Part shown: one piece after another, positions 1 through 36,945 of the stretch
Layout of the letters: each line of letters opens with the position of its first letter
Position numbering within the stretch: position 1 is the stretch's first letter
From: Ruminococcus sp. UBA7477
GTDB taxonomy: Bacteria; Bacillota; Clostridia; Oscillospirales; Ruminococcaceae
Assembly (NCBI GenBank): GCA_002479715.1
Contig: DLOT01000045.1
Location: forward strand, 1-36,945
Direction: 5' to 3'
DNA length: 36,945 bases
Notes under the pieces: model-generated
The model's database searches: none
Seen by the model: the letters and a program-made list of their open reading frames with translations, nothing else
What the model was told of the DNA's origin: nothing
Made by a program: the position numbers and the translations under genes

Positions 1-243
1 ACATAGCATCAATAAATGTATGCCCGTTGCTTTTGCAACCTCACTCAGACCAATCAGCACAGAGCCTTTCTGCCACAGATTATCGAGAGCATTGTAAATT
101 GCCTTTTTATCTTCATCATTCTGGACCGAGAGATTTTCAAGTACGGACTGCATACCGCCCTTGATCTCATCATCCATAGCAGAAATGCTGTCCTCAGAGA
201 CACCGAGGATCTTTGCAACTTCCGCAAGCTGTTCATTAGTCAT
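1..243 (-). CDS. hypothetical protein, N-terminal part only (gene runs off the window start); conjugative-element context
   Basis: My own minus-strand translation from the ATG at 243..241 gives MTNEQLAEVAKILGVSEDSISAMDDEIKGGMQSVLENL..., open to base 1. The start overlaps the topB stop by 8 nt, which suggests translational coupling. It is absent from the ORF track because there is no stop inside the window. Confidence 0.5.
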   Translation of the reverse strand, partial: MTNEQLAEVAKILGVSEDSISAMDDEIKGGMQSVLENLSVQNDEDKKAIYNALDNLWQKGSVLIGLSEVAKATGIHLLMLC

Positions 244-2257
244 TTTTGTTACTCCTTTCCGTATTCCAGTTATAATAGGTCTTTCCCTGGTAATTGTTTT
301 CAGCGATTTCGGGTAAAACTACCGTTTTTCTGCCCCTTGAAGTGTAGCTTGTGGACTTTCCGCTGAGAAGTCCCTTGACCTGAGAATCAGAAAGCTCCAC
401 GCCGTAGACTTTAGCGATATTCATACCGCACTTGCCCTTGCAGTAATAGCCATACTTTCCCTTGAAAACATCTTCTCCGCACTTCGGACATTTGCCGATA
501 GGTTCGTGAGAATCGTCCGAAAGAGAAACAGACTTGTCTGCCGAGCCGTATTTACTGCACATATCACGGATATTCTGCTCGATTTCTTTCATAAAGCTGT
601 CAGCGGAATACTGTCCATGTTCTACCTGTTGCAGCTTTGTTTCCCATTCAGCAGTCAGCTTTGCGGACTTCACTTCATCGGGAACAACCTTAATAAGCTC
701 CTTTCCCTTATCTGTTGCACGGAGCTTCTTGCTGTCACGCTCTACATAGCCGTTTTTGACAAGACTTTCAATGACGGCAGCTCTTGTGGCAGGAGTGCCA
801 AGACCTTTCTTTTCGGTATCTTCATCATATTCCTCATTTCCTGCACGTTCCATAGCCGAAAGCAGAGTATCTTCCGTGTATGGCTTCGGAGGAGAGGTGA
901 AGTGTTCGCCCTTGCTTGCCTGTACCGTGAAAGCCTGTCCCTCAGATACCGCAGGCAGAGATTTCTCATCATTCTTTTTATCACTCTGCTTGATATATGC
1001 TTTCCATCCCATTTCAAGGACGGATCTGCCTGTTGCCGAAAACTCTGTATCATTACATATAGCCGTAATTTTCACAGCTTCATACTTATGTGCAGGAGCA
1101 GAAGCACACATCAGTTTTGTGGCTATCAAAGTGAGAATATTCTTTTCTCCGACAGGCAGAGCATCGAGGTCAGCCGTTGCAATATTGCTTGTGGGAATAA
1201 TTGCATGATGCCCCGAAACTTTACTGTTGTTGATAACCTTGCTTATATCGGGAGTATGCGAGATACCAAACCCGAAATAAGTATCACAGAGCTTTGCAAC
1301 ATCGAGCGCCGTCTGAGCCATATCATCGGACAGATATTGACTGTCCGTGCGAGGATAAGTAACGAGCTTACCCTCATAGAGCGACTGAGTGTAGTCAAGT
1401 GTCTGCTGTGCCGTGTAGCCGAAAGTCTTGTTTGCTTCTCTTTGTAGCGTAGTAAGATCGTAGAGCTTAGGAGCTTTATCGGTCTTGACTTCACGCTTTA
1501 CAGAGGAGATAGTGACCTCAGCGCCGTCACAGGCATAAACAAGATTATTTGCAGTTTTTTCATTATCAATTCTTGCAGAAGAAAGAATGAAATTACCGCA
1601 GTTAAGGTCAGCCGTGTAATACTTCTGCTTCACAAAGCCACACACTTCGGAATCACGCTGAACGATCATCGCAAGCGTAGGTGTCTGCACTCTGCCGATG
1701 TTGAGTTTACAGCCATAACGAACAGAAAATAGTCTTGAACCATTCATGCCAACAAGCCAATCGGCTCTCGCTCTTGCATATCCTGCCGAGAAAAGATTAT
1801 CGTATGCACTCATAGGCTTCATATTTTTGAGTGCTTGCCTGATAGACGAATCCTCCAAAGAAGAAACCCATAAACGCTTGACAGGCTTACGACACCGAGC
1901 CATATTGTAGACATATCGGAAAATACACTCGCCTTCACGATCGGCATCAGTTGCACAGATAATCTCCGTCACGCTGTCGCTGTTCATTAGATTTTTCAGT
2001 ACATTGTACTGAGCCTTTGAGCTGTCTGTGACCTTGAAAAGCCACTTGTCGGGTATCATAGGGAGCTGAGAAAAGCTCCACTTATGATCCCAGCCGTTGC
2101 CATAGTCATTCGGATATTTCAGACCAACAAGGTGTCCGACACACCATGAAATGATGTAGCCGTTGCCCTCTGTATAGCCTTTCTTTGCGGTATTCGCACC
2201 GATCACGGAACTGATTGCACGGCTTACACTCGGCTTTTCACCGACTATTAAAATCAT
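236..2257 (-). CDS. topB: DNA topoisomerase III (type IA), conjugative-element type
   Basis: 673 aa. Toprim N-terminus MILIVGEKPS with an acidic DADREGE cluster. Active-site Tyr motif LVTYPRTDSQYLS. C-terminal Cys4 zinc-ribbon CPKCGEDV...YYCKGKCG. Confidence 0.93.
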   Translation of the reverse strand: MILIVGEKPSVSRAISSVIGANTAKKGYTEGNGYIISWCVGHLVGLKYPNDYGNGWDHKWSFSQLPMIPDKWLFKVTDSSKAQYNVLKNLMNSDSVTEIICATDADREGECIFRYVYNMARCRKPVKRLWVSSLEDSSIRQALKNMKPMSAYDNLFSAGYARARADWLVGMNGSRLFSVRYGCKLNIGRVQTPTLAMIVQRDSEVCGFVKQKYYTADLNCGNFILSSARIDNEKTANNLVYACDGAEVTISSVKREVKTDKAPKLYDLTTLQREANKTFGYTAQQTLDYTQSLYEGKLVTYPRTDSQYLSDDMAQTALDVAKLCDTYFGFGISHTPDISKVINNSKVSGHHAIIPTSNIATADLDALPVGEKNILTLIATKLMCASAPAHKYEAVKITAICNDTEFSATGRSVLEMGWKAYIKQSDKKNDEKSLPAVSEGQAFTVQASKGEHFTSPPKPYTEDTLLSAMERAGNEEYDEDTEKKGLGTPATRAAVIESLVKNGYVERDSKKLRATDKGKELIKVVPDEVKSAKLTAEWETKLQQVEHGQYSADSFMKEIEQNIRDMCSKYGSADKSVSLSDDSHEPIGKCPKCGEDVFKGKYGYYCKGKCGMNIAKVYGVELSDSQVKGLLSGKSTSYTSRGRKTVVLPEIAENNYQGKTYYNWNTERSNKND

Positions 2258-2315
2258 AATTTATCACAACCTTTCTTGAAATGCGGTAATTTACGGGCTA
2301 ATCCGCATTTTGCTA

Positions 2316-2344
2316 TTGATTTTTGTTTTGGGGTGTGGTATAAT
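2316..2344 (+). promoter_or_regulatory. sigma-A type promoter for the Rpn/PDDEXK gene
   Basis: TTGATT (2316..2321), 17-nt spacer, TGgTATAAT with the -10 at 2339..2344. It lies about 38 nt upstream of the ATG at 2382. Confidence 0.45.
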
Positions 2345-2381
2345 GGAATTGGTAAATGTAAAGAATAAGAGGTATATACCG

Positions 2382-3227
2382 ATGACTGATTTAAAAGCAG
2401 CACTGACTCCCGAAGAACAGCATAAAAAAGACCTGGAACGTTTGGAAAAAATGCGTCCTCTTGATGATGATCTTATGAGGGAACTATTCAGAAACAATAT
2501 TCCTCTCGCTCAGTTCGTTCTTCGGATTATGACCGGTAAAGACGATCTTGTAATTACATCTGAGGAAACACAGTATGATATGGAACGTTTGTTGGGTGCA
2601 AGGTCAATTTGTTTGGACGTTCTCGCAACAGACAGTGAGGGACGAAAGTTCAATCTTGAAATTCAAAGAGCTGATATGGGCGCAACACCTCAGAGAGCAA
2701 GATACCATTCCAGTGCAATGGATATTGAGTTTTTATCTGCAAAACAGAATTTTGATGAACTTCCGATTACATATGTTATTTTCGTAACTGAAAATGACGT
2801 GCGTAAGGGCAATCGTCCTGTTTACACGTTTGAAAGAGCAGATATACTTACAGGTGAATCCTTTGGTGACGGAGAGTATATTTTGTTCGTCAATGGTGCA
2901 TATACTAATCAAGAAGATAATTCAGATTTAGCCAAACTGATACATGATTTCAGATGCAATAATGCTGATGATATGTACTTTGATTTAATGGCTGAAAGAA
3001 CACGTTATTACAAGAAATCCCCGAAAGGAGTGAGCCATATGTGCAAAATTATGGAAGATATGAGAAATGAAGCTGCTAAGGAAGCTGAAACCCAAGAGAA
3101 AATCAGAATTGCACTCAGAATGCTTTCTGATGGAACATTGACGAACGAGCAGATTGCAATGTTTACTGCACTTCCTATCGAAAAGATCGAGGAGCTTGCA
3201 GCTCAGTTATCTTCTATTACCGCATAA
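2382..3227 (+). CDS. Rpn-like PD-(D/E)XK nuclease family protein ('putative transposase', PDDEXK_2-like)
   Basis: The core CLDVLATDSEGRKFNLEIQRA...ITYVIFVTENDV matches the D...E-x-Q/K nuclease core of this family. The C-terminal tail IRIALRMLSDGTLTNEQIAMFTALPIEKIEEL is also typical. I moved the start to the ATG at 2382 (AAGAGG 8 nt upstream) rather than the track start at 2310. Confidence 0.8.
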   Translation: MTDLKAALTPEEQHKKDLERLEKMRPLDDDLMRELFRNNIPLAQFVLRIMTGKDDLVITSEETQYDMERLLGARSICLDVLATDSEGRKFNLEIQRADMGATPQRARYHSSAMDIEFLSAKQNFDELPITYVIFVTENDVRKGNRPVYTFERADILTGESFGDGEYILFVNGAYTNQEDNSDLAKLIHDFRCNNADDMYFDLMAERTRYYKKSPKGVSHMCKIMEDMRNEAAKEAETQEKIRIALRMLSDGTLTNEQIAMFTALPIEKIEELAAQLSSITA

Positions 3228-3239
3228 CCACACCCACAC

Positions 3240-3274
3240 AAGCACATTCCCCAATATGGGGAGTGTGCTTTTTA
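3240..3274. terminator. bidirectional intrinsic terminator between convergent genes
   Basis: AAGCACATTCCCC-AATAT-GGGGAGTGTGCTT followed by TTTT. One G-U pair in the stem. Confidence 0.65.
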
Positions 3275-3805
3275 GTTCTCTCTGCTATCTTTATCCAACT
3301 CCATCAGATCGTAAAAAGCAAGATTTACAGGGTATCTGTAGTTACCCGTTTCATCACCGATGTAGCCTGCCTGCTGAAATTCAGCCAGTATCTCTGCCGC
3401 CTTGTCATGATCTACATCAAGGTAATCTCTGATAAACTTATTAGAGATGTACTTTTTTGAAATACTGTAAAGCAGAAGATTTCTTATACTCTTTGCAGAA
3501 ACAGTTGTAATGCTGTTTAATGGAGCAAAATTATTCTTATGTTTAGAAGAACTTTCCTCTACAGAAGTCATATCTTTCAGATCCTCCATTGTACAAGCAG
3601 ACTTGCTCCTGTCCGCAGGAGTTATACAGCCATCGTCCGGCTCATCGTAATCATAGAAGTTGAAATCTTCCTCATCATCACCGTACTTGTCACGGAAACG
3701 CTCGTTGATCTCGCCGTTGCCCTCACCGATCTTATATGCGAGATACGCTACACCCGACACAACACCGAGTCCCAAAATACCCTTAATAATCTTCTTTGCT
3801 TTCAT
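3272..3805 (-). CDS. membrane-anchored hypothetical protein with acidic linker and a possible FtsK-gamma-like winged-helix C-terminus
   Basis: 177 aa. N-terminal TM segment IIKGILGLGVVSGVAYLAY. Acidic stretch DDEEDFNFYDYDEPDD. The C-terminus KKYISNKFIRDYLDVDHDKAAEILAEFQQAGYIGDE resembles the FtsK gamma wHTH pattern, but the match is weak. Confidence 0.65.
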   Translation of the reverse strand: MKAKKIIKGILGLGVVSGVAYLAYKIGEGNGEINERFRDKYGDDEEDFNFYDYDEPDDGCITPADRSKSACTMEDLKDMTSVEESSSKHKNNFAPLNSITTVSAKSIRNLLLYSISKKYISNKFIRDYLDVDHDKAAEILAEFQQAGYIGDETGNYRYPVNLAFYDLMELDKDSREN

Positions 3806-3971
3806 AATAAAAACCTCCGTTAATGTAATTCATTGTTTCTTTTTGCGCTTCTCCTTTTTTGAGGAACGCTATTTCAATCAGATAATGTATCCCTGCCACA
3901 AGTGCAAGAATAACTGTTATCACCATGATTTCAGGCAGATGTTTAAACAGTGCTATGCAGTCTATCATCAT
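3783..3971 (-). CDS. small hypothetical membrane protein
   Basis: 62 aa with one hydrophobic helix (IMVITVILALVAGIHYLI). Same strand as its neighbours, with a 23-nt overlap on the next gene. No recognisable family. Confidence 0.35.
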   Translation of the reverse strand: MMIDCIALFKHLPEIMVITVILALVAGIHYLIEIAFLKKGEAQKETMNYINGGFYYESKEDY

Positions 3972-3980
3972 ACTTCTCCT

Positions 3981-4421
3981 TTACCGCAGATATTTGACCC
4001 ACCGATTTTTGAACTCATGAGGAATATTCTGTTTTTTGTTTCGATTACCTGTCCAATTCATACCGCCTGCCTTGCCCTCGTTTATGAAACCACTTGCTTT
4101 CAGACTTGTACCACTTTCGGAAATCAGCGTATATGTGATAGCTTTTGTATATCCCATTGCTTTAGCGATACGGCAGCAAGCGCCGTAAAGCATTGAACAA
4201 GCGTTATATGTTCCGTCAGTACAAACCCTGAGAATTTCACAGGTAAACCCGTTATCAAAATACCGTGAAACAGGTCTGCCACAGATAGCAACACCATGAA
4301 TAGTTTCTCCGTCAGATACAGCAATACAGAATTTACAGCCGACAGGTGCATTATGATGCCGATGATAGCGGTTTACATAGTCGCAGGCTGTTCTGTATGA
4401 TCGCTCCCGAATACCTTGCCG
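3981..4421 (-). CDS. XF1762-like small acyltransferase-fold protein; canonical start codon missing
   Basis: The track gives only 3981..4193. My translation shows the same frame open from 4421: RQGIRERSYRTACDYVNRYHRHHNAPVGCKFCIAVSDGETIHGVAICGRPVSRYFDNGFTCEILRVCTDGTYNACSMLYGACCRIAKAMGYTKAITYTLISESGTSLKASGF... The HRHH / CTDG / ACSMLY / GY..TYTL..E.GTSL.A.G pattern matches what I recall of the family. There is no ATG, GTG or TTG before 4193. An ATT sits at 4412..4410. Confidence 0.6.
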   Translation of the reverse strand, partial: RQGIRERSYRTACDYVNRYHRHHNAPVGCKFCIAVSDGETIHGVAICGRPVSRYFDNGFTCEILRVCTDGTYNACSMLYGACCRIAKAMGYTKAITYTLISESGTSLKASGFINEGKAGGMNWTGNRNKKQNIPHEFKNRWVKYLR

Positions 4422-4977
4422 TCATACAGTAAGACTTGTCCTGCCAAGCAATACCGCTTTCAAGCACATCTTTCAGCAGGATACCTTTGTCGGCAGGAAA
4501 AGAAGTAACAGGGATATTCGTCCAGTAACAGCGTTTGCGGTTCTGAGCCGATACCAAAGCTGAATTTATCATAATCGGCTCTACACCAAATCTCTTTGAG
4601 ATCTCGTCCTTGATATTTTGATGAATGGAGTAGTTATTTTCATAGAGAAAATACTTGCACTTGCTTTCATTCAAAGCTCTCACATACTCCATAAATAGCC
4701 TGAATCCCTCACCGTCAGAGGTGATCTCTCTGTTCTTTTTAGCCACGCTCCAGTATGTACAGGGGGAACCTCCGAGAAGAAGATCATATCCCTTAAACTC
4801 TGTAAAATCGCCGTCAAAAACATTCCCGTGATGAACAATATCGGGATAATTATTCTTTGAAACCGTGACAGCGTACTTGTCGATCTCAAAGGCATCATAG
4901 CACTCCACAGGCAGTCCGGCACGTTCAAGTGCCAGTCTGCCGCAGGAGATACCGTCAAATAAACTTAAAACTTTCAT
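4351..4977 (-). CDS. DNA (cytosine-5)-methyltransferase, C-terminally truncated (probable pseudogene)
   Basis: 208 aa. Motif I LSLFDGISCG, motif IV GGSPCTYWS, motif VI FLYENN and motif VIII QNRKRCYW are present. No target-recognition domain and no motifs IX or X (GNG). The reading frame ends inside the overlapping XF1762-like frame. Confidence 0.7.
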   Translation of the reverse strand: MKVLSLFDGISCGRLALERAGLPVECYDAFEIDKYAVTVSKNNYPDIVHHGNVFDGDFTEFKGYDLLLGGSPCTYWSVAKKNREITSDGEGFRLFMEYVRALNESKCKYFLYENNYSIHQNIKDEISKRFGVEPIMINSALVSAQNRKRCYWTNIPVTSFPADKGILLKDVLESGIAWQDKSYCMTARYSGAIIQNSLRLCKPLSSAS

Positions 4978-5024
4978 CAGACAAATTCTCTCTCTTTTCT
5001 CATTGTCCGTTTTTTGTTGTCTGT

Positions 5025-5051
5025 AACTTTGAATCCAATGGGTTCAAAGTT
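5025..5051. repeat. perfect 9-bp inverted repeat (AACTTTGAA-N9-TTCAAAGTT) between two minus-strand genes
   Basis: Read directly from the sequence. No U-tract follows on either strand, so it may be an operator or processing hairpin rather than a terminator. Confidence 0.5.
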
Positions 5052-5053
5052 GA

Positions 5054-5359
5054 CTATTCATCGTCAGTTTTCGCACAAAGCTCATCATAAGCTCTTTCAA
5101 GCTCTGCAAAGTCATCACAGAGCTTATCGTACTTACGGGAAATCATTATAGCCGAGTCAGCAATATCCGTTGCAGCCTTGATGATCTCATCATTTGCCTT
5201 ACTGTAATTCTCAGAAGCGCTGATATAGCCGACAAACTGTCCGGCTTCAAAGCCGTGAACAAACCACTTCTTTCTGAATCTTTCAGCAACAGCAGAAGAA
5301 ACAGTTGCTACTCCTGCAAGTGCGGCTGCACCGATACCGATCTTACAAATCTTATTCAT
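5054..5359 (-). CDS. membrane-anchored hypothetical protein
   Basis: 101 aa. N-terminal TM segment IGIGAAALAGVATVSSAV followed by ERFRKK, resembling the N-terminus of the 3272..3805 product. The C-terminus looks coiled-coil-like. RBS AGAGAGG. Confidence 0.6.
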   Translation of the reverse strand: MNKICKIGIGAAALAGVATVSSAVAERFRKKWFVHGFEAGQFVGYISASENYSKANDEIIKAATDIADSAIMISRKYDKLCDDFAELERAYDELCAKTDDE

Positions 5360-5379
5360 TCTTTTATTCCTCTCTTTCG

Positions 5380-5440
5380 TTTATTCGTCCTGGTTATCGT
5401 CATAGAAATTGAAATCTTCCTCATCCCATTGTTTATTAGG
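5380..5440 (-). pseudogene. 3' remnant of a paralogue of the 3272..3805 gene family
   Basis: The minus strand reads ...NKQWDEEDFNFYDDNQDE*. There is a 25-nt match with 1 mismatch to 3651..3675, which encodes DDEEDFNFYDYDE. The frame has no start codon and meets an upstream stop after about 30 codons. Confidence 0.55.
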
Positions 5441-6379
5441 GGCGGTTCGATAATCCCTATGGCAGATCAGGTTTTAAACACAAAGGATATCGACCGCAAA
5501 AAAGTCAATCTTATTATTTTCCCCAAGGGCAAAAGCAGTTTCAGACTTTATGCTGACGACGGAATATCATACGGTTTTGAGAAGGGCAGCTGCACCGAAA
5601 CTATTGTCGAATGTATTGAAGATGTCGGAAACTTCACTAAAATAAATATAAGAAATTCAAATCTGCTGTTCTCTCCGGAGGAATACAGGTTTGAGATCCA
5701 TGTTAACGCCAAGCCCGACAGGATCTTTTTCGGAAAAAACGAGCTTTTCAGTGTCGGCTACAAAAATATGCTCAACAAGGTCGAAGAAGGCTGGCACTAC
5801 GATGAGTTCAATTCGGTTTTGCATATTAAAATCAAATCGCTCTCGGAACGCCCCGACGAGCTAACGATCACCCACGGCGAGGCTGTTACAAAACCTGCCG
5901 AATACCGGGAGGCGGATACGATATCGGGACAGCTCCCGTTCATTCTTCCTGCCGCATCTATCCCCTGCAAGATACGATGTGTAAACTTCGACCGTGGCGG
6001 TGAAGGCGTGGCATATCATACGGTGGGCAGCAGAAGCTGTGAATTATACAGGAACGATACGGTTGAGATCGAGCTTTCGGATGACATAGGCGCAGGATAT
6101 AATGTTAAAGATCTGGCTGACTCCGAATGGCTTGAATACACTGTCAATGTCCGCGAAGAAAGATATTACCGGCTTGATATTAGGGTGCAGGGGCACGGAA
6201 GTGTCTGCGTTGATTTTGACCAAAAAACTTTCTCAGATATTATTTCAATCGACGAGAAAGGGTGGAATACCGTAGAACTTGGAACGGTAAGGCTTTCCGC
6301 AGGCGAACAGGTAATGAAAATTTCCGTCCGCAGCGGAAGTCTGCGGCTGAATTGGCTTGAAATCTCCAAAGCTGAATAG
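5438..6379 (+). pseudogene. GH31 alpha-glycosidase, C-terminal fragment with CBM6-like module (5' truncated)
   Basis: RGGSIIPMADQ...LIIFPKGKSSFRLYADDGISYGFEKG matches the distal beta-sandwich of GH31. CVNFDRGGEGVAYH...SEWLEYTVNV...YYRLDIRV...LRLNWLEI fits a CBM6-type module. The catalytic (beta/alpha)8 domain is absent. The track's 5255..5437 extension is antisense to a real gene. Confidence 0.7.
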
Positions 6380-6519
6380 GTCATAGAAATACCTTTGAGA
6401 TATTATTCCGAAATTTCGGATTCAATGCAACATTGTGATCAATATAAGCTGCACGCGGTCAGGCTCTTTCTTACTTTTGTCCGTAAAAATCCGCAGGGTA
6501 AGTTATTTTTCCAAAACTA

Positions 6520-6548
6520 TTGAATTACAATCCGAAATCTGCTATAAT
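6520..6548 (+). promoter_or_regulatory. sigma-A type promoter for the hybrid kinase / GH13 operon
   Basis: TTGAAT (6520..6525), 17 nt, TATAAT (6543..6548). Confidence 0.45.
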
Positions 6549-6634
6549 TATTTTATATTTTATTTTACATAATTATGATCGAGTGAATAACATGACGTTT
6601 TGCAGCCCGGATCCGATTCTCGGAGGAATGATTT

Positions 6635-9600
6635 ATGAATATCAAACGGATTAAAAAAACGCTTGCCTGCTTTGTGTCGGCGCTTATTATAGCTTTAACG
6701 TGTGCTGATCTCCGCTATACTGCAGCCTCCGCCGATGAGGGACTGCGTATCGTTCGCATCCCCTACGGATACAACGACTTTCTGACAGTAGACAGTGACA
6801 ATAATGTCTCCGGGTTTTACGCGGACTATTTCGACAAGCTCGCGAAAATAAACGGCTGGAAATACGAATATGTCGAAACATCATGGTCTGAGGCTGTTGA
6901 TATGCTCGGCAGCGGCGAGATTGATCTGCTGTATCCAACCAACTACAGCAGTGAACGCGACGAGTTCATGGACTTCTCCTCCATCCCGACAGGTTATATT
7001 TCCGTCGGCATTTTTGCGCTTGAAAACAGCGACTACAGATATAATGACTATGCTTCATTCGACGGAGCCAGAATTGCCTATGTAGAAGAATCATCAAACT
7101 CCGAAGCCCTTGAAAACTTTTCAAAGATCCACGGCTTCACCTTTGAAACTGTCAACTGCTCAACAAATGTCGATATCATAGACTCGGTAAAGAGCGGAAA
7201 GGCTGACCTTGCGATATTCAACGCCGCCAGCATATTCCCCGGAGGACTGCTTGTTTCGGTCATGGACGCTCAGCCTGTATACCTTGCTGTCCGCGAGGGA
7301 AACGCAGAGCTTCTTGCTGAAATCAACAGCGGTATGCAGGAGATCATCAGAAACGACCCCGAGCTTGCCGCTTCGACCTTCCGCAAAACAGCCATCGGAG
7401 ACAGCGACGGCGCTTTTGCGTTGACCGCAGAGGAACGCAGGATAATCGACTCTGGCGAGGAGATCTCCGTCGGCTTTTATGAAGAAAGTGAGCCGCTTGC
7501 CTATGTCAATGAGGACGGAAGCTACGACGGTATATATATAGAACTGCTTTCACGCATTAAAGAAAAATCCGGGCTTAATATTGTTCCCTATTCTATCAGC
7601 CGCGACAAGAACTGGAAAGATCTTATCAAAAGCGGTGAGATAGATTTCTATATAGCTGCATCGGATATAGCAATTTCTCAAGATGACGATATCTGTGTCA
7701 CCAACAGCTTCATGGAGTATGCCAACCTGCTTGTAACAAGAAACGACTGCGAATTCAATCAGATCGATGTTCCCGTCATTGCAATGACCTATGGCCGCTC
7801 CAACTGGACAAGCCATCTTGAGAAAATGCTTCATAAGCAAATCAAGGTGAAGTATTACAAGTCCGCAAAGGAATGTATGCTGGCAGTTGTAAACAGAGAA
7901 GCAGACGCTTCGCTGATAGACAACATGGAGTTCAACTATCAGATAAAAAACAACCGCATGACAGCTCTTATCACATGGCCTCAGTACCGATTTGCTACAA
8001 AAGTCTGTATGGCTGCCTCCTCCGACATCGACAGCGTTAAGCTCTCGACTGTAAATAAAGCTCTTAAATTAATAAATTCCGACGAAATGAACACCATTGC
8101 CGACGGATATCTTAACATAGCCTATCACTCCTTTACATTATCAGACCATATCTACAATTCCCGATTTTTGATAATCATTCTCGGACTGGGCGTTTTTATG
8201 GTTGTCATCGTTTTTATGGTTGTCATCGTTTTTGTAATACTGAAGGTATTTCACAAAAATCAGGAAAGGCTTCGCGAAACTGCGAGACAGCGGGAACATG
8301 ATCAGCTGCGTATTCTTGCAGCCCTCAGCGGAGATTATTCAGCGATCTATTACACGGACCTTGACAATGACAGCAGCGAGCTCATCCGTATCATGCCGGA
8401 AAGTGCGACCAGAGTCGTTAATGACACTGCTCATTCAATCATTTTAAGCAATTATATTGAAAACCGTGTTGCTGAGGATTACAGATCAATACTCAGGCCG
8501 CTGTGCGATCCTAAGGAGATTATAAAGAGATTTGAAAGAGAAAAGGTTTTCTTTGTTCGTTATCAGATAATACCTGATGACAGCGGAAGAAATTGCTTTG
8601 AAATGCATTTTGTTGATGCCAGCGAAAACGAACAGTCTCACAGAATGGTCTTTGGTGTACGCTGTATTGATGAGATCATCAACGCTGAGCAGAAACAGCG
8701 TCAGGCATTACAAGATGCCCTCGATAACGCAAACCTTGCAAATGCAGCCAAATCAGAATTTCTGTCAAGAATGTCACATGATATCCGGACCCCGATAAAT
8801 GCGGTTATCGGTATGACTCAGATAGCAGCGGCTCACTCAGATGAACCGGAGCGTGTTCTCGACGCACTGAATAAAATATCGTCTTCAAGCCGATATCTCC
8901 TGAGCCTGATAAACGATATTCTCGACATGAGCAAGATCGAAGCCGGCAAGATGAGTCTTACTGAAGAAAACATTGATCTCCCCGAGCTTCTTTCAGATCT
9001 TGTCGATATAATCCGACCGCAGATAAAACAGCATAACCATAAGCTTGAGATCAATACTCAGAATATCCGGCATAAGGCTGTGATCGGCGACAGTCTGAGG
9101 ATCCAGCAGGTGTTTGTCAACTTTATGAGCAATGCGATAAAATACACACCCGATGGCGGCGAGATCTCATTTACCGTTAACGAAAAAAGTGTAAAAACGC
9201 AGTCGGCAGGCTGTTATGAGTTTATCTTTAAAGATAACGGCGTCGGTATGAGCGCCGAATTCTGTAACCATATATTTGAGCCGTTCAGACGAGCCGAAGA
9301 CCTGAGAACAAGCAAGATTCAAGGTACCGGTCTCGGGCTACCGATCACCAAGAGTATTGTTCAGATGATGAACGGCAGCATCGAAATAGAAAGCGAACCG
9401 GGAAAGGGCTCAACCTTTACGGTGACTATTTTCCTCAAGTTTCAGCCAACCGACAGCGAAAACCCCGCCGAAGCCGCCAAGTCTCAAACTCCCGAGGCTG
9501 CGGATTATCCCGGCCGCAGAATACTTCTGGCGGAAGACAACCTGATAAACTGTGAGATCGCGAAAGAGCTTTTAGAGATGAGAAAGCTGACTGTTGATGT

Positions 9601-9889
9601 TGCGGAAAACGGCAAGATTGCAGTCGAGAGCTTTGCAAATTCAGAAAACGGCTATTACGATATGATATTAATGGACGTTCAGATGCCCGAAATGAACGGA
9701 TATGAAGCTACCCGCGAGATTAGAAAACTTGACCGAAGCGACGCTGCAAGCGTTCCGATAATTGCGGTGACAGCCAATGCTTTTGTCGAAGATATCAAAG
9801 CATCAATAGCTGCCGGAATGAACGAGCATCTTTCAAAGCCCATCGAGCAGGCAGAACTTATACGAATTTTGAATAAATATCTTGGATAG
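6635..9889 (+). CDS. hybrid sensor histidine kinase/response regulator with two extracytoplasmic solute-binding (SBP_bac_3-like) domains
   Basis: 1084 aa. Signal or TM segment, then two PBP-like repeats (...WSEAVDMLGSGEIDLLYP... and ...WKDLIKSGEIDFYIA...), then a TM segment. H-box SEFLSRMSHDIRTPINAVIGM. HATPase N/G boxes (FVNFMSNAIKYTP, DNGVGM, GTGLGL). Receiver domain LLAEDN...LMDVQMPEMNG...SKPI. Confidence 0.92.
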   Translation: MNIKRIKKTLACFVSALIIALTCADLRYTAASADEGLRIVRIPYGYNDFLTVDSDNNVSGFYADYFDKLAKINGWKYEYVETSWSEAVDMLGSGEIDLLYPTNYSSERDEFMDFSSIPTGYISVGIFALENSDYRYNDYASFDGARIAYVEESSNSEALENFSKIHGFTFETVNCSTNVDIIDSVKSGKADLAIFNAASIFPGGLLVSVMDAQPVYLAVREGNAELLAEINSGMQEIIRNDPELAASTFRKTAIGDSDGAFALTAEERRIIDSGEEISVGFYEESEPLAYVNEDGSYDGIYIELLSRIKEKSGLNIVPYSISRDKNWKDLIKSGEIDFYIAASDIAISQDDDICVTNSFMEYANLLVTRNDCEFNQIDVPVIAMTYGRSNWTSHLEKMLHKQIKVKYYKSAKECMLAVVNREADASLIDNMEFNYQIKNNRMTALITWPQYRFATKVCMAASSDIDSVKLSTVNKALKLINSDEMNTIADGYLNIAYHSFTLSDHIYNSRFLIIILGLGVFMVVIVFMVVIVFVILKVFHKNQERLRETARQREHDQLRILAALSGDYSAIYYTDLDNDSSELIRIMPESATRVVNDTAHSIILSNYIENRVAEDYRSILRPLCDPKEIIKRFEREKVFFVRYQIIPDDSGRNCFEMHFVDASENEQSHRMVFGVRCIDEIINAEQKQRQALQDALDNANLANAAKSEFLSRMSHDIRTPINAVIGMTQIAAAHSDEPERVLDALNKISSSSRYLLSLINDILDMSKIEAGKMSLTEENIDLPELLSDLVDIIRPQIKQHNHKLEINTQNIRHKAVIGDSLRIQQVFVNFMSNAIKYTPDGGEISFTVNEKSVKTQSAGCYEFIFKDNGVGMSAEFCNHIFEPFRRAEDLRTSKIQGTGLGLPITKSIVQMMNGSIEIESEPGKGSTFTVTIFLKFQPTDSENPAEAAKSQTPEAADYPGRRILLAEDNLINCEIAKELLEMRKLTVDVAENGKIAVESFANSENGYYDMILMDVQMPEMNGYEATREIRKLDRSDAASVPIIAVTANAFVEDIKASIAAGMNEHLSKPIEQAELIRILNKYLG
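8192..8233 (+). repeat. 18-bp perfect tandem duplication (plus partial third unit) inside the kinase TM segment
   Basis: GTTTTTATGGTTGTCATC occurs at 8192..8209 and 8210..8227, followed by GTTTTT. It is in frame and encodes VFMVVI-VFMVVI-VF. Confidence 0.9.
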
Positions 9890-9904
9890 AAAGGAACGAT
9901 CGTC

Positions 9905-11488
9905 ATGGCCAAATGGCTTGATAACGCAGTTTTCTATGAGATTTATCCCCAGTCCTTCAAGGACACCGACGCAGACGGAATAGGCAATATCAACGGAATT
10001 ACAGAAAAGCTCGACTATATCAGGGAGCTTGGCTGTAATGCGATCTGGATCAATCCCTGCTTCAAATCTCCTTTCGGCGATGCCGGCTATGATGTTGAGG
10101 ACTATCTGACAGTAGCACCGCGCTACGGCACAAACAAGGATCTGACGAACCTTTTCGCCGAGGCTCACAAAAGAAATATGCATGTAATACTCGACCTTGT
10201 TCCCGGCCACACCTCGGTAAAGCACGAGTGGTTCAAGCAGTCAATGAAGCCTGGAAAGAACGAATATACCGATCGCTACGTTTGGACAGACTGTATTTGG
10301 GTAGAGCCTGAAGGAATGAGCTGTATCAGGGGCATCTCCGACAGGGACGGCTGCTGCGCTGTAAACTTCTTCTCACACCAGCCCGCCCTGAACTATGGAT
10401 TTTATAAGCCCGACAAGCCTTGGCAGCAGCCAATGGACAGCGAGGGCGCGATAGCGACCCGTGAAGCAATGAAGGATGTTATGCGCTTCTGGCTCTCCCG
10501 CGGATGTGACGGCTTCCGAATTGACATGGCGGGATCTCTGGTGAAAAACGATCCCGAAGGTCTGGGCACTATTTCTCTTTGGCAGAATATCAGAGAGTTT
10601 CTGGACAAAGAGTTCCCCGACGCTGCTATAATCTCCGAATGGGGAGAGCCGGATAAGTCGCTGCGAGGCGGATTTCATATGGACTTTCTGCTTCATTTCG
10701 GCCCCTCGCACTATAACGACCTGTTCCGCTGCGACAAACCGTTTTTCTCCTCAAGCGAAGGCGGAAGCGCTGCGGAATTTGTCGCCAGATATAAGGAAAG
10801 CCGCGAAAGATCGGGCGGCAAAGGGCTTATCTGTATTCCGTCAGGCAACCACGATATGGACAGGCTTTCAAGACGCCTGAGTCCCGAGGAAATGAAAATC
10901 GCCTTCGGCTTTCTTCTTTCAATGCCCGGCGCGCCGTTTATCTACTACGGCGATGAGATAGGTATGAGATATGTCGAAAACCTCACATCCGTTGAAGGAG
11001 GATATAACCGAACAGGCTCACGCTCACCAATGCAGTGGGATAATTCTCAGAATGCGGGCTTCAGCAATGCGCCCTGCGACAGGCTTTATATCCCGCTTGA
11101 CCCCACAGCTGACAGACCAAACGTCCAAAACCAGATGTCAGATGATAACTCTCTGATAAACGAGGTCAAAAAGCTCATTGCGGTCAGAATGAATACTCCC
11201 CAACTGCAAAGCAACGGTGATATTGAGTTTATTGATCTGAACAATGACACCCTTTGCTATATCAGAAGCGGAGAGATCTTGGTGCTTATAAACCCAAAAT
11301 CCAAAGAGCAGATTATTGACCCCGACCACTCCGACGGCGGCAAGACAATATCAGAGAAAATGAAAGTCCCTGAAAGGAACTCAAACGGCGAGCTCGAAGA
11401 CTGCATATATTCATACGGCTGCAAAGCAGAGATCCGCAGCGAGGTTCTTGTCATTCCGCCGCGTTCCTGCGGATTTTACCGTATATGA
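9905..11488 (+). CDS. GH13 alpha-glucosidase / oligo-1,6-glucosidase-like alpha-amylase family enzyme
   Basis: 527 aa. FYEIYPQSFKDTDADGIGNINGI, the GH13 regions VILDLVPGHTS, GCDGFRIDMAG, ISEWGE and PSGNHDMDR. It starts 15 nt after the kinase stop. Confidence 0.9.
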   Translation: MAKWLDNAVFYEIYPQSFKDTDADGIGNINGITEKLDYIRELGCNAIWINPCFKSPFGDAGYDVEDYLTVAPRYGTNKDLTNLFAEAHKRNMHVILDLVPGHTSVKHEWFKQSMKPGKNEYTDRYVWTDCIWVEPEGMSCIRGISDRDGCCAVNFFSHQPALNYGFYKPDKPWQQPMDSEGAIATREAMKDVMRFWLSRGCDGFRIDMAGSLVKNDPEGLGTISLWQNIREFLDKEFPDAAIISEWGEPDKSLRGGFHMDFLLHFGPSHYNDLFRCDKPFFSSSEGGSAAEFVARYKESRERSGGKGLICIPSGNHDMDRLSRRLSPEEMKIAFGFLLSMPGAPFIYYGDEIGMRYVENLTSVEGGYNRTGSRSPMQWDNSQNAGFSNAPCDRLYIPLDPTADRPNVQNQMSDDNSLINEVKKLIAVRMNTPQLQSNGDIEFIDLNNDTLCYIRSGEILVLINPKSKEQIIDPDHSDGGKTISEKMKVPERNSNGELEDCIYSYGCKAEIRSEVLVIPPRSCGFYRI

Positions 11489-11580
11489 TAACAAACTGCT
11501 GACTTAACCCTAATTACCGCGTCATAAACAAAAGATTTCCGGAGGCACTCATTAAAAAGACTTCGCAGGAGGCTTCAGGG

Positions 11581-11609
11581 TTGAAATAAGTGGATTGATG
11601 TGTTATAAT
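11581..11609 (+). promoter_or_regulatory. sigma-A type promoter for the YdcF gene
   Basis: TTGAAA (11581..11586), 17 nt, TATAAT (11604..11609). Confidence 0.45.
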
Positions 11610-11641
11610 CAAACATATTGATCTCAAAGTGGAGGCGGCTT

Positions 11642-12247
11642 ATGATAAATCGCATTATTACTGATATTTCGGATTATATATTTGTATCTGATAAACCGCA
11701 AAAAGTTGATGCAATTTTCTTACCGGGCGGCTCTCACCCCGAACAACCAGAATATGCCGCAGAGTTGTATCACAAGGGTTTTGCAAAATGGCTTATTCCT
11801 TCAGGCGGTATAAGTATTAAGGCAGATAAATGGTACGGTGTTCGTTCCAAAGCAGCAATATACAACGGAGATTACAGTTCTGATTGCGAATTTTTTACAG
11901 ATGCTTTGATAAAAAACGGCATCCCGATAACTGCGATCATAGAAGAGAACCAAGCGCGGCATACCCGTGACAACGCATTTTTATCACGAGAAGCTGTTGA
12001 TAAAAGTGGTGTTGAGATAACAACAGCTATTATTGTTTGTAAAGCCTTCCATGCACGTCGCTGCTTGATGTTATATCAGATGGCATTCCCTAATGTAGAT
12101 ATCAAGGTTTGCCCTGTACATTGCTATAATATTACAAAAGAAAACTGGTATAAAACCGAAAAAGGAGTTGACCGGGTGCTTGGAGAACTTACACGTTGCG
12201 GTAATCAGTTTGTCGGAGATATAAAGAATTATCTTACTTTGATTTAA
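11642..12247 (+). CDS. YdcF/DUF218 (ElyC/SanA-like) family protein
   Basis: VDAIFLPGGSHPEQPEYAAELYHKGFAKWLIPSGG and HTRDNAFLS fit DUF218. I moved the start to the ATG at 11642 (GGAGGCG RBS). The track start at 11618 is a TTG. Confidence 0.8.
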   Translation: MINRIITDISDYIFVSDKPQKVDAIFLPGGSHPEQPEYAAELYHKGFAKWLIPSGGISIKADKWYGVRSKAAIYNGDYSSDCEFFTDALIKNGIPITAIIEENQARHTRDNAFLSREAVDKSGVEITTAIIVCKAFHARRCLMLYQMAFPNVDIKVCPVHCYNITKENWYKTEKGVDRVLGELTRCGNQFVGDIKNYLTLI

Positions 12248-12269
12248 TACTTTTGCTTTTACCTATGCG

Positions 12270-12300
12270 GTCCTTGGATAAACCCCAAGGACTGTTTTTT
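12270..12300 (+). terminator. intrinsic terminator after the YdcF gene
   Basis: GTCCTTGG-ATAAACC-CCAAGGAC, then TGTTTTTT. Confidence 0.7.
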
Positions 12301-12361
12301 ATCTGCGGAAAAATATCATGCACAAAAGTGCCGCTATCATTAAAAAATATCAGAAAGGCTA

Positions 12362-12411
12362 TTGACATATGTATATGTCGATGTTATAATTGTGTATATC
12401 AGATATATACA
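12362..12411 (+). promoter_or_regulatory. promoter with overlapping candidate GntR operators
   Basis: TTGACA (12362..12367), 17 nt, TATAAT (12385..12390). Inverted repeats ACATAT-GT-ATATGT (12366..12379) and TGTATAT-N5-ATATACA (12393..12411). Confidence 0.5.
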
Positions 12412-12448
12412 TTATACATTTTCAGATCTAAGCAACAGGGAGAACAAA

Positions 12449-12832
12449 ATGAACATAATTATAAGCAATTCTTCGGGCGAACCGATTTATGAGCAGATAT
12501 ATTCACAGATCAAATCCCAGATAATGACCGGCGAGCTGAAGGAGGGGGACGCCCTTCCGTCAATGCGCGCTCTTGCTATGGCTCTGCGGATAAGCGTTAT
12601 AACAACAAAGCGTGCCTATGAGGAGCTTGAACGTGACGGATTTATCGAATCCTTCACAGGCAAGGGCAGCTTTGTTAAGGCGCAGAACGCCGAAATGCTC
12701 AGGGAGGAACAGCTGCGCCAAACCGAGGAGCTTCTTTTGCAGGCGTGTGAAAAAGCGAGATCGTGCGGCATAACTCTCGAAGAAATGACAGAGATTCTTG
12801 AGATAATTTACGGAGGGAATGACAATGGTTGA
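12449..12832 (+). CDS. GntR family transcriptional regulator (YtrA-like subfamily)
   Basis: PIYEQIYSQIKSQIMTGELKEGDALPSMRALAMALRISVITTKRAYEELERDGFIESFTGKGSFV is a GntR wHTH with a short C-terminus. Start at the ATG at 12449 with an AGGGAG RBS. The track start at 12362 lies in the promoter. Confidence 0.88.
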   Translation: MNIIISNSSGEPIYEQIYSQIKSQIMTGELKEGDALPSMRALAMALRISVITTKRAYEELERDGFIESFTGKGSFVKAQNAEMLREEQLRQTEELLLQACEKARSCGITLEEMTEILEIIYGGNDNG

Positions 12833-13706
12833 TTTTGAAAATGCAATCGAAATACGCGGTCTTACTAAAAAATTTGACGGCTTCAGTATGGAAGATTTGA
12901 GCTTCTCAGTTCCAAAGGGCAGTATTATGGGCTTCATCGGACAAAATGGCGCAGGTAAAACGACGACCATCAAATCAATACTCAATATTATAAAAAAAGA
13001 CAGCGGAAGCATAAATCTGCTGGGTCTTGACAGTGTTGAAAACGAAACGGAGATCAAGCAGCGGATATCGGTCGTTCTCGACGAGCTGCCGTTTCATGAC
13101 GATTTCAATGCTATGAATATTCGGTATATTCTGAAAAACATATATCCGCAATGGGACGACACAGCCTATGAACGCTATCTTGACCGCTTCAATCTGCCGA
13201 GGAAAAAGAAGGTCGGTCAATTCTCAAAGGGCATGAAAATGAAGCTTCAGATCGCGTGCGCCCTTTCTCATAACGCCGAGCTTCTCATTATGGACGAAGC
13301 AACAACAGGTCTTGATCCGGTTGTCCGCAACGAGATCTTAGACATCTTTCTTGAGTACATACAGGACGAAAACCGCAGTATTCTTATGTCATCTCACATA
13401 ACCTCAGATCTTGAGCGGATCGCAGACTGCGTTACTTTTATTGACAATGGAAGGCTTCTGCTGACAGGCTATAAGGATGAGATCTTGGAAAGCCACGGCG
13501 TTATCAAATGCTCAAACGCCGACCTTGAAACTATTGACAGCTCGGATATAGTCAGCATCCGCCAAAGCGAATTCGGAACGGAGGCAATGATCTTTGACAA
13601 ACCCTCCTGCAAGCTGAAATATCCAAAGCTCGTTATAGATAACACTACTCTCGAAGAGATCATGCTGTTCTATGTTAACCGCAGCAAGGAGGAAAGAGCG
13701 AAATGA
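12819..13706 (+). CDS. ABC transporter ATP-binding protein
   Basis: Walker A GQNGAGKTTT, signature FSKGMKMKL, Walker B LLIMDEATTGLD. It overlaps the GntR gene by 14 nt. Confidence 0.9.
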   Translation: MTMVDFENAIEIRGLTKKFDGFSMEDLSFSVPKGSIMGFIGQNGAGKTTTIKSILNIIKKDSGSINLLGLDSVENETEIKQRISVVLDELPFHDDFNAMNIRYILKNIYPQWDDTAYERYLDRFNLPRKKKVGQFSKGMKMKLQIACALSHNAELLIMDEATTGLDPVVRNEILDIFLEYIQDENRSILMSSHITSDLERIADCVTFIDNGRLLLTGYKDEILESHGVIKCSNADLETIDSSDIVSIRQSEFGTEAMIFDKPSCKLKYPKLVIDNTTLEEIMLFYVNRSKEERAK

Positions 13707-14464
13707 AGGGTCTGATCTTCAAGGAACTTTATATCTCCCGAAAGGATAAGATCATGGGCATTCTGGTGTGGCTGGAGTTTCTGTTCGTCAGCTGCATCCT
13801 GCTTACAAGTGCGCGCTTCGGCAATCTGCAAAAACTATCTCCGGATAATGCCGAAGTGATCCAAAGCAAAGCGCCGATCCTCATTTATGCTCTCGGAGCA
13901 GTACTAATGATCTCACTGAGTACACTCGGAAAAACAATAGCCTCAGACTATAACTGCCGTTTCGGAAACTACATTCACTCCCTGCCTGTTTCGGCGGAGA
14001 AAATAACCGCAAGCAGATTTATCGTCATATTTTTTGCTGTTGCCGCCGGATTTCTTCTGTCACTGTTAAGCGGCGCGATTGTATGCGCAGCGGCGGATAT
14101 GGGATTTAAGCTCAGATTTATAAAATATCTGGCTGTTTGTGCGGGGATCGTTTTTGTAATAAGCTGTGCTTTTGTTCCGATGTATGAGAAGTACAAGACC
14201 ACCAACGCCGTTACCGCAAGAATCACCGCGTTTTTATGCGTCATCTACGTCGTATTTGCTGCTGTTATCTTTAATGAGGCTTTTGATTATTCCGCTGCAC
14301 ACCCTGACGCCGAAGATTCTTTATCTCCGATACTGAGTGAGTTTGGGTCATCCATAAAGCGATATATCGACAGGTTTGACTTTTTGCTGCCCATCATCAT
14401 GGTTCTGCTGCTCGGCTTGAGCTACTGCCTAAGCGTCAGAATTCTGAAAAGGAGGGAGAACTGA
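13703..14464 (+). CDS. ABC-2 type transporter membrane protein (hypothetical permease)
   Basis: 253 aa, polytopic and hydrophobic. ATGA overlap with the ATPase gene. Confidence 0.7.
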   Translation: MKGLIFKELYISRKDKIMGILVWLEFLFVSCILLTSARFGNLQKLSPDNAEVIQSKAPILIYALGAVLMISLSTLGKTIASDYNCRFGNYIHSLPVSAEKITASRFIVIFFAVAAGFLLSLLSGAIVCAAADMGFKLRFIKYLAVCAGIVFVISCAFVPMYEKYKTTNAVTARITAFLCVIYVVFAAVIFNEAFDYSAAHPDAEDSLSPILSEFGSSIKRYIDRFDFLLPIIMVLLLGLSYCLSVRILKRREN

Positions 14465-15189
14465 TGCGCGGACTTCTTTATAAAGAGTTTTGTCTTGGGA
14501 GAAAAAATCTGCTGGCCGTATTCGGTACAGAGTTGATATTTTCCATAACAATAGCTTTTCCGACCATTATGGACAAAGGCAAGGATATGAGCGCTGTTTT
14601 TAATATTCTGGGTTTTGCGGGCGTTGTTTTAATGTTTCTTATCATGATGATGTTCGTGCCGTCGATTTTTGATAATGACGAGCATAAAAAATGGGCATAT
14701 TTTATCTGCTCCTCACCGGAGGGGTGCAGGGGTCAGGTCGCCTCAAAATATCTGTTTGCCGTCATACTTTATATGATAGCTTTCGTCTGGGTCTATATCA
14801 TAAGCTCTGTTCAGACAGTTTTGACTGATGCGCCGAACTTCTCACTGATCGGGCTTTATATGATATGGATACTGATTATAATGCACTCCATTGAATTTCC
14901 GTTTATAACCCGCTTCGGCACCAAGCTTGGAAACAGCGTGAGAACTGTCATGTTCATGATGCTGGTCAATATCCTTTTAATTATCTTCGGCTTTGCGGAT
15001 ATCGAGGCAGTTCGTTCGCCAGAGGCATTCTTCAATTTCGTTGAAAAGCTTCTCGGAAAATCCGGGATGAGCAATCTGACCTCAATTTTTCTCGCTGTTC
15101 TTCCGTTTGCGGCAATTATCTGCTATCTAATCTCTTACCGCATTTCCTGCGCGCTTTACATAAAGGGGGCCGAAAGCTATGATAAATAA
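14464..15189 (+). CDS. ABC-2 type transporter membrane protein (second permease)
   Basis: 241 aa and polytopic. N-terminus MRGLLYKEF parallels MKGLIFKEL of the preceding gene. TGATG overlap. Confidence 0.7.
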   Translation: MRGLLYKEFCLGRKNLLAVFGTELIFSITIAFPTIMDKGKDMSAVFNILGFAGVVLMFLIMMMFVPSIFDNDEHKKWAYFICSSPEGCRGQVASKYLFAVILYMIAFVWVYIISSVQTVLTDAPNFSLIGLYMIWILIIMHSIEFPFITRFGTKLGNSVRTVMFMMLVNILLIIFGFADIEAVRSPEAFFNFVEKLLGKSGMSNLTSIFLAVLPFAAIICYLISYRISCALYIKGAESYDK

Positions 15190-16042
15190 ATCAGACAAAG
15201 CAACTGCTAAAAAGCTGTGCATATTCATTGCGCTTTCTCTGACGCTCAGCCTTCTGCCGGCACTCATCATCTATTTTACCGCAGGCTTTGAAAGCAAGGC
15301 AATGACTGTTTATTCTGTGCTGATGCCGTTTACCCCTGCGGCGTCTGCCATGCTCACACGCCTGATTTCCAAGGAGGGCATGGAGGATTCAATGCTCGTT
15401 CCCAAATTTTCCGGCAAGGGAAAATACTATATCCTCGCAGTGCTGCTGCCGGTTGTCTGTCTGATCCTTCAAATCGTCATTTTCTCGGCTGCATATATTG
15501 ACAGATTTGATCTTTCGCTGAGGATCAGATTTCTCGGGGTCACAAAACTCGGCTGGTTTTCAACGCTTTTTTATCAGATAGGTATTGGCTTGACCGCGTG
15601 CGTTTTAATGCTCGGCGAGGAGCTAGGCTGGCAGGATTACCTCTATCCGAAAATGCAAAGGGTATTCGGTAAGCCGATAACGCTTATCGCCGGCGGGATA
15701 GTCGTAGGTATATGGAACATACCGCTTGTTGTCAGCGGCCAGTATTTCGGCAACGTCAAGGATAAAGCGGCAGCAATCGTTCTTGCTGCCTTGATATGCA
15801 TATTGACCGAGGCAATATGTCAACAGCTGACCGAAAGCTCCGAATCGGTTATAACAGCGGCAATATTTCGCTCGGTAATTCACTTCTCATCTCCTGCATT
15901 CCTATCGCTTATCACTCTGGAGCAAAGGAAAATAACCGATCTTTTCAAATTCCATGCACCGCAGCTGGCGGCTTTGGCTTCCGTTGTTGTCTTCTGCATA
16001 GTATTTGTCGGAAGAAAAAACAAGCTTGCAAAGCAGGCATAA
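15179..16042 (+). CDS. CPBP (CAAX/Abi) family intramembrane protease-like protein
   Basis: 287 aa and polytopic. GEELGWQDYLYP resembles CPBP motif 1 (EExxxR, with R replaced by Q). FRSVIHF is a candidate second motif. AAGGGGG RBS. Confidence 0.6.
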   Translation: MINKSDKATAKKLCIFIALSLTLSLLPALIIYFTAGFESKAMTVYSVLMPFTPAASAMLTRLISKEGMEDSMLVPKFSGKGKYYILAVLLPVVCLILQIVIFSAAYIDRFDLSLRIRFLGVTKLGWFSTLFYQIGIGLTACVLMLGEELGWQDYLYPKMQRVFGKPITLIAGGIVVGIWNIPLVVSGQYFGNVKDKAAAIVLAALICILTEAICQQLTESSESVITAAIFRSVIHFSSPAFLSLITLEQRKITDLFKFHAPQLAALASVVVFCIVFVGRKNKLAKQA

Positions 16043-16062
16043 AACAAAAATGCGCAGACCTT

Positions 16063-16187
16063 AAGACAGGTACTCATAAAGAAGTTTTAGCCATAGCACT
16101 TATGATTTTCAGTCAAAAGTATTATGGCGTTTCTATTGACTTAATAGTTATTTGGTAGTATAATCCTAGTAAGAAAAATCAGAATTT
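16063..16187 (+). repeat. conserved 5' block, copy A (end repeat + hairpin + TTGACT-17-TATAAT promoter)
   Basis: I count 2 substitutions over 125 nt versus 24563..24687. Hairpin arms at 16090..16101 and 16117..16128. The -35 is at 16136..16141 and the -10 at 16159..16164. Confidence 0.9.
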
Positions 16188-16202
16188 TGAAGGAGAACTA
16201 TT

Positions 16203-16634
16203 ATGATTGATAAATCAAGAGAATACTGGCATGGAGATTCCGCCGATGACATTGATGAATTTTTAAGAGAATATTCTGAAATCGAAGCAATAGATGTAAA
16301 ACCTATAATTTGTCATTCTTGCGGAAATGAGCACCTTAATTTAAGAATTGATTATGACGAAGAAGCTATTCAAGTTAAATGTCCTAAATGTGGATATCAA
16401 AAAATAATATTGGATTGCGAGGAAGTATGGGAAGATGCAAATCCTCGATTAAGAAAGTGTCCGGAATGTAAATCCAAAGATTTCGATGTAAAAGTAGGAT
16501 TTGTACGACGAGAAAATGGAAGTGTAAAGTGGGTTTATATCGGAAGTCGTTGTACTAACTGCGGATTATTAGGTTCACATCTTGACTGGAAAATCAATTA
16601 CGAACCAACCAATGAAATGGAGAGCAACATATAA
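16203..16634 (+). CDS. hypothetical cytosolic protein with four CxxC pairs (two zinc-ribbons)
   Basis: 143 aa. CHSCG...CPKCG...CPECK...CTNCG. GAAGGAG RBS. AT-rich relative to its neighbours. Confidence 0.7.
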   Translation: MIDKSREYWHGDSADDIDEFLREYSEIEAIDVKPIICHSCGNEHLNLRIDYDEEAIQVKCPKCGYQKIILDCEEVWEDANPRLRKCPECKSKDFDVKVGFVRRENGSVKWVYIGSRCTNCGLLGSHLDWKINYEPTNEMESNI

Positions 16635-16732
16635 ATTCTGATTTATGTGAGCAATCGAATATTAACAATAAGCCCCGAAGCAATTATCAATAATTACTTT
16701 GGGGCTTAAACTTCTTTATGAGTATCGAACTA
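16630..16732 (+). repeat. conserved 3' block, copy A (multi-frame stops + hairpin + inverted end repeat)
   Basis: It aligns to 25321..25422 with about ten substitutions and one 1-nt gap, by hand count. Hairpin AAGCCCCGAAG (16670..16680) / CTTTGGGGCTT (16697..16707). Confidence 0.85.
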
Positions 16733-16768
16733 ATCACAAGTCCGCGTTTTTTGTACTTTTTATGACGA

Positions 16769-18286
16769 TCACAGCGTCTTTCCGACTCCCTCGCCGGAGT
16801 TGAAGCCGAATATTGCCACACAAATCAGGTCGGCAATAAACAGTGCCGCCAGAGTTGCACATATAGTGATGCTCTTTTTTCTTCCAATCTTGTCGAGAAG
16901 AACGCTTATTCTCGGCGCAGCTATATACACTCCGAACAACCCGCCCAAGCCGAAAGCCACCAATCCGACAAGATATATCCTTCCGTTGAGATTCATAAAA
17001 TCCGAGTGATAGTCCCAGTAGCTGGCGTTGCTGAAATAGTCCAGGATCCAGCTTGCGGCATACTCAACAACACCGCACAACAGCATTCCCAGAACAAAAA
17101 GCTTTCCCTTGTTCGCCTTGAAATGACCTAACAGGAAAATAATAATGACTCCGCCTACTCCGTAGATCGGCAGCCACGGGCCGTAAAGCGTTCCGCGGTT
17201 AACCAGAACATGATCGCGAACAAGATACAGCAGCACTTCCCATGCCCAACCGACAAACGCAAAAGCGAAGAAAAAAGCTATATAGTCAATAAGATTATAT
17301 TCTCCGCGCAGCCTTCTGACATTGGCGGTAACACTGCCCCTAAGCTCATCAACAGTCAGAACGGTGTCATCCAGCGAAAAGCTTTCAACCGACTCCTGTG
17401 ATACAACAAACGACTCTGAGTTAAAGCCTTCTTCAACAAAATTAGCCTTGTTTTCAGACCGCTCTCTCAGATAAAAATAAGTTTCAGTCTTAAGCTGTGC
17501 CTCAAGCGGCAGAGCAACAGCAAGACCTGCGATCGGCACGGCCTTGAGGATCCATATGTAAATAAACGAAAGGTCGGTCAAAAACATCTTCATCTTGTAA
17601 CCGGCAGTCATCTGTTTTGAAACCGTCTTGGCCTCACGCCAGCTTATCTGAGGGTTCTCTGCCAGAAGATAAGGAACCATTCTGTACTGATACGATTTAT
17701 ACACCCAACCTACAAATGTCAGCGCCCACATCGCAAGGGTAAGATTGTAGATTATCATGACCTTAATCTCATTTTTAAGATACTTCTTGTGAAACGGCGC
17801 AAAGCTTCGGCGAATAAGTGTTTTCTTCTGAAATCTGGCTTCCATGCAGTATCTGCACTTTCCTATTACCAGAACGTTTTGAATAAACAGCTTTGCCGCA
17901 CCAAGGATAAAGCCTGTAATCAGCAACATCGCGATAACCTCGCCGCTGTTTCGTTTGAAGTACGCAAAGTTGGCTGCCAGAAGGTTTACAAGCCATGAAT
18001 AGTCGCTCGAAAAGGCGTTGACCACCGCAGAAAACACCTCTCCGCCCACTTTACCCATTTTGTCTGTGACATGGTCAGCTATATATGTATCTATTATCTC
18101 CATATTGTCTTGAGAAACGGAAGTTTCAATACCTATATTGTCTATCTGAAAGCTGGTCTGACCGCCGCCGTCCGCGCCAAGAAATGAGAACAAAAAGCAT
18201 ACGGCAAAGAGCGCCGCCCATGCCATGAAGCCTTTCCTGAATGCGGTTTTCCAAGCGTTTGATCGTAAGGTCTTGTAGCTCCACAT
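16769..18286 (-). CDS. polytopic membrane protein: DUF975-like N-terminal half fused to a CmpB/DUF1113-like ('putative ABC-transporter type IV') C-terminal half
   Basis: The N-terminus MWSYKTLRSNAWKTAFRKGF is typical of DUF975. The C-terminus FVGWAWEVLLYLVRDHVLVNRGTLYGPWLPIYGVGG fits PF06541. Start set at the ATG at 18286 (AAAGGAGGG RBS). The track start is 18307. Confidence 0.7.
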   Translation of the reverse strand: MWSYKTLRSNAWKTAFRKGFMAWAALFAVCFLFSFLGADGGGQTSFQIDNIGIETSVSQDNMEIIDTYIADHVTDKMGKVGGEVFSAVVNAFSSDYSWLVNLLAANFAYFKRNSGEVIAMLLITGFILGAAKLFIQNVLVIGKCRYCMEARFQKKTLIRRSFAPFHKKYLKNEIKVMIIYNLTLAMWALTFVGWVYKSYQYRMVPYLLAENPQISWREAKTVSKQMTAGYKMKMFLTDLSFIYIWILKAVPIAGLAVALPLEAQLKTETYFYLRERSENKANFVEEGFNSESFVVSQESVESFSLDDTVLTVDELRGSVTANVRRLRGEYNLIDYIAFFFAFAFVGWAWEVLLYLVRDHVLVNRGTLYGPWLPIYGVGGVIIIFLLGHFKANKGKLFVLGMLLCGVVEYAASWILDYFSNASYWDYHSDFMNLNGRIYLVGLVAFGLGGLFGVYIAAPRISVLLDKIGRKKSITICATLAALFIADLICVAIFGFNSGEGVGKTL

Positions 18287-18388
18287 ACTGATATGCCCTC
18301 CTTTCACTGTCTCCGACTGATGTTATTCCACAGCCCTGATCTCTAGAATCCTTACGGAACTTATATCCGTTCAAATATGAAGTGTCTT

Positions 18389-18856
18389 TTATTCCGTAAA
18401 CAGTTGAGGAACGCCTGACCACGAGAGCTGAGGCATTTCGGAAAGGCGATTTAAATAAATGTATATTTCCTGATCGTCCCCCCAAATGCCTGATTTCGGC
18501 TTATGCGTCAAAACAGTAACATGGTAAAACCCGTTGGGAACCGCTATTGTCTGTTCCGAAGGACAGTCGTCATACCACTCCGACAGCCAAAACAGGTCTA
18601 TAAAGCATATTCTCTCATCTCTGACCTCTATCCCCAGCCTTATTGCTACAGGATTGCTTTCAGATACGGAAGCATCGGGATATCCGTTTCTCAGCTTCAG
18701 AATAAACCTTCCTCCTGAGCCTGTGCAAAATCCGACCATATCGCCCTTTTTTAAATGCGCCGCTACCTTTGCGGGATCGCTGTATTCATTTATCAGATAG
18801 TCATATCCTTCTTCAATACCCTTTACAGTTTCGGAAGAATACATCACTATCCCCAT
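18389..18856 (-). CDS. hypothetical cytosolic protein
   Basis: 155 aa with no family I can name. It has its own promoter. The start is uncertain: the frame is open 15 codons further upstream but with no canonical start there. Confidence 0.6.
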   Translation of the reverse strand: MGIVMYSSETVKGIEEGYDYLINEYSDPAKVAAHLKKGDMVGFCTGSGGRFILKLRNGYPDASVSESNPVAIRLGIEVRDERICFIDLFWLSEWYDDCPSEQTIAVPNGFYHVTVLTHKPKSGIWGDDQEIYIYLNRLSEMPQLSWSGVPQLFTE

Positions 18857-18971
18857 TCCGTCGATTTCAAGATCTATATTTTGTTCGTTAATACCCAGCT
18901 TAACTCACCCATTCTCCACAGAATTATTGCAACAAACGCTATTGTGCAATTCAAGTACCATCCTTCTGTAC

Positions 18972-19000
18972 ATTATAGCATTTTAGTCTTGTTCCGTCAA
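18972..19000 (-). promoter_or_regulatory. sigma-A type promoter for the 18389..18856 gene
   Basis: The minus strand reads TTGACG (19000..18995), 17 nt, TATAAT (18977..18972). Confidence 0.45.
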
Positions 19001-19044
19001 GAATATTTATCAACGTGCCACTTATCCGGCAATATATTTCCCTT

Positions 19045-19079
19045 CAAATCAAAAAAGCGTAGGTCTGAGCCTACGCTTT
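19045..19079 (-). terminator. intrinsic terminator of the MutS-like gene
   Basis: Perfect stem AAAGCGTAGG-CTCAGA-CCTACGCTTT on the minus strand, followed by TTTGATTT. Confidence 0.75.
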
Positions 19080-19096
19080 AATACATATTCTAAGCC

Positions 19097-20785
19097 TTAT
19101 GACTGCTTTCTCTTGCGGATCTCCTCTATATCGATACCGAACTCTCTGAATACTGTAGACGCATAGCTATGTTCCTCAGGCAGACCCTTTTCGATCCTGT
19201 ATATGCGTTCCTCAGTCTGTTTATTGACCTTCGCAACGATGCTCACCGTTTTTGATCGGCAATCCTGCTCGGAGTTAAACCTGTCGCACATATACGCAAG
19301 CTCAGTCAGATGGGTCGCAAAAAGCCCTCTTACACCGATAATTATAAATATCCTCACAAGCTCCGCCGCAATGTCAACACATTCTCTGGGAGTTGTGCTT
19401 TGAACAGACTCGTTCATCAAAAGCAGACTGTTTTCTGACACGGTGTCGCTTATTGTCTTGAACTGCTTGATCTCAGTGGTGAAGCGGCTGGTGTTGATCC
19501 CCGTTTCTTCTTCCTTCGGAAAATGTGTATAGATAAAATCAACAGGCGAGATCTCGCAGCTCTCACAGGGAACGTAAAAACCGGCCTGAGCCAAAACCTG
19601 AGTTATTCCCACGGCTCGGATAAAGGTCGTCTTTCCTCCGTTGTTAGCGCCGGTCAGAATATAAAACCTTCCGTCTTTGTCAAAGGATATGTCATTCCGG
19701 ATAAGCAGAGAGTCGCCCTTTTTATCCTTCCGCGAGGAGATCGCAGCCTTAAACAAACACAGATCATATACATTTTTCATCTCTGACCTGCGCTCGTCCA
19801 TCGGTAGCAAGGTCGGTCTGCACATAGGAACGCCTTTAAACTCGGCAGTTTTTATCAGCTTGATAACTCCTTCGTAAAGATCCAGCTGATCCTGCAAGCC
19901 CGGAATATCCTCGAAGCCGATCCGCTGATATGCCTTGAGTACCTCAGTCAGCTTTTTGATATAGCCATCGGTTATTTTGGAAAGACCTTTGAAAAGCTTA
20001 GCGTCAACCTCGTTGATAACTCTGTCCTTGTCGTACGGATTGTCGTTTGTGTATCTTCTGAAAAGACCTCCCTCTACCTGATTCGGATTTTTCTTTGCGT
20101 TAAAGTATAATATCTTATCAAAAACGCTCGGCTTTTCAATGTATTCGGCGTTAGAATATCCTACTATCCCCGCACTTATCGGGGTCATCATTTCATCGAA
20201 ATTTATTGCGACCGTAACGCTCTTGATTCGGGTTTTCAGACTTTCATTAAGCTCGGCAACAAGAGCGCAGAGCTTTTGATAATCCTCGCTCATGTAAATT
20301 TCTTCAAAGAAGCCAAACAGACGCTTCATTGCCGCAGATCTCAGACTCTCACCCGTTTTCTCATAAAACGTGTGCATTTCGTCAACACAGGAGATATAGC
20401 ATCCAAAAGCATCAAGCTGCGCTCTGAACTCATCAAACGACGTAGGATTTGAAAACTTCCGCATACCGGCACGGTCGTTATCAAGCATCAGCGTAATTAT
20501 CCTGTAAACAGTCGGCATAAGCTTGGGCAACGTAAGAAAGTCATCAATTGCATCAAGCCGGTAGTTAATAATGTCGGGGTCAGTGTTAAGCTCGCTCAGA
20601 AGCTTCACAGTGCTGTACTGATTAGTCGGGCTGAGTATTGACGCGACCTTTTGTATCTCAAGATTGTCCTGATAGCTTTGCGGCAGCTTCTCCAGCTTCA
20701 GCCTTCTCGCCTTTGCCTGCTCGCGCTTTTCATCGGACGGGTATAGCAGATCCAGAACCGAATTCTGATATTCTTTCGTTTTCAT
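19097..20785 (-). CDS. MutS-related ATPase (MutS domain III/V only; no mismatch-binding domain)
   Basis: 562 aa. Walker A ILTGANNGGKTTFIRAVG, LLLMNESVQSTTPRE (Walker B region), ATHLTELA. No N-terminal GxFxE mismatch-recognition motif. No Smr domain. Confidence 0.85.
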   Translation of the reverse strand: MKTKEYQNSVLDLLYPSDEKREQAKARRLKLEKLPQSYQDNLEIQKVASILSPTNQYSTVKLLSELNTDPDIINYRLDAIDDFLTLPKLMPTVYRIITLMLDNDRAGMRKFSNPTSFDEFRAQLDAFGCYISCVDEMHTFYEKTGESLRSAAMKRLFGFFEEIYMSEDYQKLCALVAELNESLKTRIKSVTVAINFDEMMTPISAGIVGYSNAEYIEKPSVFDKILYFNAKKNPNQVEGGLFRRYTNDNPYDKDRVINEVDAKLFKGLSKITDGYIKKLTEVLKAYQRIGFEDIPGLQDQLDLYEGVIKLIKTAEFKGVPMCRPTLLPMDERRSEMKNVYDLCLFKAAISSRKDKKGDSLLIRNDISFDKDGRFYILTGANNGGKTTFIRAVGITQVLAQAGFYVPCESCEISPVDFIYTHFPKEEETGINTSRFTTEIKQFKTISDTVSENSLLLMNESVQSTTPRECVDIAAELVRIFIIIGVRGLFATHLTELAYMCDRFNSEQDCRSKTVSIVAKVNKQTEERIYRIEKGLPEEHSYASTVFREFGIDIEEIRKRKQS

Positions 20786-20952
20786 TGAAGTGCGTCATTC
20801 CTTTCTGAACCGATCATTGCCGGGACACAGGGCTTTCACAGCCAAAACATCTCTGTATTTCTTTATCGTTTCAATACTAGGATAGCATATTATCCCCGGC
20901 TCGTCAAGATACAAAGTTTTTGCAAATAAGAGCAATTATTCGGCGAAAAGGA

Positions 20953-20981
20953 TTGACTGCACACGAAAAATGTGATATAAT
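20953..20981 (+). promoter_or_regulatory. sigma-A type promoter for the symporter gene
   Basis: TTGACT (20953..20958), 17 nt, TGaTATAAT with the -10 at 20976..20981. Confidence 0.5.
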
Positions 20982-21046
20982 TTATAAGATAATTTCTTCG
21001 CTTTAGTGCTTTACAGCGCCCGAGCGACTAGGAGTGGTTTTAAAAT

Positions 21047-22570
21047 ATGGACGCTTTTTTGGAAATAGTCAAAAAAGTAAATGACGCGGTCAATAATGTT
21101 GTTTGGGGCTGGCCGGCTCTGATCCTGCTTGCCTTTGTCGGAGTATTGATGACAGTATTGACCAAGTGCTTTCAGCTGTCACATTTCGGAAAATGGATAA
21201 GCAGCACCATAGGCGCGATATTCAAAGACAAGAAGGTCACAAGGCACACCAAGGACAAGTCGATCTCACAGTTTCAAAGCCTCTGCACTGCCCTTGCGGC
21301 AACCGTCGGAACTGGCAATATTGCGGGAGTTGCATCAGCTATAGTTACCGGCGGCCCGGGCGCGGTTTTCTGGATGTGGGTGGTTGCATTTTTCGGAATG
21401 ATGACAAACTTCTCGGAAAATGTTCTCGGTATCCTCTATCGTGTTAAAAACAAAAAGGGCGAGTGGAGCGGCGGCGCGATGTATTACTTAAAGTACGGCC
21501 TCGGCTCGAAAAAGGGATGTAAGCAGGTCGGCTCCGTCCTCGCAGTGCTGTTTTGCATTTTCTGTCTTCTTGCCTCCTTCGGTATCGGTAATATGACTCA
21601 GATAAACACTATCGCGACCAACATGAAGGACACCTTCAGCATCCCTGCGCTTGCAACCGGTCTGATACTCATGGCTATTGCCGCACTGGTCATCATCGGC
21701 GGACTCAAGCGTATCGCCTCGGTAACCGAAAAGGTAGTTCCCGTTATGGTCATTCTCTATCTGGTCGGAACGATCGTTATCTGCGTTCTGCATATAGATA
21801 AATTCGGCATGGTATTCAAGGCGATATTCAAGGGAGCATTCGGACTCAAGGCTGCTGCCGGAGGAATTGTCGGCTCGGGAGTTAAAATGGCAGTCCAGAT
21901 GGGCATGAAGCGCGGAGTTTTCTCAAATGAAGCAGGTCTCGGCTCGTCGGTTATGGTCCACTCAAGCTCTAATGTTAAAGAGCCCGTTCATCAGGGTATG
22001 TGGGGAATCTTTGAGGTTTTTGCGGACACGATCGTTGTTTGTTCGCTCACAGCATTCACAGTTCTCTCCTCCGGTCTTATTGATCTTGAAACAGGCGCTC
22101 TCACCGAAAACATATCAAATACAGGCTCGCTTGTAAGCGTTGCGTTCGGCGAAACCTTTGGTAAAGTGGGTACTGTATTCGTTGCCATCGCACTTTTGCT
22201 GTTTGCATTCTCAACGGTCCTCGGCTGGAGTCATTACGGTTCAACCGCTTTCGAGTATCTTTTCGGAACAAAGGCAACTATCGTATATAAAGTCGTCTTT
22301 GTTGTCGCGATAGTCGGCGGCGCAACAATGGGCGAAAACCTCGCTTGGGATCTGTCTGATACATTCAACGGACTGATGATGCTGCCCAACCTGATAGGTG
22401 TGCTGGTTCTGTCACCGATCGTCTATAGATGTACAAAAAACTACGTTGACAGACATATGCGTCATTTGGATGTTGAGCCAATGCTCTCTGCTCACCCGGA
22501 AATACAAAAGACGCAGCTTGAAGCACTGAATTCGGAGGATGAGGAGGTCCGCGAGGTAGTTGACGCATAA
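21047..22570 (+). CDS. sodium:alanine (amino acid) symporter, AGCS family
   Basis: 507 aa. SQFQSLCTALAATVGTGNIAGVASAIVTGGPGAVFWMW is the family signature region. Confidence 0.92.
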   Translation: MDAFLEIVKKVNDAVNNVVWGWPALILLAFVGVLMTVLTKCFQLSHFGKWISSTIGAIFKDKKVTRHTKDKSISQFQSLCTALAATVGTGNIAGVASAIVTGGPGAVFWMWVVAFFGMMTNFSENVLGILYRVKNKKGEWSGGAMYYLKYGLGSKKGCKQVGSVLAVLFCIFCLLASFGIGNMTQINTIATNMKDTFSIPALATGLILMAIAALVIIGGLKRIASVTEKVVPVMVILYLVGTIVICVLHIDKFGMVFKAIFKGAFGLKAAAGGIVGSGVKMAVQMGMKRGVFSNEAGLGSSVMVHSSSNVKEPVHQGMWGIFEVFADTIVVCSLTAFTVLSSGLIDLETGALTENISNTGSLVSVAFGETFGKVGTVFVAIALLLFAFSTVLGWSHYGSTAFEYLFGTKATIVYKVVFVVAIVGGATMGENLAWDLSDTFNGLMMLPNLIGVLVLSPIVYRCTKNYVDRHMRHLDVEPMLSAHPEIQKTQLEALNSEDEEVREVVDA

Positions 22571-22586
22571 TTTTTTTGAAAAAGCC

Positions 22587-22615
22587 TTGCATTTGTCAAA
22601 AAAATATGTTATACT
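22587..22615 (+). promoter_or_regulatory. sigma-A type promoter for the TPP riboswitch-thiT transcript
   Basis: TTGCAT (22587..22592), 17 nt, TGtTATACT with the -10 at 22610..22615. Confidence 0.5.
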
Positions 22616-22682
22616 GTATTCACTTCACCGGATGCTCTTAAAGATCGTATGCTAGGGATCTATGAGCTATTCGGTGAGCAAT

Positions 22683-22775
22683 AATAACGGGGGCCGGATG
22701 TTTTTCGGCTGAGATAGAGCGAATCGACGCTCTGACCGCACCTGATATGGGTAATGCCAACGTAGGGACAATATG
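22683..22775 (+). promoter_or_regulatory. TPP (THI-box) riboswitch
   Basis: ACGGGGGCC...GGCTGAGA...ACC..ACCTGATATGGGTAATGCCAACGTAGGGA contains the conserved CUGAGA, ACCUGAU and GCGUAGGGA-type cores. It sits upstream of a thiamine-transporter gene. Confidence 0.85.
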
Positions 22776-22785
22776 TAGCATTTTT

Positions 22786-22820
22786 GCGCGTACCTTACAT
22801 TTTGGTGCGCGCATTTTGTT
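22786..22820 (+). terminator. riboswitch expression-platform terminator
   Basis: GCGCGTACC (22786..22794) pairs with GGTGCGCGC (22804..22812), with one G-U pair, followed by ATTTTGTT. Confidence 0.7.
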
Positions 22821-22842
22821 GTGAAAGGAATGATTTTAAGTA

Positions 22843-23424
22843 ATGAAAAACAAAAAACTTCTTCAGCTTGTTGAAGGAGCAGTTATGATCGCCCTTGCGA
22901 CGGTCCTCAGCTTTATACGCATCTACAAGCTTCCTTGGGGAGGCTCTATAACTCTTCTGTCAATGCTGCCGATCGCAATTTTCAGCATACGACATGGCGT
23001 TGCAAAGGGCTTAGGCGTAGCATTTTGCTTCTCCCTGATCCAGTTTATCCAAGGTATAACCGACGGACTTTTCGGATGGGGTCTGACAACTATGAGTCTG
23101 ATAGGCTGTATTCTCTTTGACTACATACTCGCATTCACCGTTATCGGATTTGCCGGTATTTTTCGTAAGAAGGGCGTGGCAGGCGCTGTTACCGGAACGG
23201 CGATCGCATTGCTGTTAAGATTTGTAAGCCATTTTGCTACCGGCGTTATTATTTGGAAGTCGTTCGGTGAACTGTGGGACGGATTTTCTACCGATAACAT
23301 CTATCTCTACAGCCTTCTCTATAACGGATCTTATATGCTTCCCGAGATCATCTTCACCTGTATAGGTGCAGCTGTGCTTTACTCTATCCCGCAAACCAAA
23401 AAGCTTCTCGCCCCGCAGGATTAG
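22843..23424 (+). CDS. thiT: ECF-type thiamine transporter S component ThiT
   Basis: 193 aa with about 6 TM segments. The N-terminus LVEGAVMIALATVLSFI is typical. It lies directly downstream of the TPP riboswitch. Confidence 0.8.
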   Translation: MKNKKLLQLVEGAVMIALATVLSFIRIYKLPWGGSITLLSMLPIAIFSIRHGVAKGLGVAFCFSLIQFIQGITDGLFGWGLTTMSLIGCILFDYILAFTVIGFAGIFRKKGVAGAVTGTAIALLLRFVSHFATGVIIWKSFGELWDGFSTDNIYLYSLLYNGSYMLPEIIFTCIGAAVLYSIPQTKKLLAPQD

Positions 23425-23468
23425 TCCCGAATCCTATGGCATTAAACATTATCTCACAACATCTGAAA

Positions 23469-23498
23469 GGCTCTCCACACGGGGAGCTTTTCTTTATT
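23469..23498 (+). terminator. intrinsic terminator after thiT
   Basis: GGCTCTCC-ACAC-GGGGAGCT (two G-U pairs), followed by TTTCTTTATT. Confidence 0.6.
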
Positions 23499-23568
23499 GC
23501 CGTTTAACAATCAATAAAACAGCCTGTGCAAGCTGCCGCTGCGGAAAACCAAAACACTGTTCCCAATC

Positions 23569-23597
23569 TTGCCTTTTTGCCGAAAGTGTGTTATACT
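23569..23597 (+). promoter_or_regulatory. sigma-A type promoter for the YitT-family gene
   Basis: TTGCCT (23569..23574), 17 nt, TGtTATACT with the -10 at 23592..23597. Confidence 0.4.
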
Positions 23598-23627
23598 TAT
23601 AGGAATAAAGCTTCGGGAGGGAAACAC

Positions 23628-24500
23628 ATGACAAAAACACGCCTGATTATCCAAACCTTTGCCCCGCTTACCTTGGCGGGAATAATAAACGCTTTCGGTG
23701 TAACCTTTTTCCTTTACCCCGTTAACCTTTACGACTCGGGTATTTCCGGGACATCAATGCTGCTCGCACAGATAACTCCGCCAAATCTGTCTGTGTTTCT
23801 GATATTGCTCAACCTGCCTTTATTTCTCTATGGCTACAGAAAAATGGGATTACCGTTTACCGTGCGATCACTCTATGCAGTCGCTGTATATTCCTGCGCC
23901 GCATGGCTTATAACAGATATCCTGCCAATAGATGTAAGTATAGCGTCACCCTTGGCTGAGCAGGATCTGCTGCTCTGTGCGATTTTCGGCGGACTGATCT
24001 CCGGCGTCGGAAGCGGTCTTACAATACGCTTCGGCGGCGCTATTGACGGTATTGAGATACTCGCAGTGCTGTTTGCCAAAAGGCTCAGCGTTACTGTCGG
24101 CACATTCGTGATGAGCTATAATGTTCTTCTGTACATAGCTGCGGGCTTTATAAAGTCAAGCTGGATACTTCCGCTCTATTCGATCATCACCTATGCCGCT
24201 GCTCTCAAAACGGTTGACTTTATCGCCGAGGGTCTTGATAAGGCAAAGTCCGCAATGATCATTACCGATAAGCCTCAGCAGATATGTGAAGCTCTGTCCC
24301 AGGAATTTAAAAACGGAATAACTGTCATGAAAGCTCGCGGCTATTTCTCCGATGAGGAAAAAGTCCTGATCTATTTTGTTGTCAACAGATTTCAGATCAG
24401 CAGGGTCAGGTCTATCGTCCGCTCCTGCGACAACAAGGCATTCGTCACTATCACAGATGTTTCCGATGTTCTCGGAACAGACAAACAAAGCAACAAATGA
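23628..24500 (+). CDS. YitT family membrane protein (DUF2179 C-terminal domain)
   Basis: AGIINAFGVTFFLYPVNLYDSGISG is a YitT N-terminus. The C-terminus GITVMKARGYFSDEEKVLIYFVVNRFQISRVRSIV fits DUF2179. Start set at the ATG at 23628 (GGGAGGG RBS). The track start at 23526 lies in the upstream intergenic region. Confidence 0.85.
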   Translation: MTKTRLIIQTFAPLTLAGIINAFGVTFFLYPVNLYDSGISGTSMLLAQITPPNLSVFLILLNLPLFLYGYRKMGLPFTVRSLYAVAVYSCAAWLITDILPIDVSIASPLAEQDLLLCAIFGGLISGVGSGLTIRFGGAIDGIEILAVLFAKRLSVTVGTFVMSYNVLLYIAAGFIKSSWILPLYSIITYAAALKTVDFIAEGLDKAKSAMIITDKPQQICEALSQEFKNGITVMKARGYFSDEEKVLIYFVVNRFQISRVRSIVRSCDNKAFVTITDVSDVLGTDKQSNK

Positions 24501-24562
24501 TCGCTGCTTTTCCGACTGTGTAAAACACATTTCGTTAACAGAACATAAAAAAGTGTGGCATA

Positions 24563-24687
24563 AAGACAGGTGCTCATAAAGAAGTTTTAGCCATAGTACT
24601 TATGATTTTCAGTCAAAAGTATTATGGCGTTTCTATTGACTTAATAGTTATTTGGTAGTATAATCCTAGTAAGAAAAATCAGAATTT
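24563..24687 (+). repeat. conserved 5' block, copy B (end repeat + hairpin + promoter)
   Basis: I count 2 substitutions over 125 nt versus 16063..16187. The -35 TTGACT is at 24636..24641 and the -10 TATAAT at 24659..24664. Confidence 0.9.
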
Positions 24688-24714
24688 ATTTTGACTTTGA
24701 TTTGAGGTTACACT

Positions 24715-25332
24715 ATGAATATAATTCAATACTCAAGTAAGATAAAAGATTACTTACTTGCAAACGAAATAATTGATTTTACTGATAAATCAATAGCAAA
24801 TCTATCTAATGAGCTGCTAAATCTTTCAAAAGATAGGATAGATTTTATAAAGCAGACTTATGAATATGTTAGAGATAATATTTCCCATTCGGCGGATATA
24901 AATAACGATATGATCACCTGCTCTGCTTCGGAGGTACTGAAAGCAGGACATGGTATTTGTTTTGCTAAATCACATTTGTTAGCGGCTTTATTGCGTTATC
25001 AATCAATTCCTTGCGGGCTTTGTTATCAGAAAATTATTTTAGACGATGAAACTGCTCCTATATTGGTATATCACGGACTTAATGGTGTATATATTGAGGA
25101 ATGTGACAAATGGATACGGCTGGACGCAAGGGGAAATGTGAATGGCATAAATGCTCAGTTTTCAATAGAAACAGAACAGCTTGCGTATCCAATACGTTAC
25201 AATATGGGAGAACAAGACATATTCGTTGTGTATCCTGAGCCTGATGTGAAGATAGTTGAGCGTTTAAGGACAAATAAAACACGAACAGAGCTTTGGAACG
25301 ATCTCCCTACAGAGCTTGCGTATAAATTCTGA
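24715..25332 (+). CDS. transglutaminase-like (papain-fold) superfamily protein
   Basis: 205 aa. GHGICFAKSHLLAALLRYQSIPCGLCY holds the catalytic Cys region. YHGLNGVYIE...WIRLDARGN fits the His/Asp positions. Confidence 0.7.
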   Translation: MNIIQYSSKIKDYLLANEIIDFTDKSIANLSNELLNLSKDRIDFIKQTYEYVRDNISHSADINNDMITCSASEVLKAGHGICFAKSHLLAALLRYQSIPCGLCYQKIILDDETAPILVYHGLNGVYIEECDKWIRLDARGNVNGINAQFSIETEQLAYPIRYNMGEQDIFVVYPEPDVKIVERLRTNKTRTELWNDLPTELAYKF

Positions 25333-25422
25333 TTTATGTGAGTGATCGAATATTAACAACAAGCCCCGAAGCAGTTTTCAATAATTGCCTCGGGGCTAAA
25401 TTTCTTTATGAGTAGCGAACTA
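25321..25422 (+). repeat. conserved 3' block, copy B
   Basis: It aligns to 16630..16732. Hairpin AGCCCCGAAGC (25362..25372) / GCCTCGGGGCT (25387..25397) with one mismatch. Confidence 0.85.
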
Positions 25423-25471
25423 CACCACGCATTTTCGTTTTTTATACAGTTTTGAGCAGCATACTCTCAGG

Positions 25472-26374
25472 TCAAAGAGCTGTCGGGTCCTCTCCGAAAA
25501 ACTGCGGAATAAAAGCTTCATCGGCAGAAGCCTTCTCCTGAATAAACCATCTGAATCCATACTTTTCCGCTGCGTCCAGAACTCTGTCATACTCAAAGCT
25601 TGTGAGCCGCCTATTTATTTCCTTGTAGTCGCCGCTTTTGAAAACAGGCGTGTATTGACGCATTACGGAAAGGAAGATATCGTCTTTTGCAAAGCTTCTC
25701 CCGAGAAAATCCATTATAGCCGCTGAATCATCACGATGAGAAGGCAATACCAGATGTCTTACGATAACTCCCCTTTTCATCGCACTGTTTTCATCAAGAA
25801 CCGGCTTGCCGACCTGCCTTGCCATACGAATGACCGCCTCCGAAGCGACCTCAAAATAATCCGCCGCCCCGGAATACCTTTCCGAAAGCTCACTTGAATG
25901 ATACTTCAGATCGGGAAGATAAATATCAATATATCCGTTGAGCATATCAAGCGTTTCCGGGCTTTCATATCCGGAGCTGTTATACATGACCGGAATACTA
26001 AGCCGGCCCTTCACCCTGTCGAGAGCGCCTATCACCGACGGAACAAAGTGTGCCGCCGACACAAGATTTATATTGCAGGCTCCCTCATCTTGCAGTCTCA
26101 GCATGATCTCTCCAAGCTGTTTTTCGGATATCTCATAACCCTTGCCGAGATGAGATATCTCATAATTCTGGCAATAACAGCATCTTAGACTGCACCCGGA
26201 AAAGAAAACGGCTCCGCTGCCGTTTCCGGTGCAAACAGGCGGCTCCTCCCATTTGTGAAGCGCCGCCCTTGCTATTCTTATTTTATTACCTTCACCGCAA
26301 AAGCCCGCTGCAACACTTCTGTCAGCGCCGCACTTACGCGGACAAAGCTTGCAGTGTTCATATATATCATTCAT
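25472..26374 (-). CDS. radical SAM protein, PflX-like (putative pyruvate formate-lyase activating enzyme family)
   Basis: CKLCPRKCGADR...GFCG...HKWEEPPVCTGNGSGAVFFSGCSLRCCYCQNYEIS contains CxxxCxxC. Start moved to the ATG at 26374 (GGAG upstream), which gives an 8-nt overlap with the ispE stop. The track start is 26428. Confidence 0.85.
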   Translation of the reverse strand: MNDIYEHCKLCPRKCGADRSVAAGFCGEGNKIRIARAALHKWEEPPVCTGNGSGAVFFSGCSLRCCYCQNYEISHLGKGYEISEKQLGEIMLRLQDEGACNINLVSAAHFVPSVIGALDRVKGRLSIPVMYNSSGYESPETLDMLNGYIDIYLPDLKYHSSELSERYSGAADYFEVASEAVIRMARQVGKPVLDENSAMKRGVIVRHLVLPSHRDDSAAIMDFLGRSFAKDDIFLSVMRQYTPVFKSGDYKEINRRLTSFEYDRVLDAAEKYGFRWFIQEKASADEAFIPQFFGEDPTAL

Positions 26375-27242
26375 AGCTCTCAACTCCGACGCCGCAGCTG
26401 ACAGGTCTGACGATTTCGCAAAAGTCATAATCCGAGATCAGCGCATCTCTCGCGTTTTCCGCCGTTTTCTCATCATAAAAGATCCCATATACTGCAGATC
26501 CGCTGCCTGTCATCAGCGAAGAAACCGCGCCCAGACTAAGCAGCCTTTCTTTTGCGGCGAAAATTTCTTTCGGCAAATCTATCTGTTCAAAGGAATTGAA
26601 CATTATTCCGCCGATATCGGCAAGGCTTCCGCTTTCAAAAGCACTGACCACTCCGCTAAGATCTGAATGCTTTGTACCTTTAAGCCTGTCAAACGCAGCA
26701 TAAGCCTCCGGTGTGCTGACAGAAACCTCAGGCTTGCAGATAACGATAAAGCAATCCGGCAGTGAGCTGATCTCAGTCAGACGCTCACCAACGCCGCCGC
26801 AGATCTTAGTCCCTCCGACAATGCAAAACGGAACATCTGCACCAAGTGAAGCGCCCATTTTTAAAAGCTCGTCAACAGGAGTGTGAGTTTCAAAAAGCAT
26901 ATCAAGTGCGATCAGCGCAGCCGCACAGTCAGCACTTCCCCCACCCATTCCTGCCTGCGACGGAATGTGCTTTTCCAAAGCAAACGAAACTCCGCCCATG
27001 ATACCGTGATGCTCAAAAAAGCATTTTGCCGCCTTAACGACAAGGTTTCTGCTGTCAGTAGGGATATCGCCCCTGTCGCAGCACAGCATTATTCCGCTTT
27101 CGGCAGGTTCGGCTCTCAGAATGTCACAAAGGCTCACTGACTGCATAATGCTTTTCAGCTCATGATAGCCGTTGGGCATTTTCCCCAAGATATCAAGCGT
27201 AATATTTATCTTCGCATAGGCTTTCAGCGTGACCTTACTCAT
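26367..27242 (-). CDS. ispE: 4-(cytidine 5'-diphospho)-2-C-methyl-D-erythritol kinase
   Basis: 291 aa. KAYAKINITLDILGKMPNGYHEL and the GHMP motif PSQAGMGGGSADCAAAL. Confidence 0.9.
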   Translation of the reverse strand: MSKVTLKAYAKINITLDILGKMPNGYHELKSIMQSVSLCDILRAEPAESGIMLCCDRGDIPTDSRNLVVKAAKCFFEHHGIMGGVSFALEKHIPSQAGMGGGSADCAAALIALDMLFETHTPVDELLKMGASLGADVPFCIVGGTKICGGVGERLTEISSLPDCFIVICKPEVSVSTPEAYAAFDRLKGTKHSDLSGVVSAFESGSLADIGGIMFNSFEQIDLPKEIFAAKERLLSLGAVSSLMTGSGSAVYGIFYDEKTAENARDALISDYDFCEIVRPVSCGVGVESYE

Positions 27243-28422
27243 CGCCGTGCTCCTTTTTAAGATCCTCTAAAAACTCCTCAATAAGCTTTACGGCAGCTTT
27301 CAGATTTTTCAGTGAATAGGCATAAGAAACCCTTATGTAGCCTTCGCCGCATTTTCCGAATGCGTCACCCGGAACGACTGCGACCTTCTTTTCATATACA
27401 AGCCGCTCACTGAACTGTTGGCTTGTAAGACCTGTTGACTTTATACATGGGAATGCATAAAACGCCCCCTCGGGATCAAAACACGGCAGCCCGATCTTGT
27501 TGAACGCATTAACGACATACCTTCTGCGGACGTCGTATTCCTCAACCATTTTCGCAACGTCGTCGTCGCATTCCTCAAGAGCGGTTATAGCTGCATACTG
27601 GCTGACAGTCGGCGAAGACATGATCGCATATTGGTGGATCTTTAAAATGTGCTTCAAAATAGGCTGAGGTCCGGCAAGAAATCCCAGCCGCCAGCCGGTC
27701 ATCGCGTAGCCCTTTGAAAATCCGTTGATAACGAGGGTCCGTTCTCTCATTCCGTCAAGTGCGGCTATCGAGAAGTGTTCTCTGCCATAGGTAAGCGCCG
27801 AATAGATCTCGTCAGAGATAACGATTATGTCTGTTCCCCGCAGCACCTCCGCGATAGGCTCCAGTTCTTCTTTTGTCATAATCGCGCCGGTAGGATTATT
27901 GGGATAAGGCAAAATCAAAGCCTTTGTGCGAGGTGTTATCTTTGCCCTCAGCGCCTCGGCAGTCAGCTTAAAACTGTTCTCGATCGAGGTTTCAACCGTA
28001 ACCGGAACACCATGCGAAAGCTCGACCATCGGAGCATAGCAAACAAAGCAGGGCTCAACGATCAATACCTCATCGCCTTCATCGACCAAAGCGCGAATGG
28101 CAAGATCGATCGCCTCAGAGCCGCCTACTGTAACGATTATCTCGTTTTCGGGCTTATAATCAACGCCTATGGTTCTGCCGAGATAGCCTGATATCGAGCG
28201 CCGAAGATCCATAAGACCCGAATTGGCAGTGTAAGATGTCTTTATTTTTTCCAAAACGGATATAGCCTGCTGCCTGATCTTCCATGGCGTGAAAAAGTCA
28301 GGCTCGCCCACTCCGAGGTTCAAAACGCCCGTCATCTGCTGAGCTATATCAAAAAACTTCCTTATTCCCGAAGGCTTGATCTCCCGCGCTCTTTCGGAAA
28401 CGATCTTATCATAATCTATCAT
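27235..28422 (-). CDS. pyridoxal-phosphate-dependent aminotransferase, class I/II (aspartate aminotransferase-like)
   Basis: 395 aa. LGVGEPDF, PNNPTG, and NGFSKGYAMTGWRLGF with the PLP lysine. Confidence 0.9.
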   Translation of the reverse strand: MIDYDKIVSERAREIKPSGIRKFFDIAQQMTGVLNLGVGEPDFFTPWKIRQQAISVLEKIKTSYTANSGLMDLRRSISGYLGRTIGVDYKPENEIIVTVGGSEAIDLAIRALVDEGDEVLIVEPCFVCYAPMVELSHGVPVTVETSIENSFKLTAEALRAKITPRTKALILPYPNNPTGAIMTKEELEPIAEVLRGTDIIVISDEIYSALTYGREHFSIAALDGMRERTLVINGFSKGYAMTGWRLGFLAGPQPILKHILKIHQYAIMSSPTVSQYAAITALEECDDDVAKMVEEYDVRRRYVVNAFNKIGLPCFDPEGAFYAFPCIKSTGLTSQQFSERLVYEKKVAVVPGDAFGKCGEGYIRVSYAYSLKNLKAAVKLIEEFLEDLKKEHGDE

Positions 28423-28904
28423 GGGGACACAAAGCCTCTTTCGTCTTTTTCATCATCACAAAGCATAATGCCGTTTTCCTTATAGGTTTTCAGTTCAAAA
28501 TGCGTTGCTGTTGAAATAACGCCGTCGATAGTAGAAAGATGCTTGGCAACAAAGTCGGAGATCACCCTCAGGTTTTCGCCGATGATCGTTATGCCGAGGT
28601 CATAAGCGCCTGACATAAGCGTAACGCTTTTTACAGCGTCATATTGAGCAATAAACTTCGCTATTTCATCAAAGCCGCTCTCCGCGCGGGGCGTGACCTT
28701 TAGCTCAATATAAGCGGTAACGATGTTCGGATTTTCAACGCCGTAATCGACAAGCGTAGTATATCCCTTTATCGTGCCGCTGTCCTCAAGAGCCTTTATC
28801 TCCTCAGCGACCTCATCGGCTGTCTTTCCGAGCAACACACCCAGCTCCTCGTTTGAAAGGCGAGAGTTTTTGGCAAGAAGGTTCAAAAGCTTAGACATTT
28901 GCAT
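28419..28904 (-). CDS. Lrp/AsnC family transcriptional regulator
   Basis: 161 aa. LLAKNSRLSNEELGVLLGKTADEVAEEIKALEDSGTIKGYTTLVDY is an HTH_AsnC domain, followed by a RAM/ACT-like C-terminus. 4-nt overlap with the aminotransferase gene. Confidence 0.88.
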   Translation of the reverse strand: MQMSKLLNLLAKNSRLSNEELGVLLGKTADEVAEEIKALEDSGTIKGYTTLVDYGVENPNIVTAYIELKVTPRAESGFDEIAKFIAQYDAVKSVTLMSGAYDLGITIIGENLRVISDFVAKHLSTIDGVISTATHFELKTYKENGIMLCDDEKDERGFVSP

Positions 28905-28953
28905 ATCATTCCTTTCCGTCGGGGCGGTCAGAGGACCTCCCCGCTTTTAATTT

Positions 28954-28982
28954 ATTATACTTCTTAATTCGCTTTCTGTCAA
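28954..28982 (-). promoter_or_regulatory. sigma-A type promoter for the Lrp-aminotransferase-ispE-radical SAM array
   Basis: The minus strand reads TTGACA (28982..28977), 17 nt, TATAAT (28959..28954). Confidence 0.5.
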
Positions 28983-28995
28983 TAAGTGCAGTAAG

Positions 28996-29379
28996 TTATT
29001 CTTGCTCAAAAAGCTCTATCTCCTCGCCGAGAACACCCCGGCAGAACGCAATACGCGCCCTTATCGGCGGATCACTCTTTATCACAATGTCCTTCGGCTC
29101 GATAAACACCTCATATCCTGCTTGCCTGACAGCTCTTGCACAATCGTCAGCGCTGTCAACAGCGAGCGCAAAATGCCTTATGATCCCCTGACCAGGGTCG
29201 TATTCATCCCCGGCAGTGCAAAAGATCTCGATCCTGCTTCCCCCTGCGTCAAACATTATGCCCTCAGCCCATTCGGCGCATACGTCAAGACCCAAAACAG
29301 AGCCGTAAAAATGTTTGACCTTCTCAAACTCTTCACCTTTTCCGCATTTCATCGAAACATGATGTATCCCCTCAACCAT
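28996..29379 (-). CDS. VOC (glyoxalase/bleomycin-resistance/dioxygenase) family protein
   Basis: 127 aa. GIHHVSMKC...FYGSVLGL...HFALAV fits the VOC beta-alpha-beta-beta-beta pattern. AGGAGGG RBS. It lies 27 nt after the ABC gene. Confidence 0.75.
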   Translation of the reverse strand: MVEGIHHVSMKCGKGEEFEKVKHFYGSVLGLDVCAEWAEGIMFDAGGSRIEIFCTAGDEYDPGQGIIRHFALAVDSADDCARAVRQAGYEVFIEPKDIVIKSDPPIRARIAFCRGVLGEEIELFEQE

Positions 29380-29406
29380 AGTCTCACCCTCCTGATCGAA
29401 TAGTCT

Positions 29407-31593
29407 TCAGACCTCCGCCGCCTGCTTCTGACCTCGCATTTTGGTAGTTCGGCGCTGAGCCATAACCAGCCCGTAATATACACCATGCTTACGCATCAGA
29501 TTATCGTGTGTATCAAATTCCGCAAGCTTTCCCTTATCAAGAACAGCCAGCCTGTCTGCACCTGAGAGGGTCGAAAGACGGTGCGCTATCGCAATAGTTG
29601 TCCGTCCCTCGGTCAGTCTGCCGAGCGCCTCCTGAATCTGCTTTTCCGTTTCGGTGTCCAGGGAAGCTGTTGCCTCATCGAGAATTATGATCTTCGGATC
29701 ATGTATTATCGCTCTTGCTATCGCAATCCTCTGCCTTTCGCCGCCCGAAAGCTGATAGCCCTTGTTGCCGACGCGTGTATTATAGCCGTCGGGAAGCTTC
29801 GTGACAAAGTCATGGGCATTTGCTATCTTTGCAGCTCTTACGACCTCCTCAAAGGTCGCGTCGGGCTTGGCATAGCAGATATTGTCCAGCACCGAGCCGT
29901 CAAATAAAAAGGTTTCCTGCAAAACAACGCCTATCTGGCTTCTCAAAGACTTTTGCGCGTAGCTTCTGATATCTCTGCCGTCAATCAGTATCTGCCCGTC
30001 CGTAACGTCATACAGCCTGAGGATCAGGTTTATCAGCGTCGATTTTCCCACACCCGAATGTCCAACTATGCCGATCATCTCACCCTTGTTTATCTTCATA
30101 GTGATATCCTTGAGAACTGGGGCATACTCGCGGTAACCGAAGTATACGTTTTTCAGCTCTATCTCGCCGCTTATCTCCGACTCAACTGCGTTCTCGGCTT
30201 CCTTCAGGCTGCTCTCGTCCTCCAACACCTCAAACACCTTGCTGGCAGAAACAGCCGCATCGGAAAACTCCTTAGGAATGTGAATAAACCATCTGATAGG
30301 ATCATAAAGCATGGCAACATAGGTCGTGAACTGCACCAGCTCGCCCAGCTTCATACCGCCGTCCAGGATAAGCCTGCCGCCGAACAAAAGAACAAGATAG
30401 TTTCCTACTGTCATAACAAATTCCGCAAACGGTATTGTCAGATACCAAACAATTTCGGCGCGGACACAAGCTCTTGCAGCCTTGAGCGAATAGCCTGTGT
30501 ATTTCTGGATCTCCTGTACCTCGGTGCCGTAGGCCTTGACGACCCTTACTCCGTTCAGAATATCGTGAAGCACCGAATCATGGTCTGTCATGTTTCTCCA
30601 TACTCTCGTATAGCGGACCGCCATAGTGTGAAAAAGCTTTTTTGTCAGCAAAAAAACAAACGGGATCGGCACGACCGTCAGAAGTGCAAGCTTCCAGTTC
30701 ATAACAAACAGGATAGCCATAAGAGCTATAAGCGAGATTGCCTGAACGACAAAATCCTTGCCTTTTTCGGTTACAAAGCTCTCCAGCTTTGCCGCATCAC
30801 CCGAAACCCGCCTGATAAGCTCGCCGGCTGTCTTTTTCGTCACCGCCGAAAGAGACATTCTTTCGCTCTTGGCAAAAACATCCTCGCGCAGATCCTTGCC
30901 CATATTCAGCGCGACTTTGAACGAGCATCTCATATTCATGCTGTTCGGAATACATGATAAAGCCGCCAAGCCCACAAGCAGACCGCACAGAACAAAAAAT
31001 CCCACCCAATCGGTATTCTTAGGCGTTACATAATCGTCAATTATCATTCTTGTTATATTGGGAACGATAAGCCACAGGATCTGCTCAAAAACAGTACAGA
31101 TAAGTGCAATTATAAAGTATTTCCGATAGGGCTTCACACGCTTTATCAGCTTTATGAAAAGCCCGGTTTTATTAGCGCAGAACGGACATTCCTTAGCCCC
31201 CTCGAGCGGCATACCGCATTTGGGACAGCAAGGCTCGTCCTCAGGTGTTTCGGTTATCAGCCTGCCTGTTCGTGCATAATAATCGAGCAGCTTGCAAAGC
31301 TCCGCATACCGCAAAAACTCCTGCTGACGAAAAATACAAAAGGCTATGCTCTCGCCGGATTTAAGCTCGCCGATCATCATCGACGATCCGACAAGCTGTT
31401 CGCATTTGAATTCCGAAAAGTCATCAATATAGTAGCGCGATTTCAGCTCGTTATTCAGATAAACCAGAATTTCGCTGTCGGTAACGCACAGATGACCGCT
31501 GACAGGCTGCGCCCTGTCGTTCAGATCATATGGCAGCGAAAACAGGACCTCACTGCTTTGAACGCCTTTCGGAAAAGATGTTTTTAAATTCAT
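29407..31593 (-). CDS. ABC exporter (fused TMD-NBD) with about 150-aa N-terminal cytosolic extension containing a Zn-ribbon
   Basis: CCPKCGMPLEGAKECPFCANK precedes the 6-TM domain. Walker A GHSGVGKST, signature LSGGERQR, Walker B IIILDEATASLD. Start set at the ATG at 31593 (GGAGAA RBS). The track start at 31605 is a TTG. Confidence 0.88.
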   Translation of the reverse strand: MNLKTSFPKGVQSSEVLFSLPYDLNDRAQPVSGHLCVTDSEILVYLNNELKSRYYIDDFSEFKCEQLVGSSMMIGELKSGESIAFCIFRQQEFLRYAELCKLLDYYARTGRLITETPEDEPCCPKCGMPLEGAKECPFCANKTGLFIKLIKRVKPYRKYFIIALICTVFEQILWLIVPNITRMIIDDYVTPKNTDWVGFFVLCGLLVGLAALSCIPNSMNMRCSFKVALNMGKDLREDVFAKSERMSLSAVTKKTAGELIRRVSGDAAKLESFVTEKGKDFVVQAISLIALMAILFVMNWKLALLTVVPIPFVFLLTKKLFHTMAVRYTRVWRNMTDHDSVLHDILNGVRVVKAYGTEVQEIQKYTGYSLKAARACVRAEIVWYLTIPFAEFVMTVGNYLVLLFGGRLILDGGMKLGELVQFTTYVAMLYDPIRWFIHIPKEFSDAAVSASKVFEVLEDESSLKEAENAVESEISGEIELKNVYFGYREYAPVLKDITMKINKGEMIGIVGHSGVGKSTLINLILRLYDVTDGQILIDGRDIRSYAQKSLRSQIGVVLQETFLFDGSVLDNICYAKPDATFEEVVRAAKIANAHDFVTKLPDGYNTRVGNKGYQLSGGERQRIAIARAIIHDPKIIILDEATASLDTETEKQIQEALGRLTEGRTTIAIAHRLSTLSGADRLAVLDKGKLAEFDTHDNLMRKHGVYYGLVMAQRRTTKMRGQKQAAEV

Positions 31594-31650
31594 AGTATTC
31601 TCCAAAAAATATAGTAATACAATTATCCAATGCGCTGAAAGACAATCACG

Positions 31651-32184
31651 TCAAGTGAACATCTCCATAGCCGCCAGACTCTTTTTATCCAAGCGCATCT
31701 CAACGTCGTCGCAATAATACTTATTCCCCTCCACATCGCAGACATAGAGATACTTGCCGCCGATCAGCTTGAAGTTGCGGTACCAGTCGCGTATACAAAT
31801 AGTTTTGTCGCCTGCTGTGGTAACCGCCTTAACAAACAGCGAACCGCGCATATTCTCCTTTATTGAACAGATCTTCGTTATCAGCGGCATATAGTATTTA
31901 TATTCCAAGAAATCGTTAACGACCTCAAACTGTCCGTCCGACAGTTCTTTCATATCTCTTATAACGCCGATCTCGATAAACTCCTTCTCGTCGTTTTCAT
32001 AATTCACGCTTATAAACCGCGTTTTTTCATAAAACGGCTGTAATCTTGTAAGATTGACCTTATTATATGTTTTGCCGTCAGTTTCCAGCGTCATGAATCC
32101 GCTTTTTTCTTTAGTGAATTTCAGCCTGCCGCAATCAAGAATATTCAGCTTGTCGGCAGCAAAGCTTTCTTCATTTATACTCAT
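31651..32184 (-). CDS. DUF1854 domain-containing protein
   Basis: 177 aa. FMTLETDGKTYNKVNLTRLQPF...EIGVIRDMKELSDGQFEVVNDFLEYKYYMPLITKICSIKE matches my recollection of DUF1854, which typically sits between paired ABC exporter genes. Confidence 0.75.
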   Translation of the reverse strand: MSINEESFAADKLNILDCGRLKFTKEKSGFMTLETDGKTYNKVNLTRLQPFYEKTRFISVNYENDEKEFIEIGVIRDMKELSDGQFEVVNDFLEYKYYMPLITKICSIKENMRGSLFVKAVTTAGDKTICIRDWYRNFKLIGGKYLYVCDVEGNKYYCDDVEMRLDKKSLAAMEMFT

Positions 32185-32198
32185 GATCTACCACCTCG

Positions 32199-34463
32199 TC
32201 AGTCATTAATGAACTTCAAAGCCTCAGCCTGAAGCTTGTAAAGCTCGAAGTACTTGCCCTTTTTGCGGATAAGCTCATCATGCGTGCCCTGTTCTTTCAG
32301 CTCTCCGTTTTCTATAACGCACAGCATATCCGCGTCGCGCAGAGTCGAAAGGCGGTGTGCGATCGAAATGATCGTCCTGCCCTTTTTCAGATCATCTATT
32401 GCGGTCTGGATCTTGCGCTCTGTGCGTGTGTCCATAGAGGCCGTCGCCTCGTCGAGAATGAGTATATTCGGCTTTTGAATTATCGCGCGGGCAATAGAGA
32501 TACGCTGCTTTTCGCCACCCGAAAGGCTGACATTTCCCTCACCGACAAGCGTGTTGTAGCCGTCGGGGAGCTTCGCGATAAACTCGTGGGCGTTCGCAGA
32601 CTTAGCCGCCTCGATAACCTCTTCCATGGTCGCGTTCGGGTTTGCATAGCGAATGTTATCCGCGATACTTCCTATAAAAAGATATGTTTCCTGCGAAACA
32701 ATGCCTATATTTCGCCGCAGGTCGGCAAAGGCAAGATCGCGTATCGGGTAGCCGTCAACGGTTATCTCTCCTCCAGTGACATCATACAGCCGCGCTATCA
32801 GATTGATTATAGTCGACTTGCCGGCGCCCGTTTTTCCGACAATGCCGTACATTTTTCCTGCCTCGACCTTGAGAGATATGTTTTTGATAACCGGTATTCC
32901 CGCCTCATACTCGAATGTGACGTTTTTAAGCTCAATATCTCCCCGAAGCTCTTTTACCTCAGCCGGATGCTCGCTTTCCTTTACAGTCGGCTCAGAATCT
33001 ATTATCTCAAACATTCTCGAAGCCGCGTCTATGCATCTTGCCCAGCGGTCACCTATCCAAGTAAAGAAGTTTATCGGCTCGTATGTCATAGTAGTGTATG
33101 AAACCAGAGCCGTCAGCGCACCGAACTTTATATCGCCGCTGATCACCATAAATGCTCCGAGACAGAATACCGTCTGATTTATGACCCTGCATACAGACCA
33201 AATAAACGGGACCGTGTTAGCCGCCCGGCTGTTGATTCTGACGCTGATCTCAAACGCCGAGGTGTTCCTCGCATTGAATCTCCGCGACTCCTCTTCCTCG
33301 CGCGCAAACGCTTTAACGACCCTTTGCCCGTTCATAACATCCGAAAGGACCGAGTTTGCCGCCCTGGTCGCAATATCCGCCTTGCGGTAAAGCTTTCGCT
33401 GATTGCGGTAAAACCTGTGCTGAACAATATGAATTATAAAAAGCGTGAGGATCGAGCCTATCGCCAGAACCGGACTTATGACTGTCATTATCGCCGCGAT
33501 GCCCACAAGCTTGACAAGATTCGTCATTCCGTAAGGAACAACATCCGTAAAAAACCAGTAGATATTCTGACTGTCCCTGTCCACCCTTGACATCAGGCTT
33601 CCCGTCTGTTTGCTTGTAAAAAAGTCCAGCGACAGATTTTGCAGTGACGCAAATATCTTCACTCTCAGCTTGTGAGTGACCATCGGCGTGATCCTTGACG
33701 TGATTATTCCCGACACGACTCTCACGGTCATCGAGAGCAGATCGACTAGCACGATCAGTCCGACAATAAGGACTATCTGTCCGTAAAACCGTCCGTCTTT
33801 GTCCAGAACGTCATCGTAAAACATCTTAGAGCCGAAAATAGGTGCTGCAACGCTCAGCGCACTGCTCATCGCGATAGTCAGAACGATAAGAAAAGCCTCC
33901 AGCTTGAAATCGCGGAACATTCCCATAAGCCGTCTGAAAATACTGTGTTTATCCACACAGTAAGGACATACGGGTCTGTTCGGATCCGGAAAATGCTCTC
34001 CGCACACCGGACAGACAAGCTTTTTCGATTCAAGCAGACGGTCGTCGATAGGCTCTCCGTTCTTGGTCTGGTTGACCCTCTGACAAAACTTTTCAAACTT
34101 ATCCGAAAAGCCGAGCGAAAACCGCGCGACGGAAAATTCCTCGCCGCTTTCCCTCTCTGCCATCAGTCTTGCCGTGTTCTGATATCGGTCTACATAAAGT
34201 CTTTTTATGTCCTTTAATCGGTACTCCTCAAAGCCTTTAACCTCAAATGAAAGCGGCGGAGCCCCACGGCTCTCTTTTTTCTGATACTTCTCATAACCCG
34301 ATATAACATAAACCGTCGATTTGTCAAAGGTTATGTATACGTCAATATAGCAGCCGTCGCCGTCAAGATCGGCCTTGACGCAGTACAAAAGCCCGTCGGT
34401 CATAACGCCGCGCTTCAGAAGCTCCTTCTCAATGGGAGGCTGCAATACATCAAAAAACTTCAA
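32199..34463 (-). CDS. ABC exporter (fused TMD-NBD) with about 190-aa N-terminal cytosolic extension containing a Zn-ribbon
   Basis: CPVCGEHFPDPNRPVCPYCVDK precedes the TMD. Walker A GKTGAGKST, signature LSGGEKQR, Walker B ILILDEATASMD. I favour the TTG start at 34463 (GGGGTGA RBS, product MKFFDVLQ...). The track start at 34526 would read through the upstream terminator. Confidence 0.85.
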   Translation of the reverse strand: MKFFDVLQPPIEKELLKRGVMTDGLLYCVKADLDGDGCYIDVYITFDKSTVYVISGYEKYQKKESRGAPPLSFEVKGFEEYRLKDIKRLYVDRYQNTARLMAERESGEEFSVARFSLGFSDKFEKFCQRVNQTKNGEPIDDRLLESKKLVCPVCGEHFPDPNRPVCPYCVDKHSIFRRLMGMFRDFKLEAFLIVLTIAMSSALSVAAPIFGSKMFYDDVLDKDGRFYGQIVLIVGLIVLVDLLSMTVRVVSGIITSRITPMVTHKLRVKIFASLQNLSLDFFTSKQTGSLMSRVDRDSQNIYWFFTDVVPYGMTNLVKLVGIAAIMTVISPVLAIGSILTLFIIHIVQHRFYRNQRKLYRKADIATRAANSVLSDVMNGQRVVKAFAREEEESRRFNARNTSAFEISVRINSRAANTVPFIWSVCRVINQTVFCLGAFMVISGDIKFGALTALVSYTTMTYEPINFFTWIGDRWARCIDAASRMFEIIDSEPTVKESEHPAEVKELRGDIELKNVTFEYEAGIPVIKNISLKVEAGKMYGIVGKTGAGKSTIINLIARLYDVTGGEITVDGYPIRDLAFADLRRNIGIVSQETYLFIGSIADNIRYANPNATMEEVIEAAKSANAHEFIAKLPDGYNTLVGEGNVSLSGGEKQRISIARAIIQKPNILILDEATASMDTRTERKIQTAIDDLKKGRTIISIAHRLSTLRDADMLCVIENGELKEQGTHDELIRKKGKYFELYKLQAEALKFIND

Positions 34464-34507
34464 ATTATCACCCCAATTTAACAATAGCTTTTGCAGTTTT
34501 TGCACGC

Positions 34508-34542
34508 AAAAAGCGCCCCGATGCAATTAATGCACGGAGCGC
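34508..34542 (-). terminator. intrinsic terminator in the 5' leader of the ABC operon (candidate attenuator)
   Basis: The minus strand reads GCGCTCCGTGCA-TTAAT-TGCATCGGGGCGC (one G-U pair, one bulge), followed by TTTTT. It lies between the leader ORF stop (34565) and the ABC start (34463). Confidence 0.65.
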
Positions 34543-34564
34543 GTCAAAAACAAGGTCAGCAGTT

Positions 34565-34666
34565 TTATACTCTGCCATCAAGCGGACACAAATCGGCATT
34601 AATTAGTTTGCATTTGTTTAATATTCTTATAGCTGCGGAATGCAACTTCAGTCTTGCTGTCATCAT
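34565..34666 (-). CDS. candidate 33-codon leader peptide (MMTARLKLHSAAIRILNKCKLINADLCPLDGRV)
   Basis: My own translation. AAAGGAGTGGGC precedes ATGATG. It sits between the promoter and the leader terminator and is too short for the ORF track. Confidence 0.4.
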   Translation of the reverse strand: MMTARLKLHSAAIRILNKCKLINADLCPLDGRV

Positions 34667-34722
34667 GCCCACTCCTTTCTTAAAAATTTGCGTATTATAC
34701 GCCAAAACATTCTGACCCGTAT

Positions 34723-34751
34723 ATTATAAACCCTAATAATTATTCTGTCAA
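34723..34751 (-). promoter_or_regulatory. sigma-A type promoter for the leader and ABC-DUF1854-ABC operon
   Basis: The minus strand reads TTGACA (34751..34746), 17 nt, TATAAT (34728..34723). The palindrome GCGTAT-A-ATACGC lies just downstream (34691..34703). Confidence 0.5.
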
Positions 34752-34820
34752 GTATTTTTTATAAATTTTTCTTCTATTATTTTTATTATTAAAAATCCCT
34801 CCCGACAGATTGTTAATCTG

Positions 34821-34849
34821 TTGACAAATGCTCTCGTATGCTGTAAAAT
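34821..34849 (+). promoter_or_regulatory. sigma-A type promoter for aconitase
   Basis: TTGACA (34821..34826), 17 nt, TAAAAT (34844..34849). Confidence 0.5.
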
Positions 34850-34887
34850 ATAGTTGTATAGATTTTGTATGAAGGGAACTGATAAAT

Positions 34888-36828
34888 ATGGGACTTACAC
34901 TTACCGAGAAAATCCTTAAGGCTCATGTCGTTGACGGCGAATTTGTCAAAGGGAAGGAAATCGGCATCAGGATCGACCAGACACTGACACAGGACGCTAC
35001 AGGAACCATGGCCTATATCGAATTTGAGGCTATGGGCGTTCCGAGGGTCAGGACTGAACGCTCGGTCGCATACATAGACCACAACACCTTGCAGTCAGGC
35101 TTTGAAAATGCCGACGATCACCGCTTCATCGGCTCTGTTGCCAAAAAACACGGAATTTATTTTTCACGTCCGGGCAACGGAATATGCCATCAGGTCCACC
35201 TCGAACGCTTCGGTATCCCGGGAAAGACTCTCATAGGTTCCGACAGCCACACACCGACAGGCGGCGGCATCGGAATGATAGCGATCGGCGCCGGCGGTCT
35301 TGATGTTGCCGTGGCAATGGGCGGCGGCGCATACTATATCACCTACCCCAAGATAGTGAAAATAAACCTCACAGGCAAGCTTGCTCCTTGGGTTTCGGCA
35401 AAAGACGTTATCCTCGAGGTTCTGCGCATAATGTCGGTCAAGGGGGGCGTCGGAAAGGTCATCGAGTATTGCGGAGAGGGTGTAAAGACCCTTTCTGTTC
35501 CCGAAAGAGCAACAATAACCAATATGGGCGCCGAGCTGGGCGCAACGACGTCTGTCTTCCCCTCCGATGAGGTCACTCTCGATTTTCTAAAGGCACAGGA
35601 CAGAGCCTCCGATTGGACAGAGCTTAAAGCCGATGATGACGCCGTTTACGACGAGGTTCTGGATATCGACCTTTCAAAGGTCGTTCCTCAGGCTGCCTGC
35701 CCCCATTCTCCCGATAATGTCAAGACCTTCGAGGAGATCGGCACACTTAAAATAGACCAGGTCTGCATCGGCTCCTGCACCAATTCGTCTTATATGGACA
35801 TGATGAAGGTAGCGCATATCCTCCGCGGAAAAACAGTAAACCCCGGAGTTTCTCTCGCTATAGCCCCCGGATCTAAGCAAGTCCTCAATATGCTTGCAAG
35901 CAACGGCGCATTGGCCGCAATGATCGATGCCGGCGCAAGGATCCTTGAGTCTGCCTGCGGTCCCTGCATAGGCATGGGTCAATCCCCCAACTCAAAGGGA
36001 GTTTCGCTGAGAACCTTCAACCGCAACTTTGAAGGCCGAAGCGGAACAAAGGACGGACAGATCTATCTTGTTTCTCCGGAAACTGCCGCAGCTTCCGCCC
36101 TCACCGGCTACCTGACTGATCCGCGCACGCTGGGAGAAATGCCACGTATCAATATGCCGGCTCAGTTTATGATAAACGACAATATGGTAGAGCCGCCGGC
36201 TCCGGAATCCGAAATGGAAAGCGTTGAGATCCTGCGCGGACCTAACATCAAGGAATACCCCGAAACCGCACCGCTGTTAGACAGCATTGAGTGCGCTGTT
36301 TCTCTCAAGGTTGGAGATAACATCACCACCGACCACATCATGCCCGCCGGCGCAAAGATCCTGCCGCTGCGTTCCAATATTCCGGCGATCTCGCAGCACT
36401 GCTTCACCGTCTGCGATGAAGATTTCCCGAGAAGAGCCAAAAATCTCGGCAGATCAATTATTGTCGGAGGATCTAACTACGGTCAAGGCTCCTCCCGTGA
36501 ACACGCCGCGCTCGCGCCGCTTTATCTGGGTGTCAAGGCTGTACTCGTTAAAAGCTTTGCGCGTATCCACAGGGCAAACCTCATAAACGCGGGTATCCTG
36601 CCCCTGACCTTCGTTAATGAAGCAGATTATGACAAGATCGGTCAGGGCGACGATATCGCACTTGACGGTATCCGCCGGGCTATCATTGACGGAAAAACCG
36701 AGCTTATCCTCGTCAACAGATCGAAAAATGCGGAGATCCCGGTTCTCTGCGAGCTGACGGGACGTACAAAGGACATCATCCTTGCAGGTGGACTTCTTGA
36801 CTATACAAGAGAGCAGCTTGGCAAGTGA
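34888..36828 (+). CDS. aconitate hydratase (short, about 640-aa type)
   Basis: 646 aa. GSDSHTPTGGGIGMIAIGAGG, Fe-S cysteines in CIGSCTNSS and CGPCIGMG, and the swivel domain GGSNYGQGSSREHAA. Confidence 0.93.
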   Translation: MGLTLTEKILKAHVVDGEFVKGKEIGIRIDQTLTQDATGTMAYIEFEAMGVPRVRTERSVAYIDHNTLQSGFENADDHRFIGSVAKKHGIYFSRPGNGICHQVHLERFGIPGKTLIGSDSHTPTGGGIGMIAIGAGGLDVAVAMGGGAYYITYPKIVKINLTGKLAPWVSAKDVILEVLRIMSVKGGVGKVIEYCGEGVKTLSVPERATITNMGAELGATTSVFPSDEVTLDFLKAQDRASDWTELKADDDAVYDEVLDIDLSKVVPQAACPHSPDNVKTFEEIGTLKIDQVCIGSCTNSSYMDMMKVAHILRGKTVNPGVSLAIAPGSKQVLNMLASNGALAAMIDAGARILESACGPCIGMGQSPNSKGVSLRTFNRNFEGRSGTKDGQIYLVSPETAAASALTGYLTDPRTLGEMPRINMPAQFMINDNMVEPPAPESEMESVEILRGPNIKEYPETAPLLDSIECAVSLKVGDNITTDHIMPAGAKILPLRSNIPAISQHCFTVCDEDFPRRAKNLGRSIIVGGSNYGQGSSREHAALAPLYLGVKAVLVKSFARIHRANLINAGILPLTFVNEADYDKIGQGDDIALDGIRRAIIDGKTELILVNRSKNAEIPVLCELTGRTKDIILAGGLLDYTREQLGK

Positions 36829-36848
36829 TCAGATTCAGGTAATTTACA

Positions 36849-36945
36849 ATGAAAATCAGGCATTTTGATACTATTGAGCAGGAACGGGAATACAACGTCA
36901 AAAAGAGGCTGAGAAGAAACAATGCCATCGCGCTGATCATCATTC
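36849..36945 (+). CDS. hypothetical protein, N-terminal fragment (runs off the window end)
   Basis: My own translation gives MKIRHFDTIEQEREYNVKKRLRRNNAIALIII..., a basic stretch followed by the start of a hydrophobic helix. The RBS is weak and only 32 codons are visible. Confidence 0.3.
   Translation, partial: MKIRHFDTIEQEREYNVKKRLRRNNAIALIII

Follow-up and report, generated by a model that had tools for sequence, protein, structure and literature searches.

MIC231 of Bacillus cereus, one of the mobile insertion cassettes (MICs), has IS231 as its cognate IS (PMC3913671). The definition of a MIC, and the description of mic-qnrD with its own promoter, SD sequence, and 2-bp duplication, have been published (PMC3913671). 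The family of elements described here, found mostly in Ruminococcus, shares with MIC231, and with mic-qnrD and mic-qnrS2 of Proteeae and Aeromonas, imperfect inverted repeats, the lack of a transposase in or near the unit, a short target duplication, and passenger genes that differ between similar ends. It departs from the MICs in having arms of 100–125 nt with hairpins and a near-consensus promoter, insertion specifically into the loops of terminator hairpins, a far higher cargo diversity (∼35 families in ∼45 copies), ORF-precise junctions at an inner repeat with movement of cargo between diverged arms, and a chromosomal location in strictly anaerobic Clostridia; furthermore, no cognate IS is known for this family, whereas IS231 is known for MIC231.

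Other described systems overlap with the family in part. Integron cassettes are also compact units of about one ORF, with tight boundaries, very diverse cargo (GNAT-rich or, in many cases, of unknown function), inverse repeats flanking the ORF, and hairpin-forming DNA, whereas the Ruminococcus units are solitary and scattered (with one tandem pair, L023), have their own promoter and hairpins, and possess TIRs with a target duplication. The Correia elements (CREE) of Neisseria are small TIR elements with functional promoter/terminator signals. SPRITEs are terminator-like repeats (PMC10969869). MITEs of the Correia/SPRITE type have in common with the present family the absence of a transposase, a short AT target duplication, an intergenic position, and transcription signals, but they are non-coding and 100–200 bp in length, whereas the Ruminococcus units normally carry a gene. 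With regard to the target, IS30 enters a near-palindromic hot spot at its two central base pairs and generates 2-bp direct repeats (PMC9333248), the targets of IS1630 are inverted repeats whose sequence varies (Calcutt, 1999, as cited in PMC3317919), and REP/BIME-targeting IS, e.g., the IS110-family ISPpu9, insert into extragenic palindromes (PMC12288879). IS1630 duplicates the whole inverted repeat (16–26 bp), whereas the Ruminococcus family splits the hairpin and duplicates ≤4 bp; the REP/BIME-targeting IS differ in that they are autonomous, usually lack TIRs or target duplications, and address one specific repeat family.

We consider it probable that the locus belongs to a small, non-autonomous transposable element family of the MIC type in Ruminococcus-type Clostridia. 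The properties of a MIC that it meets are bracketing by TIRs, no transposase in or near the unit, a target-site duplication (at one empty site), and passenger genes.

Two copies in the window and their wider family

The window, i.e., the whole 36,945-nt stretch of Ruminococcus DNA under study, contains two copies of the element, A and B (Table 1). Copy A had been described, from its letters alone, as an inverted-repeat-bounded module with a promoter, one ORF, and hairpins, and every feature listed in this sequence-only reading was located. The 5' blocks of the two copies (16063–16187 and 24563–24687; 125 nt) are 98% identical, and the 3' blocks are 89% (16630–16709/25321–25400) and 87% (16702–16732/25392–25422) identical. 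The 22-nt TIRs of copy A (16071–16092/16703–16724) are 95% complementary, with one mismatch, and a 15-mer of the TIR core, CTCATAAAGAARTTT, occurs four times in the window, once per element end (0.31 expected; 0/100 shuffles reach four). The promoter is present in both copies and matches 11 of 12 consensus positions. Folding energies are −15.2 kcal/mol for the left hairpin (16090–16128; z −4.0) and, for the right hairpin, −21.1 kcal/mol on the plus strand (z −6.7) and −21.9 on the minus strand (z −5.4). In copy A, 16187 is the last base of the left block, the cargo ATG lies at 16203, and the stop codon (16632–16634) overlaps the start of the right block. The units are AT-rich as claimed, with a GC content of 0.27–0.39 in copies A and B vs. 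0.43–0.50 in the flanks. Their cargo ORFs are indeed unrelated, encoding a 143-aa protein with weak Zn-ribbon matches and a 205-aa Transglut_core protein. No transposase or integrase adjoins either copy; the neighbors in the window are housekeeping genes, and its sole recombination-type gene is a PDDEXK_2 ORF (2310–3227), 13 kb away.

Table 1. Coordinates of the features of copies A and B within the window.
Feature	Position	Strand	Basis or remark
Copy A, whole unit	∼16061–16734		Family alignment: conservation reaches a few bases beyond the ends first given; outer limits ∼16061/16065 (left) and 16730/16734 (right)
Host DNA, A-run and left half of split terminator hairpin	16041–16060	+	Directly after stop of Rce1-like gene (15179–16042)
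Left junction tetranucleotide TTAA, target-site-duplication zone	16061–16064	.	Empty vs. occupied site comparison; family junctions
Left end: tip 'X' (GACAGGTA) and TIR core CTCATAAAGAAGTTTTAGCC	16065–16092	+	Inverted repeat; 32 left ends aligned; tip typing
Left hairpin GCCATAGCACTT...AAGTATTATGGC, then GTTTCTATT	16090–16137	+	Proposed replacement terminator of upstream host gene; terminator role inferred
Promoter TTGACT-17-TATAAT	16136–16164	+	11/12 consensus; family conservation
Inner inverted repeat, left copy AAATCAGAATTT	16176–16187	+	Last bases of left arm; 5' boundary of cargo
Cargo A: SD GAAGGAG (16189–16195) and ORF (16203–16634)	16188–16634	+	143-aa product
Inner inverted repeat, right copy AAATTCTGATTT	16633–16644	+	Opens right arm; overlaps stop codon
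Right hairpin AAGCCCCGAAG...CTTTGGGGCTT	16670–16707	.	Proposed terminator of cargo transcript and of opposite-strand convergent host gene
Right end: TIR core GGCTTAAACTTCTTTATGAG and tip 'Y' (TATCGAAC)	16703–16730	-	Inverted repeat; 47 right ends aligned; tip typing
Right junction tetranucleotide TAAT	16731–16734	.	Family junctions
Host DNA, right half of split terminator hairpin and T-run	16735–16756	+	Precedes stop of convergent CmpB/DUF975 gene (16769–18307, minus strand)
Reconstructed empty site A			...GCGCAGACCT(TAA)TCACAAGTCCGCG..., element removed
Copy B, same family	24561–25424	+	Between convergent YitT and radical-SAM genes
Copy B left arm	24565–24687	+	Promoter 24636–24664; inner inverted repeat 24676–24687
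Copy B cargo ORF	24715–25332	+	205-aa Transglut_core (transglutaminase-like) protein; stop is the arm's TGA
Copy B right arm	25324–25420		Copy B junctions TAAA / TACA

A scan of one genome per species with the TIR pattern returned 68 stretches, and the arms were confirmed by profile search in ∼50. The family comprises ∼50 loci, at unrelated positions, in at least 30 MAGs of Ruminococcus and other Clostridia (mostly Ruminococcus) from rumen and gut bacteria, and most of the family data consist of MAGs and short metagenome contigs. The sequence-only reading would have been refuted by blocks confined to two loci or by origin of both loci in one segmental duplication, and neither applies. While a segmental duplication within the genome, or an artefact of assembly, could produce near-identical 125-nt blocks 8.5 kb apart, the cargo and the outer flanks of copies A and B are unrelated, and the same arms recur in dozens of assemblies made independently, in different studies and from different hosts, which leaves this explanation a negligible probability. 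The repeats themselves break metagenome assemblies: many contigs with cargo are ∼1 kb long, and those of L073 and L086 end inside the arms. Such breaks at element loci bear on the annotation of MAGs.

Each element is arranged as TIR (imperfect, ∼30 nt), left arm, inner repeat, cargo, inner repeat, right arm, and TIR. Units measure 0.2–1.7 kb, typical ones being coding and 0.5–1.7 kb in length, and the 33 complete units have interiors of 13–1460 bp with low GC. The TIRs combine a shared core, CTCATAAAGAAGTTT, with one of two slightly different tips, and are conserved in an alignment of 32 left and 47 right ends; the family ends to be matched by any partner element are (A)GACGGGTGCTCATAAAGAAGTTT and (A)GTTCGATACTCATAAAGAAGTTT, of ∼30 nt. 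In a minority subfamily (L008, L032, L051, L054, L038, L028), the tip kinds are swapped relative to the interior. The left arm consists of a hairpin and a near-consensus sigma-A promoter, the right arm of a hairpin, and the two hairpin sequences are unrelated to each other. Across the family, the −35 and −10 boxes hardly vary, and TGTATAAT is found in most copies. The left hairpin is retained in 21 of 21 aligned copies, with compensatory changes at three pairs; in the right hairpin, such changes occur in seven of 13 pairs. Both hairpins fail a simple intrinsic-terminator rule and scan because their U-tracts are weak. The earlier characterization of copy A as an insulated, self-contained expression unit is in keeping with the conservation of the promoter and the compensatory changes in both hairpins; insulation and expression as such remain inferred, without expression data.

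No Rfam family matches the arms, and no published description of the repeat was found within the limits of the literature searched, in agreement with the statement that it is not a described family. Whole-unit blastn searches of phage and plasmid collections gave no match, and therefore the family is not evidently phage- or plasmid-borne; a scan of IMG/VR with the TIR pattern gave a single chance match, in a coding region. An IS200/IS605-derived PATE is ruled out by the TIRs, the junction duplication, and the unrelated hairpin sequences. Assignment to the MITEs was also rejected, given the size and coding content of typical units, and only the cargo-less derivative of ∼200 bp (L057, L079–83) would fit. 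Loci with a large interior or only a right arm (L030, L032, L037, L045, L051, L063), in which a linked enzyme was sought, represent ordinary cargo, truncations, or decayed copies.

Insertion into the loops of terminator hairpins

The sequence-only reading called for empty sites in related strains, and one orthologous empty site was recovered, in another species and not at the window's own sites. It is empty in L076/77/78 and occupied at the same position in L029, L030, L057, and L079–83. The empty site in L076 reads GGATAAACGAAG, and the occupied site in L029 reads GGATAAA/GACAG...CCCTC/TAAATGAAG; the bidirectional terminator hairpin at this site (AGCGGCT..AGCCGCT) is interrupted in its loop, with the element flanked by TAAA at either end and a duplication of ≤4 bp. 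This comparison shows a true insertion. Across the family, the junctions are [T/A/C]AAA on the left and TAA[A/T/G] on the right, with only the middle AA consistently shared, and the length of the duplication is ambiguous (2–4 bp), as with TTAA and TAAT in copy A.

When the element is removed in silico, 23 of 25 reconstructed sites have the insertion point inside a terminal hairpin loop; the mean free energy is −15.1 kcal/mol compared to −7.4 kcal/mol in shuffles. The mean longest exact run of complementarity between the flanks is 8.7 nt vs. 6.1 nt in mismatched flank pairs (maximum 7.0). Where both neighbors could be called, 16 of 24 elements lie between convergent genes, 15–50 nt from the stop codons. 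The element is shown to insert into the AT-rich loops of hairpins that form intrinsic terminators of the host, most often where two genes converge. These targets are unrelated terminator hairpins, and only their shape and AT-rich loop are common to them.

The locus-specific flanks of copy A are the two halves of one host terminator hairpin, and the reconstructed empty site folds as A-run, stem, loop, stem, and T-run (−12 kcal/mol, z −3.5), with the insertion point within the loop. In a contig of a sister strain (L073), the same site-A flank is present and the site is occupied, with a right end of the copy-B type. Some comparisons, such as those with L073 and L086, which derive from one sample, could mix strains. 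Outside the sister strain, orthologs of the site-A flanks are 57–61% identical and synteny is lost, so neither an empty nor an occupied state could be called; a metagenome scan for empty sites with the site-A flanking protein returned only relatives of 28–36%, which is uninformative.

These data bear on whether the arms are mobile at all. The arms are intergenic and carry transcription signals, and the sister strain also has an element at site A, as would be expected of immobile, vertically inherited terminator/promoter DNA homogenized by gene conversion, with ancient differences in cargo. Such an origin is very unlikely in light of the empty orthologous site with its intact hairpin and junction duplication, the unrelated cargo at one site and identical cargo at unrelated sites, and an interior GC content below that of the surroundings. 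Furthermore, concerted evolution of the arms within genomes was not seen, and arm similarity is no higher within genomes than between them (0.77 vs. 0.77 for the left arm; 0.78 vs. 0.80 for the right). The suggestion that the unit is a repeated terminator/promoter intergenic element captures the probable function of the arms, but does not account for their arrival at these positions.

An invertible (phase-variable) segment, in which the TIRs would be invertase sites that flip a promoter-bearing unit, is comparably improbable. Inverted repeats do flank the promoter, and the tip swap in the minority subfamily is what an inversion between the TIR cores would give. These repeats enclose the promoter, gene, and hairpins (proposed terminators) together, so that flipping would not switch the cargo; a single orientation is found at all orthologous sites (L029/L030/L057/L079–83; L039/L050); and no invertase is present nearby, in the window or at the 50 loci. 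Membership among the invertons was rejected on the enclosed parts and the uniform orientation.

Under the preferred reading, a MIC-type element, a transposase encoded elsewhere in the genome would move the unit in trans. An IS30-like DDE enzyme is a possible candidate because IS30 makes 2-bp duplications in the center of palindromic targets; this link is an analogy only: the geometry of the target agrees, the duplication is resolved only to 2–4 bp, and neither an IS30-type gene nor a matching IR was detected. When all ORFs within ∼4 kb of the 50 loci were clustered, no protein of any kind recurred in the neighborhoods and no linked transposase or recombinase emerged; no autonomous partner with matching ends was present in the 68 genome stretches or the one viral stretch matched by the TIR pattern. 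Mobilization in trans is an inference, no transposase or recombinase with matching ends having been found. Upon insertion, the left hairpin may take over as terminator for the upstream gene whose own terminator was split, the promoter may drive constitutive expression of the cargo, and the right hairpin may end both the cargo transcript and that of the convergent host gene. Insertion would thereby be close to neutral for the neighbors, and the family could spread accessory genes. If this is true, Ruminococcus-type bacteria, key degraders of fiber in the rumen and hindgut, possess a vehicle for single accessory genes that is both compact and abundant and that sets these genes under a strong promoter at nearly neutral chromosome positions. 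With their order of terminator, promoter, RBS site, and terminator, the arms also resemble an insulated expression cassette of natural origin, and they point to a safe-harbor insertion logic for organisms that are hard to manipulate.

Exchange of cargo at the inner repeat

A single orthologous site holds, in different genomes, a 381-aa cargo, a 120-aa cargo, no cargo, or no element; L029 and L030 share a right-arm variant (98%) and differ in cargo. Arms that are 98% identical surround unrelated cargo in L018/L058, in L063/L064, and in copies A and B of the window. Conversely, cargo A recurs in L086 at 441/445 identical positions (99.1%), at another site and with a left arm that matches at only 95/133 (71%), and identity between the two breaks exactly at the inner inverted repeat. 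L023 and L065 have a cargo in common (95% identical), and the flanks of their two sites are unrelated. These alignments show an exchange of cargo that does not depend on the arms and whose junctions lie precisely at the inner repeat.

The inner inverted repeat (12–14 nt) is conserved and flanks every cargo, and in several family members the cargo ORF runs into the right copy and uses its TGA. Its 14-bp helix is pairable in 96.9% of cells (28 elements); covariation is not above that of shuffled controls, and one position forms a G-U pair only on the sense strand. A role in RNA, as a stem between 5'UTR and 3'UTR that might serve as an RNase III site or stabilizer, is speculation, and a role as a recombination site is likewise undemonstrated. 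Cargo-less copies, which had been sought, exist (L057 and L079–83, ∼200 bp); in L057, both inner repeats and a remnant SD remain, resembling a deletion rather than a clean excision. L027 has two ORFs, and the DNA that separates them combines a right-type with a left-type inner repeat; this composite spacer could alternatively result from collapse of an R-arm/L-arm palindrome.

Two of the readings proposed from the letters alone are upheld. A non-autonomous TIR element that carries cargo agrees with the empty site, the ∼50 unrelated loci, and the absence of transposase cargo; exchange of cargo at the conserved flanks agrees with different cargo at the same site, 98% identical arms around unrelated cargo, and 99.1% identical cargo beside a left arm that is only 71% identical. 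The evidence supports these as two nested levels and not as alternatives. One counterpoint to the MIC-type reading is that ORF-precise cargo junctions are unexplained by ordinary transposition; swap or capture of cargo could be due to site-specific recombination at the inner repeat or to recombination at very short homology.

An integron-like cassette system would offer another account, in which a tyrosine or serine recombinase encoded elsewhere acts on circular units, crossover at a TAAA core would take place between the joined, palindromic element ends and a target that is folded or palindromic, the terminator hairpin, and a second recombination at the inner repeat would swap ORFs into and out of a promoter/terminator dock that stays in place. 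The target and the joined ends are both palindromic, and the duplicated bases could be the crossover core; the diversity of cargo and the ORF-precise junctions recall integron cassettes; short inverse-complementary repeats flank every cargo, comparable to core and inverse-core sites; and the composite L027 spacer and the break of identity exactly at the inner repeat would follow. We nevertheless regard this system as unlikely. No integrase occurs in the window or within ∼4 kb of the 50 loci, and the units are solitary, each with its own promoter, not in arrays behind an attI/Pc. The inner repeats are inverted, so recombination between them would invert and not excise the cargo, and no inverted cargo was seen. 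The cargo-less L057 has the appearance of a deletion, and the L027 spacer admits the palindrome-collapse explanation given above. Identification as an integron cassette proper was rejected: IntI, attI, and attC were not detected in the window or the loci, every unit has a promoter, and there is no attC-like or Rfam match. A possible hairpin in the opening 31 nt of the right arm, considered as an attC analog, is not supported by the consensus fold.

More tentatively, and with the balance of judgment against it, the family may be a two-tier system parallel to integrons, in which a mobile terminator-promoter-terminator dock settles in terminator loops and an unidentified activity loads ORF-precise cargo at the center of the inner palindrome, AAATCGGAATTT/AAATTCTGATTT. 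If true, Gram-positive gut anaerobes would possess a new way of capturing and exchanging genes, in which each unit brings its own promoter. If the interpretation of the family is correct, the ORF-precise junctions at the conserved inner palindrome would provide a new system for questions of cassette origin and exchange.

Genes carried by the family

The cargo consists of a ribosome-binding site and one or two ORFs, with almost nothing more; one or two sense ORFs are present in 32 of the 33 complete units. Its ∼35 unrelated families in ∼45 copies include GNAT, SUKH/SMI1, and CPBP proteins, hydrolases, and many unknowns. Pfam searches of ∼30 cargo proteins revealed no transposase or recombinase, and PADLOC defense models gave nothing meaningful for 10 cargo proteins. 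Roles in immunity or detoxification are suggested for many of the cargos (GNAT acetyltransferases, SUKH/SMI1, and CPBP proteases). In the range of genes carried and in their replacement at fixed sites, the family is reminiscent of the cassette pools of integrons; if the interpretation is correct, it would give anaerobic Firmicutes, in which integrons are rare, a route for the spread of immunity or resistance genes.

Neither cargo A nor cargo B has an exact match on record. The function of the cargo A product is unassigned; it has eight invariant Cys residues in four CxxC motifs, consistent with a double Zn ribbon. A fold search gave no significant PDB match and no functional assignment, and the AF2 model (pLDDT 91) has only weak similarity to the Rpb9-type Zn ribbon. 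Pfam likewise gives only weak Zn-ribbon matches, and 106 homolog clusters are without a Pfam family. In other genomes, homologs of cargo A occur as an ordinary gene without the arms.

Copies A and B and their family

The sequence-only reading had described copy A as a self-contained expression unit bounded by inverted repeats, and all of its features are present: the two unit ends are inverted copies of a 22-nt sequence that differ at one position, the 125-nt left block is 98% identical to that of the second unit in the window, copy B, and the right blocks of the two copies are 87-89% identical. The 15-nt core of the TIR occurs exactly four times in the window (0.31 expected), once at each end of both units. 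Both copies carry the promoter TTGACT-17-TATAAT, which matches 11 of 12 consensus positions, and a stable hairpin is present in each arm (z-scores -4.0 and -6.7). The two units are AT-rich islands, and their ORFs are, as had been claimed, unrelated, encoding a 143-aa protein with four CxxC motifs and a 205-aa transglutaminase-like protein; no transposase-like gene lies near either copy, and the genes around them are unremarkable ones of membrane and metabolic function.

When one genome per species was scanned with a pattern that takes in all four ends, 68 stretches were obtained, and profile searches with the aligned arms located left and/or right arms in ∼50 of these. The leftover stretches, which are from unrelated phyla and have the short pattern only, are chance matches. 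At least 30 MAGs contribute the arm-bearing stretches; almost all bear the label Ruminococcus, Oscillospiraceae or Clostridia, with ruminant, deer, rabbit and human source samples and up to seven loci in one MAG. Complete units (n = 33) are comprised of a left arm (∼128 nt) and a right arm (∼100 nt) around 13-1460 bp of low-GC DNA, with one, sometimes two, sense-orientation ORFs that start 15-20 nt past the left arm and end at the right arm or a few bases within it. Two family loci (L052 and L028) are in MAGs labelled Alistipes (Bacteroidota). Because the TyrS-like neighbor of L052 is also found at a Ruminococcus MAG locus (L003), mis-binning is tentatively favored over cross-phylum transfer.

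In reverse orientation, left arms too are matched by the right-arm profile, along their whole length and at a low score, so the arms are long degenerate inverted repeats. The -35 and -10 boxes are nearly invariant, an extended -10 (TGTATAAT) is present in most copies, and compensatory changes maintain hairpin pairing (7 of 13 pairs in the right hairpin, 3 of 17 in the left). Outside the TIR core, the tips (∼11 nt) are either of type X (AAAGACGGGTG), usual at the left end, or of type Y (TTAGTTCGATA), usual at the right end. A minority subfamily (L008, L032, L051, L054, L038, and L028) has these tips, along with the TIR core next to them, exchanged with respect to the promoter/cargo interior, an arrangement that resembles an inversion of the interior between the TIRs.

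Truncated and decayed copies also exist. One decayed copy (L045) lacks a detectable left arm; upstream of its right arm lies a 216-aa ORF in reverse orientation, whose CxxC...H motif pattern is HNH-like. At a tandem locus (L023), a first unit with left arm and cargo, without a right arm, is followed by a second copy of the target hairpin's left half and then by a complete unit, an arrangement that points to either unequal recombination or more than one insertion at the same site. In the copy at L010, a ∼60-nt palindromic insertion (GGAAACGCCGATTAAATCACGCC...GATTTAATCAGTGTCTCC) interrupts the right arm and possibly represents a miniature repeat from a different family nested there.

Coordinates of features in the window and in other contigs
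Sequence	Feature	Coordinates	Remarks
Window	Topoisomerase	236-2257	Minus strand
Window	PD-(D/E)XK "transposase" family ORF	2310-3227	PDDEXK_2, Rpn-like
Window	Direct repeat TCATAGAAGTTGAAATCTTCCTCATC	3651-3676 / 5400-5425	26 nt, 96% identical, 1.75 kb apart
Window	Truncated C5 DNA methylase	4351-4977	208 aa; only first half of model matched
Window	Left block, copy A	16063-16187	125 nt
Window	Cargo A ORF	16203-16634	
Window	Third copy of TCATAGAAGTTGAAATCTTCCTCATC	20440-20465	Weaker
Window	TPP riboswitch	22677-22785	Rfam RF00059, 55.3 bits, just above gathering score
Window	Thiamine transporter gene	22843-23424	Thia_YuaJ
Window	Left block, copy B	24563-24687	
Window	Right block, copy B	25321-25422	
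L010	Palindromic insertion	356-417	
L023	Tandem units	340-2100	
L027	Unit with two cargo ORFs	1994-3371	Minus strand
L045	216-aa ORF	297-947	Minus strand
L045	Right arm	1273-1363	
L087	GC-rich palindromes	2240-2400	Also at starts of L090-L095

Target site and mobility

Alignments of the family ends place the limits of conservation between ...CTTCTTTATGAGTATCGAAC and TAA on the right, and between [T/A/C]AAA and GACGGGTGCTCATAAAG on the left. Directly outside these limits, the flanks, which are specific to each locus, are inverse complements; an A-run precedes them and a T-run follows, and their longest exact complement averages 8.7 nt versus 6.1 nt for mismatched flank pairs. When joined, the flanks form a hairpin with the insertion point in its terminal loop at 23 of 25 distinct sites, and likewise at both window sites; the mean free energy of the reconstructed target hairpins is -15.1 kcal/mol, versus -7.4 for shuffles. 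Convergent genes flank 16 of 24 elements, with their stop codons 15-50 nt away.

A real empty site occurs downstream of a fused MFS/spermidine-synthase gene in the R. flavefaciens group, where the empty contigs (L076-78) read ...AAAAGCGGCTCCGGATAAACGAAGCCGCTGTAATTTTT... and an occupied contig (L029) reads ...CTCCGGATAAA, the element (GACAG...CCCTC), and TAAATGAAGCCGC.... This comparison shows that the element has entered a bidirectional intrinsic terminator at its loop, duplicating no more than 4 bp (TAAA). Family-wide, the two junction tetranucleotides (TTAA and TAAT for copy A) consistently have just the central AA in common; a true duplication of 2 bp, with an element that runs A...T, is possible. 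Judging by conservation and position, the left hairpin could serve as a replacement terminator for the split host terminator, the promoter would drive constitutive cargo expression, and the right hairpin would act as a two-way stop. The hairpins lack strong U-tracts and do not satisfy a simple terminator rule.

The family meets the published definition of a mobile insertion cassette, or MIC (inverted repeats, no nearby transposase, target duplication, and passenger genes), and there is precedent for a MIC that has a promoter of its own and a 2-bp duplication (PMC3913671); we therefore classify the family as MIC-like and non-autonomous, with mobilisation in trans, by an unknown enzyme, as an inference. 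No transposase or recombinase was recognized among the cargos with Pfam, and no recurrent protein was found around 50 loci. By analogy, and not as a test, the geometry resembles that of IS30, which makes a short duplication at the center of a palindromic target (PMC9333248), and that of IS1630 (cited in PMC3317919). What is new relative to known MICs and MITEs is the long functional-looking arms, the terminator-loop targeting, the integron-like cargo diversity, and the precise, arm-independent exchange of cargo. Literature searches by concept and by literal repeat sequence, of incomplete coverage, returned no description of the family, and there was no match in phage and plasmid collections or in Rfam. 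The family is of clear interest to specialists in mobile elements and the rumen microbiome.

Cargo repertoire and turnover

The ∼45 cargos fall into ∼35 mutually unrelated protein clusters, and about half have no Pfam match. Those recognized by Pfam are GNAT acetyltransferases (n = 6), SMI1/KNR4-SUKH proteins (n = 4), Rce1-like CPBP proteases (n = 3, one with an XRE regulator), alpha/beta hydrolases, TfoX_N, a 4Fe-4S protein, SF0329, a DUF3267 zincin, a metallophosphoesterase, an M50B-like protein, and the transglutaminase-like protein of copy B. PADLOC found no defense-system match among 10 cargo proteins.

At the MFS/spermidine-synthase site, orthologous positions in different genomes occur in four states: no element; an element with a 381-aa cargo (L029); a 120-aa cargo with the same right-arm variant and a partly deleted left arm (L030); and a 200-bp cargo-less element (L057), identical to L079-83 from several samples. 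Two other loci (L004 and L060) have right flank and right arm in common and different cargo, and 98%-identical arms surround unrelated cargo in three pairs (L018/L058, L063/L064, and window copies A/B). Conversely, the same alpha/beta hydrolase (95% identical) is carried at unrelated sites in L023 and L065. Arm likeness within a genome is not above that between genomes. The clearest case is that of cargo A: in a contig (L086) from the same sample as the sister-strain contig L073 (97.5% identical to the window), cargo A is present at another chromosomal site with 441 of 445 bases identical, the left arm matches that of copy A at only 95 of 133, and the shift in identity falls exactly at the left-arm end; in L073 itself, the site of copy A is occupied, with a copy-B variant right end. 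On the basis of these sequence comparisons, we conclude that cargo turns over independently of the arms. Vertically inherited intergenic DNA, segmental duplication, an inverton, and artefact were also considered, and are excluded or very unlikely.

Every cargo lies between AAATC[G/A]GAATTT, with which the left arm ends, and AAATTCTGATTT, with which the right arm begins, and the two sequences are inverse complements. Across 28 elements, the 14 pairs of this inner repeat are pairable in 96.9% of cells, and one position, on the sense strand, is G-U (23), A-U (4) or G-C (1); covariation in these 28 elements was not above shuffled controls. In several units, including copy B, the ORF runs into the right arm and ends at its TGA. 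In the unit at L027, two cargo ORFs, for an unknown protein of 215 aa and a GNAT of 146 aa, are separated by a spacer (interior ∼650-722) that contains AAACTTTGATTTAT-15 nt-AAAATCGTAATTT, a right-type followed by a left-type inner repeat. This spacer could be an integron-like junction left by cassette-wise addition or a collapsed adjacent right-arm/left-arm palindrome, and fits either. An integron-like site-specific system remains a live rival to the MIC-like reading, especially for the cargo-exchange layer; that this layer reflects a new recombination mechanism has a substantial, if less than even, chance of being true. Precise cargo capture remains the main unexplained feature of the family.

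Cargo A belongs to a conserved family of 143-144 aa with eight invariant cysteines, confidently modeled as a double zinc ribbon (pLDDT 91); the model has no significant structural neighbor. Its homologues in other Oscillospiraceae (64-73% identical) lack arms and are ordinary genes, each having a promoter of its own and a canonical terminator, and similarity to the window begins at the ribosome-binding site and ends at the stop codon. In the genomes that have the homologue as an ordinary gene, GC-rich palindromes (e.g., GGCTCCCTCCGGGAGGGAGCC) fill the intergenic region upstream of it (L087, and the starts of L090-L095). Because several independent contigs end at these palindromes, an unrelated REP-like repeat family is suggested.

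Other features of the window

The TPP riboswitch and the thiamine transporter gene downstream of it are ordinary and lie outside the element finding. The cluster at 236-4977 resembles what is left of a mobile or foreign segment; it is 13 kb from copy A and showed no link to the element family. Near its methylase fragment is a 26-nt direct repeat, of which a weaker third copy is found farther along the window.

Follow-up and report, generated by a model that had tools for sequence, protein, structure and literature searches.

A small mobile element with one swappable accessory gene between convergent genes in Ruminococcus and other Clostridia

The window considered here, a 36,945 nt contig of Ruminococcus sp. 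UBA7477, contains two segments in which like arms flank unrelated genes, namely copy A (16065-16730, 666 bp, + strand, delimited by repeat search) and copy B (24565-25420). Each lies between convergent neighbours, with copy B positioned between a YitT gene (+) and a radical SAM gene (-), and copy A between a CPBP/Rce1-like gene (+) and a DUF975/CmpB gene (-). By repeat search, the 5′ arms of the two copies are 98 % identical over 125 nt (16063-16187 and 24563-24687), the 3′ arms 89 % identical (16630-16709 and 25321-25400), and the extreme 3′ ends 87 % identical (16702-16732 and 25392-25422), with 22-nt end repeats, TACTCATAAAGAAGTTTTAGCC and GGCTTAAACTTCTTTATGAGTA, also detected in the window. 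In pairwise alignments the similarity has its left limit at ...CAGAATTT and resumes on the right with TATAAATTCTGA. Thus, the repeat search and alignments confirm the initial annotation in its proposal of two copies with common 5′ and 3′ blocks and unrelated cargo. The GC content within copy B is 0.30-0.36, compared to approximately 0.46 in its flanks, indicating a foreign composition. Elsewhere in the window, an Rpn-like PD-(D/E)XK gene (2310-3227) has no element ends around it.

The variable cargo region of copy B (24688-25320, + strand) contains its own Shine-Dalgarno sequence (GAGG, 24704-24707) and harbours an ORF of 205 aa (24715-25332), the last four codons and TGA stop of which fall within the conserved 3′ block. 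The encoded protein is transglutaminase-like, with a papain fold (Pfam Transglut_core PF01841, E=1.4e-11), and has 6687 homologues at E<=1e-10, which are approximately 70 % identical across the Clostridia; exact-protein look-ups for this protein and for the radical SAM neighbour returned nothing on record. The cargo of copy A is a 143-aa Cys-rich protein (ORF 16203-16634) that is matched only weakly, and below cut-offs, by Zn-ribbon models. Both the Pfam match and the alignments agree with the earlier view of cargo B as transglutaminase-like and unrelated to cargo A.

In inverted orientation the two arms of the element show homology to one another: the left aligns colinearly with the right once the latter is reverse-complemented, and together they constitute terminal inverted repeats of 95-125 nt. 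Read from the outside inwards, each arm starts with the outer repeat (28 nt), continues with a hairpin and finishes in an inner repeat of 14-22 nt that abuts the cargo; a near-consensus promoter is present in the left arm only. Ends of this kind can be represented by the motif GTTCGATACTCATAAAGAAGTTTAAGCC in inverted orientation, and the first 13 nt of the element are mirrored by its last 13 nt. In copy B, repeat search and arm alignment place the left outer repeat, GACAGGTGCTCATAAAGAAGTTTTAGCC, at 24565-24592 (+ strand) and the right, GGCTAAATTTCTTTATGAGTAGCGAAC, at 25394-25420 (- strand). It had been suspected that the true ends lie slightly outside the 22-nt repeats, and this is borne out, with the termini refined to GACAGG... 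at 24565 and ...GCGAAC at 25420, 2 bases inside the previously proposed limits (24563-25422) on each side. Similarity seen around these ends can be accounted for as well: on the left, AAGACAGG represents the last two A residues of the duplicated target plus the terminal GACAGG; on the right, CGAAC is the right end of the element itself, and CGTTTTTT(G/A)TAC merely reflects the T-tracts of two different host terminators.

Within the left arm, a hairpin at 24590-24635 (+ strand; GCCATAG...CTATGGC, followed by TTTCTATT) has a predicted RNA fold of -19.8 kcal/mol (z = -7.0) and is kept in 23 left arms. We infer that it serves as an inward-facing terminator or insulator against transcription arriving from YitT, a function that has not been shown. 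It is followed by the promoter (24636-24664, + strand), which consists of TTGACT, a 17-nt spacer and TATAAT, and which matches the consensus at 11 of 12 positions. The TTGAC is invariant in the 23 left arms, from different genomes, and the -10 box falls in a 19-nt stretch that is missing from the right arm. The leader, CCTAGTAAGAAAAATCAGAATTT (24665-24687, + strand), is the left inner inverted repeat and the last conserved stretch before the cargo; the predicted transcription start falls within it, and, with the exception of a 3-4-nt bubble, it is the reverse complement of 25324-25345. On the other side of the cargo, alignments define a trailer, TATAAATTCTGATTTATGTGAGTGA (25321-25345, + strand), which is the right inner inverted repeat and supplies stops in all three frames (TAA, TGA, TGA), on which the cargo ORFs of many other copies terminate. 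Beyond this is the right-arm hairpin, AGCCCCGA...TCGGGGCT (25362-25397), which folds on both strands, at -23.4 kcal/mol (z = -5.9) on the + strand and -22.5 kcal/mol (z = -4.9) on the - strand, and which displays compensatory changes at 4 of 6 core pairs across 39 copies. Its activity is inferred to be that of a bidirectional terminator, acting for the cargo on the + strand and for the radical SAM gene on the - strand.

No Rfam family matches the leader, the trailer or either hairpin (24500-25500, E<=1). The sole Rfam match in the window is a TPP riboswitch. Several other roles for the inner repeats were considered and set aside. Pairing of leader and trailer in the mRNA as a 5′-3′ clamp is without support, as the changes across 23 copies are uncompensated, although variation is low; a CodY box is matched at only 8 of 15 positions, and the 11-6-11 layout of a dif/Xer site is absent, the last two comparisons being made by eye only.

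Exact-match scans recover approximately 42 copies of the element in about 25 genomes of Ruminococcus and other Clostridia, with cargo that differs from copy to copy and with more than one copy per genome in several cases. Since the same blocks are found at these approximately 42 loci of other genomes, chance resemblance between the blocks of copies A and B is excluded. The 22 complete copies range from 433 to 1669 bp, and their cargoes are mutually unrelated. A census of the cargo includes SUKH/SMI1, Imm5-like, WapI, GNAT, alpha/beta hydrolase, CPBP, TipAS/MerR and MatE proteins, such that the recovered cargoes are mostly accessory genes of an immunity, resistance or detoxification type; Pfam scans of approximately 57 cargo proteins reveal no transposase or recombinase families. 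The family is a small mobile element, common in gut and rumen Ruminococcus, with one swappable accessory gene per copy. The recovery of many more copies with other cargo is also in keeping with the mobile promoter/terminator module with exchangeable cargo that had been envisaged from the window alone. The cargo is oriented with the promoter in 24 of 24 complete elements, and so an invertible gene switch, for which the opposite orientation would be seen, is not supported at this level (read-level data were outside the scope). An apparent inversion between inner repeats in L154 versus L082 is not a cargo switch either, being instead a Type I restriction hsdS shufflon, the coding sequence of which (LNSDLS) contains the same 18-mer by coincidence. 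An apparent solo end in L017 is likewise a chance match inside a gene.

With regard to the sites that the element occupies, convergent neighbours are found for 16 of the 19 complete copies that have both neighbours called. Outside copy B, an A-tract and the stem arm GTGTGG (24547-24558, + strand) represent the 5′ half of a host bidirectional terminator, whilst the fold of the joined flanks identifies the 3′ half (25425-25443, + strand) as the other stem arm, CCACGC, with the T-tract ATTTTCGTTTTTT after it. GTGTGG is complementary to CCACGC at 25425-25430, and the joined flanks fold at -9.1 kcal/mol; for copy A, the terminator rebuilt from its arms GCGCAGAC (16052-16059) and GTCCGCG (16740-16746) folds at -12.0 kcal/mol. 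This split-terminator arrangement is present in all 21 of 21 non-redundant copies. The flanks are complementary within each locus and unrelated between loci, and when joined they restore an intrinsic terminator. Rebuilt sites fold at -13.8 kcal/mol on average, compared with -6.6 kcal/mol for mismatched flank pairs (Mann-Whitney p=2.8e-8). An empty orthologous site, represented by L054-L056, reads AGCGGCTCCG-GATAAA-CGAAGCCGCT plus a T-run, with the hairpin intact. TAAA occurs once in the empty L054; in the occupied L049-L053 and L020 the element lies between two copies of it. Comparison of L054 and L049 accordingly places the insertion point in the hairpin loop, with TAA(A) duplicated. Taken together, the convergent neighbours, the flanks that rebuild a hairpin and the intact hairpin of the empty site uphold the earlier suggestion that convergent-terminator regions are targeted.

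In copy B the left target copy is TAAA (24561-24564), assigned from the single occurrence in the orthologous empty L054, the two occurrences in the occupied L049 and the junction table. The same table gives a degenerate right copy, TACA instead of TAAA (25421-25424), and, for copy A, a duplication of TAA (16062-16064 and 16731-16733); it also reveals that the left copy is frequently AAA or CAA, not TAA. The comparison of empty and occupied states is available for one orthologous site only, and not for copy B. In L047, the closest relative of the window (90.5 % DNA identity), synteny breaks off precisely at the stop codon of the radical SAM gene; L048 is rearranged too, and consequently no empty site is available for copy B itself. 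An all-against-all flank search of the first 46 loci also returned no empty sites. That copy B sits in the loop of the YitT/radical SAM bidirectional terminator, with TAA(A) duplicated, is shown only by analogy, because it rests on the orthologous empty site at another locus and on the complementary flanks of every copy. The sequence predicted for an empty YitT/radical SAM site is AAAAAAGTGTGGCATAAAACCACGCATTTTCGTTTTTT. The duplicated TAA could equally well be the core of a site-specific recombination.

Evidence for mobility is provided by L035 and L046, which share cargo and arm at 93.4 % identity over 1335 nt at unrelated sites, the similarity halting at the element terminus, ...TATCGAACTAAAA. 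Turnover of the cargo, which the initial annotation had anticipated as cassette shuffling, is seen directly at one orthologous platform with a shared odd right terminus, TATCCCTC. This platform exists in three cargo states: a 381-aa cargo in L020, a 120-aa cargo in L021 and none in L041 and L049. The same left-hairpin deletion is common to L020 and L041/L049; L021 is without a left end.

A different form of exchange is documented by comparison with L059, the only conspecific contig available, in which both window copies are also fixed. Here, the flanks of copy B are 98.8 % identical to those in the window, the cargo 98.9 % and the 3′ arm 98.2 %; the 5′ arm is 92 % identical. Within the window the arms of copies A and B differ at just 2 of 123 positions. 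Because the 5′ arm of copy B is 92 % identical where the flanks and cargo are approximately 99 % identical in the conspecific strain, the near-identity of the A and B 5′ arms in the window reflects recent gene conversion between the copies. Hence the better conservation earlier ascribed to the 5′ block stands as an observation (98 % versus 89 % between A and B), but L059 shows that it results from gene conversion and not from a stronger constraint.

Considering these data, we regard it as probable that copy B belongs to the non-autonomous transposable elements, that it has long inverted ends and one passenger gene, and that it inserts into terminator loops, is mobilized in trans and exchanges its cargo by recombination between arms. 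It would be, in kind, a mobile insertion cassette, the left arm of which has additionally evolved a strong sigma-70-type promoter. Because insertion splits the host terminator, it is inferred that the element's own hairpins take over host termination: transcription running on from YitT would be halted at the left hairpin, which would thereby shield the promoter, and the right would terminate both the cargo and the radical SAM transcripts. The element would in this way form a self-contained, insulated expression unit at a harmless site. As no transposase has been found, movement of the whole element is presumed to depend on an unidentified enzyme encoded elsewhere and acting in trans, most likely a DDE transposase giving a 3-4-bp TAA duplication. 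It should be noted that transposase-mediated movement is itself inferred solely from the inverted ends and target duplication. An autonomous partner with the same 28-nt repeats is absent from approximately 190 loci, the window, and plasmid, phage and viral collections (diverged ends in whole genomes were outside the scope of this search), and searches of the plasmid, phage and viral collections gave no match. Similarly, no transposase-bearing version was found in the regions upstream of right ends for which no left arm was detected, in any of the cargo ORFs or in the whole window. Cargo is replaced inside resident elements, and this probably takes place by recombination between arms. On the most economical mechanism, the conserved arms of separate copies would undergo homologous recombination or gene conversion with one another, conversion between copies being documented in the genome of the window. 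Homologous recombination does not, however, easily account for cassettes whose only sequence in common with their surroundings is a 14-18-nt inner repeat (L060, L093/L123/L185, L110/L157 and L128/L183).

These cassettes bear on a second explanation, which we consider unlikely, in which the elements act as platforms for a cassette system resembling integrons or dif modules. The inner repeats, leader ATAAATCGGAATTT and trailer AAATTCTGATTTAT, would be recombination sites at which an unidentified dedicated recombinase shuttles promoterless ORF cassettes, with the long-ended elements just one type of platform. Cargo B recurs in L060 in another setting, at 92.4 % DNA identity, with limits exactly at TAAGATAAATCGGAATTT and AAATGCTGATTTA, and sets of metagenome contigs share the same upstream region and leader with a different next gene (L093/L123 versus L185, L110 versus L157, and likewise L128 versus L183 versus L113). 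The borders of the cargo are nucleotide-sharp, one immediately preceding the Shine-Dalgarno sequence and the other coinciding with the stop codon supplied by the trailer; in most copies the leader carries G at a position where the reverse-complemented trailer reads A; and a shared flank of 14-18 nt is too short for efficient RecA-dependent recombination. Yet the sites are inverted, which would lead to inversion and not excision, and inverted cargo is absent from the 24 complete elements. No recombinase was found in or beside any copy; specifically, an IntI tyrosine recombinase and attI are missing both from the 37-kb window and from the vicinity of the examined copies. Reading of the sequence at the cassette borders, which run ...ATAAATCGGAATTT, cargo, (T)AAATTCTGATTTAT, reveals no integron core GTTRRRY, nor attC cores of the RYYYAAC ... 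GTTRRRY type. A tandem cassette array suspected near a cargo B homologue (L061/L066) has one good motif match against 0.6 expected by chance, which is too weak. Furthermore, chance occurrences of the 18-mer in coding sequences of no relation to the elements (hsdS and a conserved gene group) mean that some of the apparently 'naked' cases may be noise or else elements in decay. At the site with the best documentation, the breakpoints are consistent with crossovers within the arms. Nevertheless, the inner repeat bounding cassettes outside these elements is unexplained and leaves room for an integron-like system. The broader proposition, that gut and rumen Clostridia possess an unrecognized integron-analogous exchange in which an unknown recombinase moves promoterless single-ORF cassettes, delimited by the inverted pair ATAAATCGGAATTT ... 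AAATTCTGATTTAT, among expression platforms, the most elaborate of them a mobile, self-insulated promoter/terminator unit homing to terminator loops, is doubtful as it stands, without being negligible.

Much less credible is single-stranded transposition of the HUH (Y1), IS200/IS605-like type, by which subterminal hairpins would direct insertion into hairpin DNA extruded at terminators. Stable hairpins do lie just inside both ends, the target is itself a hairpin, and the left end of IS200 has a terminator-like hairpin. The element, however, possesses 28-nt terminal inverted repeats and a target duplication, both of which are absent from IS200/IS605; its two hairpins are unrelated in sequence, where IS200/IS605 uses similar hairpins at both ends; and a Y1 transposase is absent from all cargo. 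Finally, we give almost no credence to the notion that the blocks are immobile and merely the conserved promoters and terminators of host genes that have been duplicated, with a coincidental resemblance of flanks, which could draw on the lack of a transposase and on the fixation of both copies in L059, but which is already contradicted by the orthologous empty site, the locus-specific complementarity of the flanks and the presence of the same element at unrelated sites, in addition to its low GC content and the approximately 42 copies with differing gene contexts and unrelated cargo.

If the transposable-element interpretation is correct, a major group of fibre-degrading bacteria of the gut and rumen spreads accessory genes, including those for immunity proteins, acetyltransferases, hydrolases, and efflux or resistance regulators, on miniature, ready-to-express units, for which terminator loops would be safe landing sites and which would repair the termination that they disrupt. 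We know of no description of a natural insulated expression cassette of this form, and no earlier account of such an element was found in the literature searched. The element would offer a testable case of structure-directed target choice, with an intrinsic-terminator loop and a TAA core, and would explain strain-variable single genes between convergent genes, at positions that annotation pipelines would call ordinary intergenic regions. Its conserved promoter, leader, three-frame stops and bidirectional terminators are possible parts for Ruminococcus genetics, and the inner repeat, for which there is no explanation as yet, suggests that cassettes may also be exchanged by means other than homologous recombination.

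Amongst known systems, target recognition by structure and not sequence is shared with several insertion sequences. TnSha1 and IS1272 (IS1182 family, staphylococci) insert into terminator hairpins without a primary-sequence consensus, with IS1272 cutting the stem, deleting part of the hairpin and leaving no duplication (PMC4923244), and IS1397 and ISKpn1 insert into REP palindromes (PMC1525189). All of these encode their own transposase, in contrast to the Ruminococcus element. Unlike IS1272, the latter leaves both stem arms intact, inserts in the loop and duplicates TAA(A), features that rule out a stem insertion of the IS1182-family type, with deletion and no duplication. With respect to IS1397 and ISKpn1, REPs are repeated sequences, whereas the targets here are unique terminators.

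Mobile insertion cassettes (for example MIC231 of the Bacillus cereus group), and MITEs in general, resemble the element in several respects: the ends are inverted, a transposase is lacking, a short stretch of target is duplicated, the passenger genes have no connection with transposition, a genome holds several copies and mobilization is presumed to occur in trans. The ends of MICs are short and derive from a known insertion sequence, whilst those of the Ruminococcus element, the cognate insertion sequence of which is unknown, are composite, span 95-125 nt, and encode a bidirectional terminator as well as a promoter with an insulating hairpin upstream of it. It further differs in targeting intrinsic-terminator loops and in its single swappable ORF with nucleotide-sharp borders. 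The pdif (Xer) modules of Acinetobacter plasmids are similarly discrete gene modules with short sites in inverted orientation, found in varied contexts and with an unresolved mechanism of movement; the inner repeats described here lack the 11-6-11 layout and conserved XerD arm (by sequence reading only), and the Ruminococcus elements are chromosomal and reside in Clostridia. Integron cassettes are alike in their compact single ORFs, sharp borders, short inverted motifs, platform promoter, exchange of cargo at a fixed platform, and richness in acetyltransferases, immunity genes and genes of unknown function. To our knowledge, integrons are unreported in Firmicutes. The Ruminococcus element differs from them in being without an IntI integrase, attI, attC (GTTRRRY/RYYYAAC cores) or demonstrated arrays, and, moreover, in that every cassette has its own platform, which is itself mobile.

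The two copies of the element within the window, A (16065-16730) and B (24565-25420), share their ends and nothing in between. A repeat search of the window matches 16063-16187 to 24563-24687 (98 % over 125 nt), 16630-16709 to 25321-25400 (89 %) and 16702-16732 to 25392-25422 (87 %), and both copies are closed by 22-nt inverted repeats. In pairwise alignments the likeness stops at ...CAGAATTT and restarts at TATAAATTCTGA, the intervening DNA being unrelated. Copy B carries a promoter (TTGACT-17-TATAAT, 24636-24664) and a 205-aa cargo ORF (24715-25332) matching Transglut_core (E=1.4e-11); that of copy A encodes a Cys-rich protein whose Zn-ribbon matches all fall below threshold. Copy A has a CPBP-like gene (+) on its left and a DUF975/CmpB gene (-) on its right; the corresponding genes around copy B are YitT (+) and radical SAM (-). 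GC falls to 0.30-0.36 within copy B against ~0.46 outside. The initial annotation, which described one module with two cargoes, each in a gap between convergent genes, is accurate. Elsewhere in the window, a TPP riboswitch (Rfam RF00059, 55.3 bits; 22677-22785, +) precedes a ThiT/YuaJ-type thiamine transporter gene (22843-23424), and a 208-aa ORF at 4351-4977 (-), which aligns with the first half only (positions 1-157 of 324) of the profile for C-5 cytosine DNA methylases, could represent a methylase gene that has been truncated or split.

Alignment demonstrates that left arms are colinear and homologous with reverse-complemented right arms, such that the element consists of cargo between terminal inverted repeats of 95-125 nt. 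From the outside inwards, each arm comprises a 28-nt outer repeat, a hairpin whose sequence is not the same on the two sides, a TATTG..AAT stretch and an inner repeat (left, the leader, TTACTAAGATAAATCGGAATTT; right, the trailer, as reverse complement, TTACTCGCATAAATCAGAATTT). The -10 box is created by 19 extra nucleotides of the left arm, and all 23 left arms compared have the same -35 TTGAC. In RNA folding, both hairpins greatly exceed shuffled controls in stability. The right hairpin forms on either strand and, across 39 copies, displays compensatory changes in four of its six core pairs with pairing kept. No compensatory changes were seen between leader and trailer. The consensus trailer, TAAATTCTGATTTATGCGAGTAA, supplies the stops TAA, TGA and TAA in three frames (the third being TGA in copy B), and many cargo ORFs, B among them, end on these codons.

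Just outside every copy the left flank is the reverse complement of the right (e.g. TTGCCGCACCC/GGGTGCGGCAG, GGACGTTTC/GAAACGTCC and GCTCACC/GGTGAGC). These flanks lie between an A-tract and a T-tract, are unrelated from locus to locus and, when joined, rebuild classic bidirectional terminators. True flank pairs have a mean fold energy of -13.8 kcal/mol, compared with -6.6 kcal/mol for 420 mismatched pairs (p=2.8e-8), and 16 of the 19 copies with both neighbours called are flanked by convergent genes. The decisive comparison is of empty and occupied states at one polymorphic site, followed through orthologues of the adjoining gene, a fused MFS/spermidine synthase. When empty (L054-L056; L-numbers denote loci or contigs from other genomes and metagenomes), the site is an intact hairpin, AGCGGCTCCG-GATAAA-CGAAGCCGCT, followed by a T-run; when occupied (L049-L053, L041 and L020), the element resides in the loop of that same hairpin with TAAA on both sides. 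This yields termini of GAC(A/G)GG...(C)GAAC and a target duplication of TAA(A), by which copy B spans 24565-25420, with TAAA on its left (24561-24564), a decayed TACA on its right (25421-25424) and GTGTGG and CCACGC as host terminator arms. In certain contigs of the R. flavefaciens group (L057, L058, L188, L190 and L191), an element encoding a large serine recombinase adjoins the cassette site: it is integrated in the Mn-catalase gene, ~150-190 nt past the spermidine synthase stop, with its junction between ...GCCGAAACG and AACAAAATGG.

An exact-match scan with CTCATAAAGAAGTTTWAGCC, using one genome per species, matched 46 loci, ~42 of which were judged real; nearly all of these are from Ruminococcus, Oscillospiraceae or other Clostridia assembled from gut or rumen samples, with a maximum of five in one genome. 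Complete elements, identified by BLAST with both blocks, number 22 (433-1669 bp), each with a different ORF, or two ORFs, oriented as the promoter. A contig of the window's own species bearing copy B ends inside the 3′ arm (L059:3607-3663), as expected for a multi-copy repeat in short-read assembly, and copy numbers from assembled genomes are therefore probably too low. Two copies (L019 and L039) are on contigs binned as Alistipes (Bacteroidota), reflecting either mis-binning or cross-phylum transfer; in that of L019 the left arm has diverged and lacks the promoter block. Pfam scans of ~57 cargo proteins reveal immunity proteins (SUKH/SMI1, Imm5-like and WapI), six GNAT acetyltransferases, five alpha/beta hydrolases, CPBP proteases, TipAS/MerR, MatE, DUF3267, SF0329 and NUDIX, and no transposase or recombinase. 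The family of cargo B is large, at ~70 % identity across Clostridia; cargo B itself has no match amongst solved structures, NCBIfam or PADLOC.

Cargo changes at a fixed site, and the same cargo occurs at different ones. L035 and L046 have a two-gene cargo and right arm in common (93.4 % over 1335 nt, stopping at ...TATCGAACTAAAA) at unrelated sites, whilst the spermidine synthase site exists in three states: L020 carries a cargo of 381 aa, L021 one of 120 aa that is unrelated to it, and L041 and L049 carry none. All three states bear the odd right terminus TATCCCTC; L020 and L041/L049 have a left-hairpin deletion in common, and L021 is without a left end. The right arms of L020 and L021 are alike distally and different in the cargo-proximal part, as expected for crossovers inside the arm. 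With further copies, terminator-loop sites and cargo turnover found, the original interpretation, of a repeated module directed to convergent terminators, is essentially right. Its remark that the 5′ block is better conserved concerns the window, where the 5′ arms of A and B are separated by 2 differences in 123 positions. L059 has its copy B in the identical location and closely matches the window in the flanks (98.8 %), cargo (98.9 %) and 3′ arm (98.2 %), whereas its 5′ arm, with a 10-nt gap, reaches only 92 % identity. The copy B 5′ arm has evidently been overwritten from another copy, which accounts for its apparent conservation and is direct evidence of arm recombination.

The inner repeats also occur without the elements. 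Cargo B reappears in L060 (2942-3631; 92.4 % DNA identity) without outer arms, with T4SS-coupling and ClpP genes nearby and pfs-luxS following it, the likeness spanning exactly TAAGATAAATCGGAATTT to AAATGCTGATTTA. The 14-18-nt leader/trailer motif (TAAGATAAATCRGAATTT ... AAATTCnnnTTTA) likewise brackets other genes lacking outer arms, and armless or gene-swap loci comprise L060, L093, L123, L185, L110, L157, L128, L183, L113, L124 and L161. At least 120 metagenome loci match the leader 18-mer; those listed fall into three groups, namely diverged elements, unrelated coding matches, and contig sets that agree in upstream context and leader and differ in the gene that follows. Amongst the coding matches, an apparent cargo inversion between L154 (-78..+760 from the motif) and L082 is actually a Type I restriction hsdS shufflon: a 741-nt segment of the specificity gene occurs in both orientations on these metagenome contigs, and its inverted repeats encode LNSDLS and include the leader 18-mer. 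The armless cases can be read either as decayed elements or as a cassette-exchange layer of their own, and the data do not discriminate between the two; that they form a true cassette-level exchange system seems unlikely. Between some leader/trailer pairs, in L150 (1372-1636) and L187 (3507-3650), the place of a gene is taken by a non-coding insert of 126-218 nt, rich in G+C and highly structured. In L129 the trailer AGATTCTGATTTATGCGAGTAAT is directly upstream of the next unit's promoter and leader (~100 nt before the leader at 4137), and two units appear fused in tandem.

No transposase gene bounded by element ends was found in the recovered loci, the window or plasmid, phage and viral collections. 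The sole recombination-type gene in the window encodes a 305-aa Rpn-like PD-(D/E)XK protein (2310-3227, +; PF12784, PD-(D/E)XK nuclease family 'transposase', Rpn/YhgA-like, E=4.5e-9); it shows no connection with the element, and no element ends surround it. That a DDE transposase mobilises the element in trans is inferred solely from the inverted ends and 3-4-bp duplication, and the TAA/YTAR-like target, which recalls the IS5 superfamily, is a tentative lead.

The finding is real, and the element is a terminator-loop-homing, cargo-swapping mobile cassette family of Ruminococcus, its self-insulation being inferred; a full-text literature search found no description of such elements. It does not fulfil the criteria for an integron cassette, an IS200/IS605 derivative or an inverton. 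It works as a mobile insertion cassette does, and fits that definition except that the cognate insertion sequence is unidentified. Structure-directed targeting is common to the element and IS1272/TnSha1, which cut stems and delete the target without duplication (PMC4923244), and palindrome targeting is common to the element and IS1397/ISKpn1, whose targets are REP palindromes (PMC1525189); insertion into the loop with a TAA duplication distinguishes the element from both.
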